The translations under genes were made by a program, and so were the position numbers. A stretch of DNA of 64,000 nt from Lophium mytilinum (Eukaryota), in contig MU004184.1 of NCBI GenBank assembly GCA_010093605.1, positions 816,801 to 880,800 on the forward strand. The letters run 5' to 3'. This document shows positions 1 to 64,000 of this stretch, one piece after another. Below the pieces are notes generated by a model that was not told where the DNA came from, did not search any database, and saw only the letters and a program-made list of their open reading frames with translations. Each line of letters starts with the position of its first letter. Within the stretch, counting starts at the first letter, position 1.

Positions 1-846
1 GGCCGAGGCAATGCGGTCGGTCGCGTCGTCGTGCGGCAGTTCCCTGACAGGCGTGCACGACGGCAGCATGATGATAGAATAGCCCGGCTCGAGGTCTGCT
101 GGCGCACACCGGATGGTTCGCGAGCCAACAGTGTCTGGGCATTCCTGTCTGCTGTATGTCCACGGGACAGGATACGTGTACAGGTTGACCTCCGGTGTCG
201 AGTCAGAGACTGCGATGGAGCTCATCTCGATGTGAGATGCGCCGGCCAGCAAACCTTGATCGTCATCCATCGGCGAGCCAACTTGATGCTCCGTCACATA
301 CACGCCGTTCTCTTTCTGCTTGCCCAACGCAACGGGCGAGGCGGAGGGCTCGTGGGAGGGCTCGTGGGCCTCTACCCGCAACACATTGTCGACTATCTCA
401 TCGCCATCCCGCGGCACCCAGTCGCTAGACCGCACAATCATGCACAGCGCACCCGCGCGCCGGGCTTTCCTCAGATCCTTCTCTTCCTCGGACGACTGGT
501 CTCCGAACTTCTTCTTGACGGTCTCATAGCCCACGAAGATGGCTCGCAGGCCGCGATATGCCCCAAAGGCGGGGAACAGCAGCGATGTGAGGGCATTGGT
601 CAAATGCGATCCGGGGCCCTCGCCCGGCAAGACGACGACGGTGAGCGCGTGCGTGACATAGTTGACCAGGAAGAAGACAAGAATGTCTTCCCACTGCGTA
701 GGCGTGCAGAGGATCTCGGTGTTGCTGTAGGTGGTCGAGCCCTCCGGGACGATAATGGTGATGTTCTGCACGACCTTCGAGTCTGGAGTGGGGGCCGCTG
801 ACACGCCTAGAACTAGCGCTGCCAGCAACGCAAGGGCGGCGATCAT
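1..846 (-). CDS. Uncharacterised fungal membrane protein with signal peptide (5' part; runs off the window start)
   Basis: ATG at 846 opens a stop-free frame to the window edge: MIAALALLAALVLGVSAAPTP...ILCTPTQWEDILVFFLVNYVTHALTVVVLPGE...LLFPAFGAYRGLRAIF...DLRKARRAGALCMIVRSSDWVP. Signal peptide plus hydrophobic segments. Absent from the ORF track because there is no stop in the window. Confidence 0.7.
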   Translation of the reverse strand, partial: MIAALALLAALVLGVSAAPTPDSKVVQNITIIVPEGSTTYSNTEILCTPTQWEDILVFFLVNYVTHALTVVVLPGEGPGSHLTNALTSLLFPAFGAYRGLRAIFVGYETVKKKFGDQSSEEEKDLRKARRAGALCMIVRSSDWVPRDGDEIVDNVLRVEAHEPSHEPSASPVALGKQKENGVYVTEHQVGSPMDDDQGLLAGASHIEMSSIAVSDSTPEVNLYTYPVPWTYSRQECPDTVGSRTIRCAPADLEPGYSIIMLPSCTPVRELPHDDATDRIASA

Positions 847-1845
847 GCTTCGAGATTTCTGCAACACTCAACTCGACATTGATGGCGCCCTGGCTTTATA
901 AGAACTGTGCCCCTCACTTGAGCCGCAGTACTCCAGCGAGACGCGCCCTCGCTCTCATTTGGACGCTGTGGCGCTTTTGAGGCGCGCCTCGGCCGCCTTG
1001 GCCGCAATAGCTGGGCCAGGGCGCCAATCGGCCACCAGCTGCACGTCGCAGAATCAGCTCAGGAGTCAATCAGGAACGAAGGCGTGCAGACGAATGTCGA
1101 GGGTGGTCTTAAGGCTACTGAGAGCTATGGCGGCGGAGGGGGCGAGTATTGCGGATGTAGTTGTGCCGACGGGTGGAAGAGATCCTGGGAGATTGGGGCT
1201 TCCGAATGAATGAGCTTCTAAAGAAAGTCTTGTCTTCGTCTTTGGACCTGTGAAGGGCGATTGCCTCGAAGTTGAGCGTCTCGATTTCTACTTTCATATG
1301 TCCGATTCTCATCTTGGATAGTGGATATCTTGCAAGGTCTATCTGCGGCCTTGCGATTCTTTTTCCTATACGAGACATGGGGACACTTAATGAGTATGAG
1401 AGATGGAGTTTTGAGTACATTGATCAACGAGTCCGTTAACGAGACGCACTTCTGGTCCTAGGGTACCCATATCACAGTTTATGAAACGAGACGTTTTAAA
1501 AATATTGTCTATTTTTTTGGGGGGTTTTCCTATCTGTTTGGTCTATCAATAATTTGAAACGCTACATCGTTCATACCTGACTGAGTTACAGTTGTCAACA
1601 GGAAGTCGAGACTAATCATGTCCATAACAGCTGTTGAAATAACGTCGGCGCTTGAACATAACGAGACATCGGGGCGTTACATGATGTGGTGAAGTATGAT
1701 TTTGCGAAAAGGAACCATTCCAGAAATCTGTGCTGGGATGCAAAGAAGACAATTGAGACACAAAGTATGCTTGAGGTTCAGAATGTGCGACGTCATGCCC
1801 TTTGCACACCCGGAATTTGGAATGGCAAGAGCTCGAGTGTCGATC

Positions 1846-3729
1846 TCAGAAAGCTGTTCCGTCACTAGCTTTGACGAAGGTGTCCATGTCCCATTCGATT
1901 TCATGCTCAGTAATGAGTGGCATAACGTCAAGTGGATTCTTGAGGTGCCCAACACCATGAGATGAATCTGTTGGAATGTTATTGTATGAAGAAGGGAAGA
2001 GCTTCTTAAAGTATTCCTCGTAAGCAATGATTTTGAAGAACTTGGTGATCTTTGACTGCCGCATTCGCCAGACAGCCGGCCGAGTGATCTCGCCGCGGTA
2101 GCGTCCCTTGGAAAGTTCCCAAGAATTATCCCCACACCAGACGCATCTCTTGGGCTTGATAGAGAGGTAGCCAAGCATATCAGTGATGCGATATTGTCTC
2201 TCACAGAGGACAGGTTCGCAATTGAAGCAATGTGGGTGCTCCACATTGTCCAGGGTAAAGGCGTTTGAGGACCACTTGACTTTCCCAAACTGTGGCACAT
2301 ATCCGTACAATACAGTTTCAAAACTGTCTCGTCGATCTTCAGGGTCGTAAGAGTCCTGTTCTAGACAGTTGCAGTTGAAGCAGTGATCGTTGTCTTCATA
2401 GTCGTCCTCATCGTCGTTGTGCCGGCATCGCTTCTCCTCGAGTTCATCTATCAGTTCCTCTAGTCGCTCTCTGTCAGGCTCACACCAGTCGCAGGAGAGG
2501 GCAATATCATCGATAGGCCAGTTCTCAATGTTGTCACTCGCACGTCGTTTACCGCAAACTTGGCAGCCTTCTTTAGCGTGGATTGGACAGTCATCTGGAG
2601 AGGAACAGGATCGCGAGAAGGTGAGTGTTGCACCTGGCTTGGGATTGTGATTCTCGAAAACGGATTTGATCCGGTTAGGAACATACGGAGCATAGGCTGC
2701 ATCATCATGCACGCGTAGCTTGATGTGCTGAACGTTCTTGCGAGCTATGATACTGAGAATCGCTGACACGACTGGATGTTGCGGGCCATAGAACATGATA
2801 TCCCTAGGACATACGGCTTCGTAGTATCGGTCTGAGGCTGCACAGACGAGGAGATGACGGAGGTTTGGCGCTCGTCGTCCCAAAGCTTTGAGAAAGTGGC
2901 CGACTCGAGAAGATGCTGTGGCGTCTGCATCGGTGACTCGAAAGTAGACACCGATATCCATGAGAAAAGGCATGTATTGGCGGCTGATCGGGAATCGCGC
3001 GAACCATCCGGATGAGCCATCATATCCGGTGCAAAACATCATTCGGTTCCGAGTATACAATATGCTTACGGCTTCGTAGTAGTACCGGCGACAAGTCGAC
3101 AAGATTCCGGTAGACAAGACTACCCTCATTTCTGGGTTGTATTCTGCCTTTCGCAGTTTGCCAAATTGTTCGGCGCCCCTAAATATCGGCAAAGGGGCAA
3201 TGAGAAGCTCTTTGTAGATCATTAGTCGTATCTCCACTGGCAATCTCCCAAAGTGGTCTTCACCCCTCGCAGCGCAAAGCCTCCTCATTCCGGCGTCTGA
3301 CATGGGAGTTCGAGGATCTAGAGACCCGAGCTGAGACTCCATGGCTGAAATCCCTGCATCGTTGTATGCCACGTGAGATTGAAGGGCCGAGATTCTGGAA
3401 GCAAAGAACGATATTTGAGAATCCTGGGAGGCCATTTGAGCTTCGCAAGACGCAACGAGGGGATTGAGGGACGAGAGTCGAGCATCACGCAATGCAATCT
3501 CAGAAGTGAGGGAAGAAGAAGAGGTCCGAGCGCCATCCACTGCCATAGTCGAACTGTTGAAACCCAAGACCGAGGAGTGAGTTCTGGCGCGACGTCGTGA
3601 AGATGTCGCCCTGGGGCTGCGAGCTGGCGAAGCCATCGCTGCGGAAGAGGTGACGCACAGCTTTGCCCAGGTTAGCGAGTGTTGTCCAAGAGCAAATGGG
3701 GATGAAATGAGTGTGGGATAATGGCCCAT
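1846..3729 (-). CDS. Hypothetical protein with F-box-like motif and Cys-rich C-terminus (alternative start 3636)
   Basis: 627-aa ORF. HFGRLPVEIRLMIYKELL followed by ILSTCRRYYYEAVSILYTRNRMMF is the typical fungal F-box-like 'LP.EIR..IY...L...L.TCR..Y.EA..ILY..N.F' signature. Coiled-coil-like N-terminus. Confidence 0.65.
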   Translation of the reverse strand: MGHYPTLISSPFALGQHSLTWAKLCVTSSAAMASPARSPRATSSRRRARTHSSVLGFNSSTMAVDGARTSSSSLTSEIALRDARLSSLNPLVASCEAQMASQDSQISFFASRISALQSHVAYNDAGISAMESQLGSLDPRTPMSDAGMRRLCAARGEDHFGRLPVEIRLMIYKELLIAPLPIFRGAEQFGKLRKAEYNPEMRVVLSTGILSTCRRYYYEAVSILYTRNRMMFCTGYDGSSGWFARFPISRQYMPFLMDIGVYFRVTDADATASSRVGHFLKALGRRAPNLRHLLVCAASDRYYEAVCPRDIMFYGPQHPVVSAILSIIARKNVQHIKLRVHDDAAYAPYVPNRIKSVFENHNPKPGATLTFSRSCSSPDDCPIHAKEGCQVCGKRRASDNIENWPIDDIALSCDWCEPDRERLEELIDELEEKRCRHNDDEDDYEDNDHCFNCNCLEQDSYDPEDRRDSFETVLYGYVPQFGKVKWSSNAFTLDNVEHPHCFNCEPVLCERQYRITDMLGYLSIKPKRCVWCGDNSWELSKGRYRGEITRPAVWRMRQSKITKFFKIIAYEEYFKKLFPSSYNNIPTDSSHGVGHLKNPLDVMPLITEHEIEWDMDTFVKASDGTAF

Positions 3730-5426
3730 TGACGTAATTGTATGTCATAGGCTGGAACCATAGTACAAGGTCCACGCATAGAGCAATCATCGCCGGTCGG
3801 ACATGGATCGTGTGAGAGGTGCACTGGGAGCTGGACTCACCTTGGGCTTGATCAAGGAAGCCGAGTACGTCCTCACTCCTTGAGGCGGGAGAGAAAATGA
3901 CCGAACAGCGATGAAGGGAATTGAGGGAGAAGAAAAGACGGGATGGATGCAGGAGTGTTGAGACGGAAGCCTAGGTGAAAAGTGCAGGAACGACGGAACA
4001 GGAAACAGCAACTCTACCGTGGCCGTTACACCTTCCGATTGCCCACGCAGCACCTTATGTCTACAGAAGAAGATAGATGAGGTCTTGATGCAATACTGTG
4101 TTACTCTCAGGCGAGCAATTTATGTTGCTTGCGCCCGAAGCCTGACGCCAATCCTGTGAACACACCCGAGCACGCTCTATATCACCTGAGGGTACTCCAT
4201 TGCGCAGGTAGAATCTCTGATTACAAGTGCCCTTCATCCTCTTAGAAATGTATACGCGTGAACATCATCCTTGCCATGTATGTTCAAGTCTGAAGTCGGG
4301 CAGGGCTCCCTTAGCTAAGAGTCTGAGTTTCATCCATGGGCTAGAAATACGGTTTTAATCCCAACAATGAAGCTACTGGTCAATACGGTTGGAATTAGCT
4401 GGACAGCCCTCTTTCTATTCTAAAAACTTGCTAGAAGTCAGACTAGATGATAGTAAGAAGGTTCTGCGCTATGACTACGAAGCCACTTCGCCTCTGAGAT
4501 CCTGTCGCACATGGCACAGTGCAGCGTAGTACCTTTTGTGACGTAGTTAAGGATCGACACCTGAACTCGAGAGTAAACGTGATAGAGAGAGGGTGATATG
4601 AGTTTAGAGGTCAATGACTAAAGAGCAGTAGTAATGGTTCATCGAAGCATGCCCGTGGTCACTGGAGAGCAACCATGATACAAGCCGAAGAGAAGAAGGT
4701 ATTGTTGTGGCAAAGGAAAGTAATCGAGTTTTCTTCAGCTCCAACATGGAAGACCAACGACACAACTAGAATTTGAGACCTGAGTTCTGGGTCAGAAAAC
4801 TGATGAGTTCGACGAAGGTCCTTCATACGTTTGTGAATGGAGAGAGACGGAAAGGAGTCGCGAAAGACCGAGCAGCTAAATCGATCTCTGAGCACGTGAG
4901 CAGATGTGTCTTGGCATGTGCTACTTGACTGAAGGTAAGAACGAACTTCTAAACTTATTTCTTGGGATCTTGAATTCTGAATCTAATTGAAGAGCTTCTT
5001 TCATGAGTTATATGTTATCAACACAAACTTCGAGATGTGGCTGCTAAAACTCCTTATCGCGCCTTTCAGTGTGCCCGCATCTTCAACCGCCACTTAAGCC
5101 GCAACCACCACTCAAGTCCACGCCCACCACTCCCCCACTTTCGCAAAGCAAACCTACTCGGAATCGCTGTTCCCTGTAGACTCACGCCTATTGGAACAGA
5201 TCTGACAGGCTTCTGGACCTCCCGTGCGATCCGGAGCACCAACGTTGCGGCTCGCGGAGCTCCCCGGTCACCGCCACCTACCACTTCTCCACGCTGGCAA
5301 ACAAACACATCGTCTTCAGATGGGACTGCCGAGAATACGTCGCCATACGCTGCGGGACTGTGGATAGAGGGAGCACATATGAGAGGCATACTCTGACGGA
5401 CTGGAGCATCGCCATTGGAAACAAAC

Positions 5427-7994
5427 ATGGAGGAACACGCTGACGGCACATACAATGCGGTTATTGAGGATATGCGACAGCGGGAATATCCCATGCTCAA
5501 AGGTCAGCAATCACTACTTGGATAGCTCCCCTAGGCTTTGAGTAACACGCCAACAGATACCACATATCTCGATCATGCCGGAACTACACTATACGCAAAG
5601 TCCTTAATCGAGCGGTTTTCGGCGGACATGATCTCGAACCTATACGGCAACCCACACTCCGGCTCCGCTTCCTCCCAACTATCCACTCGGCGAATCGAAG
5701 ATATAAGATTACGGCTCCTCGGATTCTTTAAAGCGGATCCAGCTGAATTTGACGTTGTATTTGTTGCCAATGCAACTGCTGGTATCAAGCTCGTTCTGGA
5801 GGCTTTCAGAGACCAGGAGCATGGCTTTTGGTACGGATACCACAGGGACTCTCACACGAGTCTAGTTGGCTTGCGGGAAGCTGCGAACCAGCACAGATGC
5901 TTTACCTCAGACACCGAAGTGGAGCAGTGGTTGTCGAACGGAACAATAAGCTCGCAAGATGTTGGATTGTTTGCGTACCCAGCTCAGTCTAATATGAACG
6001 GCCGTCGCCTTCCATTGACCTGGTCTCACCGCGTTCGGACAAACATGAACGAGACCAACCAGCAGCTGTACACTCTGCTGGATGCCGCTGCTCTTGTATC
6101 AACGTCGCCCCTGGATCTGAGTGACAGCAATGCCGCCCCCGATTTCACCGTTCTGAGCTTGTACAAGATATTTGGTTTCCCTGATCTCGGAGCTTTAATT
6201 GTTCGAAAAGCGTCCGAACACGTTTTCGACAAACGACGCTACTTTGGCGGTGGAACTGTGGATATGGTAGTGTGTATGAAGGAACAATGGCATGCGAAGA
6301 AATCCGAAACATTACATGACCGTCTCGAGGATGGAACTCTACCAATCCACAGCATCATGGCGCTTGACTCTGCGATGAGCGTCCATCATGAACTCTTTGG
6401 AAGCCTAGAGCAAATTTCAAGGCACACGGCTTCCCTCGCCAAGGAATTGTATGGCGGGCTGGCTAAGCTGAGGCATGGGAATGGCCTGTCAGTGTGTGAG
6501 GTTTACAAAGATCCATCGGCAACCTATGGCGATGCGAAGACACAAGGGCCAACCGTGGCTTTCAATATACGTAACAGCTCTAGCGGCTGGGTGAGCAACG
6601 CCGAGGTCGAAAAGCTCTCGGCGGTTAAGAATTTTCAGATAAGGACAGGCGGGCTCTGCAACCCAGGAGGCATTGCGTCGTCCCTTGAACTAGCCCCTTG
6701 GGAGATGAAGGAGAACTTCTCAGCTGGCCAACGGTGTGGAAATGAAAACGACATCATGCGATCTAAACCTACAGGCATGATTCGTGTCAGCCTCGGGGCT
6801 ATGAGCACAACCGGCGATGTGAATGCCTTTGTCGACTTTGTCCGCGAGTTTTTTGTGCAGCCGGAGTTACAATTGCCTTCATACTCGCCAGTGGTGTCTT
6901 TGGACGGGAAGCCACCAACATCGAGCCCATTTCACGTGGAGAGCTTAACTATCTACCCAGTCAAGAGCTGCGCGGGATGGAGAGTACCAGCCGGAAAAGC
7001 CTGGGAGGTGCGCCGAGAGGGCCTTGCCTGGGATCGTGAGTGGTGCTTGGTACACCAAGGCACAGGCGTTGCACTGAGCCAGAAGCGCTACCCCAAGATG
7101 GCGCTGATTCGACCAAGCATCGATCTGGACGAGGGCCTGCTTCGTATACGATTCGCCGGCGCCTCTCAATCACCAACATCGCCATCAGAAGTCACCGTGC
7201 CGCTCTCAGGTAACCCTACCTTGTTCTCCAACGGGTCGCTATTCGAACAGAAGTCAACTAGAGTCTGTGGAGACTCTATCTCTGCAAAGACATACAAGTC
7301 AAAGGAACTATCGAGCTTCTTTAGCCAGGGCCTAGGGGTGGCTTGTCATCTTGCCCGTTTCCCGGCTGGCGGGAGCGGGATGGACTCGACATCGTCATCG
7401 AGGCACGCCAAAGCCCACCTCCAGCAACATCAGGTACCCGCCATGCTGCAAGTTCCCGGCGCCTTTCCAGATGTAGTGGCTGCCCCAGTTGCAGTGGGCG
7501 CCAGGAGACCGATACTGCTGTCGAATGAGAGCCCGATCTTGACCATCTCCAGGTCCAGCCTCAATCGGCTCAACGAACTAATCAAAGCAGAGGGCGGCAA
7601 GGCAGCGCAAGCAGAGGTGTTTCGTGCTAACATCATCGTGGCCGAGGACCTGGCATCCGCTCCCGGATCGGAGCAGCCCTATGCAGAAGATCATTGGCGA
7701 TGCATGCAGATTGGCAGGCAATACTTCCAGATGCTGGGGTCGTGCCGCAGGTGTCAAATGGTGTGCGTGGACCAGCACACGGCAGAAAAGAATGAAGAGC
7801 CATTCGTGACGCTGTCCAAGACGCGTCGGTTCGACGGCAAGGTGTTCTTCGGACAGCACACCTGCCACCTGGCGCTCGGGGATGCTTCTTCCCCAGTGGT
7901 CCAGAATCCCACGATATCAGTGGGGGACGCTGTCTGTCCGTATGGGGACGCAGACATCAGCGAGGACGAGGTTCTTCGCGCAGTCAATTTCTGA
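5427..7994 (+). CDS. hxB: Molybdenum cofactor sulfurase (aminotransferase class V + MOSC domains)
   Basis: Exon 1 5427-5502 (MEEHADG...REYPMLK), intron 5503-5556 (GT..AG), exon 2 5557-7994. Motifs YLDHAGTT, YGNPHS, SLYKIFGFPDLGAL (PLP lysine), RTGGLCNPG, IYPVKSC, WDREWCLV, FRANI, CRRCQMVCVDQ. Confidence 0.95.
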
Positions 7995-9443
7995 CGGCGT
8001 CTATGCATTTCAGTTTCATGGCTTGGTGCGGTTTAGGTAGCGACGGCTATATTTGGCGTCTTCTATTCAGCGTTCTGGTGGTCGACGCTACTCCAAAAGT
8101 CTCCGGGTGGCTTCGATGACGGGCAGTGAGTGGTTGGTTTCAGAAGGTCTCTGAAGCGGCTGTGGGGGTATTTTGGGTTGAGGGCATCAAGCCAGTGAGC
8201 ATGCTGGGTGGTTAAGGCACTGAGACGCCTTGTCCGGATGCGGCGTCACGGGCACAGAGTGGAGGGGAGGTGGTGGTGGTAAGCGCTGGTATTTCGGGTA
8301 TGGCGAAGCATTCTGGCACTCCGTTTTGGGCCACTGGAGGGCTGTTTCTTGCTCGTCCTGCCACAGCAGCGCTGGCATGGCCAAGCGCTGGTCTGGTGAG
8401 GCGCGCGCGCTCGTCGACGAACCACAGAATGCAGTCTGCGGCGTCCAACAGGAGCGGGTTTGGGGGAATGGCTACCTCAGGACTGTCTTGAGGAGGACGC
8501 GCGCGCTGGACATGCTGGCGATACTGGCCATGCTGGACGTACTGGAGCGGCTGCGTAGGCCTCTGTCGACATAAAGAGTCGGCGTGCCGATGCAGAGGGG
8601 TTCACGAGATATCTGCTATCAATCAATCAAGCCTCATCCAGCTCGCGCTCTCTGGCAGAGCCACCACTACCATCGCACCGCGTCTCCCGTCTCACGCAAA
8701 CCTTAGGCGCCTTTGTCTCAAGTCGGTCAGCTCTCGGCATCCCCGTCGCAGCGCTCCATCGCCTCTAGCGGCCACGTTCCCAGGCCGCTCTCCGCAGTTT
8801 GATCTCCCAGCCGCCTCTTGGCCGTCGCCGTGGTCGTGTTTCCGTCGCCGCCTCCCGCTCTCAGACCGCTACTACCAGGCCTCGCTGGCCTATCAGCCGG
8901 CCGTTTCGAAGGGTTCGAAGCAGCGTGCTCAGCAAGTCGCGGGCAGCTGCAAGGGCTTGAGCCGAATCACACGGCCGTTTCAATCGCCTGCCTCATCTCA
9001 GAAGCAGGCCCGGCGTGACTTGGCTCGCAGCCAACCAGGCGCCCAGCCAGTGCACAGTTGAAGCGCTGCAGGGAGTGCACTGTCGTCCGGCGCTGCTACT
9101 GGCCGGCGAGCGAGACAGGTCGGCGGCTGTTTGGAAGGCGTGCACGGGGCAGTCTTTGACGCCCTGCTGGCGTGGTGTTGCACCTGCAGCAGCCTCTCTC
9201 GAAGCGCCCGCATCCAAAATAGACTCCTCCTCCCAAACCGCAGCCTGCCACGCACTGCGCGTGCTAGGCCCGCCCTCGACGCCAAATAACAACACGCCGC
9301 CGCCCATCTCTCCCAGGTACCGCCGCCGTCCTCCAACCCTCCACCGCGGTGCAAAAGGCTCGTACCCAGAGACCCCAGAGACTCCAGAGACCTCACCTTC
9401 GTTGCCCACTATCCACCAAGAGTCATTCGTTTGAACTCCCGCC

Positions 9444-10248
9444 ATGGCCACCACTACCTCTGCGAAGCCCGCGCTCTCTGCTCTCAAGACAGACGCCTCT
9501 CTCTGCCACCTATCCGTCCGAAGTGCGAAGCCCCATGGTCGCAGCGACCCCCACCATCATCAAGCGCGAGGATGGCCAGCAGACTCCCATCACGCCCCCG
9601 GCTGCCTATCTCGACTTCCTCAAGACGCTGTCGCCCGTCCTCATGAGCCCGCTGCCCACCGGCTCCAGCTCCAAGTTCACTTTTGGGGACCGCCCGAGCC
9701 TGCCCGAGACACGTCCCAGGTCAACGTCTTCAATCACTTCACTGGCTTCTACTGCATCTATCACTTCAGCTTTGACATCTACCTCTGGATCCTTTCCTGC
9801 AGACCGCCCCTCGCCAACCTCATCAGTCTCATCAAGGTCCAGCAGCTGCTCCAACTGTGGCCCCGCGTCACCTCCAGCTTCAAGGTCCCCCGCACCGGTC
9901 AAGACGGAGAAGGCCGACATGAACATTGTCATACCCCCACCATCACCCTTCATGCGACCTATGTCTGCCCGCACCCCGCGCCTCTTCATTCCGCCATCGC
10001 CCTACTCGGCAGGAATTGTCGCACAATCGCCAATGAGCGCCCACTCGGTGCGCTCGCCCTACTCGGCCACCATGTCACCCCGGACATGGGACCTCGAAAA
10101 GAAGGGCAACACGACCTCACGCAGAGTCAGCGTGCGAGAGGTAGTCACAAGAACTGTCACTTACAGCCGTACGCCAGTCGAAACGACTGCGCCTGCGTTT
10201 CCACCCCTGGATCCAGCGCCCAAGGGAAAGAGGAGGAGGATCGAATAG
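9444..10248 (+). CDS. Ser/Pro-rich fungal hypothetical protein, apparently frameshifted near the N-terminus (downstream in-frame ATG at 9535)
   Basis: Main frame encodes TPITPPAAYLDFLK...VREVVTRTVTY...PLDPAPKGKRRRIE (basic NLS-like end). The ATG 9444 frame (MATTTSAKPALSALK) joins it if one copy of the AGAC duplication at 9487-9494 is removed. Confidence 0.7.
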
Positions 10249-11895
10249 TTGGTGGCGGTCAGCGGGGATGTGAAGCATTGCATTAGCCGCCGTTAATTAC
10301 GGCGTGTAAATGTGATGTTGTGATGCTGTGCCGCTGGCTTGCATGTTATCAGCGCGGATGCGTTGTTGTCTACGCCGCACTCGCCGCTTCGGAGTTCATT
10401 CTCCATTCGACCTACCTACCTACCTCAACCTAGCCTTTTGATGCTCACGAACATCAACCTATCTTTCATCTACACGACCTAACAAACCACATTAAAAGAA
10501 TCTACGACTTGCGTAATTACAAGACACGAGGAACCAAAGCGCTCCAGTCCTGGCGACTGAGCACCCTTCGCTGTCACCAAAGCCGATCAACGAACATCTG
10601 GCTCCTCTCTCAACCATCTCATCCCACACCCGTGTTTCCAATTTCCTTCAAATCTACATACCCATCTCGCCGCATCGTTAATCCACGAAAGCGTTAGACA
10701 GGGCGGCCCTGTCCTCGAATCATCCTCAATTTTCATTTGTTCATCTGGTTAGTAGTAGAAAGAGGGACGGGCTACGCTACGATGGGATCACGTATGCTTG
10801 CTTTAGCTATTGTTATCAAAGCTCCTCTTGACGAATTGGCTCTTTTGCTTCCATGGGAGGAAAATCTTGCTGTCTTCGGAATCTACTTCATGTCTTGCGA
10901 AACCCGCGAAGGAGTTGACGGCGTGAGCCAGCGTTGTGGGGGGGACGCTTGAACTTGCGGGCGCTGAGTGCGTTTCTGGCGCTTTCATGGGTCATTGGTA
11001 TATACCTACATTTTTTGATCATCTTGTCTTCTGCTCGCTTCATGAAGGTGGCTTTGTCGCATTTCTATGATTGTTGTTTCGCTAGGGGAGTGGCGAGCGT
11101 GGGTGGATTAGGATATCTTGTCAATAGGGCTCGTATCCGGTTCAATCAATCATCAGTTAATCAATCAACCCTAACCTCACCAATACTGAACCAAACCCAT
11201 CCCCCGAACCCCAAAATCCCTTTCCCCCAAACACCCGTTCCCCCAATCCTAGCTTCATCACACACACACTCACACACACGCTATGACGCTCTCCTCCCGC
11301 AGCCCATCATCACACCGATCGCCCGCGCACCCAATCACGCGCGCCATCGCAGCACCGGTGCGCCGTAACCTGTCCCCCCTGCTCTGCGACAAACCCTCAG
11401 ACCCTCGCGTTTCATTGGACAAAAGCAAGAAGAGCTAATAGAGCTAGCGTGCCAGGGGTGTGGGTTTCCGCAGAGCCCGAGCGGCTGGGTGGCGCTACTA
11501 AGCGCCCGCTATGCTGATTGGAGAGGTGAGGGCACGTTGGTGGCGGGGGTTATTTTGGGAGGGATGGAGGTGGTCGAGAGGGAGGCGAAAGACTGTAGTG
11601 AGGGTTTGCGGGTTGTGAACAACTTTTTGGTGAAGTGGAGTTACTTGAAGGAGGTCGAAGAGGTGGTGGGACTTTGGAAGCTTTGTTGAAGTTCGCTGGT
11701 TCTATTCTTCTCGATAGACTGCGAGGGTTTTCGAGACATGCTTGGTTCTGTAGGTCCGACTCGCGACTGTTGGTGGCTGCCAACGACCTCGAAGCTGCAC
11801 GTTCCTCGGGCAATAAGCTTCCCCGCCGTCTCTCCTCTCCTATGGCCCGCGTGATGAGGCTCGAGAAATTAAACCTCACTACCTTACCCAGCCTG

Positions 11896-11918
11896 TCTCT
11901 CTCTCCCTCTCTCTCTCT
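11896..11918 (+). repeat. Imperfect (CT)n microsatellite
   Basis: tctctctctccctctctctctct. Confidence 0.8.
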
Positions 11919-13001
11919 GTGTGCGTTGACCCCATGTAGCGAAGTGGGTCCGCAGCTGCACACTAGGATATTTCCGCTCGTGTGCTGCATGAGGGCGTCT
12001 TGTTTCATCACACTGGACCTGGCAGGGGTGGAAACGTGAAACTTGAGAGCAGGAACGCGTGCGCACGGTGCGTGATGTGTTTACGGGGAGGCAGTGCGGT
12101 GGGGAGTGAACGTGAGTATCGTTAGAAGTGTGACTGTGTGCGTGTGTTGGTGGTGGTGAGTGAGTCGTGGGAGAAGCGAAGGTTTCATGGTGCTGCATGC
12201 GCGTTGGCTAGGGCACACCGCTTGGAGGAATGTGGGTTTTGGAGGATGGAGTGGATGGAGTGGACTGAGGAGACCAGGCTGTTAAGGGTTAATATAGATG
12301 AGCTGCCACACACACATGCGAATATACATACTTTCCTGATTAGGCAAGTCGTGGCAGTCAAGAAGATTGTTTGAAGTAAGATATGTTAGATGGGTTGTGT
12401 CTGAATTGGATTTAATTGCTTCTCCATAGACCAAGAGCTGCGGATTAGATGCCTAACTATTTTGATTCAAAAACGTTGTGCAATGAGATTCGATTTAGCG
12501 TATGTTACCCGTCGTCTGTAGTTAAACCTGTGTCTATCTGTGGTTGGAGAAGCTCGTGACGAAGCCAAAGGTGCTTCGGTCTCACAGCTTCTTACCTTCC
12601 AGAGAGCTAATAAGTGCCGCCAATCTCGGACCTCAGAATCCCAAGATTGAATGATACGATTCAAAGCTGGCCCGGCAGTTGACGCGAGAGTGGTGTCGGT
12701 TCAAACCACGGTCGAAAGGCTTCTGGTGGTCGTGTGGAGTAGCGCAGACGGTCCTCGCCCTTGGGAAGCCAGCATCATCCACGTCATCGGGCATGGCTGG
12801 TTGGTAAATCCAATCCATCTCGTGGATTTTATCTCAACGGTTTGGGCATTCCGTCGAGCTTCTTTTATGATCATATGTAAATCATATCCAGTCCCAAGGG
12901 CCCTAGCCTGGTGACCAAACACCTAATATGGACCATCCCTCGAGCTCCTTTCGACATATCGGACAGTGTGAATTTCTCACCATGAAGCATTTTCAAGGCG
13001 C

Positions 13002-14723
13002 TCAGTTAGTCTTCACGGGATGAAGCGCTAGATTCGGAGCCCAAATTCTCCCTTCCGCATCTTTATGCAATATGAATGGCAGCTCCTCGTTCTCCTTTGG
13101 ATCCAACCAATTCCGGAAGATATACGCAGGGAAGGGCGAGCTCCACCACCAAGTTGCCGTGTTTGTAATGTCGTAGTGAGGTCTTGCATTGTAGAACCCA
13201 TCCCCTTTAGCCATAGCACCGCGGCTAGCATTAGGCGGGCCGCCATTGAAAAAGATATCCATCTCCTTAAGATCTCGCAGGGGATTCTGGTACATTGGCT
13301 GCGGGGGAAAGACGATTTTGAGTCCGTGCCAGAGTGCGAAGGACGAGACCGTTGCTTCCGAAGGTATCGTGAGACCCTTATCAGCCTGCGCATCGTGTGC
13401 CGCGGCCAGAAGACGATACGAAGTGCGTGTGATAGCCGGTGCGCAGAAGATCCGTGGCGTATCCACGCCGTTCTGGAAGTTGTGTATCCAGTCTCTATAC
13501 ACCCAGTCCTCCGTCCACGTGACGTTGGAGCAAGGGTTCGTAGCAATAAGGTCTGCGTCTTCACCAACGCCCCAGGAAAAGTCGTCCTCTTGGGAAGAGC
13601 CGGTTGGTTTTGGCCCCACAGGCTCGACATCTGGAATATTGACAGCGCCCCATACTCCGCCGCCATTCAGAGTGGCGTCTATCAGGGATGTGAAATTAGC
13701 ATAGGTACCGTGTATCGACGGTATGTAGAGATATGAAGACCGTTCTATGCTCTGCTTTCGAGGTTGCTTCCGTGCAAAAGTGTTCAGAGCATCCAGATAG
13801 TGGGCTGTGTGCCCTGTGAATCGGACGTCGAGCTCGAGTTGCCAGAAATGGTCATACTCCGGATAATAGTACGCAAAGAGTTGCAGCGGCTGATAGATTT
13901 GGAAGTTGGGATGATGTGTCGCGGTTTTTGGATACCAGTTTTCCAGCAAGGTCTCATCGAAGAGCACAGCAATGCTACGTAGCTCGACAGGCACAAATTT
14001 TTCGAGCGCTGCGGTGTAATTGGCCTCCGACATATAGATCTCGTGCTCCTTTTCGCGTATATGGACGAGGAGGTAGACGGCATAATTTCCACTGGTGCTC
14101 AAGCCGGCTTCAACGATAAGAGATCGGATGTTCAACAGGTCCTCCGGAGCGTAATTATACGTGTCATAGCCTCTCAAAACAATGGCTGTCCGACCGGTTG
14201 CCTTTTCGGGTCTTGGCCAAACGAAGCCGGGATTTGGGACCATTCGGCCTCGTGAAGAGACATTTGCAACTGCACCGAAGCGGTCTTGATTTTGTGCAGC
14301 ACAGTCGTCTTGCAGTCTTCCCCAGTCAACGTGCTCCCAGTCCACCTTCTTCCTATTATAGTCCTCACGTTCGTCTCCATAGCCGTAGGGTCCATACTTG
14401 ATGTCTGCCGTCATCCATGTCTGGGAAAGTGAGAGTTCGTCATGCGAGCCGAAGGGAGCAACAGGATAGGCTTTTAAAAGTCAGCGCCCGTCAAACAGAA
14501 AATGTTTCGGCTTTTTACGAATTTTAAGGTCAATTGGGATGACCTGATCATCAGAGCTATTGGAGAGCAGAGAGCCTCGCGGTCCACAACACACGATTGG
14601 CTTGTAAACGGGTTTGTTGGCCCAAGGCCGCTGTCGCAGCGTATCTCGGGACACTGGCAGATAATAGAGGGCCAGCAATATGGCTAGGAATATGATGACA
14701 GAAGCATACCGACGCGTGAACAT
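13002..14723 (-). CDS. DUF3405-family type II membrane protein
   Basis: Exon 1 14723-14519 with an N-terminal TM helix, intron 14518-14471, exon 2 14470-13002. Motifs YGPYGY, GRTAIVLRGYD, VYLLVH, YDHFWQLELDVRFTGH, GEDADLI, LHPVK. Confidence 0.8.
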
Positions 14724-15928
14724 GCTTGAAACAGCGGCAAATGAGGGTAGGGAAGGAGAGAAGTGGAAGGAAGCGCAAACTTGTAAGCGTTCTAACTACG
14801 TAGACAAAGCCAAGGCAGCTACAAGGACTTAGAGTGGGTCCGGATCGCAGCCCTTAACGGCACAGCAAACAGCCACAGGCCAGGTGGGCCAGGCTAGACG
14901 GTTCATGTTCCAAGGTCTATCGAGTGATGCTAGGCGTAATGGAGAACCGCCGGGAGCCTGCGTTAGCTTATCGAGCAATTATAATTGGATAAGGCCGCAC
15001 AGCACAGCCACATGCTGGGATAGGCCTCACGTTACCAACTATATCTTGAAGCTGTGAAACTTAGAAGGCTATAGGAAATATATTGATAAGTTCCGAGGGC
15101 AGATTTGAAGGCGAAGACATTTGGGACGCGAAGAAGTTCGTGGTGTTACCGACTGCGCACTACGAAGTAATCCAACCTTTCTGACGACTGGCTGGTGGCG
15201 CCACTCAATTGCAAGATAGCTGGTGAGAAAACTGGTTCAAAACATAGCTAAACGGAGGAATATGGTGTTCCGTATTGTAGACGGAGAGAAAACAATGTTG
15301 CTCTAGAGGGAAGACCGGGATATAACGTACTGTGTCTAGCGTCTCCCGCAATGCTGTGTCACGCATCTGAAAAGCACCAAAGTGCTTTCTACGGCAATGC
15401 AACAAACGCAAAAAGGACAACACCTCAGGTCACTTAAATCTGCATTCATATTAAACGTCTTATATTACAGAAAGCGAAGCCAAGAAAGGCTGAAGACAGT
15501 CTATCGACTTTGGGCGACGTCAGAGCACTAGACAAATTGTCACACTCCAAGATGTAAGCAGCGCACAGCAAAATGGGGAACATCTAGTTTGATATTCGCA
15601 GTTGTCTACACTAATAAAAGTATCCCCGGCCAATGAGATGCTACAAAAAGGCTAGCTTAATTCAAAGACCCAAGTTCCGCAAAAGATCCAGAGGTAGAAA
15701 CGCCAGCCCCGCTCAAACAAGAAACTATGGATGTGTCTCCAAGTCGACTATGTTCGAGCCTGATGTTGGAAAAATATCAATGTGAAAGAAAAGTTTTCGT
15801 TGTAAGGGTGATGTGCCGGGAATAGTAGAAGGGAAAAAATAGAAGCACCAGGTCCGTTGTGTTCTTGCCGCATGGTTGCCTAGAAAGATGGCAGCTTTTT
15901 TTCCATGCTTTGGTCCTTATGACGAGGT

Positions 15929-16940
15929 TTAGTTCTCCTCACGCTTGGTCTTGCTGCAAGATTGGCCGGGAAGATGGCAACCCGCTGGGGGGCGGGCCTC
16001 GGCGGCAGCCTCAGCCTCACGCTTTTCCTTGGAGCAAGATTGACCGGGGAGATGGCAACCCGCTGGTCGGCGGGCCTCAGCCTCGGCGGCAGCCTCAGCC
16101 TCACGCTTTTCCTTGGAGCAAGATTGACCTGGGAGATGGCAACCCGCTGGGGGACCAGCCTTGGCGGCAGCCTCAGCCTCACGCTTTTCCTTGGAGCAAG
16201 ATTGACCTGGGAGATGGCAACCCGCTGGGGGGCCGGCCTTGGCGGCAGCCTCAGCCTCACGCTTTTCCTTGGAGCAAGATTGGCCTGGGAGATGGCAACC
16301 CGCCGGCGGGCGTGCCTCAGCGGCAGCTTCAGCCTCGCGCTTTTCTTTGGAGCAAGATTGGCCTGGGAGATGGCATCCTGCTGGGGGGCGTGCCTCAGCG
16401 GCAGCTTCAGCCTCGCGCTTTTCCTTGGAGCAAGATTGGCCGGGGAGATGGCATCCTGCTGGGGGGCGTGCCTCGGCCGCGGCGATGGGCTCAGGATCTA
16501 GATTAGATCAGCTTAACGCTTCTCTTCCTGCTGCAAGATTGACCAGGAAGATGACAACCCCAAAATTTTCTGGTGGCCACAGGCTCAGGGTCTGCCACGG
16601 GTTCAGCCTCGCGCTTGTCCTTGCTGCAAGACTGGCCCGGAAGATGGCAACCCCAGAACTTTCTGGCGGCCTCAGGCTCAGGGTCTGCCACAGGCTCAGC
16701 CTCGCGCTTGTCCTTGCTGCAAGACTGGCCTGGAAGATGGCAACCCCAGAACTTTCTGGTAGGAAGGGGTTCGGGCTCAGGGATGGGCATAGGCTCAGCC
16801 TCGCGCTTGTCTTTGCTGCAAGACTGGCCTGGGAGATGACAACCCCAAAATTTCTTACCAGCTACGGCGACGGGCTCCGGAAGAGCCGCACGCTTGTCCT
16901 TGCTGCAAGACTGGCCTGGGAGATGGCAACCCGCTGGGGG
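15929..16940 (-). repeat. Coding tandem repeat array of 12 GCHLPGQSCS units
   Basis: Units about 78-84 bp in 15929-16497 (7 copies), about 87-93 bp in 16520-16858 (4 copies), plus 1 copy near 16890-16945. Confidence 0.95.
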
Positions 16941-17009
16941 GCCGGGGATCGCGAGAGCGTGGGCGCTGGCAGCTAGGATAGCGGCGGCGATGACGGCGGT
17001 GAACTTCAT
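15929..17009 (-). CDS. ppg1: Alpha-factor-like peptide pheromone precursor, predicted spliced isoform (exon 1 17009-16859, exon 2 16497-15929; 239 aa; 8 x [R/G]PPAGCHLPGQSCS-type repeats)
   Basis: Signal peptide MKFTAVIAAAILAASAHALA. Donor G|GTAAGA at 16858 and acceptor CTGATCTAATCTAG|AT at 16498 give the in-frame junction AVA-D-PEPIAAAEARPPAGCHLPGQSCSKEKR. Seven repeats in exon 2 with KR sites and EA/AA/KA dipeptide spacers, ending KTKREEN-TAA. The CHLPGQxC core resembles Aspergillus PpgA WCHLPGQGC. Confidence 0.8.
16503..17009 (-). CDS. ppg1: Alpha-factor-like pheromone precursor, unspliced (intron-retained) isoform; 168 aa; 1 x GPPAGCHLPGQSCS + 4 x KFWGCHLPGQSCS
   Basis: Uninterrupted ORF with signal peptide, Kex2 KR sites and XA/XP dipeptide spacers (EAEPVADPEPEA, EAEPMPIPEPEPLP). 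Stop TAA at 16505-16503. Confidence 0.85.
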   Translation of the reverse strand: MKFTAVIAAAILAASAHALAIPGPPAGCHLPGQSCSKDKRAALPEPVAVAGKKFWGCHLPGQSCSKDKREAEPMPIPEPEPLPTRKFWGCHLPGQSCSKDKREAEPVADPEPEAARKFWGCHLPGQSCSKDKREAEPVADPEPVATRKFWGCHLPGQSCSRKRSVKLI

Positions 17010-17148
17010 GTTGATTGGTATCGAGGGAGTGTGTTTGAAAAAGTGAGTGATGAAGAGTTTGTCTTCGTGTAATGAGTGGTGTGTCTGTCGGAAGAGAGGG
17101 ACTTGAATGATCTGGATGAGTTAGAAGTCGAGGAGCAGCGTAGAAAGG

Positions 17149-17155
17149 TTTTATA
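17149..17155 (-). promoter_or_regulatory. Putative TATA box of the pheromone precursor gene
   Basis: TATAAAA on the minus strand about 140 bp upstream of the ATG at 17009. Confidence 0.55.
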
Positions 17156-17178
17156 TGGAAGAAAGGACCTTGCCGACC

Positions 17179-17627
17179 GTCAATAGCGGAATATAAAGCC
17201 GAATAAGGGTTGAAGGCTCTCAATAAAGACTCGAATAAGCTAGAGGATCCTAGGGGCGAGAGGTACCGGGCCAATAGGAAAGTTGAGTTCTGGATCGTCT
17301 CTCAATAAGGATCAATAGTGGCAATGAATAGGCCAGTGAGCCGGGGTACTCGCGGGCTCCGGGGGGCAAAGGCTTCTTCGGCAGATGCTCCTGACCACGA
17401 GGACGGCGCTGCTACTAGTCGATGAGGGGCGGTACTCGAAGAATGGATGAATTAGCGCCTTATGGACCGAGTTCTTGGACACCTTGGACAAGAGGACCTT
17501 TGAAGAAAGAAGATGATAATCAAAGGTATAAGTAGGATAAAGGAATAGGAAGCAATGGACGGTTGGTGGTGAGGAAGGCAAACTTAGAAGCATTACCGCA
17601 TTTGGGTTTCAATAAGCTCTCAATAAG
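17179..17627 (-). promoter_or_regulatory. Cluster of six co-oriented TCAATA[A/G] (minus strand [C/T]TATTGA) motifs, candidate MAT1-1-1 alpha-box binding sites
   Basis: TCAATA starts at 17180, 17220, 17302, 17312, 17609 and 17620. Resembles the CTATTGAG motif described for Eurotiomycete MAT1-1-1. Confidence 0.6.
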
Positions 17628-18422
17628 AATCTGGAAGTCTTGGCATCCCCGAGGTCGCAACGCCACCCAGAAGCCGCGTTCGAGCCATTCAAGTCAAGGC
17701 TATAGAAAAATCTTTGATTCTAGATCGGCAAGTGGGTTGCACTGTGTAGGGTACACGCAAATGCCGACGAGCGCGTGCTGTTAGTCCGTCCACGTGGCAG
17801 CCGGGACTCGTGGTTCGATTTGAAGAGCAATCAAATAATTACAGGCTTCTAGAATATCGTACTACTTGTTGATACAGCCACATCTAGAGCATGCAAGCGC
17901 ATTGGCTGCCGTGGAGGTGTGCGTTTCCGTGGGTTCGGTCAGTGGAGCACTTGCCGAGCATTCGGATGAGGCTGGTTATGAAAAAGACGCAGTATTACGA
18001 CGAAATATAGACTGAGCAAACTCGTGCAGGCTCAAAATTCTCATTTGGATAGATTGATGTTGCGCATTTAATGAAAAGAGGAGATTGTGACGACGAAATG
18101 GCGCGAGGCACCACGAGACAGCCATGTAAGATCTTGCACGAATTTGATTATCTGATAAGCACACGTCATGGCTAATTGCCATGCATGACAAATGTCGTAG
18201 AGGACTGAGGCATGTTGGTGGTAGGAAGAGAGCGTGAAGCATCGAGGAGGAGGGCGATCAGGATTCGAGGCGAGCACGTGAGGTGAGGTTGTAAAAAGCT
18301 CGGCCTAGTAAACCGCACGGACCACATCCCACGCGACTTGTTCGGCAGGGACGTAGCATCCGCTCGACGGCGTTGAAGGACGGCAAACAACTTTCCAGCG
18401 AGCGTCGAGCAAGAACGTGGCG

Positions 18423-20417
18423 ATGCTTCCACGAGCATTCAACCCGAGGAGTCTAGCAAGTGTATCCCGATTGGCCCCATGGACATGCGCGTCCTGCAAA
18501 ATTCGGGCCACCACAGCTCGCCCATACTCTGCGCAGACACAGGTCGCTGAGAAGCCGTACTATATTACCAGCCCGATATTCTATGTCAATGCTGGTATGG
18601 AGCTCCTCAGTGGGAACTTGTGTCTCTTACTAACCTTTATCAGCTCCTCATGTCGGCCACCTGTATACAATGGTCCTCACGGACATCCATAAACGATGGC
18701 AGCTTCTGCAGGGCAAAAAGGCAATACTGTGCACTGGGACAGATGAGCATGGCATGAAGGTGACCTATATTGCTCATCCTAGTCAATTGATTAGGCCATG
18801 CTGATTCCATGTTTGGTAGTAGATACAACAAGCCTCTGCAAAAGCCGGCATGGAGCCAAAACCGTTTTGCGACAAAGGCGCCGAAGTCTTCAAAGTAGGC
18901 TGCAAAGACTGCCTGATGCAACATCTCCTTTCTAATACTTGCATAGAGCCTTGCGCAGAGAGCCGAGATCCTCAACGACCATTTCGTACGAACGACCGAT
19001 AAAGAGCATCGAGAAGCTGTGGAATACGCCTGGTTTCTGCTCCAGGAGGCCGGCTATATATACACAGCCAAGCATGAAGGCTGGTACTCTGTCAGCGATG
19101 AAACCTTTTACCCTCAGTCTACGGTACAGCTCTACCTTGAGCCTGCAACGGGTCGGAAGATTATGGTAGGCGGAGATACGAGACTTGCTCTCTGGACTGG
19201 CTAACATGCGGCTAGACCTCAATCGAAACGGGGAAGGAGGTGGAGTGGACATCAGAGATAAACTATCACTTCAAACTATCGGCATTCAAGCAGCAACTAC
19301 TCGACTTCTACAAGCAGAACCCGAAATGGATAGTTCCCGAGCACCGCATGAAAGAAGTCGTCCAAGCCGTCGAGTCTGGGCTCGAAGACCTTTCCATTTC
19401 GCGCCCCTCCGACCGTCTGACTTGGGGCATACCGGTTCCAGAAGACGAAAGTCAGACCATATACGTCTGGCTAGACGCGCTGATGAATTATGTCACTAAA
19501 GCCGGCTACCCCTGGCCGCCTGGGAAGGAACAGGCTGGAGGCTGGCCGGCTGACTGCCAGGTCATTGGAAAGGACATTGTTCGCTTTCACTGTATCTACT
19601 GGCCGGCTTTCCTTTTGGCTCTTGGTCTTCCACTTCCAAAGCACGTCCTCACCCACGCGCATTGGACATTAGGCAAGGCAAAAATGGCAAAGTCCACTGG
19701 CAACGTCGTAAACCCTTTCTTCGCAATCGATCGCTTCGGAATAGACGTCATGCGCTTCTACCTTGCCCACGATGGCGGTATAGTCGACGACGCTGATTAC
19801 AGCAACTACCACATCATTGAGCGGTACAAGCATACCTTGAATGGAAGCCTCGGAAACCTCGCTAGCCGCGTAATAAGAGGGAAAGGCTGGAACGTTAGCC
19901 GAGCTGTGAGGCGATGGGCCGCAACAACTGACGAGAAAGAATTTAGGGACGGTGCTGCACAGACCCATTACGTGGCTATCAAGTCTGCACAATTAGCTGT
20001 TCAAAATTGCATGGACGAGTTGGATGCTCGCGGCGCAGTGCAAGCGATCGTGCAGCTGATACAAACTGTGGGTAGCTCCCTTTCCAGTGGGCCGAATATG
20101 ATACTGATCTTGTACAGACAAACGCGTATTTCTCGAACTCGAGTCCGTGGAATCGAGTGAAAGAATCGGGCACAGAAGCTGAAGTGGACACGATTATTTA
20201 TCTCTCCTCAGAAAGTTTACGCGTTGCTGGCATCTTGCTTCAGCCGGTCATGCCCAACAAATCCGCTCTGCTCCTCGATATGCTCGGTGTCGACGAGAAG
20301 CATCGGTCCTTCGATTACGCAGAGCCGGGAAAAGACGCCGAGTACGGTGTCAGCAAAGTACCACTAGGGAAGGGGCTGGAGGGAACGCTTTTCCCGCCTC
20401 TCGACAGCAATCTATGA
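18423..20417 (+). CDS. MSM1: Mitochondrial methionyl-tRNA synthetase (6 exons)
   Basis: Arg/Ser-rich presequence. YITSPIFYVNAAPHVGH (HIGH), TGTDEHGMK, DLSISRP..LTWGIPVP, IYVWLDALMNY, IGKDIVRFHCIYWPAFL, KMAKSTGN. Five GT-AG introns restore a continuous frame. Confidence 0.95.
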
Positions 20418-20530
20418 TACCATCTGCACCATAACCTGTAATATAGTCCTACAAACTTGTACAACAAACAATCCTAAGATACCTTTCCAGACACCAGATA
20501 CCGAACACCTTTGCAGCCGTGAGACGCCCG

Positions 20531-23500
20531 TTACAATTGCTCAATTCCCTTTACGAGTCTCTCTAGACTCTCTTCTCCACCACTCTGCATGAAACCCTGA
20601 ACAATCCTCGACCTAGCAATCAGTCAGTAACGTGCTATATGCCAGCTCCACGCAAAGAAGTTGAACTCACATATTCCCCACCTTCTCAGCCCCCATTCGA
20701 GCCTCCAGTTCTCGACTCTTAACTGCTGCGACCTCCAAGACACCCTCTGGCACCTTCGCAAGCCTCGCAACATTCAGCCCGTAACTCCGATGCGCGACCC
20801 CGTCACCGACCTCGTACAAAAACACAATCTCCTTTCCACCCTCCCTACTCTCCTCAAACTTAACATGCACATTCTTCAACTCCCCCGCAAAGCGTTCCTC
20901 AATCCTGCTCATATTCTGATAATGCGTGATGAACAGCGTCAACGCCTGGATATCTCTAACAACATAATCCAGCACCGCCTCCGCGATAGCCACACCGTCG
21001 AACGTGCTGGTTCCGCGCCCGAGCTCATCGAGAATGACGAGCGAGCGCTTCGTAGCGGATTTCAGGATGTCCGCCGTCTCGGACAGCTCGACCATGAAGG
21101 TGCTCTCGCCCTTGAGCATGTTGTCGAAGGCGCCCATGCGGGTGAAGACGGCGTCGAGCATGCCGAGCTTGGCGGATTCGGCGGGGACGTAGCTGCCGAT
21201 TTGGCCCATGATGGCGATGAGGGCGCCGGAGCGGACGTAGGAGGACTTGCCGCCCATGTTGGGGCCTGTGATGAGGAGGGCGCGCGTGCCGTCGTTGCGG
21301 AGAGAGAGAGGATTCGGCACATAGGAGTCGAGGAGGAGTTGCTCTACCATCGGATGCCGTCCGCCGACGATGTCAAGCTCGATTTCGGAAGTGAAGGATG
21401 GCTTGACGTAGCCGGGCTGCGAGGCCAGTGCCGCGAGGGAGAGGAGAGCGTCCAGGGTCGCGAGGGCATGGACACAGTCGCGAAGTGTCTGGTACTTTGC
21501 TGCAATCTCGTCGAGGAGGGAGAGGAAGGCGGCATCGCAGGCGGCAGCGAGGGCCTCCTTGTGTTGATCACGCTCTCGTACCATTTTGACAACTTCTGGA
21601 GTGTGGAATCGAGACACTGCCTTAGTTCCACTGATCTTGGCCCACGATGCAGGGACGTTCTTAATCTCGTTATTTTTGACCTCGATGAGATATTCAATGC
21701 CGGAGACGGTGACATAGTCAACTTTGCCCTTCTTGATCTTCGAGGCAGCTACCGCGCGGTGCTCGTTGAGCTCGTGCTCGACAGCTGCAATGCCCATTTT
21801 ACGTTCCATTACGTCCTCGGTTTCGTGCTCCTCGCGGAAGAAAGAGTACTTGTCGTCTTCCTTTGCCGCCTGTGGGTTGATCTTCTCCAGAAAGCTTACG
21901 ATGTCATCCGATATCTTTGGCAGACTTGCAATAGCATCATTGATGACAGAGGACGAGAATCCAGCCTTATCAGGGGTGTCCACATGCGCGTACTCGTTGG
22001 CAATTCGTTGAAGTATCTGGAGCGCTCCAAGAAGCTCGGACCGGGTGCACTTTTTGTAATAGATGCGAATCAAAACTTTCTCGAGATCGACTTTGATGTT
22101 TCTGAAAAGATGTTTCAGCTTATCAACGCGGATAGTATTCTCACCATCCTTCAGCTCTTCGACAGCCTCAATCCGCTGCTCTAATCGGGTTTTATCGAGA
22201 AGCGGCCGGCCTACCCAATTTCTGAGCAACCGGCGCCCGAATCGGGTTCTCGTCCTGTCCATGGTCCAGAATAAGCTACCTTTCTCTGTGTGGTCTGTCT
22301 GATTTTGATAAATCTCCAGACTCGACAAAGTGTTTCCGTTAAGAAGCATATGTGATCGTGCGCTGAACGGCTGGAAGTATTTTGTAAGATCGAAGACATG
22401 CTCTAGTCCATACTCACTCATGTGAGTGATCATTGCGGAAAGGCATATAGTGACGTGCTCAGAGAGCTGGTGAGACTGGTCGAGAACAGCTCTTTTGCTA
22501 TCAGAATCCGCATCAACGCCTTGTTTTACTTTACCAGCGTAGAAGTTGGTAATGTGACTGTAAGACTGCGCAGCCATTGTCTTCGGTTTATCGACTCGTT
22601 CTACTCGGGCTCTGTCGCCGAAGACATTCGTTTTACTTGCCGCAAGGTGCTGGATGAGCTTGTCCGTAGCTTTTGATAGATCTCCCACGATCAAGAACTC
22701 GCATGGAGCAATGTGAAGGAGTCGTGTCTCAATCTCACTCCTCATGAAGCCGTCCTCAAAGTCATCGTATATGATATCGCCTGTAGCAGGCTGAACAGCA
22801 ATGATGCCCACTTGGACCTTTTCGTCAGTACCCCATCCTTTGGCATTGCTTTCCGTGAGACACAACAAGTATCCGGTGGTTGGTGCTGCGGCACCGGCTG
22901 CTGTATCCGGTCCCTCCAGAGTTTCTACATCATCAACGTACGTGCCTTTCGTGTAGAGGTTTGTTAGTTTGCGCACGAAAGGGGCATTTCGATTATCTCC
23001 GGCTGCTTTCAGGGCTGCTGTTTCGATCTGACGAACAACGCCAACTTTATGATTTGCCTTGACTAGTCGTTTGACATGGACCTGGAGTCGATGCACGGGA
23101 AAACTTGCAGAGGCGAACCGGTTGATGTGAGCTTCGGACGGATCTGATTCAGATTAGCACGACTATTGTTAGCTTCATGAACGAAGATGAATGATAGAAC
23201 GTACGTTCATCGTATCTGAATTTGCCAGGAATGCAGACAATGCCTAGTTCCTTCGAGGCAATTCTTGCATCTTCTCCAAAGAACTTGAATTTGTATCCGA
23301 CCTCCATGACGATAATAGCATCCAGATGCTTGTTTTTTATCTCCAGGTATTGTTTCTCCATTGGTGTCAACTTTGAGCCATTCTTCTTTGCGGCAGCGCC
23401 CTTCTTTCCTTTTGTTGGCTTCGGAGGTACCTCCTCTTCTTCGCCTTCGTCGTCTTCGCCCTCTGGCCCTTGAGCGCGTTCCTCCGTCTCCTCTGATATG

Positions 23501-24087
23501 AAATTATTCCTCCGCTTGATCTCCGCAATGCTGTCCGGCCTGCCTAACCTCTTGACAAATCGCTCATGGAGCTTTTCCTTGCGCTTTCGGTCTTCCAGGG
23601 TATCCTCATCCTCGTTCTCATCTTGAACTGGGGAGCTAGAGAATATGTATTTGGAGGTCCTAGCTGAGGCTTCAGGTCGTTTCGCTGCATTGACACCCGC
23701 GGCGGACGCCTGGCCCAGCGAATTGCGATGCCCCGTAGATTCGTCCGCCATTATTCCGTTCCTCCCATTCGCCTTGTTGCCATCACTGACAATCTGTCGC
23801 GGTTTTTTGGGTACCGGAGATAGATCCTCGTCATCTTCCTCGTCTGGTATCCGCTTCCGTCGGGAGGGAATCTTCTGTGGTATCACAACATCTTCTTCGT
23901 CGGAGCTCGCAGTTAACGCGTCGTTTCTCGACTCGTTAGCGGGCGACGACGGAGAGACGGTCGGTGGCTTTGGGGCGGCGGTAGTTTTGGGCGTCGCAGA
24001 AGGTTTGGGCGTGAAGAAACTTGATATGGATTGCTGCTTCTTTGCCTGAGATGATGTGGGCTGCGACGAGCCTTTCGGGGGGGCCAT
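20531..24087 (-). CDS. MSH3: DNA mismatch repair protein MSH3 (MutS-beta)
   Basis: Exons 24087-23205, 23143-~20671, ~20612-20531. N-terminal PIP-box-like [17 protein letters not shown]...[32 protein letters not shown] (Walker A), [33 protein letters not shown]. Confidence 0.95.
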
Positions 24088-27000
24088 CTGTGCGAAATGT
24101 TGGCATCGAGTGGTAAATGCGACTAGGGGAGGTCGCTGGCGGAAGAGCTCGCGTCATTGGGATTCACGCAGTCACGTGACAGTGGCGATGGCCATTTTTA
24201 AACCCAAAACCAAATTATTATTCTGTGATGATCCAAAGGGAGTACACACTTAGCTATGCTCCAGATTTCTGTGGACGTGTTAGAGCATCAAAAGCAGTAG
24301 CAGAACAGTGCACACGGATTAATGGTGAAGCACTACGTCAAGCTTTCTCGATACTTCGCGCTACATGCGTATGCTTACTGAGTTGCAGTAATATCTCTAG
24401 CTAATATACATATCTGAAAGGCCGATTCAAAAATCTAAGAGATTGAAGGGTGGTTCCATAAGGGCCTGTGGATGCTGGTGTAAGATACTGAATCTTAGTT
24501 GCTCCAGTTCGTCCGCGAGATACCTCCTCTGCCATCTCCCCTTACGGCTAATTTTCGACATTTCGTACATGGTTCTGGACAAGTTCGCAATTCTTGCAGC
24601 TAGGTTGAATGGGTCAAGTCCTATCTGGCCATTGAAATATCTGTGGATTTTGCGGTACTCTATTATGACTGTTTTGTTCTCCTCAAAGCGCTATAGGAAG
24701 CGTTAGCATGGTTATGGGAGTTGCAGCATCAATTCTTGCACCCGCTTACAAAATGAGGATGCCAACGTTCCCAGATCTCGCACCATGCGCAACCTGGACA
24801 GCCTCCCCACATAGGAGGTAATAGAGCATTCTGTGGAGTCTGAAGTCCGAGAAACGGGAAAGGGTGGTGATGATGAGGACACGGGCAGCCAGGTAGTCCG
24901 CACGGAGGCATTCTCAAAGAGAGAAACGAGAAATGGAGGAAACGTGAGCTGTATAGTGATTACTTAAGGTTTGGCTGCAAGATGTCAAACCGTCATCAAG
25001 AATCAAGTAAAGCAGGCACTTGAAAAAAGAGATGCGTTCATGAACGAGGGTGCTCAGAGATACTTATTTGCCGATGTATGTTTACTGACTAACACCTGCA
25101 TGGTGACTGCTGAATTGGATTGCAGACAAACAAATGGTAGCGGTGAGATCTAAGACGCCTCTGCAGCAACATTCGTGGTTGAGGAGAGGCGTAAAGACCT
25201 TACTTTAGAGTCAGGCCCACAGTAAGGAGTGGTATGGTTCAGAGCAAACACGATTTCGAGTTCGGTATGTAACATGCGGCTGCTTGCTTGTGCGACTTTG
25301 GTCCGAACTGTATGACAGTCAAACTTGAGTGAGTGGGAGGCGAAGCAAAAAAACGATGATTGCTAGATAGGAATCGCTTGCGTGGCGCCATGAGAGCATA
25401 GCCAACGATAGAAGGAATTGTCAAGAATATGCAAGGAAGTTTGAGATGGTAAGCACCAGTACCGCGTGAGACGGTCGGGTGGTTCGAGCGGAGTTGATTG
25501 CTCGAGCCAAACAGACGCGCGGCGATTCTTGACTGAGCTTGTATGTCAAGTCCATAAGAAGATTCTAGCCACGAGATCTTGACTCTAGATGACCTTAGAT
25601 GACCTTATCACGGTTTAGGTTCCTTACATTAGTAGTGAGGCGGGGGACGAAAAATTAGAGCGTGACATTGTAAATGGCGTATGATTATCACCGGCTGGGT
25701 TCTCTTGAGAGAAGCATGTACTGGTGCAAAAAAAAAAGGCAAAATAGACAAAAAGAAAACTGTGTATGACCACGCCAGGGGTCGCTATCACGAGGTTGTT
25801 AGTGATGATATCTTTGGCGCACATAGAAGATACTACTTACAACCTGGAATCTCTTGATTTCGACTGATCGTAGTCAAGCGCCTTGCCATTGGGCCACGTG
25901 GCCGTTTTGGGTTCCTGGCGAAAATTATTCAGCCTATATTCCCTCTGAGTTGAGGGTGCAAAAAAATCGGGCTAAGCGGCTGGGGTATGATTGTTCCCAC
26001 TTTCAACCTTTTCTCCACTTGGTTCATTTCCGGCTACCTGGGTACCAAGCCTCCGCATTAGTCTAGCATTGTGGGCGCTAGGTTCTGATACATATTCACT
26101 ACGCAATACCAAGTAGCATAGTTACTGCGCCGCAATAGCCTCCATAGAATGTTTACTTCATAGCGAATATTGGATTGTTGCTACTACATCCTTCGTCTCC
26201 GGGCCCACTATTCTCTCTACTTACTCCACATGCATATATTAGACCTATCGGAAAAGCTTCTCCCAACGTGCAGAAGAAACAGTGTCATTTCAGTAACCTG
26301 ATCATACGAGTGCCCCCGTGACGCTTCCTTTACTCAAAGAAGTATGACAGCAAGCATGATATGTCATTCAGAGCCTTGATCGTGCGAGGAAAGATGCCTG
26401 AAAATACCTCATGGATCCGAGAGATCTGTACTGTCAAATGACTAACTACTTTGGGCTTTCTCGTGTCCGAATTTAGATGCTGCGCAGTGAACGAATGAAG
26501 GACAACGAGGTGCCTTCTGGCAGCGTCAACAGATGCGACCCGGATGGCTCTAGTCTTTGGCCGCTTGAGAAAAATGGATTTACAGTTTTCGTTCAGAGGC
26601 TGCCTGAGGAGGGGGTCCCATAGAAGATGTAGGAGTGATCGTAATTACTGCTAGCCACGCCTAGGGAAATTCGAGTAGAAGCCACTGGGTCCCCGGGCGG
26701 AGCTACCAGGCGCATTGTGACGAGCAGCGGGAGAGAGGGTGGGGGCGTGACACATGGACACTGTTCCTAGTTACGATGTCGAGGCGTGCGTCCATTGAAC
26801 GATCGCTAAGCTCTCTTGTCTGTGCTATTGAGCATGAGCGTATGGTATAATCCAGCTTCTCCTTATGCTAGATGTGCTTCAGTCGCTCTAGGGGCTGGTG
26901 ACGTGTGTGTCAAGCGCGGGACCAGTCTATACCCTTCCCTTTGAAGAAGAATGAAGTAGGGTAGACGAGAGTTAGAGTATGGAAGTGAAGGTCTGATAGT

Positions 27001-27221
27001 AGGAAACACCGAAATATGTCCACGACACTTTCAATCCAGAGAGTAGATGTAGAGGACCCGAGGTCGCTGATTGCTTCAGAGGCTAAATAGCCATCAATCT
27101 TTTGAATGGTTTTATAGCCTACCATAAGGCACCAGAGTCCGGGTATCATGCCCAAATGCAACACATCGCCATTCCAAACGCCCAAGCAATGCAACCAGAG
27201 ACTCCCCGCCTAGAAACAGCC

Positions 27222-27924
27222 CTAGTTGTCCTGCTCAAATATCTTCGCAATAGGCTCCGCAGCCTCGATGAACTTCTCCAAGTCCCGATCAAGCTTCGCG
27301 AGGTCATCCTTCCGCTTCTTATTTTCAGCGATCAGGCCCTGCTTCTTCGTCAACAAGGCCTGCCGCTGCTTCTCCAACTCCCTTCTCTCGGCGTGCTCAT
27401 GCTCGATACGTGCGACCATCAGAGCGTTCTCGTCAGCGTTGCTATGCTCGGGGAATTTGTCAACAAAGTCTTCAGCGGGAATGAGAGGGAGCTGCTGATA
27501 CGTGTGACTATAGGAATTAGCTAGAATCCACAGAAGGGTCGCTTTCGACAAGCAAGTCAGAAACTCACTCATAGCCTTCACAGGCTCCAATCTCCCCCCT
27601 CAAATGCCTCTGCTCGTAATACAGGTTCTGCAGTTGCAGGTGCAGGGTATCGATTTCGTGTCTAGCCTCCGCCGTCGTCTGCTTCGTCTGCCGGGTACTG
27701 AAGATTGCGCGTCGATTCAGATTGCGCGCCTGTATCAAGTACGCGTTCAACAGCTGCTGTTGTTTCGAGATCTCTAGCTCAACTTCCTTGGGTGTGGGCG
27801 AGCCGGGGTTTCGGGGATGCTGGTCGAGAAGGTCAAGCAGTACGAGGCATTGCTTGCGCGCTTCGTCTGCCTTGACGAGAACGGAGCGAAGGAAGGGGTC
27901 GGTGACAATCTCGTCGGCCGTCAT
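27222..27924 (-). CDS. THO complex subunit 5 / Fms-interacting protein (FimP)-like protein
   Basis: Exon 1 27924-27569, intron 27568-27508, exon 2 27507-27222. TKQTTAEARHEIDTLHLQLQNLYYEQRHLRGEIGACEGYDHTYQQLPLIP...LMVARIEHEHAER is typical of the THOC5/FimP N-terminal domain. Confidence 0.85.
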
Positions 27925-28510
27925 TGTGAGGGTGTTGTCGGTGGAGCTGGCTGCTTTCACTGCGGGAGGAGGGTGAGAGGTTGAGGCGGATGCCTTTGAA
28001 GATGCACGGCTTCGTGCTATGTCGCTTTGGGACAAGGGCCCTTCTTGGATGATGCGCCCGCCGCTGCACTTGAAAATGGTTTTCATGTCGTCCATGCCTA
28101 TGGAAGGACCTTTTCAGTCTGTAGCCTGGAAACAAGCCTCTCCTTTCCCTGAATTGAGATCTTGGAAGGCACCTTGATGGCGTGGGAATTGATAGATATG
28201 ATCAGAATGGCTAGCGTCCTCGGCTGCTGGTGAAGTGAAGTCAGCAGGCAAAAAATATCAAGACGTTCATTCAGGCGACAATCATCACCACAAGAACAGA
28301 GATGCGCAGGCGCAACTACGTTATACTGTCCCCGATAATCAAATAATCTGCTGCCCATCCATCAATAGAACCTAGGCTTTCATGGACACCAGCACAAGCT
28401 GCCTCTTGCACTCACCTTCGCTGCACCCTCCGACGCCCCCTTGAACTTACGACGCATCCTCCCTTCAACAATCATAAAGAAAAACCCTCGGGGAAGAGCT
28501 ACTTCGCGAC

Positions 28511-29128
28511 ATGAGTAGCGCATTCCGATCACTGAAAGTCCGCGCCATTAAACCCACCTATACAACCAAGTATAGCTCCATCTACGCCCAGAACCAAATT
28601 CTTGGAGATCGATCTCACCCTCTCTACAAGAAGACGATCCGGCGCTACGAACAACGCGACACTTCAGGTCTATGGTGGTCTGCTACTACACCGACTTTTG
28701 GAAAGAAGAAAGTTGTTAGGTCGTGGGTGTTAAGAAGGATTCGACAAGCATTCAGCGAGGCACTCGAGGCACGAGGGCTTGACAAAGATGGCAAACCCGA
28801 GGCTGGAATAGGCAATGAGGCCCACGAGCAGAAGCTACTGAGTCTTTACGGCACACTACGCATTGGTGCGGACGACCGAGCTTCTACGGTGAAATATGAG
28901 GAGCTTCGCAAGGAGTGTGATGAGCTGGTAAGCGCAGTCATGAATCTGTGCTCCCGTGACAAGAAGACAGTCGACTCAAGCTCGACAATCCCTCAGTACA
29001 GACCTCGCGAAGACCGTCCGAGCAGCTCTAGTGATGCTGGCCCTCAGTCAATAGTAGCCGCAATGGCTCCTAGCGTGCCGCGTGAAAAAAGGAAAAGACC
29101 AAAACTCAGAGACGCGAAGCCAGTCTAG
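28511..29128 (+). CDS. Basic hypothetical protein, possibly mitochondrial, with RnpA-like helix motif
   Basis: 205-aa single-exon ORF with a basic, acid-free N-terminus and GLWW...FGKKKVVRSWVLRRIRQAFSEALEARGLDKDG. Confidence 0.65.
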   Translation: MSSAFRSLKVRAIKPTYTTKYSSIYAQNQILGDRSHPLYKKTIRRYEQRDTSGLWWSATTPTFGKKKVVRSWVLRRIRQAFSEALEARGLDKDGKPEAGIGNEAHEQKLLSLYGTLRIGADDRASTVKYEELRKECDELVSAVMNLCSRDKKTVDSSSTIPQYRPREDRPSSSSDAGPQSIVAAMAPSVPREKRKRPKLRDAKPV

Positions 29129-29883
29129 ATATAGCCGAGGAACCAATCGCACAGGACTTCTGGTTGATATGGATATCTATCAAGCAGTACTTCACTTTGT
29201 ATCGCCGTCTCCAGACCCTTCTCTTGATTTGATCTAATAACCTACAAAGCGGTACTATCTGTCTTATACCCCTTCTTTGTGAACACGCTACTCAAATAAC
29301 GAACCAGTTTATATCATCAAAATTTTATAACCTCTCCTTTTTGTGCATAGTACACAGGTTGCTGTGAGAGCTGTTGTCTCTTTAGCTTGACAAGTGGAGT
29401 GCAAACGAGCCATCTATGATGGTAAGTATAAAGGGTACCAAAATCAAGCCCCTAAATGTAACATAAAGCTCGACATCGTGCCTCTCACATCGTCGTTCCT
29501 CGACACTAGCAGCCTCACCTCTCTTTACCTCAAAGTAAACGGATATCCCTACTCTAGCCATGAGCTAATCCTTACTCCAAAAGACCGTCTACCACTAGAC
29601 AGGCCATGGCACTACTACGCAAAATTAGGCTTCAATGGGTTCCCGTTCGTCTTGACTAGCTGATCTAGGAGATGGATTCACAGCGCAGCAGCCTTGAGAG
29701 TCTCGAATACTACTCTTTCTACCTCCTGAACAGAATATGGCGTAGATGGAGGTTGTGTAGCTCCACGACGAGCATCCAACAGTTTAGTAAGGACAGCAGG
29801 TTGTACAATGAACGCTGCCAATCAAGTATAATTATACTTCGCATAGGGAACTGCCTGCATACCCCTCTTTCCACAGTATATCA

Positions 29884-30906
29884 TCACATCCCCTCAATCC
29901 TCCCTGTCAAATCAACGCACTCCACCTCCTCCTCTTTCTCTCCTCCTACCCTCCTCTCCCTTTCCCAAAATCCCGCCCAAAAACTCTTCAGCGCACCCCA
30001 CCCAACTCCTCTTCTCATCCCTGTCTCATCATCCCAACTCGAATGCAGCCCCACTAACTTCCCCATCCCGATTTCCACCAACGGCGCCCCCGAATGCCCC
30101 CAATACGTCCAACAATCATGCATCAGCGCCCCAATTTCCGTATTATCCTGCTCATCTTGCCCCTCGACATACCCCCTAAAAGCCCCGTAGCTCACATGCA
30201 ACACATCATACCCCGTCGGTACCCCGCCAACATCAGCTTCAAGGTCCTCGCTGCCGGGATGCCCGATACACAACAGCTTCGCTCCCGCTTTCGGCTCCGC
30301 GGGCGCCAGCGCAACGCAGGGGAACGCGCTGCCCGTGTCAAGGGGCGCGGAGGCGGCTACGATCTTGAGAAGGGCGAGATCGCGCTGGTGGTCGTAGGCG
30401 ACGCAGCGCGCTTCGACGACCTGGCCCGAGGAGAAGAGCAGCCAGTGCCGCGCGGAGAGGGAGAGCTCGGATGGGTGCTCGGCGACGCAGTGCGCACATG
30501 TGAGGAGCAGGCCGCTGGGGTGGACGCAGACGGCTGTGCCGCCGGCTTCTTGCGCGAAGACGAGAGTGGCGGCGATGGCGGAGGCGAGACGGTGCTGGGT
30601 AGATTTTGAGAGGAGGAGGGCGCGTTTTTGGCGCAGGAGGGCGAGGGCGCGGGTGGAGAGGCCGGTTGTCGTGGTCGTCAGGGTGGAGAGGAGCGTGATG
30701 GGTGGTGGCGGTATGGGTGTGGGTATAGATGGGAGAATTGAGATTGTAGACGACGCTGGCTGAGACGGGCTTGGTTCTTTGCTCTTGCTTTGCTCATCTT
30801 GCTCTTTCCGAGAACTTGATCTCGTACGTCGTTGGGTGGGCTCTGGTGCTAAGGTTGAAGAGGTGGATGTGTGTTTTTGTCGACGAGGTGGGGCTTTAGA
30901 GTCCAT
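29884..30906 (-). CDS. Trypsin-like (Trypsin_2) serine peptidase domain protein
   Basis: Catalytic triad contexts LLLTCAHCV (His), RDLALL (Asp) and TYWGHSGAPL (Ser). Disordered N-terminus from ATG 30906, no signal peptide. Confidence 0.85.
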   Translation of the reverse strand: MDSKAPPRRQKHTSTSSTLAPEPTQRRTRSSSRKEQDEQSKSKEPSPSQPASSTISILPSIPTPIPPPPITLLSTLTTTTTGLSTRALALLRQKRALLLSKSTQHRLASAIAATLVFAQEAGGTAVCVHPSGLLLTCAHCVAEHPSELSLSARHWLLFSSGQVVEARCVAYDHQRDLALLKIVAASAPLDTGSAFPCVALAPAEPKAGAKLLCIGHPGSEDLEADVGGVPTGYDVLHVSYGAFRGYVEGQDEQDNTEIGALMHDCWTYWGHSGAPLVEIGMGKLVGLHSSWDDETGMRRGVGWGALKSFWAGFWERERRVGGEKEEEVECVDLTGRIEGM

Positions 30907-31331
30907 TTGCGCTTCAGAATGGTCAGTGTGAACAATGGAATGAGGAGCACATGAGGAATACCTCTTTAGTACGTACCTCTTCGATGTACGTTGCTTCAGG
31001 CAACTGTCAAGTATTGTGCACAGCCCCGATGTAAGCCTCAAAAGTGAGTCATGGATCAGTGTACCAGATAAAACGCGAACGACATGGAAGATCGTGCAAA
31101 ACTTCAAGAGCACTTCAAGAGCTCATGTGAGATAGTAATAATGTGACTGAAAAGCGTGTGCTATTGGTGGTAACCCAATTTGGAATGAACTTCTCCCATG
31201 ATAGACCCCTCAAAAACGCCATACAACTGGTGCCTGACTATGCATCAAGCGGGTAACGCCTGGTTGAGGTCCTCGCTGGTGCCGTGAACGCCTTGATATG
31301 CAATCCGCCGGATGTAAAAATGAAAATGAAC

Positions 31332-32614
31332 TCAACCACTTAAACCATTGGACCCGATCTCGCTGAGAGAGCTGTCTTCTTTACTCAGTGTGAGCTTTAG
31401 CTTCTTTCGCGGTGATTCGTCCGCATCGCCATCTCGGTCTCTCTTCCCTTCTCCGCCTGCTTTCGACACCCCAGAGCCACTTTCAGCAGGCCTCGGCAAC
31501 CTTTTCGCAGCTATCGCAGCCTCCTTCTCTTGTGACTCCTTGCTAGTCTTTAGCTTAACCTTCAGCGTGCCGTCTTTGCCTCCTCGATCAGCCTTCTTAA
31601 CATACGAGCTCTTCTTCTTCTTTTTCTTCTCCGGTGTCTCATTGTCGTCCCCGTCGTCATCATCTCCGCCCCTCTTCACCGGGCTGATCCGTTTATCCTT
31701 CGCCCCAGCACCGCTCCCCTGTGAAGCCGGCACCGGTGTGCCCATACGGCTTCCTAGAGGAGTATTTCCCATCCCGCTGCCATTCCCATTTTGCCCAGTC
31801 AGCTTTGCCATAGCATTCCTTGAACTCTGACGCCCGTTTATACCCAGACACTTCTCCAGATGTTGTGCGAACCGCGTGATTAGCAAGCTGCGCTTGCAAT
31901 TCGGACAGGTATGCCAGGGAATGTAATGTGCAGGTTTACCGCCGGTATTGAGCTTAGGTTCACCGGTCATGTCTGTATCCTGTGATCCTGGCGTGCCGAC
32001 CGACTCCTTGTCCGCATTCTTAAGCTGCTGCTTCTGTAGCTCCCGCTCCTTTTTGCTCTTGGCCATGTCTGTGGGAAACAGGTTGCCATACACGTCGTGA
32101 CCCGGCCGCTGCACCCACGGATGCAGATTGCAATATTCCTTGGTCAAGTCTGGTGCCTGTGCCCCCTTCCCTGATGCAGGATACTTGAGGCGTGGTAGCT
32201 TGCAGTGCGGGCATATTATCTCGGTGGTTGTTTTAAGCGGGTTGCCCTTAAGATGTACTCGCTGCCCGTCCCAACTGGCGGCATCATTACTAATAGGAGG
32301 AGGCAGCGGCGGTGCGTGTGCGGTTTTGGCGGAGGGCTGCGAATCGAGCTGGGCGACGGCGAGAGATTCGACTTGTGTGGCGGCCGAGGACATGCGGAGG
32401 AGCTTCTCGGAGCGGTGGCAGGACAGGGCAATGCTAGACATGACATCGTAGAGGACATCTTCGAAAATGTGCTTCGTCTATAACCGTCTAGGTCAGCATC
32501 TGGGAGGAGATAGCCAGGGTATTGAACACATACAACTTCATCCAGGGTTGCCGGCGAGATCTGGACGCCAGACTTCAGGAGGTCCTCCAACTCAGCCGGC
32601 CCGTCCTCAAACAT
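31332..32614 (-). CDS. SGF11: SAGA deubiquitination module subunit Sgf11
   Basis: Exon 1 32614-32534, intron 32533-32478, exon 2 32477-31332. Zinc finger HTCPNCKRSLLITRFAQHLEKCLGINGRQSSRNA. Confidence 0.85.
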
Positions 32615-33256
32615 CGTGAATGGTGTGCTCGTCCGAATGTGACGTAGGGGGAGGGCTGGAGTAAGGTGAGGCTGCGGTCTTAATCAGTCATGCACGGGAA
32701 ACGAGTGTGGGTCCAGTATTCTGTCGAGTCCTCATCTCTCTCCAGGTGTACGGGCCAGGCTAGTAAAACGGGGTTTAAGTGGGAATAAGGCCGCTGTTTC
32801 AGACGCTTGAAATATATAGCCGCCGCCCGCTAGGCTTGCATGGGACTGGACTGGGGAAAGCTTGGCAAATGCGGGAAGATCTGATAAGATAGGGCTGGTC
32901 ACTTGTATGGGCAGCGTGGAGAAACTCGACCCGCGAACGAGAGAGGACTTTGTAGGGCTGACCGTGGGGTAATTTACTAGGTTCTGAGTTAGGAGGTCAT
33001 GACATTGACATGATCATTGATCGGAGCTCAAAAGCCAGGCTTGCTTCGCATAGGTAAGCGCTGCCCCAACACCAATCCAATCTACGCTTGATTCTGGAGT
33101 AAGTGGATATTTCAGGGCTACAGAGAAGTGGTTAGAGAATGAAGAAGAGCCAGCAGATGGAGCATTGTCGAATTGAACATGTGGTATTTATGAATTACGA
33201 AAAAGTCCGACAGGAAAGGTTGTCCCAGATCAAACAAGGGTATTTCCTGAAGCCTT

Positions 33257-35095
33257 CTACTTCTTCAGAGCAGCGTCCGCATCTTTTGCATAGCTCTTAC
33301 ACCAGCTCACCCACTCGCTAGCTGCCTTTTTCATTATCCGCCTCAGGTCTTCCTTCGCCTCCCGTACCTGCCACGCCTCATCCTGCTCAGGAGTGAGATG
33401 CTCAATCAAGCCCTTCGAGTCCTCCAAATCGAGTTCGTGGCCCTCCCTCTTCTTCGGTTGCCATCCGATAGCTTCTAGCACAGCCCACTCATTCACGTCT
33501 CCAATCCTCGCATCCAGCTGAGGAAACATGGAGAATTCGCGTTCCAGACACATCATCTCGAGATACCTGCTCATGACCTCAATCTGTGTGTTCGCTTGCA
33601 TGGACAACTGGATCCCCTTGTTCTTTCCCTTCACGTTGTGCTCAGCGCCGAATTCGTGCTCATGGTTTCCACAGGTGCATCCTTTAATTTCTGGCTTCTC
33701 CTCTGCAGCCTTCAATCCTTTCGTCATCTGTTTGCTCGTTTTGGCCCCGCGGATCGAAGAATGCGCCCACACAGCGGATACCTCCATCAAGCCGCCAAAG
33801 GTCAAGATAAGTGATAGGTCAACAGCAGCGGCGAAAGGGAGAAGGGACGAAGCGAGAACGGCATCACGTTGCGACTTGGTTCGTGTGCGAAGGAGTGACT
33901 CGACAAATTCGGCGCGGATTTGTTCGGGGTCTAGGGGTAGAGATGGTGGATATATGAGAGTTAAATCTTCTAGTGCTTTTGGTTTAGGCTCAGTCACTGT
34001 CGTTTTTGAGCGTTTCGGAGCGTTTGGGTTGAAATCGACCCCTGCCCCCATGACAGATAGAGCGCTCGGCAATGAGCTGGGCGACTCTGAAGTTTGCGAG
34101 GCATCTGGTGTCGGTGGTGGAGATTCCGGGACAGAAGATTCGATCGCTCCTACTGAGACCCGGTCAAGAAACTCCAGATTCGATGTCTTCGTCATTGAAA
34201 CACCCTTTCCGATGGCTCGAGTTGTCTTAGCCTTGAAGCCTTTCCAGGTAGCTCCGGACGCGTTGCTCATAGTTGCTTTACGTACGTCTTCCTGCCACGT
34301 CCTTTGCGTCTTGTGCCATTTGCTCTCCTTCTCGCCCGGTGCTGGCTTCGACAGCGGAGGAGTTGGTGGCGTGTAGACTAAGAATCGGTTTGGTACTTGG
34401 GCTGGATCTACACCTTGGAGCCTGGGTTTTGGGAATGGGACGAGATACGCTATGAGCTTCCCGGCCTCCCGGATGTGGTGGAGCGGTTCATGCGAGCCGA
34501 TCATCTTGATACTGGGGAGGCTGGAAGCAGAATCAGTGCGCTCCGTAGGCGGAGGCATGATGTCGAAACCAGCTTCACGGGCTTTAGCGGATTGCGCTGG
34601 GCCCATGTACTCAGGAGAAATGACAGGTTGAGAACTAGTGCTTGAACGGCCATGAGGAAGGGACGGTCGAGCTGACGCTGGGCTTTCTTGACTACTTCTC
34701 AGAGCACTCTGTTGAGAGCTTATGTGTGAGACGGGTCGGTTGGGGTTGCGTGGAGGAGGCACCGGTGCCTCGAAGTCTTCGTGGGGAGACATAACTAACT
34801 GAGGGCTGTTTTCACAGCTATACTCTATAGGCGCAATCTGAGGGGCTCCTGCTGATGGATCCTCGTAAGGTGGGGGAGGTTCGTCATCGCGGACATTTTC
34901 GGTAGCGCATTGAACAGAGAGACGTTCCATAGGGTCTTGACGAGACATATGACTTGGCGTTGCTTGAATTGATGATGTTTGACCTTGCTCCAATGGATTC
35001 TCGTCGTGTTGCGAGAACTGATCGTCCCCTTGTAGCTCTGACATGGCCGATGACCCCGACCGGTACACTGGTGAGAGTACCTCTGTGGAAGACAT
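33257..35095 (-). CDS. Conserved fungal hypothetical protein (Pro/Ser-rich N-terminus, PPxY motif, hydrophobic hairpin)
   Basis: Long ORF with PPPPYE, KLIAYLVPFPKP..RFLVYTPPTPPLSKP..KESKWHKTQRTWQEDVR and the hydrophobic LLPFAAAVDLSLILTFGGLMEVSAVW. Confidence 0.7.
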   Translation of the reverse strand: MSSTEVLSPVYRSGSSAMSELQGDDQFSQHDENPLEQGQTSSIQATPSHMSRQDPMERLSVQCATENVRDDEPPPPYEDPSAGAPQIAPIEYSCENSPQLVMSPHEDFEAPVPPPRNPNRPVSHISSQQSALRSSQESPASARPSLPHGRSSTSSQPVISPEYMGPAQSAKAREAGFDIMPPPTERTDSASSLPSIKMIGSHEPLHHIREAGKLIAYLVPFPKPRLQGVDPAQVPNRFLVYTPPTPPLSKPAPGEKESKWHKTQRTWQEDVRKATMSNASGATWKGFKAKTTRAIGKGVSMTKTSNLEFLDRVSVGAIESSVPESPPPTPDASQTSESPSSLPSALSVMGAGVDFNPNAPKRSKTTVTEPKPKALEDLTLIYPPSLPLDPEQIRAEFVESLLRTRTKSQRDAVLASSLLPFAAAVDLSLILTFGGLMEVSAVWAHSSIRGAKTSKQMTKGLKAAEEKPEIKGCTCGNHEHEFGAEHNVKGKNKGIQLSMQANTQIEVMSRYLEMMCLEREFSMFPQLDARIGDVNEWAVLEAIGWQPKKREGHELDLEDSKGLIEHLTPEQDEAWQVREAKEDLRRIMKKAASEWVSWCKSYAKDADAALKK

Positions 35096-36009
35096 GGCAA
35101 GATGTATGTACCTGATGATGTCTTGATGGAGATGGAAGCGCGAAGACTCTAGCTGACTAGAGATAGCACTGGTGGTGCTTATGTATCCCCAGGCATCAAC
35201 TTCAAACGTCCCCGCAGGTGCCGCGACTCGGGCGTATGCGTGCTGCAAGGATGACGAGTCTTCGCAACTGCGGCCGTATCAGGGATGCTGTAGTGTAGCC
35301 CTATTGGTGTATGCAGCCAGTCAGGAGAGGGAGCCAGGTGGGCAGTGCATCGCGTCTGGCTTCGGCCGCAACGGCCGTAATTCCTCCTCATCACGCTACT
35401 GACTGATCGACAGCGTTCAAGAAGGCTTAACTCCTACGTCTCACTACATAGCTATGTACTTAACTTCTCGAAAGCCAGTCAGGTTACCGGCGCAAACTTC
35501 TTTCGCAACGAGTGGTTGTTCTTATTGATTAGTATCAGAGTCAATCATGATCAGAAGTCTTCTAGCTGCCAGCCCGCATCTCTACCTCAATGCTGGGACG
35601 CGACCAAACCCCAAGGCTATGTACACTTGATGTAGATCCCAATCCCAGTGCTAACTCAAAATGACTCCACTTCCGAGCCTGGAGAAATTTATATCAGCAC
35701 GTGATATCCACTTGTCAAGAAATCATAAGCGTTCGCTGAATACTCATGATGGTAGGTGCACGAAGTACGAAAGTTAGAATACTCTCTTCGATCCTGACCA
35801 GTAAATCCATAACATCAGTAGTCATACCTCAGTATCTTCAAACCGCCCAAAACGTAATGATCAAGACATACTCCGAGAGGTGCCCTAATAAGCACATAAA
35901 TGCAGAAACATTAGCCAAATCCTTATATAACGCCCCAATCACCAATATTATAAATCCACAGACATTAGGGTATCAGAGTCTACATCACAGCTCCCTCCTC
36001 CCATCTCGG

Positions 36010-37475
36010 TTAATAACACATCGGCTCCTCAACCACCTCCGTACACCCATCCTTCCCAAGCTGAAACGCATCACAAAGCTGATTACACGCCACGCCCGGC
36101 TTCACAAACACTCTTCCCTCCTGTCCCACCCACGGCAGCCTCACCTGCACGTTGTTATCCTTCGGATCGGTCCAGTCGGCCCTGAAACCGTGCCTGCACG
36201 CACACAAATGCTCTCCAGCCCCCCCGCTCGCCGCGCCAGTGAGCGAGATGCACGACGTGCTGATATCGCAGCCGTTCGCGCCGGGCGTGGGGTCGCAGGT
36301 CTGGAGTGGGCAGGTAGGCGTCTCGATCTTGCAGTTAGCCGAGCAGCCGTCGCCGTCGATGTTGTTCCCATCATCGCATTCCTCGCCGTTGTTGGGGGAG
36401 AGGATCCCGTCGCCGCAAACGCCCCTGCAGTCTTCCCAGTAGATGTCGCAGATGCGGCGGGCGTCGGTCAGCGTGGGGAGGTTGTGCCACTGCGGGGACG
36501 GGACGCCAGACTTTGGCATAAGCGTAGGTAGGCCATTCTTGCTGAACTCGTACATGGAATAGTGCATAATGGAGAGGACGTCGTAGGCCCCGGCCCAGTC
36601 GGCTTCGGTGACGGAGTTGATGCGGAAGTTGCAACCTAGGCCCTGGCATGAGGCTGAAGTTCGTCGAAGCTTCGAGTCCGGACCCACAGATCAAGTCAGG
36701 GGTGATAACTTTGAGGAGTACCACTGGCACTGGTAGCTGCACCAGTCCGGTCGGGATGAGTACAAGTACAGTCTGGAACTACATCAAGCTGGACGACTGT
36801 GGTCCTGGTGGCTACGCGCACGAGATCGGTCATAGTAGGTCCCAACCCTCATCATCTCCTAAGCCACGCATACTGACTCATCCCCAGCGCTCGGCCTCAT
36901 CCACGAACAACAACGTCCCGACCGGGATTCCTACATGGACCTCCACTGCGAAAACGTCTCCGACGACGACAACGGCGTCAAAGCAGTATGTGGCGGAACG
37001 GTAGTCTGTCCGTCCACCTCTCTACACCCTCAGTCCAATCGGCAATCCGAAAGTCTTTTGAGGCTTGGGATTCCCACTTGTAGTAGATGACGCCACCCGG
37101 CCATTTGTTGCCTGAGTATGGGAAGATCGAGATCGAGCGTTTGTGTATGCTACCAGCGTGGGGATCTTCGACTGCACGCTTGTTGTGGCCGCCTACGGCC
37201 CAAGATAGAAGCTCGGCCTCTGACCCAAATATGACGTCTCCGTCGACGATTGCAATGCCATCTTCAACGTAGTAAGACAGGCGCTGCGTCACTGGGGGGA
37301 TGGTGAAGTTATTGCTGGAGTCGTTGAAGGCAAGAATGCCAGGGGAAAGCTCGATGTTGATTGTGGAGACGTTGTGGATGGGCTGGTAAATAAAGGTTGA
37401 GTTCGTCAAGTTTTGAGCCACCACAGACGAAATCAAGGGTAAGGCCGAAAGCAACGCAACGGAAAGAGAAAACAT
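36010..37475 (-). pseudogene. Secreted astacin-family (M12A) zinc metalloprotease with Cys-rich C-terminus, disrupted by an internal 342-bp inversion
   Basis: Minus strand 37475-36996: signal peptide, pro-region (IVDGDVIFG, KR) and KWPGGVIYY...WTDRLPF. Plus strand 36654-36995: LKFVE...YAHEIGH(T)LGLIHEQQRPDRD, with an intron at 36835-36887. Minus strand 36653-36010: SCQGLGCNF...YDVLSIMHY (Met-turn) and CGDG..GEECDDGN..DGDGCSANC. Confidence 0.9.
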
Positions 37476-38282
37476 ACTAAGCACGGCTAGAGAGATTATA
37501 CTATGCAAGCGGAAATAATTGGAATCGATGACTGTGGAGGTCTGCTAGGAGCCTCCTTATACTATTGATCCAAACACCGCTCCTCTGGAGATCTCCGTCT
37601 AGTGGAGGCATATGGAGAGATGGCTGAGCAGGCGCAGCCCGACTCGTGACTTTGATGCATTTGTTTCGGGTCATTGTGGTTGCCCAGCAAGCTCCAAGAG
37701 CGTCGAAGCCTCCACAGAGCCGGTTAAATTCAGAGGAAAGGTTTGAGGGGAACGAGAAGGCAGCAGAGCTCAGGCAGCGCAGCCTATCACACAGCGCCTG
37801 TATTCTCTTCAGCCACCTCTGAACGACTTGGCAGTAAAGCGATTCGGCAAATAGAATTAGAGTTGATAGCCAAGAAAAGCCGGCAGACTGCTTGAAAGAG
37901 AAACCGCGCTAAACTTAGAAAAGTGGCTGAATAGAGTATCGATGAGAGGTTCCAAAAAGCTTCAGCCTCTCCACACAGCGTGACACTTCACGAAAGCTGA
38001 ACCACCTTTCTTGCACACGGCCTGGATGGCTACCTTAGCCTCGTACGATAGCCTGTTGCGCGTTTATTTAGTCGACGCCTGCTCGGAAAGAAAGACATGC
38101 GGCTGAGGTATATCTGCTTGCAGCTGCTGACTGCAAGCACCGAGAATCGTTTACTTACTCATATTACGACGGAGGAAACCCAGGACTTGAGGTTCCATGA
38201 TTTGCTCGCCTCCGTTGTCATACTAGGACTTACGAATTATCCTTACGTGTTTGATGCTTTCAGGTTTGATATCGCAGTCAAG

Positions 38283-39123
38283 ATGCATGCAGGCTCTCGA
38301 AACCAGCCCACATCTTATCTAAAGTTAGCCTTCTATGGCATCCGCTTCTGTCAGCTGCTAGCATCGGTGATTGTTGCAGCGGAGATGTTCTACTTCGTTT
38401 GGCAAATCGAGCACGGTGGTCATCGAGTCCCCTGGATGTTCTTCTTTGTAAGTGAAACTCTCTAGCCTTTAATCTCTGCCAGGGCTCCTTTTTTTCCTTT
38501 CGAAGAACCTAACAATGGCTTAGCTTCATGGGGCCTCGCTCATCACCACTACAACGCTTGTTCTGAACCATACTATACTGCTGTCACAAGCTTTCGGCGG
38601 TATTCAACGGAGCTATTAACCTTGTTGCAAGTGCTCTATGGATAGCAGGTTTCGGACTGCTGGCGGATGCAATGAATGAGACGATTCTCGATGCATGCAC
38701 CCATGCGCTGTGGGGAAATAGTACAGGGATCAACATCTGTAGGCTATACAAGTTGTTGTTCGCGGCGAGTCTCTTTGGGGTGTAAGTAGTCCGTACCCAT
38801 CCGTACAACAAGAGCGACAGATCCATCGGATGCACCAAAGTAACCCTGAAAACTGACTAGCAGGCAGGTTGAGCACCATCTCGGCATTTACGTTGGACGT
38901 TGTGGTTTACATGCGCGTCCGGCCTGGTGCAAAGCACTCCAAGGCCCAGCCTCTTTTGGAAAATGCTGGTGATACATTGTACCAAGCAGGCTATGACGGC
39001 CCCTACGATCCCCACAACGTGAAAACAAAGTCTCCGATGGACCGTACTTCTGCATCGGCGTCTCGCTTGCCAGTGTTCGACACGTACACGCATGGCAGGA
39101 AGAGATCTCAGCACGGAGTATAG
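38283..39123 (+). pseudogene. MARVEL-like four-TM membrane protein gene with +1 frameshift
   Basis: Exon 1 38283-38447, intron 38448-38523. Exon 2 reads LHGASLITTTTLVL, then an extra A at 38566/7 leads to TAA at 38617. The shifted frame continues TILYCCHKLSAVFNGAINLVASALWIAGFGLL...C..ALWG..GINICRLYKLLFAASLFG, followed by a second intron and exon 3 to 39123. Confidence 0.7.
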
Positions 39124-40095
39124 GTCTATAGCGATTCGTAGGGGGATCAGGCCCAAAGGAGTTCGCTTCGGGCGGGCGGGCTGAAACGGCTAGCGGTGAA
39201 ATGGGCTTCAAGAAGCTTAGCAGGTGACGATGATTCAGGCTTTCGATGCTGGAGAGTCCTGGAAGGTGGAGAGGCATTTTCGGATTGGTGGTTGCTGGAC
39301 GCGGGATGAGGGGTTCAGATCCATGGCGGCGGGAGGCTCTCTTTGATGATCTAGTTTTACGTTGTAATTCCTAGGGCGTACCAAATGAGGAAGCTCAAAA
39401 GCGCGCAATGCACTCGTGCCAGCGGTGACCGGCAGGCAAAGGGGCTCCGGGGCTGAGGCCGTCTCAGGGCCACAGCGGGAGCGCCCCAGGCTTGCCAGTG
39501 AGATCGATTGAATGGATGGAACGCAGACGGCGATGCGGTGCCTTATCATCAATGCCATGTGCGCCGCCGCAAGCCACTCGATAGTGGCTCTACTACAGTC
39601 TGACTCGCGTTCGGATAGCGATCTTGAGAAGAGAAGGGTAGCTGGTAGGTGACTCGTCGCTGGCGGCTGGTGAACGGGAACTAAATAGGGCGCTGGTACT
39701 GCACCCACGTAGAGGAGACGGCGATGTCACGATGCGCAAGGAGGATGGTGAAGATGTAGGCAGAACGGACTGACTCGCTGTGACGGACTGGCCGAGAAAC
39801 CCCACGCTGGCTGCAACGTGCAAGAGTGTATCGGCCCTTGCGGCTGGCTAGGCCTGGCAACAACGTCAATCCCAGCGCGGCGGATTGCTCGAGCCCCGTT
39901 TTTTGTCCCGTTCCCCGGGCCCTGTTCGAGCTACTCCCGAAATATGCCTAGATCGCCTCTCCACATTAGAAGAAGCAGCCTCAACCCGCTTCAACACCAT
40001 GATGCAAACATTCCACCACACCCCAACCCAAGCCTCTGCTGCCCCCCAGCGCCGTCTCTGAATAAGTCCAGCCGTCCGCTCTCCCTCTGGCCTAC

Positions 40096-42667
40096 ATGGC
40101 AGAAGCCATCAGCATCCCGTCGCCCTTCTACCGCACCTCCGCCTCCGATAGCCCCGTCGACCCTCCCACCTCCAGCAATCAGCGGCACCCCCAGATCCAC
40201 TCCAACAAGCCCCATGCTATCGCCGGCGCCAGCCCCATCACCAAGCGCAAGCAGTCCAAGAGCCGCAATGGTAGGCCGCACCACACATCGCTCGCCTTAT
40301 CATACCTCTGATAAGGCTGCTCAGCCTTTCCCAGGGCTCCAGCTTCCGTCTCACATTCCGCACGCTGACCTGAACAAATTCCCCAGGCTGTAGCACTTGT
40401 AAAGCAAAGCGCTTGAAGTGTGACGAAACCAAGCCAACTTGCCAGCAATGCGCCCGTCGCGGCGTGCCGTGCGGCGGATATAAAAAAGACTTCAAATGGC
40501 GGGCCTTCGATGACGCCAGCTTTCAGCCAGCTCCGAAGGTGAAGAAGGGTGCGTAGAAGTCCCAAAAGATCCCTCTAGGTATACATTACTAACTTTAGAA
40601 GAATCATCTCCGCCACGGTCGTTTACCCCGCAGTCATTTTATTCGAGTACTACACTGGACGAGAACGCTATCAAGTCCGAGCCGTCAACGCGGACAGCAT
40701 CGCCAAATGATTTGTCCGAAGTTCAGTACCCTCCAGCGCAAACCTCTGTTCCCACTTCCGCTTTCCAAAATGTTTTCGTTGAATATCGCCCATACGCGAG
40801 TGACCTCTATGCCATGTCCAACGCGCCTCCATTCATGACCCCACCAGCTTCGCTACCCCTTCCCGACCAGCCCGAGCCTACTTCAGATGCACCTACATCA
40901 AGAGCCATCGCCGACGCCGATGCCATGCCGAGTCCTGAACCCACCCACACAAGGACAACAGCGCCATCAAGTACGGCGTCCGGCCAATCGCCGCGACTAG
41001 CTGACTTGCTTCTGCCAGGGACCGACCTTCACTCACCACCTGCAGAGTACTACGCATATCGCAATCAACAAGGGGAGTCGTTCTTTCAGCCCTATTTATA
41101 CAACCCTCAGGGGGAGTCAATGGACGAGGATGACGTTGAGGAGATCCCACGCAACCACGATTTCAACGCGGACCCTGAGCTCTGGATAACGGGTCAACTA
41201 TCGCCAACTGGATCCAGTTCCTCGAGCTCATCTTCGAACTCGAACAGTGGCATGCTGCTCTTCGAGCCCACATTCCCTCCAAACTCCCCCGAGCAGATAG
41301 TGCTCCGATACGACCGCAACACTTGCGGCATACTGTCAGTGAAGGATGGACCAACAGAAAATCCGTGGCGGACATTGATTTGGCCCCTAGCGCGGGAGAC
41401 TCCGGCCTTGTATCATGCCATTGCTTCCATGACCTCGTTTCATCACTCTGAAAACAATAAACCAATGAGAGTACAGGGACTGGAGCACATGCGCACTTCG
41501 ATCCAAGAATTATCCAAAGGGATTCAGAATATGAGGTTCGATGCCGCCATCGCAACAACGCTTGTCCTTGCCTTTGCCGAGTCCTGGGACACCCATATCA
41601 GCTCTGGAATCGATCATATCAAAGGGGCGAAGATCTTGGTCAACCAAGCACTGGTCCGACACCGGCAGGCACCACTTACGGGCGACGAGCTGACTCGCCT
41701 TAAATTTCTGTGCAAAACTTGGATTTACATGGACGTAATAGCTCGCTTGACATCCGTTGACGAGGACGAGTCCAATGATGTTGAGTTGGTTGCGAGTCTA
41801 ATCAGCGAGTCTGCCCAGGATCCACATCTCGACCCGCTGATGGGTTCCGCGGGCGGGTTATTTCCATTAGTTGGCCGGGTCGCAAACTTGGTTCGAAGAG
41901 TTCGGAAGACCGATAGCAATGGTCCCAGCATAATTGCGCAAGCTATCGAGCTCAAAGCACAACTTGACAATTGGACAGCTCCGGATGGTATCGTGGACCC
42001 GGAAGATCCAACGACTTCTATTGCAGATTCCAGGCGGACCGCCGAAGCCTACAGATACGCTACCCTTCTTTACCTCCACCAAGCCGTCCCGGAAATACCT
42101 TCTCTTTTCTCCGCCACACTTGCTAAGAAAGCTTTGAGCGAATTGACGCTCGTAGACACAAACTCTAGGGCAGTCATAGTTCAAATATACCCGCTTACTG
42201 CCGCAGCGTGTGAGGTGGAAGATGAAGACGACAGGATGTGGATACGAGATCGCTGGAAGGCAATGGGAGGCCGAATGAAGCTTGGAATCATAGACCGATG
42301 TAGCGAAGTTGTCACCGAAGTTTGGAAGAGACGTGACGCGCACGTCGCCGAAAAGGCTCGAGCAGCACGGAGAAAGAGTAGTCTGTCATCTCCAGCATCA
42401 CCGTCACTCAAACGGGGGTGCCCCAGTGAAGGAGGAGTCATCGATGACCAGTTCAACTGGACGGAGTTGAGTGGGAAGAGAAGAGCAGTGGGTGGCATTG
42501 GAGCTTTTGATACCCCAAGACCGGTTGCAGTAAAAGTAGAAAGAGGAGACGCCAAGTCTCGAACCGGTTTAGACACTGAGATGCTCGAAACAGAGTATAC
42601 GGTCAGAGGAAAACTCCATTGGCTCGGCGTAATGCAAGACTGGAATTGGGAAGTATTACTAGGATGA
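40096..42667 (+). CDS. Zn(II)2Cys6 transcription factor with Fungal_trans_2-type domain (Acr-2/OefC-like)
   Basis: KRKQSKSRNG|CSTCKAKRLKCDETKPTCQQCARRGVPCGGYKKDFKW across intron 40271-40386, with a second intron near 40549-40600. C-terminal domain ILSVKDGPTENPWR, WIYMDVIARLT, DPLMG, HWLGVMQDWNWEVLLG. Confidence 0.9.
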
Positions 42668-43636
42668 GCATACAAGATTTCAGAGTTCTCTACGACAACA
42701 TTTCTATCCTTACGATTCCCGGTACGCCCTACCAGGCCTCTATATTAGGTCACGAAACACTAAGCATATCTTGGTCGGCAATATGCATAATTGCCACGCC
42801 AATCGTTCAGCTTACACGGCTCTGTCGCATTACCCACGATTTCATTACTGATCACCGGTTATCCCTGTGATATCGCAAACATATACCTACTCGCCTTTTC
42901 GACACCCGGTCACCGCCAGGATAGTGAGGTACCTTTTGCTTGTTGTTTGGATCATATTTGCACATTTGCGTCCTCTTGTCTCATTTATGCTTCGTCTTGC
43001 CTGGTATCTAGCGAGTTGAGTTTAGGCGTTCGCTAAATCTATATCCTTGGAAAGTGTGTATCATTTAGGTTGCTTTGGATCTGTATATGGAATATGGGAG
43101 TCGAGAAGACTAGGCGTTTCAGGCTTCAAACATTCGGCCTCCTTCTGGTTCCGGATAAGGTGGACTGAGACTGTACGACGAGTCAGTATCGGTGCGAGAG
43201 ACTGGACGCAGGAGAACAAGGCTCATGTAGTCATTAGTATCTAGATATGCTGTAACGATGCCTAGTACCCACAAGCGCAACTTCCGCGGAACGCCTCAAA
43301 GGTCGCGTTCCCGCTCCAAGCACTCCAAAATGATGTTTCCGCGATAGGCGAGGCGGGGGTCCACTCCACCCGTCACCCGTGCCAAGATTTCGCGGGGCTG
43401 ACTCCAGCTGAATCTCTTTTCAGCTCGGACACAGAGTCATCCTGGCCAAGGACCAGACTCAGCTCACTCACCACCGCCATTTTCGCTGCGCTGTCCCTAC
43501 GCCCGCTCTCGGAATTGCATAAAATACCCCGGCGACCCAATTGACCTTCTTTGAGTCCTCACATTCACCCACATCGCTGTCTTTCGTGTCCATATCGAAT
43601 TCGACTCCGCCGCACCCTCGCGAATCCTGCCCCACC

Positions 43637-45260
43637 ATGGCCACCGCAATGTCGATCGAGGAGAAGAAAGCTCTAATAGAGTCGAATTTGCAGGAGGTGT
43701 TGAATCCAGAGATCATAGACGCCGTGTTGAAGGAGGGACGGCCACTGAAGATTTACTGGGGTGGGTCACATACTGCATATTCATTTTCGGAGGATACAAC
43801 TGCTTTGCTAGAACATCGACGCTAGAACAAGAACATGGCTTCGAATGACTCGTATGCTAATGTATTCCCTTCTATAGGAACTGCAACGACCGGAAGGCCA
43901 CACTGCGGATACTTTGTCCCCTGTTTGAAGTTGGCCGAGTTCTTGAAGGCAGGATGCAATGTCAAGGTTCTGTAAGAGATGTCTCCGCAACAATAGCTTA
44001 AAAAGGCTATACTGATACGCCGCACAGTCTGGCAGACATCCATGCCTTCTTGGACAACCTCAAAGCGCCTATAGAGCTTGTCAAACTTCGCGCCGAGTAA
44101 GCTCAAGAACCCCCAATATGCTTCTAGAGAGACTAACAAATGCCAACAGATACTACAAGCTTGTCATCACCGAGCTGTTGAAAGCCGTAAACGTTCCAAT
44201 CGATAAACTCACCTTCACATTTGGATCAGACCACCAGTTGACGCCGGCATACACAATGGACTTGCTCCGGATGAGCACCGCGGTCACTGAGCATGACGCG
44301 AAGAGGGCAGGTGCGGAAGTCGTGAAGCAAGTGGACAATGCGCCACTAAGTGGCCTGATCTATCCGTTGATGTGAGTTCTTGTTCAACGGCACTGCATAC
44401 TAAAGGTCTAACGCGGGAATTCAGGCAAGCGCTTGACGAGCAGTACCTTGATGTTGATGCACAGTTTGGAGGTACATGGTCGCCAGCTCACCTATATCGA
44501 AATACTCTTAACAAGTGTCACAGGTGTTGATCAACGCAAAATCTTCGCACTCGCTAAAGACGTCCTACCTCGCGTAGGTTTCAAGGAGCGTGCTCACTTG
44601 ATGAACCCCATGGTACCAGGTCTACAAGGTGGCAAGATGAGCTCGAGCGACCCTGACAGCAAGATCGATCTTCTCGATACCCCCGACGATGTTCGCAAGA
44701 AGCTAAAGAAAGCATTCTGTCCACCTAAACAAGTGGAGGAGAACGGCGTGCTCTCCTTTACCGAGTTTGTTTTGCTACCTGCAGGAACACTGAAGTACGG
44801 AAAACCGCAATTCGTCGTCGAGCGAAGAGATGCGGAGCCGCTAGTTTACACCGATATCAAGCAGATGCAGGACGATTGGAGAAGTGACGTGGTACGTAGA
44901 CTCTTCGCTCTATCTTTACCATGTCCACGAAGTTACAGAAAGAGATTAACATATACCTAGCTCACCCCTCAAATCCTCAAACCCGCCGTCACAGATGCCC
45001 TCATAGCCCTGATGGCCCCCATTCAAGCTGCCTTCCAAGCCTCCAAGGAATTCCAGGATATCGAGAAGAAGGCCTACCCGCCACCACCAGCACCGGAAAA
45101 GAAGAAGAAGGTGAAGAAGGACAAGGGGACTTTCTACCCTAAGAAAGTCGAGGCGAAGCCAGACGGTCATGTCGAAGGCGAGGATGCCGCGAAAGTCAAT
45201 CTAGGCACAGAGGGCGGCGAGAAGGCTATCGAGACCCTAACGCTTAGGGATAAGTCGTAG
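43637..45260 (+). CDS. TYS1: Cytosolic tyrosyl-tRNA synthetase (7 exons)
   Basis: [18 protein letters not shown] (HIGH equivalent), [50 protein letters not shown]. Six GT-AG introns restore a continuous frame. Confidence 0.97.
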
Positions 45261-45548
45261 GATCGAGCATGTCTAGCGTAGATGCATTAGACTTGGAAAC
45301 GTTGTGCATGTAAGGTCTGGAGTGTAGGTGTTTCAATTGGTTTTTCCAACTTCTCTTCGGAACGTCACATAGAAGCTAGCATGGGAATACCGCAGCTCAT
45401 ATCTGTCTGCAGACAGATGCACTTGAATTCGAACTACTCATTGCTCGCTCTATATTTCCCTAGCCGAACTTTCCCTTCCATATATCGCTATTTCAAGTCA
45501 TCAACACCAACCACGAAAAGGAACCAAAACCTCAGAAAAACGTCCGCA

Positions 45549-46872
45549 TCACAAAAGCACAGCCATCCCCTGCGCATTCTTCCCCGCCCCTAGCCCCGTC
45601 AAGTCAAAATGCTGCACCGCCTTCCCCTTTCCCTGGCCCCTCCTCGCATCCACCACCGCCACCGCCGCCCCCGTAGTCCCATTCCCCGGACTCAGCGCAT
45701 ACACAAAACCTCCGGCTGCTTTTAGGTCAATCAGCCCCGGATCCCCATTCGCACCTAAATCAATCGTCGACAGTATACTCGCGTCCTGCAGACTCATCTC
45801 CAGCACCCGATTCACCCCGACATCCGTCACGAACGCGCTGCCCGTGGCGTCGGATACAGTAGCCCAGCACGTCGCCTTCTGGTCCGCGATGGTCTGGTTC
45901 GCGGCCAGGGAGGCCTGGTTCGTGGCCGGGTCGACTGCCAGGATTCCCGCGCCAAAGGAGGCGTCAGTGACAAAGATCGAGTTGGTCGACGGGATGAGCG
46001 CCGCGCCGAAGAGCACCGCGGTGCCCGGGGGTGAGCTGCGCGTTTCTGTAGTCGAGAGGCTAGCCGCGCCGCCGCATGCAGTGCCCGCGGTGACGGGGAA
46101 GGCGGAGAGGAAGCCGGTGTTGTTAACGGCTGGGTCGCCTTTCACGGTCGTGAAGAGGACGGATTCGTCGGCTGAGAAGAAGGCCTGCGAGACGGTGTTT
46201 GTGGGGCCGACGGGTGGTGTGGACTGCTGCAGGGCGAACGGGCGGAGGGCATCGAGGGTGCTACCGGCGAGGCCGCTGGCGGAGAAGGTCGTGCAGGCGA
46301 TGCCTGCGGCCGCGCCGGTGGAGCCCACGCAGACGAGGCTGTGTTTTGCGGAGGCGGCGACGGTGTTGGGGAATTCGCCGCTGACGGCGATGGGCGTGCC
46401 GAGCATGGTGAGGTTGGTGGGGTCTTGGGGGGATATGGCCATCATGGTGAGGGTGTTGGAGCCGGCGTTGACGGCGAAGAGGTTCTGGAATGTTGTTAGG
46501 ATGCGGTTTTTCTGGGGCTTTTGGGGGGGGTGGTACCTGTCCAACTACTGTAAGAGATGACTGGCCGACTAGGGCATCCGGTGCACTTGTCGTGTTAGTG
46601 CTGCCATCGATGGCATTCGAACCTTGGCCACCAGTTGCGGTAACAGTACCCGCTGATAGAGTCCCATCTGCTCCGATAGGTACTGCTACAACCGCATTTT
46701 GAGCATCGTTCGTTAGGAAGTATATCGCTTTCCCTGTGGCAACGCTTCCGGGGGCAGCGCCCTGTGGTTTGCGGTGTTTCCCATGCATACCACCATGGGG
46801 AGTTGGCGCAGCATTGATTATCTGCGATAGCACTGCTAACGAGAGCAACATAGAACGAATGAGTGTAGACAT
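45549..46872 (-). CDS. Secreted beta-propeller protein of the 3-carboxymuconate cyclase / lactonase-like family
   Basis: Signal peptide. Exon 1 46872-46537, intron 46536-46485, exon 2 46484-45549. KAIYFLTND..NAVVAVPIGADGTL..ATGGQG, LFAVNAGSNTL, GEFPNTVA, QKATCW. Confidence 0.8.
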
Positions 46873-49850
46873 GGCTGATAGATAGCCAGACTAGGATGTA
46901 AATTTCAAATGAACGGTTGAGAGAAAAGAATGAAAGTGATCCTATCAAAGAAGCGAACGAAAGAAGAATCTTGACCGCAAAGAATATGAGATGAGTTGAT
47001 ATACAAACTTCTCTCTAGCGCTCCTCTCGCCTACTCTTATACAACACATCCTCATCCCCAATCTGGCTGAAGCCAAACTCGATACACCTTGGCTACGAAG
47101 TGAAGCGCAAAAATCGATTTCTGACACTCCTCCAAACCCGCGATTATTCGATCGTATTCCCTATTAGGGAAGAGGGAGAAACACGGCGGTACGGTTTCAG
47201 AGAAGAGATTACAGCCGCGCTAGACCGAAAACGTAGTGCTGGATGATGGAATCACGGGGTTTTGGCGCTGAAACGGGATGTGTGTCGAATTTCAGGAGGG
47301 CGCGCAGAGACCTGAGGCATCAAACCGTGCAAGACCTCAAATTGTCTTGCTACAAGACTAGCTAGGTACGCTTGTCTGGCGCTTCTTGAGGTTTCCTCGT
47401 AGGCTGTAAAAGATCTAGATGGGTTGTAAAGTCAACGAGAGAAGACGTAGCTGGTAAGTGAAGCATTTTGTTCCTTGGACTGATTGGCAGCAATGGTAGA
47501 GCTCTACCCCTGACTGCGACGTTCAGCATCTAAGAGAAGGTTATTTGCCGGCAGAGAACAGTTCGGGAGCCCGAACATAGGACAAGCACTGTGGCACTGC
47601 AAGTAGTTCGCACACGCTATACTCTAGGATACATATGAAAGTAACCGTCATTTGACGACCGGACCGATCTACCGTACCCCAGCATGACCCCGATCCTCGG
47701 TCCCTCGAAAATTACTTCCTTCGGTTTGCAACTCTTACTATTTTGTCAAATGTAGAGATTACTCGGTCTCATTATACTCTCCTCCGATCCTTGCAAACTT
47801 CCAACCTAGACGAGCTCCAACGAGTCGAACGAGGAAAGATAGATGCTTGCCTTTGCTGCAAAAAAAGTTCAAAGTGCGGGGACGCAATATGGAAATGACG
47901 GCTAATGAGATCCCTTGATATGAAATGTTCTAAACGCCGGTTAGAGGGAAACACTGCATAAGATGTGGCTACAAGTCTTACTCTAGAGACGAGCTCCCTA
48001 CCTTCAGCAAGCTTTCATACCAGCTCTCCAAAATGCTATCCTCACTCCTCATCTCCACATGCCTTTCCTAGCCAGTGTAGCAGCAAACCCAGAACAGATT
48101 CGCTCCGTGCAAGATCCCAAATTCCACTTCTACCTTCAAGCCCTCCCCAGCGATAGTACGGCGTATTACAAGAAAGAAGAAGCAGAGAAGACGAGCTCAA
48201 GGATCAAGTAAAACCAATGCAAGCAATCTTTACATGGCTCTAGGCTGGGTCGTGCAAATTATATCTTTAAAGCACACTACATTGCTGCTGGAGAAGTTAG
48301 CAATATCAAAAGCTCGAATAATGACGACCATCTAACCTTAATAACGCCTATCACCTCCAAGTCTAGAAATGCACACCCATCCATCTACAAAAATGATAAT
48401 CAGCGAAACGCAAGATCGACCACGGCCATCCTTACCCGAAGAAACCACTCATTATCTTTCCCATAAACGCGGTCGTCTGCCTCCCAAACCTCACCACCAT
48501 CATATGTCATCCATCACGAAGCGGATCCCAACCCACCCAGCACTCCTCCATGAAGTCCCATGGCCAGCATGATGATTTTGATCCCAAACCCCCTCCCACC
48601 TTCCGATGAAGAATCCAACATCACACAACCCCCAACCCCTTTTATACACCCCTCAAAAACCCCCATCACATGCTCACAGCGTGACTAACCCAAAATCACC
48701 TGATCTGGCCTCAACTCCTCACCTCCTCATCTCCCCACCCCTCGCAACACCCACCACTTTCCGCCCGCACGTCCCCACGCTGACTTACCCGAGCACCGCA
48801 CGTCGCAATCCGCATCTACAGATCAGCGTCAAAGCCCGTCATCGCACGTGGCGCGCCAGGGGCAAGCAGAACAACATGCCACCCCCCTACGCGCGGCTTA
48901 GAGACAAATCCCCAAAGGCAAGGACATCTAAGAAAGTCAGGACATAAGGAGTTTCACAATTAGTACGACTTTCCCGTAATGTACGTACGGAGATTGAAAG
49001 AGTTCGAATATTAGTAAGGGTATCGAACAGACAGGAGCAATCGCACAAGCAAACAAGACGACGTCGGTTTTCAAACCCCAAAAAAGCGCCCGAGCAGAAA
49101 GCTCAATACTCAATTCATGGAGACTCGCACGACTCTGTTCTCTGTGATTTCCATTCCAGTGTAATCGACCTTCCTTCAAACGCCACGCCCATAAGCAAGC
49201 CCCACTCTCCTCACATCGGAGGTTTCAGGTATCGAACGGACAAGAAGGAAGAAAAGAAAAACAAGGTATTTACAGTAAAGAAAAGTGGAGCACCATGACA
49301 GAGTCTCGGGCAGCAGCATTAAACAAAGAAAAGGGGGCCCGCGTGTGTCTCCGGTGCTTGGTATCTGAGACAGCGGGCTGGAAAGGGTGTATAAAACAGA
49401 ATTGACTGAGGCCGTTAAATGTATTTGTGGGGTATGTGCTTTGCAGAATTACGTTATTGGGAAGCGTAACCAGCAGGGTTTGGGTGTTCGGTATGCGGAT
49501 CCAGCGAAGAGCCTAACCCTGGGGGGTGTTTGGCGAAGAAGGTCGTGTGGATGGGTGAGAAGATAGGTTGAGAAGGGTATTCGTTATGCCTGTTTTTGAT
49601 ATACGGAGGAGGTCTCTCGTTGGCGTATTTGGATTGCCGAAAAGGGCGGCTCCGCTATAGAAAAGGTATGATGAGAATGCGAATCAAAAATACTGAGTAC
49701 CACCATAGTGGAGGAAGACGCCATCCGTAGACTTTGCTCTCATTCCAAGCAGCAGACTGAGAAGGTATGCACGAGAAGCTGCGAGTTTGTTAGCGATGAC
49801 GTGATAGAGTGGTCGCGGGTGTACCTACCACAAGAATAAACAGTATCCAT

Positions 49851-50444
49851 CTAGTTTTGATCACTGGGTATCTTCTTGTTTGACCCATTGCCAGACCAGA
49901 CACCTCCACCCACAGCCCTCGAGATACCAACACCTAGTCCCACAGCAGCAGCAATGATGAACAGGGCGATGAAGATCTTGGCCCAGAGCTTTTGCTTCTT
50001 GTCCAGCGTCCGCAGGGGATTGCAGCCGCGCTCCTGCTTCCGGGCCTTGGCCTTCTCCATCAGTGTTTGCTTCGACGGCCACATTGTGCACTCCTTGACC
50101 CTGCCATCGACTGAGACCTTGGGAGCTCCAACGGTGCTGGTGGCGGAGATTGGGACGCCCGACTCTAGGTCGTGCTGATATACGTTGAGGTGGCCCTTGG
50201 TAGTGGAGGTGGTGTCGTCCATGGAGCGACGTGCGTCTGGGTGCTTGTAGAAGGCAGAGAAGGGGTTGGATGGGTCGGGGTCGTCGTGGGGAGTGCCCGT
50301 CTTGGAGGCTGAAGTCGATTCGATTGAGGACATGTTACTCTCGTGCGAGTTGGCGTTGCGGAGCTGCTGAGCGGGTGTCTTGAGCGTGGGGGGGAAATCA
50401 GTGTCGACGACTGAAGCGCCAAAGGTTGTCTTCTCGTTCGTCAT
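49851..50444 (-). CDS. Hypothetical protein with a single C-terminal transmembrane helix
   Basis: ATG at 50444. NPFSAFYKHP, ECTMWPSK, LDKKQKLWAKIFIALFIIAAAVGLGVGISRAVGGGVW. Confidence 0.75.
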   Translation of the reverse strand: MTNEKTTFGASVVDTDFPPTLKTPAQQLRNANSHESNMSSIESTSASKTGTPHDDPDPSNPFSAFYKHPDARRSMDDTTSTTKGHLNVYQHDLESGVPISATSTVGAPKVSVDGRVKECTMWPSKQTLMEKAKARKQERGCNPLRTLDKKQKLWAKIFIALFIIAAAVGLGVGISRAVGGGVWSGNGSNKKIPSDQN

Positions 50445-52036
50445 TTTGGCGGTGCAGAGGTTCGACAAGATCGACCGGGCTAAGGAGACACGGAGGGGAT
50501 TCGGTTGGGGTTATCGCAGATCGGTGCAGCGAGGTTGGGGATAGGGAGACTGCAGGCGTGGTGAATTTGCAGTGGATGTTGAGTAGCTGGGAATGAGATG
50601 GATGAGAGCAGCGGGTAGCAATTGAAGTGTCTCGCGGTGGGCAGACAAGTCAGACTGTCATTCCCAACATGCAGGTCGAAGTGGTGAGGCTGGGTCTCAG
50701 GTGGAGATTGTGGTGCAGGGAGCTGGGGCAGTCGTGACGGGCACGGTTGAGCAGCACGTGGAGCAGGTGGTCGCAGCGTGGGAATTGGTGAAGAAGGAGC
50801 GAGTGGTCAATTGCGTGGCCAGCGTGGAAAACAAGAAGGAGCGGGGTGAGGAGAGGAGGCAGGAGTCGGTGCAGCAATATGGACTCTGGATCATGGCAAT
50901 CAAGCTTAAGATGGGGTGCTATGGGGTGGTGGTCTGGTCTCGGCGTGGCTTCATTCACGCCCAGGCCAGCTAGGATGACGCTTGTCGTAGCATTCTGGCG
51001 GGCCGCCGGTCAGTTTCCACCAGATCAGCCACCGTACGAGTCGCCATTGGAGCCCCATCAGCCTGTCAACTATCTCGCGTCCAGTGAGCCATCTCGACGC
51101 CCAATGCTGCGTGGACAGAGAGATGCGGGAATGGGGACGAACAGCACGCGCTCAGAATGGCTGGATGGTGGATGGTGTTGACGAGCGGCCGCTTGCACAT
51201 CGCCCCACTCGGTACGCGGTGCCTTGCATTAGAGCCTATCGAGAGCCTGTTAGGGGCCAACTCTACTGCTGGCCTGCGAGTCGTACCAAGCCCAAAAAGG
51301 GGCTCCACACTGGCTCCGGGTGCACTGACTTGGCAGATCTCTCCCCTGCCGCTCCAGAAGCTGCAAACACCAGCCGCTTTGGGGCGACAGCCTGCATTAA
51401 TCCAATATTCACGGCCCTATTTATACTTTCGCCCTTTGCCACCACCGCCTCCTGCATCACCACCATGCATGCTGGCTATCGCTGGAAGATTGCCCCTTAT
51501 CGCCTCAACAATGCCTTCGAGCAGCCACGTAACCAGGGTTTGGTGTTTTGGTTAGCTGCATGGCTATCTACACGAAGCTCCGATAACACAGCATTGCTGC
51601 GTTTCATCGCTGCGAACTACGCTGCGGTATTGCTCCAATTGCGAATGACGCCATTCGCCAATATACTTTACAAGACAGTTGTTTGACAAACATTTGAGCT
51701 TCCATTGATCAGTATTGCTTGGTCCTCTGCTAATTAATTATGCTGCCTTACTGTCTACATGCAGCTACTTTTAACCATCCCGCGCCAGAAGCCTGAAACA
51801 CAACGCTATTGACTGCTATCATTCAGTTGTGTATACCCACTGTTGAGTGGTGAGCAGACATCCCAGTCCGAGCGGTGATGCAGATGTCCAGGCACTATAA
51901 TATGTACTCCCCAACCCAGATAACGCCCGCAAATGCCACACGTGCTGTGCTGTGTACCGGCGCTGAAGACGCAGTGCCATGCTCGCTCAAACCACCAGAA
52001 AGCCCGCTGTCCCTATGCGCCTCCAACCATCTTCCC

Positions 52037-55000
52037 TTAGTACTCCACGAAGAAGTCCTCGCGCCGAATCGAGCTGCGATCGCACATGCCCCGGAAGATG
52101 CCGCCCATGTCGTACAGATTCAACGGCGTGTCCAGCTCCGCAATGCGGCCGGCGTCCATAACACAAATGCGGTCGTAGCCGATGATGGTCTTCAGCCGAT
52201 GGGCTATGCACAGCAGCGTCTTGCCCTTGAACCCGTCGACAATCGTGCGCTGGATCTTCTGGTCCGTCTCGAAGTCGACCGAGCTGGTCGCCTCGTCGCA
52301 CACGATAATCTGCGACCCGCGCACCAGGGCCCGCGCCAGCGCCATGAGCTGCCGCTGCCCGAGCGAGAAGTTCAGCCCCTCCTCCTCCACCGTGCTGTCG
52401 AGGTGGATGCGGCCCGTCTTGTCGTCCATGGTCGTCTCCGCGCCCACCAGGTCGGCCTGTCGTAGTGCGGACCACAGCTCGAGATCGGTGTGCTCGTCGA
52501 ACGGGTCAAGATTCGACCGAATCGTGCCGCGGAACAGTGTGGGATCTTGTGGGATGATGGCTAGCTTGGACCGCAGGTCGTGCAGCCCGATGGTGCTGAT
52601 GTCGACGCCGTCGATCGTGATGGAGCCACCGGACAGCTCTACCAGCCGGAATAGCGTGCTCATGATGCTGGACTTGCCAGCACCTGTTCGTCCGACCACG
52701 CCGATGCGCTCGCCACCCTGGACGTGCATGTTGAGTCCCTGGAGCACCAGAGGTAGACCCTCGCGGTACCGCATCTGCACGTCTTCGAAGACAATTTCGC
52801 CCGTGTCTGGCCACGACTTGGGCACCTCGCCGATGTGTAATGGAGCCTCTTCTTCTAGTTCAGTGCCGTAATGGTAGATACGTTCCGTAGCATTCATATT
52901 GTTCTCGACTTCGGCGAGCTGTCGCACTGTGAATTGGATCATCTGGACAATTGACAAGATATACGACAGTACCAAACCGCCAATACTCGGGGAGACCGAG
53001 AATCGGGACGTGACGACTAGGATGCCAACGACGAACACAAGCATGTTCCCGATTGCGTCTAGCCGAACGCTGAGCCATCTTTGATTGGCGAACGTCAAAT
53101 AGTAGGCGCTGTCCATGTTGTCGATGGCATCGCGGATTGTCCTTTGGAATTGATCCTGTAAGCCGTATGCACGGATCGTCGAGGTGCCGAAAACGGCTTC
53201 GCTGAATCGTGCAAACACAGTACTTCGAAGAACGGCCTCGTGTCGCTTAACCTCTCTCGCTGACGAACGGTAATACGCCGCCGAGAAGAGGAACATGATC
53301 ATCAGCGGCCCCAAGGCGATAGCGAAGTAGTGGAAATAAACGATGATCAAGATGAAGACGGATATGATCATGGCCATGGTCATGAAGTACATGCGGATGG
53401 AGTCAGTAAGGTTGTTGTCCATAACGTCGATGTCCTTCGAAAAGCGGTTGGTGATTCGTCCTAGTGGCGTGGTGTCGAAAAAGGACATAGGTGCCCGGAG
53501 CACGCGGTTGATGGCAAGGTGAAGCATGACCTTTCCGGCCTTGGTACCGAAGACCGAGACCGCGACGGAGAACACGAACATGAGGAAAGCTTGAACGAAA
53601 CCAAGAGCTGCGTAGACACCAATCTGCCAGAATTAGTACTTTGATAGCATGGTCCCAAGATTGCATGGAACTTACATATACACCTTCGGTGAACCCAAAC
53701 TTGTTAGAGGTCCACCAAGAAAGCCACAAGCTCGTTACGATATTCGCGCCTTGCGACGCGATCAGAAGTACGACCACGTAGGGCGCCACCCACATGCCTC
53801 CTGCAGCTCTGATATACGCAGCCCAGACACCCCATGATACGCTCTTCACAGCCCGCTCTTCTTGTTGCATCAGCACGGCAGCTGGCTTCTTGTTCCGCCT
53901 CTTCTTGCTGATCTTCTTCTCTTCCTCCACTTCATCGTCGTTCACCTCATCTTCTTCCTTGTGTTCCTCTTCGACAGCAGTAGTTGCCATAAGCTTCATA
54001 AAAGTTTCGTTGTGAGCCATGAGGTTATCGAATGTATCGACCGCCTCAATATGGCCTTCATTTAGCAGAATAACCCTGTCGCATCGATTGAGGACGTGCA
54101 GTTGATGCGTTGCAAGTATACGGCACTTGTCCTTGAGAAGTCCACAAATGGCGTTGTCCATGATGTGACGACCGACATGGGCGTCGACCGCGGAGAGCGG
54201 GTCATCCATCAAAATGATATCGGCGTCGAAGTAGATGGCGCGAGCGATGTTCAGCCGTTGCTTTTGACCTCCGGAAACTGTGATCCCTCGCTCGCCGATT
54301 TCCGTTCGGTCGCCAGCTGGCAACATCTCGAGATCTGGGCGCAAAGCACAAGCATCGATGACTTGGTTATACCAGCCATGCTTGAACTCCTTTCCGAAAA
54401 GAATGTTCTCCTTGACCGTCGTGTTCTGGATCCATGCGTATTGAGGACAGAAGGCACGCGACGCACCCAAGATGACTTCGCCGCTCGTTCTCCGCATATC
54501 TCCGGCCAAAGCGCCCAATAAGGAGCTCTTTCCAGACCCAACAGTACCAATCACGGCAATGAGTTCATTGCGTTGGATGGCAAGATCGATATCTCGGAGT
54601 TTAAATGGCTCTTCGACCGCCGCTGTGCTTGAGCTGTCCCTCGCCTCACCCATGTCCTTCGCCTTTTCTACTTCTTGCGACTTCCTAGCCTTCTTCGCCT
54701 TGGCCGCCTCCTTGGCTTTCTTGTGAGCTTGCGGGCTGTGGGACTGCTCGTCCTCTGCGTCTTGGGTTGGTGTTCGTTCCCAGGTAAAATCGGCATGCTT
54801 CACTACGACAGCCTCCTTGTGGTTGTAGTCCCATTCAGCATCGTCGTGGGCTTCCTCGGCCATCAAGAATTCTTGGATGCGATTAATCGAAGAGTACGCA
54901 TCAGTGACTTGGCCGATAACCACGGGGAGGAAGTTAAGGGGAAGTCGAAGGGAATTAAACAGCGCCAAGGAAGAGAAAATGGGAGCTGGGTTGAGGACGT

Positions 55001-56555
55001 GGTTTGAGAGCGAATATGTGATGAATGACAGCATGGAAGCGAAGACTGGCATGGACATTCCCACTGCGAGAATCCCGTTGCGAATGGAGAGTAGAATCTG
55101 GACAGCGTGGATTTCGTTGTTCCTGATTGCATCGACTCGGGCCAGGAAGCTGGTTTCCCATCCAAAGTACTTTACGAAGCGGACTGCTTGCAAAATCTCC
55201 TGGGTCAAACTAACTCTCTGATCCGTCATTTTGTTTATGCCAACTCTCCGCCTGAACAGAGTTTTGACGGCTATTCCAAGTAGGGGCATGGTAATCATCA
55301 GCAGGCCAAACCCAGCCAGTGCGCTGTATGTCAGATTGATGCACAGGAGGGCCAGAGTGAGCAGGATGCAGATGGGAGAGGTCCAGACCATGTGGAACAT
55401 GCCGGAAGCCTGGTCGACTCGGTAGGTATCCGTAGACATCAAGTTAATGATCCGTCCATTACCCCAACCATGGCCGTCTCCTAATATTCCATTTTCGCCC
55501 GGTGCTGTTTTCGCCTCTTTCTCCTTCTTCTTGAGCATCCGCTGGTACCATTTCTTTTCCTCGGGTGATCCAGGTTTGATGTCTGCGGGTGGCGCCTCGG
55601 GAGCATCGAGTGGCTTTCCTCCCGCTTTCGCCCTGCCAGATAGTCGCATTGCCTTATCGAATATGACCGCGATGAGCACAGCACGTGCTTGACCTCCAAC
55701 CATCATGCCTCTGTACATGAAATGGTTCGTCGCCATACTTTGTAGCATCTGCATGAGTGTGATTCCAATGACCAGTCCGATTCCTTTTCCAAGGCTGGGG
55801 GGCGGCCGGTCATAGGCTTTCGCGATATAGGCTTCCACGGAGAAGTTGATCAGGTATCGAAGAACAAAGGGTGCAAGCGACTGCAGCATGCTCGATGTGA
55901 GCTGGCAGCAGCCACCGAATATGAATTCCCATTTGAAAGTGTCGTATAGGGCCTTGGTCAAGGGTTTTGGGTCGCCGCTCGCTACGCGCTTTTTGAAGGC
56001 AGCGTCTAGTTTTTTGCCCAATACATCGGCGCTTCGGTTGGGGTTGACAAGCCATATGTCGTTGACTTCGAGGGGGCGCTGATATCCGATCTACAAACTT
56101 CAAAGTTAGCGACTTGTAAAAGTAAACCAGGAACGAATCTAGCCACTAACCGTCATTAGGGGCGCCATCCATTGGAAAGTCATCAGACTGAGAAAGCCCG
56201 CGTAGTACTCCCGCGACACCTGCCGTGTCTCCGGGACTGCTGGTTTTTTGCCCCATTTCAGCACATTCAACCGCTTATACCACTTCTTCTGCTTCGCGCT
56301 CGCCTGGCTCTTCGCCTCCAGCACATCGTCGGTGTAGTCGGTGGTTCCGCTCGTAGAACTATCCAGGCGGGAAAGCTGTCGACGATTGTTCAAAGGGCGC
56401 TTCACTCCACTGTCCAAATCCTTTTCAAAGTCCTTGTCTGAAACGACCTCCTCCAATGGCGACGTCGCCACGGGCTGGGAATGCTCTGTACTTTCGGCGG
56501 CGACCTCCTGATCGTTCAGGTGCCACTCCTTCTCGTTCCCAGACGGGGCGGCCAT
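52037..56555 (-). CDS. YOR1: ABC-C (MRP-type) multidrug transporter, Yor1-like
   Basis: Introns at 56150-56091 and 53675-53624. TMD1-NBD1-TMD2-NBD2: GTVGSGKSS, VSGGQKQR, ILMDDPLSAVDAHVG; GRTGAGKSS, FSLGQRQ, VCDEATSSVD, IAHRL. Confidence 0.9.
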
Positions 56556-58529
56556 CCTCTCTGGTGTTGAACTGGAGTTTGGCGACGGGCGACGGGAGGG
56601 TGAAAACGCATGACGCTGTCTGGGGCGGCTCAATATATGTAGGCTTCCGAGTGGTGAGGTAGGTGACTAGTCTGTGAATAAAATCCGCCTCTAATGCCGA
56701 GGGCCTTGGGCCCTAGACTTGTCGACACGAGCGGGCAACGCGAGCTAGTGGCCAATCAGTGGCGGCTCAATGCGACGCTGCTCGCGTTTGTCATTTTCTT
56801 TTGCCCAAAGAAAATGTCGGGGTTTAATCAAGCCCCGGTGCCGAGCATTGGCAGGCTTATTTGATAGTAGTAGGACGTGCGAAGGGCGGCCACCATGCCG
56901 GTGAGCTTTGTGGATGTTGCGGGCGACTCGAGCACTTCGGGCAACCGCTTCGTGCAACCCTTCCAGTTGTTGGAGTCACCAAAACCTCGTTCCCCCGGCT
57001 TCAAGCAGCATCGGGTTCTGCTTTCCCGTCCTGAGTCTCGACCCGAAGCTGTGGAGGAAGTGGCTTTTTCGTCGGCTGCGTGCCGCTTTGCCGCGTGCGG
57101 GACGCCAACCTTGCATCCAGCACCCTCCAAAACTTTGCCCAATCCACACACTGCACACAAATTGTCCTCATCACAGCCAATATCTCCTAGACTCGCCTAC
57201 GCTGTCTCAAATTTTGAGCTCTGCCCAATGCTGTGCCGTGGGGAAGGTGGACAGTGATTCACGCGAGCTTTGTCATACGAATTTAGTTAGCAAGCATTCT
57301 TCGTCCGGATTGGTCCTGTCCCACCTACCTCCGACTCCGAGCCCGCGTTCGCCGACCCATCCCCCTCATCCTCCTCGAGTTCACGTTCGTTGCCTTGAGA
57401 ATCCTTGTCGGGACGGCGTCCTCACCGCTTCAACTGCTTTGAGTGTGCAAATAAGGCAATCCATGTCCTTCGTAAAAGTGGCTCGCAGTCTCGGGTAGCG
57501 GGGACTTGCACCATGGAGATCCATCTAGGCACTCTCCCCGCGTCGTCATCGAACGAGCAGACGCCTGCAACCATCCGCAGGATTCACAGTTCAATGATTG
57601 GCATTCGAGATCTCAAACCCGACAGGACCCGAGTAAGCAGGCAGAAAGATGGGGCGCCTCAATCGAGTAGGTGGGGTAGACGAAAAATGAATACGGCCGT
57701 ATGCCAGCATGTCGAAGTTGTCGCGAGGGCACAGCACATATACATATACGATTGCGAAGAAAGGTCTGGGCGCCTGATATCAGCATTTTGATGAGGATTT
57801 GCGACATCGCTACGTGGCTGTTGTGTTTGTCAGCCCTGAATTGCTAAAGTTCTAGTAGTGTTGCTATCATTGGACTCGATCCTTGTAGAGTTGATTGGTT
57901 GCCGGTTGGCTATTCGTCTTGTTCGACGGCTATATGGAATGCCTGAACTCTCGAAACACGCACAGACGCATTTGATTCGTCAGTGTGGTTATTGAGATCT
58001 GTCACAGAGACGCCTGAAACCTTAAAACGATTAAATTTAGAGGTTAAGAATGATTATATTTAATGTTTAGTCGATAGAAATATCGTAGGGCTTCGTGGCA
58101 CGTTAGAGAGAATCAAATGTCGCAAATATAGGCGCAGTATGGCGATGTCCTGGGTAAGTGTTGCCTGGGCAATAGTTTCTATGTCTTCCTTCCGTGAAAC
58201 TGTCCTCTGGATGAGAGAGCCCCACTCGCTATCATTGCTGCCTCCAAAATACAAAATGTACCAGGAACGAAGACGGTGATAGCCGAGGAAAGATACACCC
58301 GTCTAGTACAGCATAGTACAACAAAGCTCCGATCTACACAGAAAACGAGGTGAAGACTAACAGGTAAATACCCGAACATCCAAAGTCCAAACGAGAACGA
58401 CCAAAAATCAACGCTGGAATTCATCGCTCCGCATCCAGTAACTCGTAAAGCATAGTCGTAAAGACGTAAGTTCATGGACGGGCCTTAAGCAGTAAACGCC
58501 GTGGTGCGCACTCCCCTGAAGGCCGTGTA

Positions 58530-60666
58530 TCATGTGCGAAGCAGAAGAAGCTTCGCGAGCAGTCGATCAAAGAAGCAGTTCATATCGGTGACGTCCTCCA
58601 GGCTGACGTCCTCCCTTTCTCGCAAGTAACCACCCGAGTTGCTATTCCGTATAGCAGCTCTCATGGAATTCACAAATCGATCCTCGGACTTCGTTTCGCG
58701 AGTCGGTTGGAAGCTGGACCCTTCGCCTTCCCAGTTTTCCCGAAGACGGGAGTGGCACCCGCCATAGCACGCCTTGTAGAAATTAAGGAGAGCTTCTACG
58801 CCTTGCTCGTCCATCTCCTGGCATTTCGTTCGTTCTTTCAGTGGCGCCGGGTTGGTGTCGTAGCGGGAGTGGTACGGCATCTTGGCAGCGTGGTACTGGA
58901 CACTCTCAACTGACATCAAGAGTACCACCAAGGTCGCAAGTACAACGGGCCATTCGGTACATTTGCGGGACAATGCTAGACGTTCCAGCTGGGAAAGAAC
59001 ATCACGCATCAGTTCTTGGGCCAAAATAGGCATGACGGCCCCGAGTTGCGCACGAATGAAACATGGAGTGGGTGTCGTGTCGGCTGGGAGGTTGGCGCAG
59101 GCAATGATAGATGCCACAGTAGGATCTGACGCCGCGACGGTAGTATCGCCCCCAATATGGACCAGTACTAACAATTTCAAGGCTTGGTGGAGAATTCGGC
59201 CGGAGGAAGAAGGAAGGGATCGATAAAGGATGTAAACATCCCGAAGCACCCGCAGAGGCGAGCAGTAAAGAGGAAATGCTTTGAAGTGCGACGTAACCAG
59301 AAGAGATAGGTGTTGGTCCAAGTTTTGCGAAAGCGTAGAAGTATCTGAAAGAACGGCAGGAAAGACAGCATTGTGACACAGCCTGCCGGAGGTGCTGCGA
59401 GGAGGCCAATCGTACACTATATGTTCGTGCACCAGGCGGCTCATGTCGCTAGGATGTACTATCTGTACGGGGCGCTGGAGGGAGGGACCGAAGCCAAGGT
59501 TTATCGGGATCGTGAGCGTGTAGTCGCTCACGGTAAAGTCTGAAGGAAAGAGAAAGAACTCAGGGGTCCGGGCAGTTGGATGCCATCCCAAGCGCTCTAG
59601 TTTCGACGTTAGCCAGATGGTCTTGTAGCCTTTAGATAAAGACTGATACATACCCGATAGAAATACTGTTGACAAGTCCGCCAATGACCGTTCTCGACAG
59701 GGGTGATTCACAAGATTCCCTCTGTAGTGCTCGATGCATGCTTTGCAGGGAATTCCGGGATCACACTAATCCACATTAGTTTTCAATGTGAAGTATACGT
59801 CAGGCTTATAGACTCACCCTTTCCTTGCGGCGTCTACAGTTACTGCAAGCTTTCACTGCAAGGCCGTTAGCGGAAGCGTTATCGGGAGAACGTAGAAGAC
59901 ATTTACCGACGCGCATTAGGGCAGCGCTTTTTCGCTGGTCTGGGTTCAACCCCTTGGTTCGACCGCGCTGCCTCCTGCTACCATTTGACCCACTTCCGAA
60001 AGGAACGAGGCGATTGTTGCTATTATTGACTTGATACTGAACCCACCCAAAGGAAGGCGTAGATGGAGAGTTGATGCTGCTAGCTCTGCTTCGCGGACCC
60101 TTGTGAGGTATTCTGATGGCGCGCTCGTTATTTGCCTCTGGGAGCGGTTCAACAATTCGTGGCCGATCAGAGACGGGAGACGAGAATACAAAGCTGCTGG
60201 CAGTCGATCGAGGATTAGAACGGGGAATCGGAATAGCACGAGCATGCTCAAGTTCTTGCTCATTCGACTGGTCGGCCCACCCGCCGAGATTCTCTAGAGC
60301 TTGAGGCTGGAAGGCAAGAGGGTTGGAGGGGTCGAATGAGCCGGATTGAACTCTGTCGTTTCGAAAGTCCAGTGGGGAGGAGAGGGGAAAAACAGGGCCA
60401 GATGTGATGGAGCTGGAGAATGACAAAGGACTCAATGGATACTCGTAGAAAGATCCATCTCCTACAGAGGGCGGCGCGGAGGGATAGTCGGAGGCGACAC
60501 TCTCAGGAACATGTAGGTCGTTCCAGGAGCTAGCGAAGCTGACATCGCCTTGGAAGAAAGGGTCATAAAGGTCGCCGTCCCACGCAACCAGATCCTCCCA
60601 ACCCTCCTTCCTACCTGCGGGCTTGCCGCAATTGATATCAAAAGGGTTCACATGATCGGCGGCCAT
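58530..60666 (-). CDS. Zn(II)2Cys6 transcription factor
   Basis: Spliced motif AALMRVVKACSNCRRRKER|CDPGIPCKACIEHY across two introns near 59770-59905, followed by a ~390-aa C-terminal region (LHQALKLLVLVHIGGD, TPCFIRAQLG, FFDRLLAKLL). Confidence 0.85.
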
Positions 60667-61251
60667 GCAGGAACCGTCCAGCTGGGGCGATGCAAATGAC
60701 GACGACGTGATGAGAGGTGTGTTGCTTGCGGCGCTTGATGAATTGGTGCTCTTGGACGAGAAATGGTATATTATAGAGAAGTAAACGATACACTAAGAGG
60801 AAATGCTACAGAGAAGGCCGTCGACAGAGTCACCAGATAATTAAGGAAAGGCTGCCACCTATTTGATTCTTTGCGGAGCCCCGAGGCTGAAGTAGGGCTG
60901 CATAAGAATTGCCGGCGACAAGAGTGAAGGAAGCTTTGGCGGTGGAGTTGGAACGGCTCAAGGCAGCAGGCAGGTGAGATCACAGGGCGTCGGACGCGGC
61001 CGACCATCAAATAGCACTCTTCGGGCTTATCACGTCTCGCTGCATTGACAAGAAGATACATCAACGCGCATTGCGGGCAACGAGTCGCGAGGCCATCCCC
61101 GGCCCCAGTACCACGTCGCCATGTCATCTGCCAGTTCCGGTGAGCCCAAGGGAGCGGTAGTACGCCGTCGCCCCAGACGCCCGGGAGAGTCTCCGCAGAG
61201 CCGTTGACCGGCTGTGATGCATAGAATTGTGTAAATAGCTCGCGCCCGCCT

Positions 61252-63410
61252 TCAAAGCCCCCACTCCCATACGCCGTCGTTGTATTTAGCCCTCTTGCTT
61301 GCGAGCGGGCTGAACGACGACAGAGAGCTGAGGGCCGGTGCGGATTTGTCAACCGCCCCCCTCGTGTCCAAGAAGCCGAATCCTGGCGCCGCTACTGAGG
61401 GCTCTCTGCAAGGCTGAGAGCCTCCTCCATTGCCCCGGAGACTCGTGTCTGCCAACAACGGAATCATTTCCTCGTAGTCTGCTGCATTTCCGTGGGTTCC
61501 GTCTGGAACCCCTAAGCCGTCGGCAGAAGACAGTGAACTCCCCATTTCATCTCTGAGAACCTTCACCTGCGCTTTGAACTCCTTCCAGAGCTCGTACTTG
61601 TCCAGTGGATCGTCTCCATCATCATCTCCGTCATCGTCGCTTCCATCTCCCATGGTGCGGTTGCGAGCGAGTTCAAGGAGGGTGGCCACGAACGCCTCCT
61701 TGAGGTACGCAAAGCTGAAGTCGTCCGTGATCTCAGCGATGGACGTGGTGAGTTTCTTAGGGAACTCAATGGCGGGCTTGTTCTTCAGCTTCTGGCGCCA
61801 ATACTCGGCATACAAAGCCCGTTCATCTTTGTTGGGACGTGGGAATAGATACAACCTGTCGAACCTGCTGGGTCTCTTGGACAACCCAGGGTCGAGTTGG
61901 TCCACTGATTGACAAGTCAGGTAAAAATGACCAGTTTGTTGTGCCGGAGAGCTTACAATGGTTGGTCGTAGCAATCATCAGAATGCCTGAAACTCTGGTT
62001 AGATTAAGTATTTCAGTTCGAGTCTTGGGGTTGCTTACCATCATTGTTCTCCAATCCATCGACTTCGTTGAAGAAATACGACTGCAATCGGTTATTTCAT
62101 GCTCAAAAAGACTGAAGTGCATTTCAATCGTACCCTAGTAGCTTGCGTGACGACTGGACGATGTAAGCAATGATTCTCATTCAAGTCGGAGTTTTCTGCA
62201 TCTTCTTACCAGTGTCGATATCCTCAAAAATCAGCAGGCACGGTGTCATGGACCTTGCCATTTGGAAAACAGCCCGGATGTTATAACTGTAAGGGGCGCT
62301 CTTGACATACAAAGACACTACCGGAGAGTCTCGATGATACAAAGTCCGCATCAGAGCTGTATTCCACGTTAGCCATTAACAGTTCCTCGCGTGGTGGGCT
62401 CGCCAAGTGGAAGTGTACCCTTGAGAGAAATTGTTTTGCCATTTCCGACTGTCAATTGTCAGTGATAGATCATTAAGGCTCTTCGACCAAATTGCATTAC
62501 CTGGGCCGTGGAAAATCAATCCTGAGACATATCAGCATTAAAGTTCGGACGTGCTCAGTTTGCAGGGTCTTACCGCGCTTCCAGGGAACGCCGAATTCAT
62601 CATAGATGTCCTTGCCTAAGGAGAAGGTCAACATAGGCCCGAATCTATCCGGAGATGAGCTTACTGTCGAAGAACTTTCCAGTGACCTCTTTCAAGGCTT
62701 TCTTCATCTTCGGATCCAGAATAACGTCATCCCAGCTGCTTTTCTCAACCGACTCCCAGAGCTTAGCATCTCTCCTCCAAAAGCCATCGTACACATAGAT
62801 GGCAGGCTCCTCCTTAGTGAGCCAGGCTCCGATGGAACTGAGGAGAGCGTCGGTGATGGCGGAGTTGCTGTACGTGGTTTCGTCGCCAACCGGTCCAGTG
62901 AGCACATACTGCACTTTTCCGTACCCGATAGTCACATTGTAGAGAATGAAGCTATGACTGTTCCACTCATAGTTGTACTTTGCGAAGAAGATTGCGTCCG
63001 CAAGATGTCCAGAGCCACCTAGATTGTATTTAAGTACTGATAGAGCTCAAACATCATGGACTGTGATCTCAAGTACCTCGATGGGACGGTCCTACGAATC
63101 CGCGCCAGCGCAAGACAGACTCGTTCTCTTTGTCAAGGTGAGCAGTGGCATAGCCGGCAGCAACCTGTAGCAAGTAAGATGATTGTGTAAGTGCAACAGT
63201 GGGACCTTGAGCGCCTACAAATTGAAGAAGGTTGCAGTTTGAGGAAGGCACGCTTGTGACACAGAGCTCGGGGTACTTGGCTCGGAGGGCTGAAGTAATT
63301 TGAACATCGATATCAGTCGCCTTGCCTGAGTTGAATTTTTGGAACTCATCGAAGAGCTGAGGCTGTTTGTCATCTTTCTCAAGGAAAGTGAAGGCCTCAG
63401 AGGTAGACAT
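61252..63410 (-). CDS. AAA+ ATPase of unknown function (about 11 exons)
   Basis: Reassembled across 10 GT-AG introns: SWDDVILD, GVPWKRGLIFHGPVGNGKTISLKA (Walker A), PCLLIFEDID (Walker B), SYFFNEVDG, MIATTNHLDQLDPGLSKRPSRFDR. Confidence 0.9.
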
Positions 63411-64000
63411 GATGGGGTGAATTTAGATGACTTGAAGTCGAGGTTGGGAAAGTGATGTATAGATACGATCAGGACTAGATTGTAATTGTAGGTGACTGGG
63501 CAATGAATGCACTAAATACTAGCTCCAGGCAACACTCGGCGAAGGAGCGCTTTCCTTGGAGATGATGTAGGAATGTCTTAAATGAAGCCAGTTGTCAGGA
63601 CTTCTACCGAGCTAGTCACGTCTTTATGTAGTCTCGCTCGTTGATCTGCGCCCTAAGCCCCGCCCCTCAACTCACTGCGCCGCGATGGAGTTCTCAGGGC
63701 TGTCGGGAGTTTGCCGGGGCCGCTGTGTTACTCTGAAACAGGTCGGACGTCATGCACAACCCCTGGACTGCGGGTGAGGAACGACGCTGAATGTATTTTT
63801 GGACGTATGATATCTGGGGAATCGGTTGCAAGGCTGAGCCTTTTGCTTATCGCTATGTGGCTTGCTTCAGCCCATCAATAACAAAATCTGAAACAGCTGT
63901 AATCTCTCAAAAGTGCGAAGCAGACTGGTCTTAAAGGGCTATGAGGAGCTTGTTGCTGCAGAGAGGCCTACGCAGTGGCGAAGCTTGTGTACAAACAAAT

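What the first reader, a model, noticed from the sequence alone, without database searches (positions are those of the whole stretch)
15929..17009. One pheromone precursor gene, two peptide classes: a peptide-coding intron could switch KFW-GCHLPGQSCS for PPA-GCHLPGQSCS
Seen in sequence: the obvious ORF (17009-16503) stops after four KFWGCHLPGQSCS repeats. Directly downstream, in another frame and with no ATG or signal peptide of its own, lies an open array of seven KR-flanked repeats (4 RPPAG, 2 GPPAG, 1 RRPAG + CHLPGQSCS) ending in TAA at 15931-15929. A canonical donor G|GTAAGA (16858) sits immediately before the first KFW repeat. A branch/acceptor GCTGATCTAATCTAG| (16498) sits immediately after the last one. 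Splicing this 361-nt intron gives the in-frame junction AALPEPVAVA-DP-EP-IA-AA-EA-RPPAG, which keeps the XA/XP dipeptide register. The single exon-1 repeat is of the PPAG type, matching exon 2. The exon-2 repeat cores differ at synonymous sites (GGT/GGA, CTC/CTT, CCC/CCA, TCC/AGC), which suggests selection on the peptide. Established: alpha-factor precursors are processed by Kex2, Kex1 and Ste13, and ascomycete alpha pheromones usually have an aromatic N-terminal region (e.g. Aspergillus WCHLPGQGC). Inference: intron retention makes the Trp-containing mating pheromone, while splicing removes every Trp copy and makes a Trp-less analogue with the same Cys loop. That analogue could be an antagonist, decoy, autocrine signal or second-receptor ligand. 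I know of no described splice switch of this kind in a fungal pheromone gene.
Basis: partly seen in the sequence, partly recalled or inferred. Interest (0 to 1): 0.95.

Follow-up and report, generated by a model that had tools for sequence, protein, structure and literature searches.

The report
Pheromone gene with a peptide-coding intron
A fungal mating-pheromone-type precursor gene has a real, spliced 361-base intron that itself encodes four conserved copies of a second, tryptophan-bearing version of the peptide, so one gene can give two peptide sets depending on splicing.

Summary
The minus-strand gene at 17009-15929 is an ascomycete alpha-pheromone-type, Kex2-processed precursor. Its host is a dothideomycete close to Mytilinidion. 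RNA contigs show the predicted 361-nt GT..AG intron (16858-16498) spliced out in 4 of 4 runs laid. Two runs are from the same organism and two from 90-95% alike relatives. The spliced CDS is 720 nt (239 aa) with eight PPAG-type repeats and no Trp. In 1 of the 4 runs the whole intron is also present in RNA with exon flanks, while a 57-nt leader intron of the same transcript has no cover. That indicates specific retention. The four intronic KFWGCHLPGQSCS copies differ at 7 nucleotide columns, all third-position and synonymous (pS 0.59, pN 0). A repeat in the 3' UTR has visibly decayed. The intron's 3' end aligns to an ordinary spacer, so the intron arose from coding repeats. What is not shown: translation of the retained form, any regulation (a "switch"), and any antagonist or decoy role. 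The Trp-less spliced form is the main mRNA. Relatives carry a Trp in exon 2, and other fungi encode only non-aromatic versions. Four literature searches for such splicing, and passages of two papers, described none.

The parts
17169..18247 (-). Long 5' leader exon seen in run X1. The upstream end is approximate, inferred from the contig length.
   Evidence: record 7 is 1275 nt and its letters 197-328 lie on 17169-17300, so about 947 nt lie upstream of 17300; the leader (1181 nt after splicing) holds 16 upstream ATGs.
17112..17168 (-). 57-nt GT..AG intron of the long leader. It contains the TATAAA at 17155-17150.
   Evidence: joint 17111->17169, skips 57, CT..AC on the + strand, in X1 (depth 41.8, side 132). 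The bin depths 6.19 and 33.3 equal exon bases only, so no cover of this intron was laid. One search gives the signals GTCCTT...CTAAC..CAG and the TATAAA position.
16859..17009 (-). Coding exon 1. It comprises ATG 17009-17007, a signal-like peptide (17009-16956), one GPPAGCHLPGQSCS repeat (peptide 16940-16902), KDKR, and the start of an X-A/X-P spacer.
   Evidence: RNA contigs of X1-X4 cover it. The 2 differences listed in relatives are both synonymous.
16498..16858 (-). 361-nt intron. It has 5' GTAAGA, CTGAT at 16511-16507 and AG at 16499-16498. Read in frame with exon 1, it encodes four KFWGCHLPGQSCS units and a stop.
   Evidence: the joint 16497->16859 is in X1 and X2, and the equivalent joint is in X3 and X4. 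Three X1 contigs (16469-16632, 16608-16725, 16701-16888; 0 differences) cover the whole intron.
16815..16853 (-). KFWGCHLPGQSCS copy 1 (intronic)
16716..16754 (-). KFWGCHLPGQSCS copy 2 (intronic)
16623..16661 (-). KFWGCHLPGQSCS copy 3 (intronic)
16530..16568 (-). KFWGCHLPGQSCS copy 4 (intronic). It is followed by RKR-SVKLI and the stop.
16503..16505 (-). TAA stop of the intron-retaining reading frame. Three bases lie between it and the acceptor AG.
15929..16497 (-). Coding exon 2. It holds seven [RG][PR]PAGCHLPGQSCS repeats with KEKR/KTKR sites and EAEAAA-type spacers, ending at TAA 15931-15929. The repeat peptides lie at 16465-16427, 16387-16349, 16309-16271, 16231-16193, 16153-16115, 16069-16031 and 15991-15953.
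   Evidence: RNA contigs in X1-X4 cover parts of it. In relatives, 8 of the 11 codon changes that fall in exon 2 are synonymous (11 of 14 over the whole CDS).
15860..15893 (-). Decayed 13th repeat in the 3' UTR. It is out of frame and would read SCHLSRQPCGK.
   Evidence: 26 of 34 nt are identical to the last repeat, score 36, and 0 of 500 shuffles reach it (maximum 28).

Best explanation
This is the alpha-type (ppg1/ccg-4/MF-alpha-like) secreted pheromone precursor gene of a Mytilinidion-like dothideomycete. It was once a continuous array of about 12 Kex2/Ste13-processed repeats. Four of those repeats have since become a 361-nt intron.

The main, spliced mRNA encodes a signal peptide plus eight x-PPAGCHLPGQSCS units. 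A minor intron-retaining mRNA is read through from exon 1. It encodes one PPAG unit plus four KFWGCHLPGQSCS units and stops just before the acceptor. The last of these units still has a K-R site, so it can be released.

Both peptide sets are kept by purifying selection. The gene therefore gives two classes of Cys-loop peptide with the same GCHLPGQSCS core and different N-terminal parts, and the ratio is set by how efficiently the long intron is removed.

Shown: splicing, the presence of the unspliced form in RNA, the codon-level constraint, and the origin of the intron's 3' end from a spacer.

Inferred: translation and secretion of the retained form, the exact mature ends, and any difference in receptor activity.
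For: 1. Family.
- phmmer over 1.84 billion representatives gives 98 hits at E<=1e-3, best 2.3e-21.
- 62 of the 102 proteins examined carry repeated C-x2-3-[PGIV][GDM][QMK]-x1-2-C units followed by K-x-K-R.
- 3 of 10 clusters looked up are named pheromone precursors: Neurospora ccg-4/ppg-1, Escovopsis ccg-4 and Fusarium pheromone precursor 1.

2. Splicing.
- The joint 16497->16859 (GT..AG on the minus strand) is in X1 (depth 42.8) and X2 (depth 5, side 53, 100% alike).
- The same junction is in X3 and X4 (sides 57 and 152), differing only by a synonymous GCT->GCC change.
- The spliced CDS is open, 239 aa.

3. Retention.
- In X1 three overlapping contigs with 0 differences cover all of 16498-16858. 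They run 30 and 29 letters into exons 1 and 2, at depths 14-25.
- The 57-nt leader intron in the same run has no cover. This argues against genomic DNA or general pre-mRNA carry-over.

4. Selection on the intronic peptides.
- 7 of 39 nucleotide columns vary among the 4 KFW units. All are third-position and synonymous (Sd 26, Nd 0 over 6 pairs; pS 0.59).
- In a neutral simulation at half, or a quarter, of the 3' UTR divergence to the relatives, all four peptides and the frame stay intact in 0.0002, or 0.023, of trials.
- The 3' UTR repeat shows what decay looks like: 8 of 34 nt changed, and out of frame.

5. Origin and size.
- The intron's last ~45 nt align to an ordinary KDKREAEPVADPEP spacer with a net 1-nt shift.
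- At 361 nt the intron is about six times the three other introns seen in the window: 57, 58 and 61 nt.
Against: - Retention is seen in only 1 of 4 runs. That run's kind is recorded only as 'RNA?' (a guess).
- The exon flanks of the intron contigs (29-30 letters) fall just short of the tool's 31-letter bridging rule. They are, however, what a fork in a k=31 graph gives.
- The tool warns that a hole in cover proves nothing, so the no-DNA argument from the 57-nt intron is only moderate.
- X1 depths do not add up: exons are about 42-43, the spliced joint 42.8 and the intron 14-25. The ratio is therefore not quantitative.
- In X1 the transcript carries a 1.18-kb leader with 16 upstream ATGs. The RNA in which retention is seen may be poorly translated.
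- The retained form has a stop followed by more than 770 nt, which could make it a target of nonsense-mediated decay (inference).
- No genomic sequence of a relative was obtainable, so conservation of the KFW units across species is untested.
- Selection was measured among paralogous copies. Part of it may predate the intron.
Confidence: 0.58

Rival explanations
1. The intron is constitutive and the retention is noise. The 361-nt intron is simply removed, and the only functional product is the 239-aa PPAG-type precursor. The intron-containing RNA in X1 is unspliced or slowly spliced precursor, or a non-productive isoform. The KFW units are a recently silenced relic of the old array.
For: - The spliced form is the only one seen in 3 of 4 runs, and it has the higher depth in the fourth.
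- The junction aligns to a degenerated spacer with a frameshift and a stop. Splicing could be a rescue of a broken array.
- The retaining RNA was seen together with a leader rich in upstream ATGs.
- Long introns are expected to splice less efficiently in fungi with ~60-nt introns (inference; intron sizes).
Against: - There are zero replacements and zero indels in four 13-codon units that differ at 7 synonymous sites.
- The intron predates the split from the X3/X4 organisms, which use the same junction. Neutral decay over that time would almost always have broken at least one unit.
- The 3' UTR repeat did decay.
- The last KFW unit keeps a K-R site although its surroundings have diverged.
- The 57-nt intron of the same RNA shows no retention.
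Confidence: 0.3
2. The intron-retaining mRNA makes the true Trp-bearing mating pheromone. The spliced mRNA makes a Trp-less antagonist, decoy or second-receptor ligand, and regulated splicing switches between them.
For: - Both RNA forms exist and both peptide sets are constrained.
- Most relatives have an aromatic residue directly before the first Cys.
- Recalled, not from any call: N-terminally truncated analogues of yeast alpha-factor behave as antagonists.
Against: - The Trp-less form is the dominant mRNA in every run. That is odd for a mere modulator.
- Several relatives encode only non-aromatic versions: P0006 G-C, P0132 G-C, P0141 R-C, P0003 H-C and P0222 I-C.
- In the 90-95% alike organisms the spliced mRNA itself carries a Trp unit, RWPAG.
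- There are no data on regulation.
Confidence: 0.15
3. Artefact. The two-array layout is an assembly chimera or a collapse of alleles or paralogs, or the 'retained' signal is genomic DNA in run X1.
For: - Tandem repeats are prone to mis-assembly.
- X1's kind is only guessed to be RNA.
Against: - X1 contigs match the window with 0 differences across both exon-intron borders and through the whole intron.
- The spliced contigs of X2 (100% alike) and of X3 and X4 join exon 1 directly to exon 2 at the predicted bases.
- X1 holds two GT..AG joints, so it contains RNA-derived sequence. It also shows no cover of the 57-nt intron.
Confidence: 0.04

Closest known systems
Ascomycete alpha-type pheromone precursors (Neurospora ccg-4/ppg-1, Fusarium pheromone precursor 1, yeast MF-alpha)
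   Same: It shares the secretion signal, tandem short peptides each followed by K-x-K-R, X-A/X-P spacers, and the two-Cys core around P-G-Q. Sequence similarity to named members is significant.
   Different: No described member that I found has part of its repeat array inside an intron, or two peptide classes separated by splicing (searches; passages). There is no Pfam MF_alpha match. The best database identity is 61% over short stretches.
Kex2-processed repeat proteins (KEPs) of fungi, including the dothideomycete two-Cys alpha-pheromone subgroup (PMC6339444, section 8 read)
   Same: It has the architecture that defines KEPs. The two-Cys type is reported for 13 non-Pleosporales dothideomycetes, and a CHLPGQ-containing motif is reported for Xylona.
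   Different: That survey worked on predicted proteins, so it would see only one isoform. The exact motif CHLPGQSC is in no paper of the library. The paper's Figure 6 and its sequence tables could not be seen; the 2 supplement files held as text contained no match.
Heterogeneous repeats inside one pheromone precursor
   Same: Other precursors also mix peptide variants in a single protein, for example P0001, P0163, P0198 and P0221. The relatives in X3/X4 mix RWPAG and RPPAG units in one spliced mRNA.
   Different: There the variants are co-translated in a fixed ratio. Here the two classes are mutually exclusive products of two RNA forms, apart from the single exon-1 unit.
Exitrons / intronization of coding sequence, and alternatively spliced animal neuropeptide genes such as calcitonin/CGRP (all recalled, from no call)
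   Same: It works like them. An intron derived from coding sequence, and still coding, has its removal or retention change the peptide output of a polyprotein precursor.
   Different: Exitrons are usually multiples of three and lie inside one exon. This intron is 3n+1 and carries its own stop codon, so retention truncates the protein rather than extending it. No fungal pheromone example is known to me.

Membership tests
Ascomycete alpha-type pheromone precursor (ppg1/ccg-4/MF-alpha-like KEP) | N-terminal secretion signal | tested here: met
   By inspection only, since no signal-peptide predictor was on hand. MKFTAVIAAAILAASAHA has a basic start, a hydrophobic core and A-x-A before the likely cut. 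The N-termini of homologs are alike.
Ascomycete alpha-type pheromone precursor (ppg1/ccg-4/MF-alpha-like KEP) | Tandem copies of a short peptide, each followed by a dibasic Kex2 site | tested here: met
   12 of 12 repeats are followed by KDKR, KEKR, KTKR or RKR.
Ascomycete alpha-type pheromone precursor (ppg1/ccg-4/MF-alpha-like KEP) | Ste13-type X-A/X-P dipeptide spacers after the Kex2 site | tested here: met
   Spacers such as EAEPVADPEPEA and EAEAAAEA are present. The spliced junction keeps 10 consecutive X-A/X-P pairs.
Ascomycete alpha-type pheromone precursor (ppg1/ccg-4/MF-alpha-like KEP) | Significant sequence similarity to named pheromone precursors | tested here: met
   Escovopsis ccg-4 (P0131) at E 4.8e-17, Fusarium pheromone precursor 1 (P0149) at 9e-11, and the Neurospora ccg-4 cluster (P0206) at 1.3e-4. 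The Atlas 'Pheromone 1' cluster at 0.86 is a lead only.
Ascomycete alpha-type pheromone precursor (ppg1/ccg-4/MF-alpha-like KEP) | Mating-type-dependent expression and activity on the Ste2/Pre2-type receptor | not testable with these tools
   No receptor assay and no sample metadata were available. No Ste12-type TGAAACA element lies near the gene.
Pfam MF_alpha / MF_alpha_N (Saccharomycetes alpha-factor) | Match to PF04648 / PF05436 | tested here: not met
   Neither reading frame product has such a hit at E<=0.01. I do not file the gene under these Pfam families. An Atlas cluster carrying them scores 0.83, which is a lead only.
Alternative splicing by intron retention | Canonical splice signals, and the spliced junction present in RNA | tested here: met
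   The signals GTAAGA...CTGAT...AG are present. The joint is in 4 of 4 runs laid.
Alternative splicing by intron retention | The unspliced form present in mature RNA of the same sample | tested here: inconclusive
   Intron cover with exon flanks is seen in 1 of 4 runs (X1), with no cover of the neighbouring 57-nt intron. The data are contigs only, the run kind is a guess, the flanks are 29-30 letters, and polyadenylation is not shown.
Alternative splicing by intron retention | Both isoforms translated, with the ratio regulated | not testable with these tools
   There is only indirect support, from the synonymous-only variation of the intronic peptide units.

The most novel reading that the evidence does not exclude
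Removal of a coding intron is a regulated switch in a fungal pheromone gene. Depending on mating type, developmental stage or promoter used (short TATA-driven leader versus long leader rich in upstream ATGs), the same locus secretes either a Trp-bearing or a Trp-less Cys-loop peptide. The two peptides act differently on the pheromone receptor, for example as agonist versus partial agonist or antagonist, or on self versus partner. This would be a fungal counterpart of alternatively spliced animal neuropeptide genes. It would also be a route by which pheromone specificity can diversify without gene duplication.
Probability: 0.25. Interest if true: 0.88.

Novelty: new variant of a known kind. Interest (0 to 1): 0.72.

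Why it matters
Alpha-type pheromone precursors are textbook examples of polyprotein processing. They are normally treated as simple genes with one product, and surveys built on predicted proteins see only one isoform.

Here the RNA evidence shows that a third of the repeat array (4 of 12 units) lies in an intron that is still constrained as coding sequence. If both forms are made, peptide identity in fungal cell-cell signalling can be set at the level of splicing.

The locus also catches intronization of coding repeats in the act. The acceptor is built from a former spacer, and a decayed repeat lies next to it as an internal control. The locus gives three concrete, testable objects: two synthetic peptides, one receptor and one splice site.

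It also cautions that genome annotation of such genes can miss the true product. Neither the 168-aa nor a near-identical 239-aa protein is in the protein collections searched.

Tried and rejected
- The window's own genome is not held, so I could not search for paralogs or for the receptor.
- The metagenome contig scan with the 168-aa ORF gave 1 locus out of 248 pattern matches. L001 shares only the signal peptide and is an unrelated repeat precursor. No genomic ortholog was obtained, so cross-species conservation of the intronic units could not be tested.
- Protein searches found no close relative; 5 hits among 8000 candidates scored, best 37% identity; 3 short hits among 1663; none above 61% identity.
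- A 20-nt GTTAAG..TAG mini-intron across the stop would be far too short and leaves the frame wrong (reading). No RNA joint other than the 361-nt and 57-nt ones was reported.
- Ste12-type pheromone response element TGAAACA: 10 matches in the window against 8.75 expected. The nearest lie at 14727 and 22111, none in the promoter.
- The Pfam hits of the 168-aa ORF are treated as spurious matches to a short Cys-rich stretch. They were Toxin_21 at E 2.5e-7 and Cys_Knot_tox at 5.9e-4, and no single stretch passed on its own.
- Parts without cover prove nothing either way, because these are contigs, depths are low (5-8) and the likeness threshold was 90. This applies to the intron in X2, X3 and X4.
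- Depth ratios in X1 are not used as a measure of isoform share.
- Earlier-findings look-ups returned nothing on this genome or on look-alikes. One search returned two unrelated bacterial notes.
- Plus-strand ORFs across the array (225, 192 and 256 aa) are by-products of the repeat composition. The splice orientation places the transcript on the minus strand.
Full report
**1.

All features lie on the minus strand.

- The ORF 17009-16503 encodes 168 aa. It has a signal-like N-terminus, one GPPAGCHLPGQSCS unit and four KFWGCHLPGQSCS units, and it ends RKR-SVKLI-TAA.
- One frame over, 16507-15929 is open without an ATG. It holds seven units (4 RPPAG, 2 GPPAG, 1 RRPAG, each plus CHLPGQSCS) with KEKR/KTKR sites, ending at TAA 15931-15929.
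- All 12 units share the 10-residue core GCHLPGQSCS.
- The degenerate core pattern occurs 12 times in the 64-kb window, all within this gene. None of 100 shuffles gave a match.
- GTAAGA starts at 16858, CTGAT lies at 16511-16507, and the AG at 16499-16498.
- Removing these 361 nt gives an open 720-nt CDS of 239 aa.

**2. RNA evidence (Logan contigs of four runs, likeness threshold 90%)**

Splicing:
- The joint 16497->16859 ('skips 361', CT..AC on the + strand, which is GT..AG on the gene's strand) is in X1. That run is recorded as 'RNA?'; the joint has depth 42.8 and side 29.
- The same joint is in X2, a moss metatranscriptome. The contig is 100% alike, with depth 5 and side 53.
- X3 and X4 are soil metatranscriptomes whose contigs are 90-95% alike, so they come from related organisms. 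They show 16498->16861 with one letter between (sides 57 and 152). Placed on codons, this is the same junction with a synonymous GCT->GCC change.
- The intron is therefore real, spliced as predicted, and shared with relatives.

Retention:
- X1 also has three overlapping contigs (16469-16632, 16608-16725, 16701-16888) with 0 differences and depths 14.2-25.3. They cover the entire intron and run 29 and 30 letters into exon 2 and exon 1.
- Those flanks are 1-2 letters short of the tool's 31-letter bridging rule, but they are what a fork in a k=31 graph yields. An excised intron would carry no exon flanks.

The leader intron as a control:
- X1 has a second GT..AG joint, 17111->17169 (57 nt, side 132).
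- The two bins around it (6.19 and 33.3) equal exon bases times 41.8 exactly, so no laid contig covers that intron.
- This argues that X1 is RNA without visible genomic DNA, and that retention is specific to the 361-nt intron. The tool warns that holes prove nothing.
- Depths do not add up (exons about 42-43), so I give no isoform ratio beyond 'the spliced form is higher'.

**3. What the gene is**

- Host: the neighbouring MSH3 is 85-97% identical, in three tblastn segments, to that of Mytilinidion resinicola. Glonium and Delitschia follow at about 81-82%. The host is a close relative of Mytilinidion (Dothideomycetes).
- Other neighbours are a DUF3405 gene and a Met-tRNA synthetase.
- Homologs: the 168-aa product has 98 hits at E<=1e-3 among 1.84 billion representatives, 23 at <=1e-10, best 2.3e-21.
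- 62 of the 102 proteins I examined carry repeated two-Cys units around P-G-Q followed by K-x-K-R.
- Of 10 clusters looked up, 3 are named pheromone precursors: Neurospora ccg-4/ppg-1, Escovopsis ccg-4 and Fusarium pheromone precursor 1.
- Literature: section 8 of PMC6339444 reports this two-Cys type for 13 non-Pleosporales dothideomycetes and a CHLPGQ-containing motif in Xylona.
- There is no Pfam MF_alpha match.
- No near-identical protein exists in the collections, so the gene seems unannotated.

**4. Selection**

- Among the four intronic KFW units, 7 of 39 nucleotide columns vary. All are third-position and synonymous (Sd 26, Nd 0 over 6 pairs; pS 0.59, pN 0).
- The seven exon-2 units have pS 0.31 and pN 0.03, with one P->R replacement.
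- Between this organism and the X3/X4 organisms, the differences listed fall on 14 codons, of which 11 are synonymous. Table 3 left 8 further differences unshown.
- A neutral simulation used the 3' UTR divergence to X4: 18 substitutions and 3 indels in 229 nt. All four peptides and the frame stayed intact in 0.0002 of trials at half that divergence, and in 0.023 at a quarter.
- That simulation is rough. It assumes the intron predates the split, which the shared junction supports.
- As an internal control, a 13th repeat in the 3' UTR (15893-15860) has decayed. It keeps 26 of 34 nt, 0 of 500 shuffles reach its score, and it is out of frame, reading SCHLSRQPCGK.

**5. Origin**

- The last ~45 nt of the intron plus the start of exon 2 align to an ordinary KDKREAEPVADPEP spacer with a net one-base shift. 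The branch site, acceptor and stop codon were therefore made from a former spacer.
- The donor lies in the spacer-to-peptide transition before the first KFW unit.
- The array was thus once continuous, and four units were intronized.
- At 361 nt the intron is about six times the other three introns seen here: 57, 58 and 61 nt.

**6.

- The Trp-less spliced mRNA is the form present in all four runs.
- In the relatives, codon 62 is TGG instead of CCC, so their first exon-2 unit reads RWPAGCHLPGQ. Their last unit stays RPPAG.
- Several database relatives encode only units without an aromatic residue before the first Cys: P0006, P0132, P0141, P0003 and P0222. P0006 is the closest in motif, with G-CHLPGQSC.
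- W-G-C also occurs elsewhere (P0168, P0142).
- A Trp-less peptide may therefore be a normal agonist. The N-terminal part looks like the fast-evolving, specificity-determining part.
- Mature ends cannot be fixed from sequence. The X-A/X-P register would leave x[RK]KFWG... for the intronic units. For the exon units it could trim as far as GCHLPG.... From memory, dipeptidyl peptidases of this type do not cut before a proline, which would protect RPPAG.

**7. Literature**

- The motif CHLPGQSC is in 0 papers. CHLPGQ is in 1 paper.
- Searches combining pheromone precursor, ppg1, alpha-factor, intron retention and alternative splicing gave 12 papers (11 listed), 1 paper and 16 papers (10 listed) respectively. 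Judged by their titles and abstract openings, none deals with splicing of an alpha-pheromone precursor.
- I saw passages of PMC13037118 and PMC10182648. [quoted passage not shown]
- Subscription-journal papers are outside the library.

**8. Verdict**

That part covers the real intron, the in-frame junction, the existence of both RNA forms, and constrained coding capacity inside the intron. The regulatory and pharmacological part (switch, antagonist or decoy) is open.

This is a new variant of a known kind: a pheromone precursor whose peptide class depends on removal of a coding intron.

Noticed in passing
window 17010-18247 (minus strand): In run X1 the pheromone transcript is part of a 1275-nt contig reaching about 950 nt upstream of 17300. 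It has a spliced 57-nt intron (17168-17112) that contains the gene's TATAAA (17155). The resulting 1181-nt leader holds 16 upstream ATGs. Contigs of relatives end at 17114 and 17100, consistent with a short leader free of ATGs. This could be a long, poorly translated isoform driven from the region shared with the divergent Met-tRNA synthetase gene.
   Followed up: partly
window 15860-15893 (minus strand): A decayed, out-of-frame 13th pheromone repeat lies in the 3' UTR. It keeps 26 of 34 nt of the last repeat and would read SCHLSRQPCGK. It shows the array was once longer.
   Followed up: yes
L001 1061-1870 (+): A metagenome contig encodes an unrelated Kex2-processed repeat precursor. Its signal peptide is 73% identical to this gene's over 22 residues. 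About ten units of the type F[TV]RH[PA]Y[DN]NGWGSL[PA]GEKR follow, separated by short D/E-A-rich spacers. No Cys loop is present.
   Followed up: no
window 16463-16465, in runs X3 and X4: A full three-base codon change (CCC Pro to TGG Trp) separates this organism from 90-95% alike relatives at the position four residues before the first Cys. The surrounding changes are synonymous. This suggests rapid or selected change, or repeat shuffling, in the N-terminal part of the peptide.
   Followed up: partly
window 20534-24087 (minus strand): An MSH3 mismatch-repair gene has two introns of 61 and 58 nt. Its N-terminal 279 residues are only 85% identical to Mytilinidion resinicola, against 97% for the rest.
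   Followed up: no
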